In this document: in pieces, positions 1 to 11,668 of the stretch
Numbering within the stretch: the first letter of the stretch is position 1
How the letters are laid out: each line of letters begins with the position of its first letter
Assembly: GCA_016839815.1 (NCBI GenBank)
Contig: JAEOTM010000182.1
Span: 1-11,668, forward strand
Direction of reading: 5' to 3'
DNA from: Candidatus Hodarchaeota archaeon
Lineage (GTDB): Archaea > Asgardarchaeota > Heimdallarchaeia > Hodarchaeales > Hodarchaeaceae
Length of the DNA: 11,668 nucleotides
Made by a program: the position numbers and the translations under genes
The notes under the pieces: model-generated
The model's database searches: none
The model's input: only the letters and a program-made list of their open reading frames with translations
Told to the model about the DNA's origin: nothing

Positions 1-22
1 AAAAACGAAATTTTACTTTCAT
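1..22 (-). CDS. possible 5' end of a divergent gene running off the window (MKVKFRF...)
   Basis: Minus-strand ATG at 22-20, preceded by AAGGATTGACCGACTT and open to the window edge. Only 7 codons are visible, so no product can be assigned. Confidence 0.3.
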
Positions 23-308
23 AAGTCGGTCAATCCTTTGCTACGAAGCTAGTTTGTCGCTTTCAAACGAAGGACTTAGTTGAGAAATTTAAGTATTTTG
101 GAGTTCAGTAAGTAGTTATAATGTGGATATGCTTTTTCTAAAATTTGATCAAGATATATCTGAATAATCTATCATATGTCTTAACTCAAGAATAGGATTT
201 AAAAACCTCATCATCAAATCATGATTACAATTAAGATGAAATTACTGGTTTTACGATTCATCAAGTAGATTAGAAAGGATGATTCAAATACCACGAAGAG
301 GAAACGAA

Positions 309-590
309 ATGTTAAACTCCAAAAGAACACCCATGCTTGCACCACCACGAGCCGACAAAGAGTATGATATAAAAGTTTATACAGAAATTTGTGATGGGTG
401 TGAGTTGTGTGTAGAATTTTGTCCATGTGATGTCTTAGAGATAGACATGGATACGTATAATAGTCGAATGTTGCATCCAGTCAAAGTTATTGCTCTAGAT
501 AAGTGTACAGGATGTAAACAATGCGAACGGTTATGTCCAACGGTATCTATCATGATAATTGAAAAAGAAGTTCCTCAGGAGGATAAATGA
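309..590 (+). CDS. korD: 2x[4Fe-4S] ferredoxin, delta subunit of 2-oxoacid:ferredoxin oxidoreductase
   Basis: Two CxxCxxCxxxCP motifs (CDGCELCVEFCP, CTGCKQCERLCP). ATGA overlap with the alpha subunit at 587-590. Start 309 preferred because GAGG lies upstream; 279 and 333 are alternatives. Confidence 0.88.
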   Translation: MLNSKRTPMLAPPRADKEYDIKVYTEICDGCELCVEFCPCDVLEIDMDTYNSRMLHPVKVIALDKCTGCKQCERLCPTVSIMIIEKEVPQEDK

Positions 591-1753
591 TGGCAACCAC
601 AAGTGATAAATCAAATAAATCAAAACTGATTTTAACAACGGGTAACTATGCTTCAGCTGAGGGTGCAATCGCAGTTGGTTGTCGCTTCTTTGCAGGTTAT
701 CCTATTACTCCATCTTCAGAGATAGCTCATTATATGTCACGACGCTTACCCCAAGTGGGGGGTTCATTTGTCCAAATGGAAGATGAACTTGCATCAATTG
801 TGGCCGTTGTAGGTGCTTCTTATGCAGGTGCAAAGGCGATGACTGCAACTTCTGGACCTGGATTATCTTTGATGGCGGAAACTGTCGGGTTGGGATTTAT
901 GCTTGAAGCCCCTCTAGTTATAGTGACCGTTATGCGTGGTGGCCCGAGTACTGGTCAACCTACTAAAGCCTCACAATCTGATGTAATGCAAACACGATAT
1001 CTATCACATGGAGACTATGAAACAATAGTTCTTGCACCATCTAGTGTACAGGAATGTTATGATTTTTCCATTCGGGCCTTTAATCTAGCAGAAAAATATA
1101 GAACGCCTGTTATTGTTGCATCGGATGGAATAACAGGACAAATGATGGAACCAGTTTCTTATCATTCAAATTTTGAAGTTATTAACAGGAAAGGACCACA
1201 AGTACCTCCAGACAAGTATCAGCCTTTCGAAATTATTGATGATGATCTAATACCTGGAATGGCAACAGCAGGGACAGAATATAATTTCTACGTAACTGGA
1301 CTTACTCACGATGTAACTGGAAGTCCCGATATGACTCCTGAAACAGAAATCGCCCTTGTAAAACGGTTATGTGATAAAATAAGACGCGCTCGTCCCGTTA
1401 TAAATGATTGGGAAGAAATGTACTTAGATGATGCTGAAACAGTGATTCTTTCTTACGGGATAAATGCTCGGGGTAATCCCGAAGCTGTTGAACAAGCTCG
1501 GAAGATGGGTCATAAAGTAGGCTTAGTGAGACTCAAAACATTATGGCCGTTCCCTGATGAACTTATGGAACGACTAGGCAAATTGGGGATTAAGAAAGTC
1601 CTTGTTTCGGAAATGAATTATGGTCAACTCATTCGTGAGGTTGAAAGATTTAGACATCTAGGAATAGAAGTTTCGGGATTGTTAGTCCCTACCACTATAC
1701 CGTTTGCTCCAGGATTCATCTACGAAGCATTAATGAAGGAGGTAAAAAGATGA
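587..1753 (+). CDS. korA: 2-oxoacid (probably 2-oxoglutarate):ferredoxin oxidoreductase alpha subunit, without a fused gamma domain
   Basis: Motifs GNxAxAEGA, FFAGYPITPSSEI, QMEDE, TATSGPG, RGGPSTGQPT and EMNYGQ. 388 aa. SD AGGAGG. Confidence 0.93.
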   Translation: MMATTSDKSNKSKLILTTGNYASAEGAIAVGCRFFAGYPITPSSEIAHYMSRRLPQVGGSFVQMEDELASIVAVVGASYAGAKAMTATSGPGLSLMAETVGLGFMLEAPLVIVTVMRGGPSTGQPTKASQSDVMQTRYLSHGDYETIVLAPSSVQECYDFSIRAFNLAEKYRTPVIVASDGITGQMMEPVSYHSNFEVINRKGPQVPPDKYQPFEIIDDDLIPGMATAGTEYNFYVTGLTHDVTGSPDMTPETEIALVKRLCDKIRRARPVINDWEEMYLDDAETVILSYGINARGNPEAVEQARKMGHKVGLVRLKTLWPFPDELMERLGKLGIKKVLVSEMNYGQLIREVERFRHLGIEVSGLLVPTTIPFAPGFIYEALMKEVKR

Positions 1754-2619
1754 TGACATCAGAGGAAGAATGGGGTACTCCAGAACTTGATTACCCAGAG
1801 GAACATCCTTTACACGGTAGATTAAATCTCAATCGATTTATCTTCTGTGCGGGGTGTTTAATAGGCACTGCAATTACGTCGATTACTACCTGTTTAGTAG
1901 AAAGAGGATTAACTCCGAAAGATTATGCAATAGTATCAGGAATTGGGTGTACAGGAAGAACGAGTGGATGTTTCAAAGCTCCTGCATTTCATGCAACCCA
2001 TGGAAGAGCTATTCCATTTGCTACAGGATTAAAGCTTGCAAATCCAGATCTTGAGGTTTTTGTACTTTCAGGCGACGGTGATTTGTTCGCAATAGGTGGA
2101 AATCACTTTATTCATGCGTGTCGACGCAATATAGAGATTAATGTAATAGCCAACAATAATGGAATATACGGAATGACCGGAGGGCAGTTAGCACCTACTA
2201 CTTCAATAGGTGACCTCACTAGCACTTCCCCTTATGGAAACATTGAGCCTCCTTTCAATCTTGTTTCGCTAGCGGCAGCAGCAGGCGCTTCTTTCGTTGC
2301 ACGTTGGCCAGGTTATGATACTCTTCGATTGAGAGAAAGTATCTTCAAAGCGATGGATAATCCTGGTTTTAGCTTCATCGAGGTTCTCGCTCCTTGTTTC
2401 ACGCAGTATGGACGAAAGAACAAACTTGGTGATGCGGTGAAAATGTTAGAATGGCTTCGTGAGCAGGTAGTAATTGATAAGAATTGTCCTCCTCAAGAAG
2501 CAGAGTATTCTCACGAAAGCAAGAGGATAGTATGTGGGGAATTTGTAAATAATCCACGGGAAGGATTTACACAAAAACTCAAACGACTCAATGAGACAGC
2601 ACAAAGCAGGAGAAAGTAA
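1750..2619 (+). CDS. korB: 2-oxoacid:ferredoxin oxidoreductase beta subunit (TPP-binding)
   Basis: IFCAGC, SGIGC, HGRAIPFATG, TPP motif GDGD...NNGIYGMTGGQ, C-terminal PC cluster ligand. ATGA overlap with korA. SD AAGGAGGT. Confidence 0.93.
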   Translation: MMTSEEEWGTPELDYPEEHPLHGRLNLNRFIFCAGCLIGTAITSITTCLVERGLTPKDYAIVSGIGCTGRTSGCFKAPAFHATHGRAIPFATGLKLANPDLEVFVLSGDGDLFAIGGNHFIHACRRNIEINVIANNNGIYGMTGGQLAPTTSIGDLTSTSPYGNIEPPFNLVSLAAAAGASFVARWPGYDTLRLRESIFKAMDNPGFSFIEVLAPCFTQYGRKNKLGDAVKMLEWLREQVVIDKNCPPQEAEYSHESKRIVCGEFVNNPREGFTQKLKRLNETAQSRRK

Positions 2620-2621
2620 CA

Positions 2622-5012
2622 ATGACAGAAAGCGTAGATCAGACTGAACAAGAAGTGAAAGTAGGAGTTTTTCTATGCAAATGTGGAAAAAACATTGCAG
2701 GGTCAGTTGATATAGATAAAATTGCAGAGGAAATCAAAGATTTACCTAATGTTGAACTGGTTCAGGTTAATACTTATACTTGTTCAGATCCTGGTCAGGT
2801 AGAGATTGAAACAGCGATCAAAGAACAAGGGATTGAAAAAATTGTTGTCTCAGCATGTTCTCCACGATTGCATGGGCCCACATGGAAGAAATTAATGAAA
2901 AGAAGTGGGATGAATCCAGAAGTTGTCGAAGTAGCTAATATTCGAGAACAGTGTTCATGGGTGCATCTTCATGAAAAGGAAGAAGCTACGCTGAAAGCCA
3001 TGGAATTAACTGAAATGGCGGTAGCTAAAGCCGCAATGCTTGAACCAGCTGAAGCAACAGTCGTTCCTGTGGAAAAAAGAGTGTTGATTATCGGTGGTGG
3101 TGTGGCTGGAATACAAGCTGGATTGGATTTAGCAGATGATTACAAGGTTGTCATGGTAGAAAAAAGTCCTACCATTGGTGGGAATATGGCTTTGATAGAT
3201 AAAACTTTTCCCACTATGGATTGTAGTATCTGCATTCTTGGACCTAAAATGGCCGATGTAGGAAACCATGATAATATCTCCTTGATAGCCAATGCTGAAG
3301 TCACTAAGATTTCTGGGTATGTAGGAAATTTCCAGGTAGAAGTAACTAAGCAACCCCAATATGTTGAAGAAGATCTTTGTACAGCGTGTAATGACTGTGT
3401 GGACATCTGTCCAGTAAATGTAATTGATGAATATTCAGGTAATTTAGGATGGAGAAAAGCCATCTATATTCCATATCCTCAGGCGGTACCTGCCAGCTAC
3501 ATCATTGACACTGACAATTGTTTGGGATTAGATGTGCTAGCATGTGGAAAATGCAAGGGTACCTGTGAGAAAGAGGCCATTAATTACGAAGATAATGTGA
3601 AAACTTATAAATATAAAGTTGGAACTATTATTATATCCACTGGATTTGAGATGTTTGATGCTTCGAAAATTCCAGAATATGGATGGGGCCACTATCCAAA
3701 TGTAGTCACCACATTCGAATTTGAACGTTTGATTAACGCTGCGGGTCCAACTTCAGGAGATCTGGTTCGACCTAGCGACCTTAAACGTCCAAAAAGTGTA
3801 GCTTTCATTCAATGTGTTGGATCACGAGATCAACGGTATAATCCATATTGTTCTAATTTCTGTTGTATGGAGAGTATCAAGGATACATTACTAATAAAGG
3901 AACATTGGCCAGATGTAGAGGTTTCTGTATTCTTTATTGACATTCGGGCATTTGGAAAAGGATTCGAGGAACTTTATACACGCTCTCGACGCGAAGGTGT
4001 TAAATATATCCGTGGACGTCCATCACAAGTTCAACAGGTGGGTCCAAGTAATAATTTACTAGTATCTGTTGAGGACACTCGGATTGGGGAATTAATCAAC
4101 CGAGAATATGAGATGGTGGTACTTTCGATTGGTGCTGATGGACCAAGTTCTAATGTTCCTTTCCCTGTAGCCAAAGACACTCATAATTATTATATTGAAT
4201 CACATCCCAAACTTCGCCCTGTAGATACACCAACTGATGGTATATTCATTGCAGGTGGAGCTGAATCACCTAAGGATATTCGTGAGGCAGTTACTCAAGC
4301 AAGTGCCGCTGCTGGACGTGTAACTAGAGTTTTAACTAAAGGTGAATTCTCAGTAGAGCCCTTATACGCCGTTGTCAATCAGGAACTCTGTAACTCATGT
4401 GGCATTTGTGCTACACGATGTCCTTATAATGCAATAACCGTAGACAAGGTGAAAAAGACTCCCGCACACGTCATTCCTGTTTTATGTAAAGGATGTGGGA
4501 CTTGTGCAGCAGATTGTCCTCAAGACGCCATAATGATGACCAATTTCACAGATGCAATGATTTTACGACAGGTAGATATTGCATTACGAGATAATGCAGA
4601 TGAAAAGGTCATGATTTTTGCATGCAATTGGTGTTCTTACGGTGGAGCTGATCTGGCTGGTACCAGTCGAATTCAATATCCCACAAACTCACGCGTCGTC
4701 CGAGTGATGTGTTCTGGGAGAATTGATGTCGATTTTATCAAACGAGCATTTGAGCTTGGAGCAGGATCAGTTATGTTGACAGGTTGTCATCCTCAAGATT
4801 GTCATTATATTTCAGGGAATGATTTCGCCATTAAACGGGAACGAAAGATTCGCCGTTGGATGAAGAAACAGGGAATAGATGATGAACGTTTTCTTATTGA
4901 GTGGATGTCTGCTGCTGAAGGAAAGAAGTTCGCTGATGTAGTTACAAAGATGGCTGGGATTGCTAAGAAAAATCATAAAGCCAAACATGTTTCTGAGAAA
5001 GCAATAGCATAA
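2622..5012 (+). CDS. hdrA: heterodisulfide reductase subunit A-like flavoprotein fused to a C-terminal MvhD/FlpD [2Fe-2S] domain
   Basis: N-domain CKCGKNI/CSDPGQ/ACSP/NIREQCSWVH; FAD motif GGGVAG; DKTFPTMDCSICIL; inserted ferredoxin CTACNDCVDICP; QCVGSRD..YCSNFCCM; C-terminal ferredoxin CNSCGICATRCP/CKGCGTCAADCP; MvhD motifs FACNWCSYGGADLAG, RVMCSGR, GCHPQDCHY (about 4600-5012). Confidence 0.95.
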   Translation: MTESVDQTEQEVKVGVFLCKCGKNIAGSVDIDKIAEEIKDLPNVELVQVNTYTCSDPGQVEIETAIKEQGIEKIVVSACSPRLHGPTWKKLMKRSGMNPEVVEVANIREQCSWVHLHEKEEATLKAMELTEMAVAKAAMLEPAEATVVPVEKRVLIIGGGVAGIQAGLDLADDYKVVMVEKSPTIGGNMALIDKTFPTMDCSICILGPKMADVGNHDNISLIANAEVTKISGYVGNFQVEVTKQPQYVEEDLCTACNDCVDICPVNVIDEYSGNLGWRKAIYIPYPQAVPASYIIDTDNCLGLDVLACGKCKGTCEKEAINYEDNVKTYKYKVGTIIISTGFEMFDASKIPEYGWGHYPNVVTTFEFERLINAAGPTSGDLVRPSDLKRPKSVAFIQCVGSRDQRYNPYCSNFCCMESIKDTLLIKEHWPDVEVSVFFIDIRAFGKGFEELYTRSRREGVKYIRGRPSQVQQVGPSNNLLVSVEDTRIGELINREYEMVVLSIGADGPSSNVPFPVAKDTHNYYIESHPKLRPVDTPTDGIFIAGGAESPKDIREAVTQASAAAGRVTRVLTKGEFSVEPLYAVVNQELCNSCGICATRCPYNAITVDKVKKTPAHVIPVLCKGCGTCAADCPQDAIMMTNFTDAMILRQVDIALRDNADEKVMIFACNWCSYGGADLAGTSRIQYPTNSRVVRVMCSGRIDVDFIKRAFELGAGSVMLTGCHPQDCHYISGNDFAIKRERKIRRWMKKQGIDDERFLIEWMSAAEGKKFADVVTKMAGIAKKNHKAKHVSEKAIA

Positions 5013-5016
5013 TTAA

Positions 5017-5048
5017 GCCTCTCTTTCCCCTTTTTTTTCATCTTTCTC
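5017..5048 (+). terminator. archaeal-type pyrimidine/oligo-T terminator of the kor-hdrA operon
   Basis: CCTCTCTTTCCCCTTTTTTTTCATCTTTCTC directly after the hdrA-mvhD stop codon. Confidence 0.6.
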
Positions 5049-5173
5049 AATGAAATTCTGTTGAAGGATATGAGATTTTTTTTCTTGTAGATTCCTTCAG
5101 TGATAAAATTCAAATAGGTGAAATTCAACCTGAATAAGCTAAGTAATTTTTGGATCAGAAAAGGTGAGAAATT

Positions 5174-5719
5174 ATGAAATTTAAGATTATCTTAGGATTT
5201 TTAATACTAACTGCTTTTAGTTGCCAAATAACTACATCGTTTCCAACTAATGATGCATTTCCATATAAAATAACTTCCACAAATAGTGAAATACCAACTG
5301 GTTTTGAATTAGTAGATACATTTAATGAATCTCTATATGTGTTAGAACAACATTGGAAGACTCCTTCGGATCCAGATGGTTATACAATCTTATCAGTTGA
5401 AGATTATAATACCTCATCTTTAGCAAAAACTACAATGGGTTTTAGCGAATGGTTTGCTGGAGATCCAGTCGAGGTTGAAGGTGCTGATCAAACAATTAAT
5501 GTCTCGTTCTTCGTAAACACAATAATGGCTCGAAAAGGGTCATTTATTGCATCTTGCTCGGATATTTGGAGTAGTGCTGAGGATGTAGTTACCCTTCTAG
5601 AATTACAGATCGCTATTCTTCCAGGCTCTGGTGGAGGTATCTCCGGCTTTACGATCATTTTTTCGATTTTCAGTGTCGGAGCTCTAGTCATTCTCTATAA
5701 GAAAACTAAGAGATATTAA
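5174..5719 (+). CDS. secreted/cell-surface protein with signal peptide and C-terminal xGF-CTERM-like membrane anchor
   Basis: N-terminal MKFK plus hydrophobic stretch. C-terminal Gly linker, ISGF, TM helix and basic tail (KKTKRY). Three N-x-S sequons (NES, NTS, NVS). SD AAGGTGA. Confidence 0.8.
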   Translation: MKFKIILGFLILTAFSCQITTSFPTNDAFPYKITSTNSEIPTGFELVDTFNESLYVLEQHWKTPSDPDGYTILSVEDYNTSSLAKTTMGFSEWFAGDPVEVEGADQTINVSFFVNTIMARKGSFIASCSDIWSSAEDVVTLLELQIAILPGSGGGISGFTIIFSIFSVGALVILYKKTKRY

Positions 5720-5946
5720 GAATAAACAAATGCACCTATTTACTTCCGCTTGAACCAGTGAGCTCGCTTCAGGTTCCTTTATTATCTTATTCAATTTTTA
5801 TTTATTGTAATTTCATCAAAGCTTGAATTCTAAAGCTGGATGGGAAAAAATTAATAAAATTAGAATCAAGATCCTTTCTCGTTTATCTCAAAACTAATAC
5901 TCATTTAATTCTTAATTTAATTTAATTAAACTAAGGGATTTAAAAA

Positions 5947-7878
5947 ATGGTTTCAATAGCAAAAAAAATTCTGCAAGATCATCTTGTTGAAGGGAAATAT
6001 GAAGTCGGAGAAGAAATCGGTATTCGTATTGACCATACCCTGACACAAGATGCCACAGGAACTATGGCCTACCTTCAATTCGAAGCCATGGGTCTGGATA
6101 AGGTTAAAACCGAACTATCTGTCTCGATTGTAGACCATAATACTACTCAATCAGACTTCAAAAACCCCGACGACCATAGATATTTACAATCTGTTGCTGC
6201 GAAATATGGAATCCAATTTTCACGACCTGGGAATGGTATCTGTCATCAAGTCTTTCTGGAGCGTTTTGCAACTCCCTCTAAAACCTTGATTGGGTCTGAT
6301 TCCCACACTCCTACCGCTGGGGGTATGGGAGCTATTGCTATAGGAGCAGGAGGATTGGATGTAGCTGTAGCAATGGGTGGTGGCCCTTTTTATTTAAAAA
6401 CTCCAAAAATTGTTGGTGTAAAATTAACTGGATCGCTACCTGATTATGTAGCTGCAAAAGATGTAATTTTAGAAGTACTCCGTCAAATTAATGTCAAAGG
6501 TGGAGTGGGAAAAATCCTTGAATATTATGGACCAGGTATAAAAACACTCTCAGTACCCGAAAGGGCTACAATAACGAACATGGGTGCCGAAACAGGAGCC
6601 ACGACTTCAATTTTTCCCTCTGATGAAGTAACAAAAGATTTTCTCAAATGGCAGAAACGAGAAGAAGATTGGGTGGAACTTCTACCTGGAGAAGACGACG
6701 ATTACGATGAAATCATCGAGATTGATCTTTCAGGACTTGAACCTCTTGTAGCGAAACCTCATTCCCCAGGGAAGGTTGTCCCACTATCTGAGCTCTATGG
6801 TATGAAAGTAGATCAGGTTGCCATTGGTTCTTGTACAAATAGCTCCCTAAAAGATATGCTTACAGTAGCTGCACTACTAAAAGGTCGAAAGATTCATTCA
6901 GATACAGTCTTAGGTATTTCTCCTGGATCACGACAGGTTCTGATGGAATTAGCCAAGAATGGATCACTAGCTGATGCAATTACTGCAGGAGCACGAATTC
7001 TTGAAAGTGCCTGTGGTCCTTGTATTGGAATGGGTTTTGCTCCAAAAACTGATGCAGTAGTGGTTCGTACATTTAATCGTAACTTCTTCGGACGGACTGG
7101 AACCAAAAGTGCTAATGCGTATCTTGTGAGTCCTGAAGTAGCAGTTGCTGCTGCAGTGTTTGGTGAATTTACAGATCCCACAAAATTAGGAGAATATCCG
7201 AAAGTTGAGATTCCTAAGGAAATAGAGATTGATGATTCAATGATTCTTCAACCTTCTTCCTCACCGACCGATGTGTTAATTGTTCGGGGGCCAAATATAG
7301 CTCCCCTACCAGAATTCCAACCGCTCCAAGATGATTTTGAGTTTAGAGTCCTCATTAAAGCAGAAGATGATGTCACAACTGATCATATCATGCCAGCAGG
7401 CTCCAAAATTCTACCACTTCGATCTAATTTACCAGAAATAAGTAAACATGTCTTTGAGCAGGTAGATGCTACTTTCCCAGAAAGAGCTCTTAAGAGTAAG
7501 GAAGAAGGTGGTGGTATTATTATCGGTGGTGAAAATTATGGTCAAGGATCTAGTCGTGAGCATGCTGCCTTGGCTCCTATGTATCTAGGAATCAAAACCG
7601 TTCTGACTAAATCATTTGCTCGTATACATCGAGATAATCTGGTGAATTTCGGAATACTCCCCTTAACTTTTAAAACTAACGAAGATTATGATCGAATTAG
7701 GAGTGACGATATTCTCGAAATTAAGGGAGCTAGAAAGGCACTTAAAGAGAACTTACCTATTTCTGTTCATAATCGAACTCAAAACTTCGATATAGAAACA
7801 TCCTATGACTTCTCACAACGTGAACGGGAAATTCTGCTTGCAGGTGGAAAGTTGAGTTATACTGTTGCTTCCTCGTAA
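5947..7878 (+). CDS. acn: aconitate hydratase, single-chain ~640 aa Aquifex/archaeal type
   Basis: QDATGT, VDHN, GNGICH, GSDSHT, [4Fe-4S] ligands IGSCTN and ACGPCIGMG, FNRNF, swivel domain TTDHI and NYGQGSSREHA. Confidence 0.92.
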   Translation: MVSIAKKILQDHLVEGKYEVGEEIGIRIDHTLTQDATGTMAYLQFEAMGLDKVKTELSVSIVDHNTTQSDFKNPDDHRYLQSVAAKYGIQFSRPGNGICHQVFLERFATPSKTLIGSDSHTPTAGGMGAIAIGAGGLDVAVAMGGGPFYLKTPKIVGVKLTGSLPDYVAAKDVILEVLRQINVKGGVGKILEYYGPGIKTLSVPERATITNMGAETGATTSIFPSDEVTKDFLKWQKREEDWVELLPGEDDDYDEIIEIDLSGLEPLVAKPHSPGKVVPLSELYGMKVDQVAIGSCTNSSLKDMLTVAALLKGRKIHSDTVLGISPGSRQVLMELAKNGSLADAITAGARILESACGPCIGMGFAPKTDAVVVRTFNRNFFGRTGTKSANAYLVSPEVAVAAAVFGEFTDPTKLGEYPKVEIPKEIEIDDSMILQPSSSPTDVLIVRGPNIAPLPEFQPLQDDFEFRVLIKAEDDVTTDHIMPAGSKILPLRSNLPEISKHVFEQVDATFPERALKSKEEGGGIIIGGENYGQGSSREHAALAPMYLGIKTVLTKSFARIHRDNLVNFGILPLTFKTNEDYDRIRSDDILEIKGARKALKENLPISVHNRTQNFDIETSYDFSQREREILLAGGKLSYTVASS

Positions 7879-7886
7879 AGAGAAGC

Positions 7887-7908
7887 ATCTTTTTCTCCTT
7901 TTTTTCCC
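7887..7908 (+). terminator. oligo-T terminator after aconitase
   Basis: CATCTTTTTCTCCTTTTTTTCC just after the stop codon, similar in composition to the tract after hdrA. Confidence 0.5.
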
Positions 7909-7914
7909 TAAATC

Positions 7915-7922
7915 TTTATATT
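7915..7922 (+). promoter_or_regulatory. candidate TATA box for the zinc-ribbon membrane protein gene
   Basis: TTTATATT about 32-39 nt upstream of ATG 7954, with a GAGG SD in between. Confidence 0.4.
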
Positions 7923-7953
7923 TTAACAATCTAAATAAGGTTGAGGAAAAACT

Positions 7954-8583
7954 ATGACATTTTGTCCAAGTTGTGGAACAAAGAACATTGATAATGCAGC
8001 TTTTTGTATTTCATGCGGTCAAAAATTAGTATCAACAACTTCTGATCGAGCTGGTACTTTAAGTGGCCATATTACTGGATTTACATTGAATCCAGAAAGT
8101 GTAAGGATTGTCTGGATTACTGCTTTTATTGTTGGAGTGATAGAAGTTATTCTTGCGGTAATCATTTCATCTGGTTCTGATACTATATCTGATCCTGAGA
8201 CTGCAAATGCTTTCATGCCTTTTGGTTTTGCCTTGGGGTATATTTTATGTCTTGTTTATGGTTTTCTTGTATTAAAAAATGCAGAACCTAGCAATGTTTC
8301 TCCTTGGGCTGCACCCAAAAAAGTCGCTAAAATACTAATAGTTGTTGGACTTATTACAATGGTAATAACAACTTTCCTCAGTGTTTCCGAAATTGATACT
8401 GAAGCTATGAATCAAGCTATGCGTGATGGGGAGAATTTTGACTTTCCTCTATTGGCCGATTTAGGGGGCTCACTTGGTCTCAATCCAATATTTTCATGGT
8501 TGATTGGAGGATTTATCTTAATTTATGGAGTTGTAAAGTATCAACTAAGTAAATATCCGCCAAAAATACCTGAGAGATATTAA
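7954..8583 (+). CDS. zinc-ribbon domain membrane protein (about 4 TM helices)
   Basis: N-terminal CPSCG...FCISCG zinc ribbon followed by four hydrophobic segments. Confidence 0.85.
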   Translation: MTFCPSCGTKNIDNAAFCISCGQKLVSTTSDRAGTLSGHITGFTLNPESVRIVWITAFIVGVIEVILAVIISSGSDTISDPETANAFMPFGFALGYILCLVYGFLVLKNAEPSNVSPWAAPKKVAKILIVVGLITMVITTFLSVSEIDTEAMNQAMRDGENFDFPLLADLGGSLGLNPIFSWLIGGFILIYGVVKYQLSKYPPKIPERY

Positions 8584-8602
8584 TATTCGGCAATCGACTA
8601 GC

Positions 8603-8812
8603 TTAGCGTCGTGTTAATCGAATAAGGACAAATATACCTGGTACAACAACAAAGACTAAACTCGCAATTAGTATTGCTACAATCAAAGTAGAACCATCAG
8701 AATTAGTAGATGCGGCGGGTTCAGTTGTTCTCAGAATAAAATTTACGAAAAAGAATATTATACCCATTATTAAAAGAAAACTGGCAATGGCCACTCTATA
8801 TACTTTATTCAA
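8603..8812 (-). CDS. small hypothetical membrane protein (2-TM hairpin)
   Basis: 69 aa with two hydrophobic helices joined by an S/T-rich loop and basic termini. TTG start. Fills the gap between genes without overlap. Confidence 0.6.
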   Translation of the reverse strand: MNKVYRVAIASFLLIMGIIFFFVNFILRTTEPAASTNSDGSTLIVAILIASLVFVVVPGIFVLIRLTRR

Positions 8813-8861
8813 GTAATCACGTACCTTTTACTGAACGAATTGAGAATTTGTAAATAACTTA

Positions 8862-9311
8862 TTATTTCCCACTTTGATTAATAATTTGTTGATCAGTTTC
8901 AGAATGAATATGTGCATGGAAATTTGTAGAAGCACAACTTTCGCAATTAAGCATAGTTTCCTCCTTCTCTGGAAATCTCCAGGTATGTCCACAATCGTCA
9001 CAGTGGTAAAAATTCACGGGATTAGATATTCGAATGGCGTATCCTAATACCAGAGCTTCGGCAATTTTTCTGTGAGCTCTCTCTAAATGTCGTGAAACAC
9101 TTGATTGCGATATCTTCATCTGTTCAGCCACTTCTTCTTGTTTTAATCCCTCTAAATCTGTTAGACGCATAGATTCTAACTCTTCCAAGGTAATATCTAC
9201 CTGACCCAGGATATCCTTCATAGGAATTCCTCGTGGTTTAAAATAAAAATGTGCTGGGTCGCACTTGATATTTCTGGGACTTTTTGGGCGTGGTAAGGTA
9301 ATCAACTCCAC
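8862..9311 (-). CDS. DUF134 (UPF0251) HTH protein with C-terminal Zn ribbon
   Basis: PRPKSPR, YFKPRGIP, LEELESMRLTDLEGLKQEEVAEQMKISQSSVSRHLERAHRKIAEAL; C-terminal CDDCGHTW...CESC. Start is GTG 9311 or TTG 9305. Confidence 0.9.
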   Translation of the reverse strand: MELITLPRPKSPRNIKCDPAHFYFKPRGIPMKDILGQVDITLEELESMRLTDLEGLKQEEVAEQMKISQSSVSRHLERAHRKIAEALVLGYAIRISNPVNFYHCDDCGHTWRFPEKEETMLNCESCASTNFHAHIHSETDQQIINQSGK

Positions 9312-9419
9312 GACTGGACGAACTGGTAATTAAATCCTTTTTGACAATGTAGGTAATTTAAGGTTGATGAATCAAACAATCATAAATTCATCACAATGAC
9401 CGAGTATGACAACGGTTTT

Positions 9420-9959
9420 TTAGGATTTTCTAAACGAAAGGATTCCATTTTTTTCATGAAGAAAACTAAAGGAATGTTCTTCAAGGATCTTAATTAGCTT
9501 CTTCCTTGATGATTTTATTGAAACTCTACCTTTTTCTCGTAAAACACGACGTATTTCCTTTAAAACATTTTTCAATAATATTTCATCTCGTAAAAGTCTT
9601 GGTACCCCGAAAAAAAATGCTAGATCAATACTTTGTTCAGTAAGACCTGTATCAGTTGCACTAGCTTCAATAGGGATGATATTCGATAATGAATGCATTT
9701 CCATTTTCTCCTTTACTCTTTTAATTGCCAATGGATGAATATCTAGTGCATAGACTAATCCATCAGTACCTGTAATTTCGGAGCAAGGGAGTGTGAAAAA
9801 ACCTGGACCACATCCGACTTCGAGCACGCTTTGACCTGACTTAATACCCGCATTTTCTAAAGTCTGATAAGGATTCGAGAATTTTCTCCGAAGTGAATTA
9901 TCATGAATCAAGGACATCATCTTAAAGGCCCAATTCGGTCCATGAATATTCTGATTCAT
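9420..9959 (-). CDS. class I SAM-dependent methyltransferase (UbiE-like, Methyltransf_11/31 type)
   Basis: Motif I VLEVGCGPG, VYALDI, SIDL, EIRRVLREKG. Confidence 0.9.
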   Translation of the reverse strand: MNQNIHGPNWAFKMMSLIHDNSLRRKFSNPYQTLENAGIKSGQSVLEVGCGPGFFTLPCSEITGTDGLVYALDIHPLAIKRVKEKMEMHSLSNIIPIEASATDTGLTEQSIDLAFFFGVPRLLRDEILLKNVLKEIRRVLREKGRVSIKSSRKKLIKILEEHSFSFLHEKNGILSFRKS

Positions 9960-10012
9960 ATTTTGGACCTTCCATAGGAAGAAAAAAAGGACTTGAATTT
10001 ATCTAAGAGAGA

Positions 10013-10348
10013 TTATACTTCATCTTTCTTTGATAAACTCTTAAGTCTCTTTTCAATATTTTCAATTTCTTGCTTCAAGTGATTCATAGACTCCTCAAGA
10101 TATTGTTTTTCATCTTCAGGGCCAATTTGACTAAATTTAGGAGGATAAAATATTCGCGGATCAGGAAAACCTATCGATCTTCCTCGAAATCTACCTCTTC
10201 CCCATCCTCGTCCTCCTCCATATCCACGACCCCATCCCATTCCACCTCCTTTAGTGTATCCAGGTGAAGTATCACCCGAACAGAAACCCAGTCCCCTTCC
10301 TGTTCGAGGTCCTTGTTCCCAAGGCCCCGTCCTATCTCCTCTTGGCAT
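10013..10348 (-). CDS. DUF5320 family protein (Gly/Arg-rich N-terminus, C-terminal coiled coil)
   Basis: Typical start MPRGDRTGPxxxGPRTGRGLGFC, a GRG-rich tract and the coiled coil EKQYLEESMNHLKQEIENIEKRL. The real start is probably ATG 10348 (SD GGTGA at 10358-10354), not 10375. Confidence 0.88.
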   Translation of the reverse strand: MPRGDRTGPWEQGPRTGRGLGFCSGDTSPGYTKGGGMGWGRGYGGGRGWGRGRFRGRSIGFPDPRIFYPPKFSQIGPEDEKQYLEESMNHLKQEIENIEKRLKSLSKKDEV

Positions 10349-10357
10349 TTTTATCAC

Positions 10358-10377
10358 CAATGAGCTATTGAACAAAA
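10358..10377. promoter_or_regulatory. putative operator, copy 1
   Basis: CAATGAGCTATTGAACAAAA. 10361-10379 matches the reverse complement of 10538-10556 at 18/19 positions. Confidence 0.6.
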
Positions 10378-10379
10378 CT

Positions 10380-10387
10380 GTATATAA
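10380..10387 (-). promoter_or_regulatory. TATA box of the DUF5320 transcript
   Basis: Minus-strand TTATATAC about 32-39 nt upstream of ATG 10348, preceded by an A-rich BRE-like CACAAAAC. Confidence 0.6.
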
Positions 10388-10388
10388 G

Positions 10389-10408
10389 TTTTGTGCTATT
10401 GCACAAAA
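10389..10408. promoter_or_regulatory. putative operator, copy 2 (perfect 8-4-8 inverted repeat)
   Basis: TTTTGTGC-TATT-GCACAAAA. 15/17 identical to copy 1 and offset by 31 bp. Confidence 0.7.
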
Positions 10409-10539
10409 ACTAAAATTTCACCTTAGAATAATTCTAGTCTAAATTTTTATTTTGATTCTAATTTTGTTGCTTCTATTGAGCGATCAGGAGGGAAAACTTA
10501 ATTAAGTTCTAATTATTTGAAAACTAATAGATAAAAAAG

Positions 10540-10559
10540 TTTTGTTCAATCGCTCAGCT
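10540..10559. promoter_or_regulatory. putative operator, copy 3 (inverted), upstream of the plus-strand DUF134
   Basis: TTTTGTTC-AATC-GCTCAGCT, the inverted near-copy of copy 1. Confidence 0.6.
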
Positions 10560-10603
10560 ATATGCTTAATTAGGTTAAAAGGGCTTTCTGGAGAAAAAAG
10601 AAT

Positions 10604-10924
10604 ATGAGAGATATTTATTCCGGACGAGGTAGAGGTGGTGGTAGAGGTCGTAGGTTTAGAGGGGGAAGACCACGAATACAACCTCGTATTGATTCCGAAT
10701 GGAGTTCTACAACTGGTGAAACAATTCTTAAGATCACTACCGTTGAGTTAGAAGCTCTTCGTCTGGTAGATAAGGAGGGTTTAACTCAGGAACAAGCAGC
10801 TACTCAAATGAATATTTCACGAGGTTCTTTATGGAGAATTCTTCAGGAAGCAAGAGCCAAAGTAATCACAGCTCTCACTGCGGGTAAAACACACATCAAT
10901 TTAGAGATAATTGAAAGAAAATAG
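10604..10924 (+). CDS. DUF134 (UPF0251) HTH protein with RG-rich N-terminus
   Basis: GRPR, ELEALRLVDKEGLTQEQAATQMNISRGSLWRILQEARAKVITAL. SD GGAG. Confidence 0.9.
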   Translation: MRDIYSGRGRGGGRGRRFRGGRPRIQPRIDSEWSSTTGETILKITTVELEALRLVDKEGLTQEQAATQMNISRGSLWRILQEARAKVITALTAGKTHINLEIIERK

Positions 10925-10946
10925 AGAACGAAAACGACACGAAAAG

Positions 10947-11342
10947 TTACTCTATTCCCGACACTCTAATAGGTTTGATTCTATAAATAACTCTAGTTTC
11001 TTCACTGGTTCTATAAGGATATGTTTCCATTCCAAGATATTTTTTTGCTAAAGTATCAATATGGTCATCAGCACCTTCAGTAGTACGCTCTTCAACTTTA
11101 CCTCTAATAGCTACATAGCTATAAGGATTATCTGGATCTTGGATGGATAGAGCAACATCAGAACGTGTTCTCATATTCCGATCTTTTAGGCGATCAATTG
11201 CCGTATTAACTTGTATTAGCTCATCCTTTACATCAAACCATACAGGTGTGGATTGAGGTGTTCCATCTGCCATAATAGTTGCTAGATGAGCAAATCCCTT
11301 TTTACTTAGTATTTTTTCAAATTTTTTAATCATAAAAGTCAA
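10947..11342 (-). CDS. PPOX-class (pyridoxamine 5'-phosphate oxidase-like) probable F420-dependent oxidoreductase
   Basis: AHLATIMADGTPQSTPVW, KDRNM, VALSIQDPDNPYSYVAIRG, LAKKY. Start is TTG 11342 or ATG 11333. Confidence 0.88.
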   Translation of the reverse strand: MTFMIKKFEKILSKKGFAHLATIMADGTPQSTPVWFDVKDELIQVNTAIDRLKDRNMRTRSDVALSIQDPDNPYSYVAIRGKVEERTTEGADDHIDTLAKKYLGMETYPYRTSEETRVIYRIKPIRVSGIE

Positions 11343-11440
11343 TTCCGAGTAGTAGTTAAATCTATCTTTGTCCCTTCAGTTCTTAAGTTCTTCTTTGTGA
11401 ATACACGAATACTTCGTCTATTAATAGTGGTAAAAATCAT
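11339..11440 (-). pseudogene. 33-codon ORF resembling a nitroreductase N-terminus (remnant or leader peptide)
   Basis: My translation is MIFTTINRRSIRVFTKKNLRTEGTKIDLTTTRN*. RRSIRxF is the nitroreductase FMN-phosphate-binding motif. The stop overlaps the TTG of the PPOX gene. Confidence 0.4.
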
Positions 11441-11491
11441 ACTATTGGGCTGTGATTCTCAGATTTCTATTTTCCCCTGACAGCTCCTTGG

Positions 11492-11668
11492 TTAGTCTGC
11501 AATCTTCAGAGTCATTTCTATACCATTAGGTAAAAATGGAACGGTTACACTGAAAACCTTCGGGTGGTTACTGATAAAGTCCATAAGATCTTCACAAATC
11601 TCAGGATCGTCCTGATGAATATCTGGGCAGTCAAGAACATTATCTGAAAGGATAATTCCACCCACCTT
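11492..11668 (-). CDS. O-methyltransferase (COMT/CCoAOMT-like, Methyltransf_3), 3' part only
   Basis: Not in the ORF track. My translation is KVGGIILSDNVLDCPDIHQDDPEICEDLMDFISNHPKVFSVTVPFLPNGIEMTLKIAD*. GGxxxxDNVL and HP...VP...G...K are typical of the family C-terminus. Confidence 0.78.
   Translation of the reverse strand, partial: KVGGIILSDNVLDCPDIHQDDPEICEDLMDFISNHPKVFSVTVPFLPNGIEMTLKIAD

Follow-up and report, generated by a model that had tools for sequence, protein, structure and literature searches.

The window analysed here, an 11,668-nucleotide stretch from a Hodarchaeales MAG (an Asgard archaeon; genome 89.5% complete), contains a candidate operon in which korD, korA and korB are joined to a gene for an HdrA-MvhD fusion protein. 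All of the features claimed beforehand are present in the sequence. The reading that we favour, at roughly even confidence, is that the products form one Kor-HdrA2 redox module in which KorD is wired directly to HdrA2. No paper on the Asgard form of the kor-hdrA2 operon was found in the literature. The relevant features are as follows.

22 to 1 (1..22), minus strand: korG (korC), gamma subunit, first 7 codons (MKVKFRF), divergent from korD and cut by the contig end
23 to 308, no strand: divergent korG/korD intergenic region, AT-rich, presumed to hold both promoters (sequence read, motif scan)
309 to 590, plus strand: korD, delta subunit, 93 aa, ferredoxin-type with two [4Fe-4S] motifs (Pfam Fer4 families)
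587 to 1753, plus strand: korA, alpha subunit, 388 aa, OFOR domains I and II (POR_N, 232.4 bits; PFOR_II, 59.8 bits)
1750 to 2619, plus strand: korB, beta subunit, 289 aa, TPP-binding domain (TPP_enzyme_C, 112 bits)
2622 to 5012, plus strand: hdrA2, HdrA-MvhD fusion, 796 aa, with FAD site, six 4-Cys cluster motifs and C-terminal MvhD (NCBIfam, structure alignments)
5031 to 5038 and 5076 to 5083, plus strand: two T8 runs, likely the archaeal oligo-T terminator of the operon
5947 to 7878, plus strand: aconitate hydratase, 643 aa (NCBIfam NF005558, 963 bits; cut-off 612), a TCA neighbour outside the operon

The first-pass annotation described four genes coupled by overlapping ATGA junctions and a gap of 2 nt, with Shine-Dalgarno sites, and both the sequence read and a motif scan bear this out. 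The korA start codon (ATG, 587-589) overlaps the korD stop codon (TGA, 588-590), the korB start codon (ATG, 1750-1752) overlaps the korA stop codon (1751-1753), and korB ends in TAA at 2617-2619, 2 nt before the hdrA2 ATG at 2622. Shine-Dalgarno-like motifs (GAGG, AGGAGG, GGAGG or AGGAG) lie 5-12 nt 5' of all four starts. The korD start at 309 agrees with the orthologues, 27 of 27 of which begin MLxSKR; a longer mechanical open reading frame from 279 is rejected on these grounds and because a stop codon closes the upstream frame in the nearest relative. Runs of at least six T are absent from the plus strand across positions 1-5030, and thus from the interior of the operon. The sole runs of this length in 1-5657 are the two T8 runs that follow the hdrA2 stop at 5012, the site at which an oligo-T terminator had been claimed. 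The korG/korD intergenic region contains a TATA-like sequence, ATTTAAAA, at 197-204 (motif scan).

The three complete Kor proteins have the domains expected of an oxidoreductase of the OorDABC/KorDABG type (PDB 8YS5). KorD contains two CxxCxxCxxxCP motifs, the cysteines of which (C28/C31/C34/C38 and C66/C69/C72/C76) are invariant in 28 sequences. KorA matches NCBIfam NF006412 (2-oxoacid:acceptor oxidoreductase alpha; score 487.7, cut-off 411), and among solved structures it is closest to 1yd7, 8ys5_A (2-oxoglutarate synthase alpha) and 6n2n_A. The nearest solved chain to KorB is 8ys5_C, to which residues 30-245 align, including the CxGC and GIGC(S/T)GR stretches. The OGOR/Oor models are the best NCBIfam matches for KorB (2-oxoglutarate ferredoxin oxidoreductase beta, 234.6 bits against a cut-off of 364) and KorD (OGOR_delta/OorD, 50.9 against 125) and the second match for KorA (370.4 against 579), all three falling below cut-off. 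The gene context, which includes aconitase, methylmalonyl-CoA mutase and Tfr-like genes, points to 2-oxoglutarate and succinyl-CoA as the candidate pair. Delta, alpha, beta and gamma subunits are common to this system and the OorDABC/KorDABG type; here, however, the gamma gene is divergent instead of lying 3' of the beta gene (it is unlinked in some genomes of the genus), and korB is joined to an additional 796-aa flavoprotein gene.

The remainder of korG is absent from this assembly. Its seven encoded residues are identical to the N-terminus of a 187-aa PF01558 protein in the nearest relatives (L020 and L021), where the gene lies on the strand opposite to korD, approximately 260 bp upstream of it. 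In Loki and Thor loci the gamma gene is co-directional and precedes korD, and other genomes in the genus carry an unlinked copy. Because hdrA2 occupies the slot after korB that is held by oorC or korC in OorDABC-type operons, HdrA-MvhD could be imagined to replace the gamma subunit of a gamma-less oxidoreductase. This idea is rejected, and we give it almost no credence, as korG starts at 22-1 on the minus strand, the nearest relatives have a full-length gamma gene, linked or unlinked copies are found in the other genomes named above, and HdrA2 has no PF01558 match.

The HdrA part of HdrA2 (residues 10-659) aligns to HdrA of M. thermolithotrophicus (5odc_A; 723 bits). It is followed by an FlpD/MvhD domain (663-778; 149.5 bits), and residues 660-778 align to solved MvhD chains. 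The FAD and Fe-S sites are intact, including both ferredoxin domains, and GGGVAGIQ and all of the Cys motifs are invariant in 28 HdrA2 orthologues. The best NCBIfam model is NF040770 (HdrA2), but as the score of 1077 bits is narrowly under the cut-off of 1100, the protein is named HdrA2-type and not an equivalog.

The first-pass annotation called for a survey of korAB beside hdrA-mvhD, and the korDAB-hdrA2 arrangement proves to be kept across Hodarchaeales and also in MAGs labelled Loki, Thor or Hermod. In these groups korB directly precedes hdrA2 in 49 loci, and in 48 of these the spacing is -8 to 32 nt. In a sample of 251 Asgard genomes, every genome with a close KorB (identity of 68% or more), 26 in total, has HdrA2 adjoining. 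The kor-linked HdrA2 proteins group in a single tight clade, in which adjacency to hdrCB is lost; hdrC-hdrB directly follows hdrA2 in the closest outgroups (L102, L106-L108 and L111). The linkage also recurs with different gene orders and different HdrA types: hdrA2-korDABG (L101), korDA(B::G)-hdrA2-hdrC-hdrB (L102), korDABG-hdrA-mvhD-mvhG-mvhA-hycI-hdrC-hdrB in one run (L103), korDABG-mvhD-(three Flx-like genes)-hdrA-hdrC-hdrB-(Tfr/Frd-like) (L104) and, in bacteria, korABG-giant HdrA-mvhD-hdrCB-hdrA2-hdrC-hdrB (L085). The order hdrA2-hdrC-hdrB also occurs in many Asgard families without any kor in the vicinity. In Bathyarchaeia, a polyferredoxin gene adjoins hdrA2 in the upstream slot that is held here by kor.

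Domain and family profile searches of the window detect no hdrB/C, mvhA/G, fdh or flx genes. This agrees with the first-pass annotation as far as the window is concerned, but hdrBC and mvhAG are not missing from the genome: two mvhA genes occur with hdrC and hdrB in two Mvh-Hdr clusters, on C25 and C189, where they neighbour other HdrA paralogues. When the kor-linked hdrC and hdrB of relatives are compared with the genome, the best matches (33-41% identity) lie in the same clusters, next to other HdrA-MvhD paralogues. The aconitase gene directly follows hdrA2 in L020 and lies within 2.5-4 kb in L021, L025, L027, L029 and L031; in Loki, methylmalonyl-CoA mutase precedes korG. The genome also encodes citrate synthase and a CitF plus citryl-CoA-lyase-like pair, and the lifestyle is likely heterotrophic.

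The first-pass annotation also suggested multimer modelling of KorD/A/B with HdrA-MvhD; a model of the pair HdrA2 and KorD lends weak support to a contact, and no interface was obtained. The predicted complex, built on author-made alignments, has an ipSAE of 0.52 (runs of 0.52, 0.56 and 0.46; best of three unrelated controls, 0.00), a partner pLDDT of at least 76 and at least 60% of contacts common to the runs. Of 80 solved complexes, 58 attain the mark, as do 2 of 110 mismatched pairs; at an ipSAE of 0.60 or less, only 7 of the 80 attain it, together with both mismatches. Because KorD has a ferredoxin-type fold, likeness to solved contacts between HdrA and ferredoxin domains may add to the score.

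Known systems resemble this one in part. HdrA2 of Methanosarcina acetivorans is likewise an HdrA-MvhD fusion of approximately 790-800 aa with FAD, Fe-S and MvhD motifs, and hdrA2 is encoded apart from hdrBC in both organisms. In M. acetivorans, an Fe-S protein (polyferredoxin) gene lies directly upstream of hdrA2; the upstream partner here is a TPP-dependent oxidoreductase. Since this archaeon is not a methanogen, CoM-S-S-CoB would be an unexpected substrate. The M. acetivorans type is further marked by heterodisulfide reduction that depends on F420H2 and ferredoxin. A search of the 89.5%-complete genome for FO synthase (cofH) gave no match, which makes a role for F420 doubtful; two CofE-like genes are present. 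The HdrA part also aligns end-to-end with that of the MvhAGD-HdrABC and Fdh-Hdr-Fmd complexes of hydrogenotrophic methanogens (PDB 5ODC, 7BKB, 8RVU), and the arrangement proposed here would share with Hdr-Fmd the wiring of a low-potential, CO2-fixing or -releasing enzyme to HdrA via ferredoxin-type clusters. The solved complexes do not include one with Kor, the low-potential partner proposed here. MvhD is fused in this system, and mvhAG, fdh, fmd and hdrBC are absent from the operon; no mvhA or mvhG adjoins hdrA in the window, and L103 has both in one run with kor, hdrA, mvhD and hdrCB.

The first-pass annotation knew of no characterised Kor-HdrA complex, and none was found in the literature either. 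The idea of a Kor-Hdr association is already known in kind, as Kor-Hdr/Flx clusters have been proposed for tubeworm symbionts (PMC6315080, PMC11636981). In Ca. Endoriftia, the Escarpia symbiont and Thioflavicoccus mobilis, an rTCA cluster interleaves korABCD with flxABCD-hdrABC and tfrAB (PMC6315080). Co-expression of the symbiont cluster has been shown (PMC11636981), and the published model proposes direct electron delivery between the Hdr bifurcating module and OGOR. Four-subunit OGOR-type genes are contiguous with hdrA in both systems (with a 2-nt gap here), and the Heimdallarchaeial locus L104 matches the symbiont cluster in its genes (kor, mvhD/flx-like, hdrACB and Tfr/Frd-like). The present operon differs in belonging to an archaeon of likely heterotrophic lifestyle, in its HdrA2-type HdrA with fused MvhD, in its divergent korG and in the absence of flx, hdrBC and tfr (hdrCB is found in L102, L103 and L104, and Flx-like and Tfr-like genes in L104). 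Its neighbour is aconitase (Hod) or methylmalonyl-CoA mutase (Loki) instead of ATP-citrate lyase.

Two positions for Kor on HdrA had been put forward. One, by analogy with Hdr-Fmd, matches the low-potential ferredoxin branch. The other, with Kor as a stand-in for the hydrogenase, Fdh or Flx module docked on MvhD, is unlikely: in other Heimdallarchaeia (L103 and L104), korDABG shares one operon with mvhDGA or flx-like genes plus hdrCB. Because Kor is kept there alongside MvhAG or Flx and HdrBC, it is likelier to act on the ferredoxin branch.

Direct wiring has two competitors. Kor might instead reduce free ferredoxin, with HdrA2 and HdrBC encoded elsewhere serving as a co-regulated ferredoxin:disulfide oxidoreductase and the common operon reflecting only matched amounts. 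We regard this as possible but on the improbable side. The ferredoxin-dependent HdrA2B2C2 of M. acetivorans (MA2868 with MA4236/37) takes free ferredoxin as its donor (PMC5296606), so a diffusible link would suffice; the many kor-free hdrA2-hdrC-hdrB loci and the weakness of the complex prediction fit as well. Against this, a korB-hdrA2 junction of at most 32 nt in all but one of the 49 loci, with the linkage re-invented in other orders, exceeds usual co-regulation, adjacency to hdrCB is lost in the kor-linked clade, and the true pair scores well above its unrelated controls. Alternatively, HdrA2 without HdrBC could be a non-bifurcating converter of one-electron to two-electron transfer, passing electrons from Kor through FAD and MvhD to a single acceptor, for example MvhAG hydrogenase, F420 or NAD(P). 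Overall, the enzyme would act as a 2-oxoglutarate:acceptor oxidoreductase, with a logic comparable to NAD-linked phenylglyoxylate oxidoreductase. The absence of hdrBC from the operon throughout the Hod and Loki clade, the failure to find an orphan hdrCB in this 89.5%-complete genome, the docking partner suggested by the fused MvhD adaptor and the CofE-like genes speak for such an outlet. It nevertheless appears unlikely, as the closest outgroups retain hdrC-hdrB right after hdrA2, the six cluster motifs of a bifurcating HdrA are all preserved, those of both ferredoxin domains among them, and the F420 role is in doubt.

The proposed working of the favoured Kor-HdrA2 module begins with KorDAB and the divergently encoded KorG, which would form a four-subunit 2-oxoglutarate:ferredoxin-type oxidoreductase. 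The kor genes would be co-transcribed, and probably translationally coupled, with that for the complete flavoprotein HdrA2. The two clusters of KorD would connect the TPP active site to the HdrA2 clusters on the low-potential (ferredoxin) side, a contact that we infer, so that free ferredoxin would be unnecessary; this wiring would resemble the way in which a polyferredoxin connects Hdr to formylmethanofuran dehydrogenase. Through its flavin, HdrA2 would then couple electrons of approximately -500 mV to two further partners, presumably recruited in trans. One would be a mid-potential two-electron partner docked on the MvhD domain (MvhAG hydrogenase here, Flx/NADH in some relatives), and the other a high-potential thiol/disulfide couple reached via HdrBC encoded elsewhere. 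It counts against the module that the operon lacks both hdrBC and a gene for a mid-potential donor or acceptor, and that HdrB/C homologues were found in the 89.5%-complete MAG solely beside other HdrA-MvhD paralogues.

The reaction is taken to be reversible. The oxidative, confurcating direction is slightly favoured over bifurcation-driven reductive carboxylation; in it, 2-oxoglutarate and CoA would yield succinyl-CoA and CO2, and the electrons released would merge with thiol-derived ones to give H2 or another mid-potential product. The conserved linkage of kor and hdrA2 across dozens of Asgard genomes suggests that in these archaea the two enzymes may work as one redox machine.

The window spans contig C161 in full (11.7 kb), part of a metagenome-assembled genome (MAG) of 4.24 Mb that is 89.5% complete. 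It carries an operon for three subunits of a 2-oxoglutarate-type ferredoxin oxidoreductase (Kor, or OGOR) and an HdrA-MvhD fusion protein:

309-590, + strand: korD (delta subunit)
587-1753, + strand: korA (alpha subunit)
1750-2619, + strand: korB (beta subunit)
2622-5012, + strand: hdrA2 (HdrA-MvhD fusion gene, 796 aa)

The junctions are as the first-pass annotation described them: korD/korA and korA/korB share ATGA overlaps (587-590 and 1750-1753, respectively), and 2 nt (2620-2621) separate korB from hdrA2 (read from the sequence). A motif scan located the expected Shine-Dalgarno-like GAGG/GGAGG sites upstream of all four starts. A likely oligo-T end of the operon, assessed by a count of T-runs on the + strand, is likewise present: T8 runs lie at 5031 and 5076, right past the hdrA2 stop, and there is no + strand T-run of six or more in 1-5030. 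The korD start at 309 agrees with an MLxSKR N-terminus in 27/27 orthologues and with a stop that closes the upstream frame in the nearest relative; on these grounds the start at 279 (longest mechanical ORF) was dropped.

Downstream of hdrA2 come a small membrane-type ORF without an assignment, then genes for aconitase and a zinc-ribbon protein, and a DUF134/DUF5320 group. The ORF (5174-5719, + strand; 181 aa) is hydrophobic at both termini and has no Pfam or NCBIfam match. It looks recently inserted, because aconitase directly follows hdrA2 in the nearest relative (locus L020). Within 8603-11342, a minus-strand run of DUF5320, methyltransferase and DUF134 genes stands opposite a divergent second DUF134 gene (10604-10924), and a PNPOx-like gene is located at 10947-11342 (- strand).

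KorA clears the curated threshold of the model for 2-oxoacid:acceptor oxidoreductase alpha subunits. KorB and KorD have 2-oxoglutarate-type models as their best matches, with scores under the cut-offs. The solved chains nearest to KorA and KorB include 8YS5 (four-subunit 2-oxoglutarate synthase) and 6N2N (Magnetococcus OGOR). HdrA2 aligns over residues 10-659 with HdrA from the Mvh-Hdr structure 5ODC (723 bits) and over residues 660-778 with solved MvhD chains. All 28 HdrA2 orthologues keep unchanged the FAD motif (GGGVAGIQ), six four-cysteine cluster motifs and the cysteines of MvhD, along with the stretches FEFER and CCMESIK, which reportedly line the flavin in the 5ODC structure. The closest public records are Candidatus Hodarchaeota/Heimdallarchaeota MAGs (HdrA2 identity up to 96%), which places the organism in the Hodarchaeales (Asgard archaea) and rejects the methanogen origin initially suspected from the HdrA2 match and the 40% GC content.

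A 188-aa PF01558 (gamma subunit) gene lies immediately upstream of korD in Loki- and Thor-labelled loci. Its orthologue in the nearest Hodarchaeales relatives (62-63% identical) is encoded divergently, approximately 260 bp ahead of korD. Window positions 22-1 (- strand) encode MKVKFRF, the exact N-terminus of the relatives' gamma protein, and korG is thus interrupted by the contig end. This start at the window edge, together with the full gamma subunit of the relatives, rules out the reading that the enzyme lacks gamma and has HdrA in its place. Four other PF01558 genes are present in the genome, each beside its own alpha subunit gene, and other genomes of the genus have an unlinked gamma orthologue. 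One Heimdallarchaeial genome encodes a KorB-gamma fusion (L102:4935-6449, - strand; 504 aa, TPP_enzyme_C + POR) immediately upstream of hdrA2-hdrC-hdrB.

The linkage of kor to hdrA2 recurs across the Asgard archaea. Wherever the contig of an Asgard-type locus extends far enough (n = 49), KorB is encoded directly upstream of HdrA2, and the two genes are spaced by -8 to 32 nt in 48/49. An evenly drawn sample of 251 Asgard genomes gave an HdrA2-type match (E <= 1e-250) in 73, and KorB of at least 68% identity adjoins HdrA2 in all 26 of the genomes that hold it. In a tree, all kor-linked HdrA2 proteins from Hodarchaeales and Loki-type MAGs form a single tight clade, the sister group of which is an hdrA2-hdrC-hdrB family plus one korD-korA-korB::G-hdrA2-hdrC-hdrB genome. 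Operon identity between Hodarchaeales and Loki-type loci (74-75%) far exceeds that with other Heimdallarchaeia (45-57%), which suggests that the operon moved between classes as one unit. Three loci with bacterial MAG names (L056, Nanopelagicaceae; L059, Desulfobacterales; L062, Rhodobacteraceae) have an Asgard-type hdrA2 (70-73% identity) and are probably mis-binned Asgard contigs. KorDAB genes are upstream of hdrA2 in L056 and L059; L062 has no kor match in the 243 bp upstream of hdrA2.

Other architectures of the Kor-HdrA link are as follows:

L103, another Heimdallarchaeial family: korDABG-hdrA-mvhD-mvhG-mvhA-hycI-hdrC-hdrB
L104, another Heimdallarchaeial family: korDABG-mvhD-(three Flx-like genes)-hdrA-hdrC-hdrB-(Fe-S plus FAD_binding_2, Tfr/Frd-like)
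L101, another Asgard class: hdrA2-korDABG
L085, bacterium (Fibrobacteraceae-labelled MAG): korABG-giant HdrA-mvhD-hdrCB fusion-hdrA2-hdrC-hdrB
L089, Bathyarchaeia: polyferredoxin gene immediately upstream of hdrA2

Partial tblastn matches in six more bacterial loci (L078, L082, L086, L088, L095 and L098; labelled Fibrobacteraceae, Planctomycetota or unclassified bacterium) suggest a layout like that of L085. Recurrence of the association in such varied architectures supports a link that is old and repeatedly maintained, favouring a functional unit.

Kor had been proposed as the module that replaces a hydrogenase, formate dehydrogenase or Flx on MvhD or, alternatively, is supplied by HdrA bifurcation. 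The operon stands as first observed, and this interpretation holds in part. Replacement of the mid-potential donor is unlikely, since relatives with MvhAG or Flx plus HdrBC carry Kor additionally. This arrangement most plausibly places Kor on the low-potential (ferredoxin) arm of HdrA, the arm that free ferredoxin serves in Mvh-Hdr and a polyferredoxin in the Hdr-Fmd complex. Multimer modelling, suggested in the first-pass annotation, was weakly positive for a KorD-HdrA2 contact. The prediction used one HdrA2 and KorD pair, each as a 28-row alignment, and a mark reached by 58/80 solved complexes and 2/110 mismatches. The pair scored 0.52 (runs 0.52, 0.56 and 0.46); the best of its three controls scored 0.00. 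In the range of the pair's score (<=0.60), the mark is reached by just 7 of those 80 complexes and by both mismatches. Partner pLDDT was at least 76, and the runs share at least 60% of contacts. The ferredoxin fold of KorD could score through its likeness to known HdrA contacts; given the good prior from synteny, the predicted contact is no more than a slight plus for the case.

HdrA2 is one among many HdrA paralogues of the genome. Two paralogous clusters of approximately 15-20 kb (contigs C25:11000-24600 and C189:12000-32500 of genome G000) each encode MvhA, MvhD, a giant HdrA (1042-1046 aa, rearranged domains), an HdrA-MvhD fusion with 35% identity to the window HdrA2, HdrC/HdrB and a CCG-domain HdrCB-like fusion. 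C189 additionally encodes a fused gamma-alpha two-subunit-type OFOR (41099-42460). For the hdrC/hdrB genes located after kor-linked hdrA2 in relatives, the best genome matches (33-41%) are in these Mvh-Hdr clusters, and no dedicated orphan hdrCB for HdrA2 was found in the 89.5%-complete genome. A check for the F420 cofactor identified two cofE-like genes and, at this completeness, no cofH. HdrA-MvhD paralogues of related Heimdallarchaeia, including G037:C1:142974-145322, G027:C3:1517-3859 and G021:C128:2105-4456, have in-frame TGA codons (some also TAG/TAA) within otherwise full-length matches. The TGA codons are consistent with a selenocysteine-containing HdrA, a type reportedly present in Asgards.

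In the proposed mechanism, Kor and HdrA2 would form one module, with KorD as the wire between the TPP site and HdrA2's low-potential clusters. Through its flavin, HdrA2 would link this arm both to a mid-potential partner at MvhD and to a thiol/disulfide arm. During bifurcation, succinyl-CoA would be reductively carboxylated, driven by H2 or NADH. During confurcation, 2-oxoglutarate electrons at approximately -500 mV would help raise thiol-level electrons to H2 or NADH. Both are thermodynamically sensible by textbook potentials. Bifurcation-driven reductive carboxylation is the published model for tubeworm symbionts (PMC6315080, PMC11636981). The oxidative direction is narrowly favoured here because of the heterotrophic, TCA-type, amino-acid-degrading context and the physiology of cultured Loki (PMC7015854). 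This context comprises the adjoining aconitase, a methylmalonyl-CoA mutase upstream of korG in Loki and a citrate synthase in the genome. The position of the mutase would tie succinyl-CoA, the Kor product, to the propionate pathway. The TCA genes of the genome (citrate synthase fused to a PduL-like domain, a CitF and citryl-CoA-lyase-like pair, SucC and several SdhA/FrdA-like) do not separate the two directions.

In Loki-type loci (L040:78-2835), the genes ahead of the operon encode a small GTPase of the Ras family, a DUF35/OB-fold protein and the methylmalonyl-CoA mutase large subunit. The citrate synthase fusion (L112:2257-4113, - strand, on G000:C135; 618 aa) is unusual in combining a full citrate synthase domain (398 bits) with a PduL-type phosphate propanoyltransferase (PTAC, 239 bits). 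The CitF gene (citrate lyase alpha/citrate CoA-transferase; L113:481-3046, on G000:C9) adjoins that of a 255-aa protein which, like citryl-CoA lyase, matches the C-terminal half of citrate synthase only. These two proteins could together cleave or make citrate independently of ATP.

In Endoriftia, the Escarpia symbiont and Thioflavicoccus mobilis, korABCD is known to be linked with flxABCD-hdrABC and tfrAB, and direct electron delivery to OGOR was proposed for them (PMC6315080). The tubeworm-symbiont cluster is known from gene clusters and co-expression (PMC11636981). An HdrA-MvhD fusion, with homologues in non-methanogens, has been characterised in M. acetivorans from protein made in E. coli delta-iscR (PMC5296606). 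In the openly accessible literature searched, Asgard papers treat MvhADG-HdrABC, Flx-Hdr and 2-oxoacid oxidoreductases separately, and no description of an Asgard kor-hdrA2 operon was found. Compared with the published linkage, the window operon is a slimmed, archaeal, HdrA2-type form of a known kind, itself proposed from gene order and co-expression.

It is possible, though we regard it as tentative, that Asgard archaea of at least two classes have a supercomplex dedicated to Kor and HdrA2, hard-wiring a TCA-cycle decarboxylase to confurcation/bifurcation at a flavin, with MvhAG and HdrBC recruited in trans. The five genes korG, korD, korA, korB and hdrA2 would then be a compact target for biochemistry on a bifurcation-driven or -drained OGOR, which is a proposal in tubeworm symbionts as well. 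With Kor wired directly to the HdrA flavoprotein, low-potential electrons would not simply pass via a free ferredoxin pool, and predictions for the energetics, the reversibility and the H2 thresholds of the Asgard TCA branch would change. Oxidation of 2-oxoacids with H2 or formate transfer is at the core of proposed Asgard energy metabolism and of syntrophy models of eukaryogenesis (PMC7015854). In such a supercomplex, H2 production would be powered directly by the oxidation of 2-oxoglutarate, or the synthesis of 2-oxoglutarate directly by H2. It would be a new enzyme complex central to the hydrogen-based syntrophy postulated for the archaeal ancestor of eukaryotes.

Follow-up and report, generated by a model that had tools for sequence, protein, structure and literature searches.

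A conserved pseudo-palindromic repeat around a predicted archaeal TATA box is a candidate operator for the helix-turn-helix protein DUF134

Three pseudo-palindromic repeats lie between the divergent genes for DUF5320 and DUF134 in an archaeon of the order Hodarchaeales, and they raise the question of which protein reads them and to what effect. We analyzed the DNA that carries them over its full length of 11,668 nucleotides (here called the window). DUF134 proteins (UPF0251, COG1342) are widespread, small, predicted DNA-binding proteins of anaerobic archaea and bacteria. The first-pass annotation of the window had proposed the repeats as a candidate operator for DUF134, a family not known to have a validated one; our own literature searches under DUF134, UPF0251, COG1342, and PF02001 found no published operator or target either. 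Our results suggest that the repeats are a real, strongly conserved predicted protein-binding site and that a DUF134 helix-turn-helix (HTH) protein is its most likely reader. An uncharacterized regulator family would thereby gain a testable candidate DNA target, TTTTGTKC-N4-GMACAAAA. The host organism is known from metagenomes only, and the only runs found to contain part of the window DNA were marine-sediment DNA runs, none of which is on record as RNA.

The DUF5320 gene occupies positions 10013 to 10348 on the minus strand, with its ATG at 10348 and a Shine-Dalgarno sequence, GGTGAT, at 10353 to 10358; both the start codon and the Shine-Dalgarno sequence align across the loci of the genus. 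Its 111-amino-acid product matches Pfam PF17253 over profile positions 1 to 99 of 99 (99.7 bits; cutoff, 27) and consists of an N-terminal MPRGDRTGP...GxC motif, a Gly/Arg/Trp-rich middle, and a C-terminal coiled coil. On the plus strand, the DUF134 gene (10604 to 10924; 106 amino acids) is preceded by GGAG at 10590 to 10593 and matches PF02001 with 60.4 bits (cutoff, 27). The recognition helix of this protein reads ISRGSLWRIL and contains R73 and R78. In the AlphaFold2 model, a disordered Arg/Gly-rich N terminus is followed by a strand, three helices, and a strand, with pLDDT values above 90 at residues 41 to 90. Pfam assigned only the DUF134 and HTH models to the 106-amino-acid protein and no sugar-phosphate effector domain, and the protein has no obvious sensor domain; a weak test with a single query also found no longer DUF134 forms fused to a sensor domain or to DUF5320. 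A second DUF134 gene in the window (8862 to 9311) encodes 149 amino acids with a C-terminal Zn-ribbon (Pfam, 65.3 bits) and sits downstream of DUF5320, as it does in the closest relatives. The third DUF134 copy of the genome, also a Zn-ribbon paralog, is found on contig C189. The window itself holds a minimal module that contains neither NifX-like nor Mrp genes, and the NifX-like genes of this genome occur only at the separate C189 locus.

With respect to the DUF5320 gene, copy 1 of the repeat is the proximal, asymmetric promoter site (10361 to 10377, minus strand; TGAGCTATTGAACAAAA on the plus strand and TTTTGTTCAATAGCTCA on the strand of the gene). It falls in the interval from the predicted TATA box to the Shine-Dalgarno sequence and covers the expected transcription start. 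Copy 2 is the distal, symmetric site: its 17-mer, TGTGCTATTGCACAAAA (10392 to 10408, plus strand), is contained in the perfect palindrome TTTTGTGC-TATT-GCACAAAA (10389 to 10408, no strand), which is located directly upstream of the TATA box and covers the position of the transcription factor B recognition element (BRE). Between the two copies is the sequence GTATATAA (10380 to 10387, minus strand; TTATATAC on the strand of the gene), which, judging from archaeal promoter geometry, would function as the TATA box. The AAAA flank of copy 2 abuts this element where the BRE would lie. The starts of copies 1 and 2 are 31 bp apart, or about three helical turns. Copy 3, the asymmetric site ahead of DUF134 (10540 to 10556, plus strand; TTTTGTTCAATCGCTCA, or TGAGCGATTGAACAAAA on the minus strand), is preceded by an A-rich, TATA-like stretch at 10529 to 10539. 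Its orientation relative to DUF134 matches that of copy 1 relative to DUF5320, and the two copies share a common context of a TATA-like stretch, AG, and TTTTGTTCAATMGCTCA. The predicted site as a whole can be described by the above consensus, with TGTGC-N4-GCACA as its core.

All three 17-mers and the perfect palindrome can be read directly from the sequence where they were first reported, and they are unique in the genome. Allowing up to three mismatches to the degenerate 17-mer gave 4 matches in the window, against 0.28 expected, and none of 200 shuffled sequences reached 4. Across the whole 4.24-Mb genome (36% G+C), only the three local places match the 17-mer with at most one mismatch. A scan of the genome with a weight matrix built from orthologous sites returned 8 matches of at least 15 bits, 3 of them local, versus approximately 5 in shuffled sequences. 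A wider regulon in this genome can thus be set aside, as the counts outside the local sites are at the level of chance and the best outside match (C101:35816) is inside a coding region. The genome scan that had been suggested as a check therefore points to a locus-specific element rather than a regulon-wide one.

We then looked at conservation by searching 40 related genomes with the DUF134 protein, which identified four loci with the divergent DUF5320/DUF134 arrangement (L002, L003, L005, and L006). In the aligned intergenic regions, the copies stand out in five related species as conserved islands within a diverged spacer: copies 1, 2, and 3 had mean pairwise identities of 0.95, 0.90, and 0.83, respectively, and the spacers had values of 0.39 to 0.43. 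Copy 3 was recognizable in all four divergent orthologous loci, most weakly in L002, and its reported position ahead of DUF134 is hence conserved wherever the two genes are divergent. The partial fourth copy noted at first pass (TGAGCGAT; 10477 to 10484, plus strand) is present in the window, but the aligned orthologous loci do not keep it, and it probably does not function as a site. A further island, the BRE-plus-TATA-like GGGAAAACTTAATTAAGT (10490 to 10509, plus strand), is kept in L002, L003, and L005 with a pairwise identity of 0.65, and the sequence GAAAACTTAATTAAG is unique in the genome; this island may be an alternative DUF134 promoter or the site of another protein. A more distant group of DUF134 genes from the same genus (L013 to L017) lacks the motif, and the sole apparent palindrome there, TCTGCTATTGCAG, is inside a coding region.

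Where DUF134 is not divergent from DUF5320, no site precedes DUF134, and paired sites are found ahead of DUF5320 instead. Because of this, we repeated the search with DUF5320 alone, choosing loci by this gene only, and aligned the regions upstream of the start codon. The genus has 21 full-length DUF5320 genes, with three genomes contributing second copies. Twenty of these genes have the same arrangement, namely TTTTGTGC-N4-GCACAAAA, T(T/A)TATA(T/A)A, 3 to 4 nt, TTTTGTGCAATAGCTCA, T(T/A)GGTGAT, 3 to 5 nt, and ATG. The T(T/A)TATA(T/A)A element is at the same place in nearly all of the loci, and the start-to-start spacing of the paired sites is 31 to 32 bp in 19 of the 21 genes. The bracketing of the TATA box by two sites about three helical turns apart, first described from this one promoter, is therefore a recurrent layout. 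One of the 20 genes (L137) has a spacing of 24 bp and a symmetric proximal site; in the remaining locus (L130), the distal site is decayed and the proximal site is weakened. The arms of copy 2 are almost invariant across the genus, and its 4-bp spacer is variable. In copies 1 and 3, nearly all species have GCTCA in place of GCACA in the gene-proximal half, a difference that initiator constraints or another partner may explain.

The paired sites are above all a feature of the DUF5320 promoter, as they follow DUF5320 more strictly than they follow DUF134. At least eight DUF5320 loci of the genus carry the paired sites with no DUF134 gene within approximately 1.5 kb, the reach of the fetched loci; examples are those of G009, G014, and G008 and the second copies in G003, G007, and G017. 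The DUF134 genes located away from these DUF5320 loci (at least eight loci) have no site of their own. In L007 to L009, the genes lie on one strand in the order DUF5320, a DtxR-family gene, DUF134, and FeoA. The four genus genomes without an SRG-type DUF134, the type with the recognition helix found here (G001, G002, G006, and G016), also lack DUF5320 and the paired sites. In G008, which is 80% complete, DUF5320 has both sites, and only the Zn-ribbon type of DUF134 was detected, with no SRG-type protein.

The motif is not restricted to the genus. The first-pass annotation had named a TG-N2-C-N4-G-N2-CA pattern to be sought in orthologous promoters, and these do contain it, including promoters from other archaeal phyla. 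In another family of the same class (L019 and L021 to L024), TTTTGTGCATATGAACAAAA lies between DUF134 and a divergent gene for a small, Gly/Arg-rich coiled-coil protein, which is followed by a NifX-like gene. We considered the 121-amino-acid divergent protein of L021 and L023 as a full DUF5320 member and rejected this assignment: the Pfam match is subthreshold (20 bits; E = 0.0016), and our own hidden Markov model, which did match, was seeded with these sequences. We therefore call this protein DUF5320-like. We also scanned one genome per prokaryotic species, which gave 80 DUF134 loci. The same core, usually as TTTTGTGCTTATGCACA, separates DUF134 from a divergent DUF5320 or DUF5320-like gene in Bathyarchaeia and in Asgard archaea of the Thor and Borr types; in a Sif-type locus, the core is downstream of DUF134 and ahead of a NifX-like gene. 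Beyond the genus, the core often occurs in two or three copies 24 to 25 bp apart. The order in Bathyarchaeia is DUF5320, site A, site B, ATATATAAAAG, and DUF134, such that site B abuts the DUF134 TATA box, and a site likewise abuts the DUF134 TATA box in the above second family, which belongs to the Heimdall group. Extra copies precede NifX-like genes in L052, L058, and L060, and some such lineages have no DUF5320. Across phyla, the sites are found in both orientations and at varied distances from the genes, with the half-site kept and the spacer variable.

To relate the motif to the proteins, we compared the recognition helices of DUF134 at 100 nonredundant loci and restricted the count to loci for which 300 bp or more of upstream sequence was available. 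Among the loci whose helix has the form S-R-G-x-x-W-R, the core (at most one mismatch, within 400 bp upstream) was present in 37 of 53, against 0.43 expected from shuffled sequences, and in a downstream control region it was present in 1 of 48. None of the 39 loci with other helix types had the core, a comparison that is confounded with phylogeny, as it sets Asgard archaea and Bathyarchaeia against methanogens, Thermoplasmata, and Actinomycetota. These other helices are SRRxFW (Methanosarcinales), SRKTLW (Thermoplasmata), SRQTxQR (Actinomycetota), and SQSSxSR (Zn-ribbon paralogs). An alignment of 39 SRG-type proteins shows no variation at S72, R73, G74, W77, and R78, and SRGxxWR can be regarded as a recognition-helix signature that goes with the site.

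The same helix connects DUF134 to a characterized repressor. There is no solved DUF134 structure, and Foldseek gave no match at an E value of ≤0.001, only HTH-level matches; the top ones were 7bhy and 8r7y, both of the Bacillus subtilis DeoR DNA-binding domain with its operator, with 42% identity over 40 residues and a root mean square deviation of 0.7 Å. A profile of 39 DUF134 sequences matched the DeoR DNA-binding domain with an E value of 3.8e-6. The DUF134 HTH is homologous to this domain, a sigma-70-region-4-type HTH of the SorC family, and R73 and R78 of DUF134 align with R34 and R39 of DeoR. Both of these DeoR arginines are reported to make base contacts in the half-site TTGAACA, part of the operator ATTGAACAAAATTTCAAT (PMC11229326). 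The present half-site reads TTG(C/A)ACA, and AAAA comes next in both. The DeoR operator of dra-nupC-pdp also resembles the arrangement seen here in being bipartite and promoter overlapping, with two dimer sites a few helical turns apart. The effector domain of DeoR, which carries its ligand site and tetramer contacts (PMC11229326), is missing from DUF134, making DUF134 a relative of the SorC/DeoR DNA-binding domain and not a member of the SorC family. DUF134 further differs by its added flanking beta strands and its disordered, Arg/Gly-rich N terminus. The promoter here is of the archaeal TATA/BRE kind, and the half-sites are everted relative to those of DeoR, so the DeoR complex is not directly transferable and the resemblance serves as a lead. 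The proposal of DUF134 as reader has thus gained from the helix-type link and from the homology to DeoR with both arginines kept, but its focus has shifted, as the paired sites are primarily a property of the DUF5320 promoter.

An archaeal TATA box is usually centered approximately 26 nt upstream of the transcription start. By this geometry, the DUF5320 transcript is expected to start near 10360, either with the GCTCA end of the proximal site or right behind it, and would have a leader of approximately 12 nt carrying GGTGAT. The fixed order in the genus (TATA box, 3 to 4 nt, site, Shine-Dalgarno sequence, and ATG) fits such a predicted start at the end of the proximal site. We think it fairly probable that DUF134 dimers repress DUF5320 and, via copy 3, their own gene. 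A DUF134 dimer would bind TGTGC-N4-GCACA. One dimer would sit on the symmetric copy 2, abutting the TATA box from upstream, with the CACAAAA end occupying the BRE position, and a second would sit on the asymmetric copy 1, filling the space between the TATA box and the transcription start. Occupying one face of the DNA at a distance of roughly three helical turns, the two dimers would clamp the TATA box in a layout expected of a repressor, and their binding may be cooperative. The pair would shut out TFB and RNA polymerase, leading to repression of DUF5320 and perhaps also of the minus-strand genes behind it. As the DUF134 promoter carries copy 3 in the equivalent position and orientation, this mechanism would also predict negative autoregulation. 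Alternatively, the island at 10490 to 10509 might drive DUF134, in which case copy 3 would be just downstream of the start.

DUF134 is not the only protein that could read these sites. DUF5320 itself, or only a DUF134-DUF5320 complex, might do so, with DUF5320 autoregulating either alone or as a bridging or sensing partner. We consider this unlikely, yet it is a live rival on account of the tracking of DUF5320 by the paired sites, the gene content of G008, the phylogenetic confounding of the helix-type link, the lack of a sensor domain in DUF134, and the GCTCA half-site. Nearly every DUF5320 gene of the genus has the paired sites whether DUF134 is nearby or not, DUF5320 and SRG-type DUF134 are present together and absent together, and both proteins contain similar Arg/Gly-rich tracts. 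Moreover, DUF134 lacks the domain that tetramerizes SorC-type repressors (PMC11229326). On the other hand, DUF5320 has no recognizable sequence-specific DNA-binding fold, and Pfam finds only DUF5320 in it. Copy 3 and the site that adjoins the DUF134 TATA box in Bathyarchaeia are in keeping with a classical autoregulating HTH protein, sites precede NifX-like genes where DUF5320 is absent (L052, L058, and L060), and the helix-type link points to DUF134.

One form of this alternative deserves separate mention, with a similarly low probability. In a two-part repressor, DUF5320, with its conserved cysteine, coiled coil, and Arg/Gly-rich composition, would sense or bridge, joining two DUF134 dimers across the TATA box. 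It would stand in for the effector and tetramerization domain that SorC/DeoR proteins have and DUF134 does not, and it would perhaps sense iron or Fe-S status. If so, the DUF5320 promoter would be the primary target of a feedback loop conserved from Asgard archaea to Bathyarchaeia.

Another trans-acting factor, be it the 149-amino-acid Zn-ribbon DUF134 paralog, a DtxR-like repressor, or a factor encoded elsewhere, is a still more doubtful reader of the sites. A DtxR-like protein is suggested by the gene order in L007 to L009, where such a gene stands between DUF5320 and DUF134 and FeoA follows, but the window has all three sites and no DtxR-like gene. In favor of the Zn-ribbon paralog are its place downstream of DUF5320 in the window and the closest relatives and its status as the only DUF134 type seen in G008. 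However, this paralog has a different recognition helix (SQSSVSRHL) and different upstream palindromes, and a search with one query detected no Zn-ribbon paralog in G017 and G004, both of which keep DUF5320 and the sites. For a global factor, one would expect further sites, but elsewhere the genome stays at chance level.

Least probable, by a small step, is that the repeats are not repressor sites at all and represent an activator site, an unusual core-promoter element duplicated together with its promoter, or an RNA-level element such as a leader hairpin: the shared context of copies 1 and 3 is what a duplicated promoter would leave, the AAAA flank coincides with the BRE position, and copy 2 could fold as an 8-bp hairpin, but the motif is unique in the genome and hence no general promoter element, a kept half-site with a variable spacer and varying orientation and distance across phyla is how a dimeric DNA-binding site behaves, the interval from the TATA box to the start is a typical location for a repressor, copies 1 and 3 would make poor hairpins, and the proximal site would, given the usual archaeal geometry, precede the start and go untranscribed.

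Repression by DUF134 would make this locus a familiar kind of system, in which a local HTH regulator acts through palindromic operators that overlie core promoters. MDR1, LrpA, Phr, NrpR, and TrmB-type proteins are examples of archaeal repressors that obstruct the core promoter, and they are autoregulated via palindromic operators. As in these systems, the sites here overlap or abut the BRE/TATA element and the region from the TATA box to the start. Those repressors belong to other fold families, whereas here two sites flank the TATA box at a fixed 31 to 32 bp, and a small coiled-coil protein would be the main target. Specific to the present case are the TGTGC/GCACA class of site that goes with the SRGxxWR helix, the constant clamp that two sites would form on the DUF5320 TATA box, and the co-occurrence of two candidate operator classes in one genome. 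The locus offers a precise promoter layout of two sites that would clamp a TATA box three helical turns apart, and it singles out the uncharacterized DUF5320 gene as the main candidate for a regulated target. With a defined site, a defined layout, and a helix signature, binding and regulation are directly testable with the 106-amino-acid protein and a 260-bp fragment.

The signal to which such a repressor responds may be iron or Fe-S status, judged only from the neighboring genes in relatives (DtxR-like, FeoA, and NifX-like), and binding may depend on metal. These neighbors hint at a role in iron or Fe-S homeostasis in Asgard archaea. Another regulatory system with related genes is that of the orange protein complex in Desulfovibrio vulgaris, where OrpR, a sigma-54-dependent PAS/AAA+ protein, activates the orp operons (PMC8359166). 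The likeness is that DUF134 and DUF5320 of other lineages adjoin orange-protein-type NifX-like (Nitro_FeMo-Co) genes that bear the same operator. The window differs in having no OrpR-like protein, sigma-54 promoter, or orp-like gene; a Pfam scan of eight window proteins found no sigma-54-dependent AAA+ activator and no orp-type gene.

The DUF134 paralogs of this genome appear to be paired with different palindromes and would thus represent two operator classes. Upstream of the Zn-ribbon DUF134 gene on C189 are the palindromes TTTTGCATA-CC-TATGCAAAA and ATGAATATATATTCAT. The pattern TGAATA-N2-TATTCA is not enriched genome-wide (39 matches versus approximately 55 in shuffled sequences), and only the C189 copy is relevantly placed; an exact match on C122 is inside a long open reading frame, and the context of a copy on C123 is unclear. 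Paralogs with different palindromes within one genome make DUF134 a convenient family for studying how HTH specificity changes. The DUF134 promoters of Thermoplasmata, whose proteins have the SRKTLW helix, carry TTCTCATATGAGTAA right after the TATA box.

The sites nearest the genes in the region between the divergent DUF5320 and DUF134 genes (10361-10377 and 10540-10556) are asymmetric, reading TTTTGTGCAAT-M-GCTCA with the GCTCA end always directed toward the gene, whereas the distal sites are symmetric and carry GCACA. Both forms were seen in the window and in the genus loci chosen by DUF5320 (L123 to L143), and the contrast between them is retained throughout the genus. Possible causes of the proximal asymmetry are an initiator constraint and a heterodimer.

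Between the same two genes lies a conserved BRE/TATA-like island, GGGAAAACTTAATTAAGT (10490-10509), which is partly repeated 68 bp downstream as CTTAATTAGGTT (10565-10576); GAAAACTTAATTAAG occurs only once in the genome. The island may be the true DUF134 promoter or a site for another protein. When orthologues of positions 10590-10606 were aligned, three species (L003, L005, and L006) had ATT, ten bases past a conserved GGAG, in place of the ATG of the window DUF134. This alignment suggests that DUF134 in these species either uses a rare ATT start codon or has its true start elsewhere.

The Zn-ribbon DUF134 paralog (8862-9311) is preceded by an inverted repeat, TGATGAAT-N13-ATTCATCA (9365-9393), that is dissimilar to the TGTGC motif. 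Relatives have ATGAAT/TATGCA-type elements at this position, which show no clear conservation. The third DUF134 of the genome, located outside the window on contig C189, is also of the Zn-ribbon type (helix SQSTISRHL) and is the first gene of an operon with two NifX-like genes. The perfect palindromes ahead of it, TTTTGCATA-CC-TATGCAAAA and ATGAATATATATTCAT (C189:3360-3445), are a second candidate operator class within one genome. In Thermoplasmata (L054, L074, L083, L086, L094, and L095), DUF134 genes encoding the helix SRKTLWNDL have a conserved palindrome, TTC(T/G)CATATG(A/T)GTAA, immediately past the TATA box, and a related (C/T)ATGAG element likewise directly follows the TATA box in Methanosarcinales loci.

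An Arg/Gly-rich tract is present in DUF5320 (GRGWGRGRFRGR, 10178-10250) and another in the 106-aa DUF134 (GRGRGGGRGRRFRGGRPR, 10622-10650); at the DNA level, these tracts appear as an inverted repeat (72-75% complementary) between the divergent genes. An alternative gene order was found in three loci of the same genus (L007, L008, and L009), where DUF5320, a DtxR-family repressor (Fe_dep_repr_C), DUF134, and FeoA follow one another on one strand. This order hints at a connection of the module to iron uptake. Elsewhere in the window, positions 279-5012 hold a 2-oxoacid:ferredoxin oxidoreductase delta-alpha-beta operon, the last gene of which is an HdrA-MvhD fusion (796 aa).
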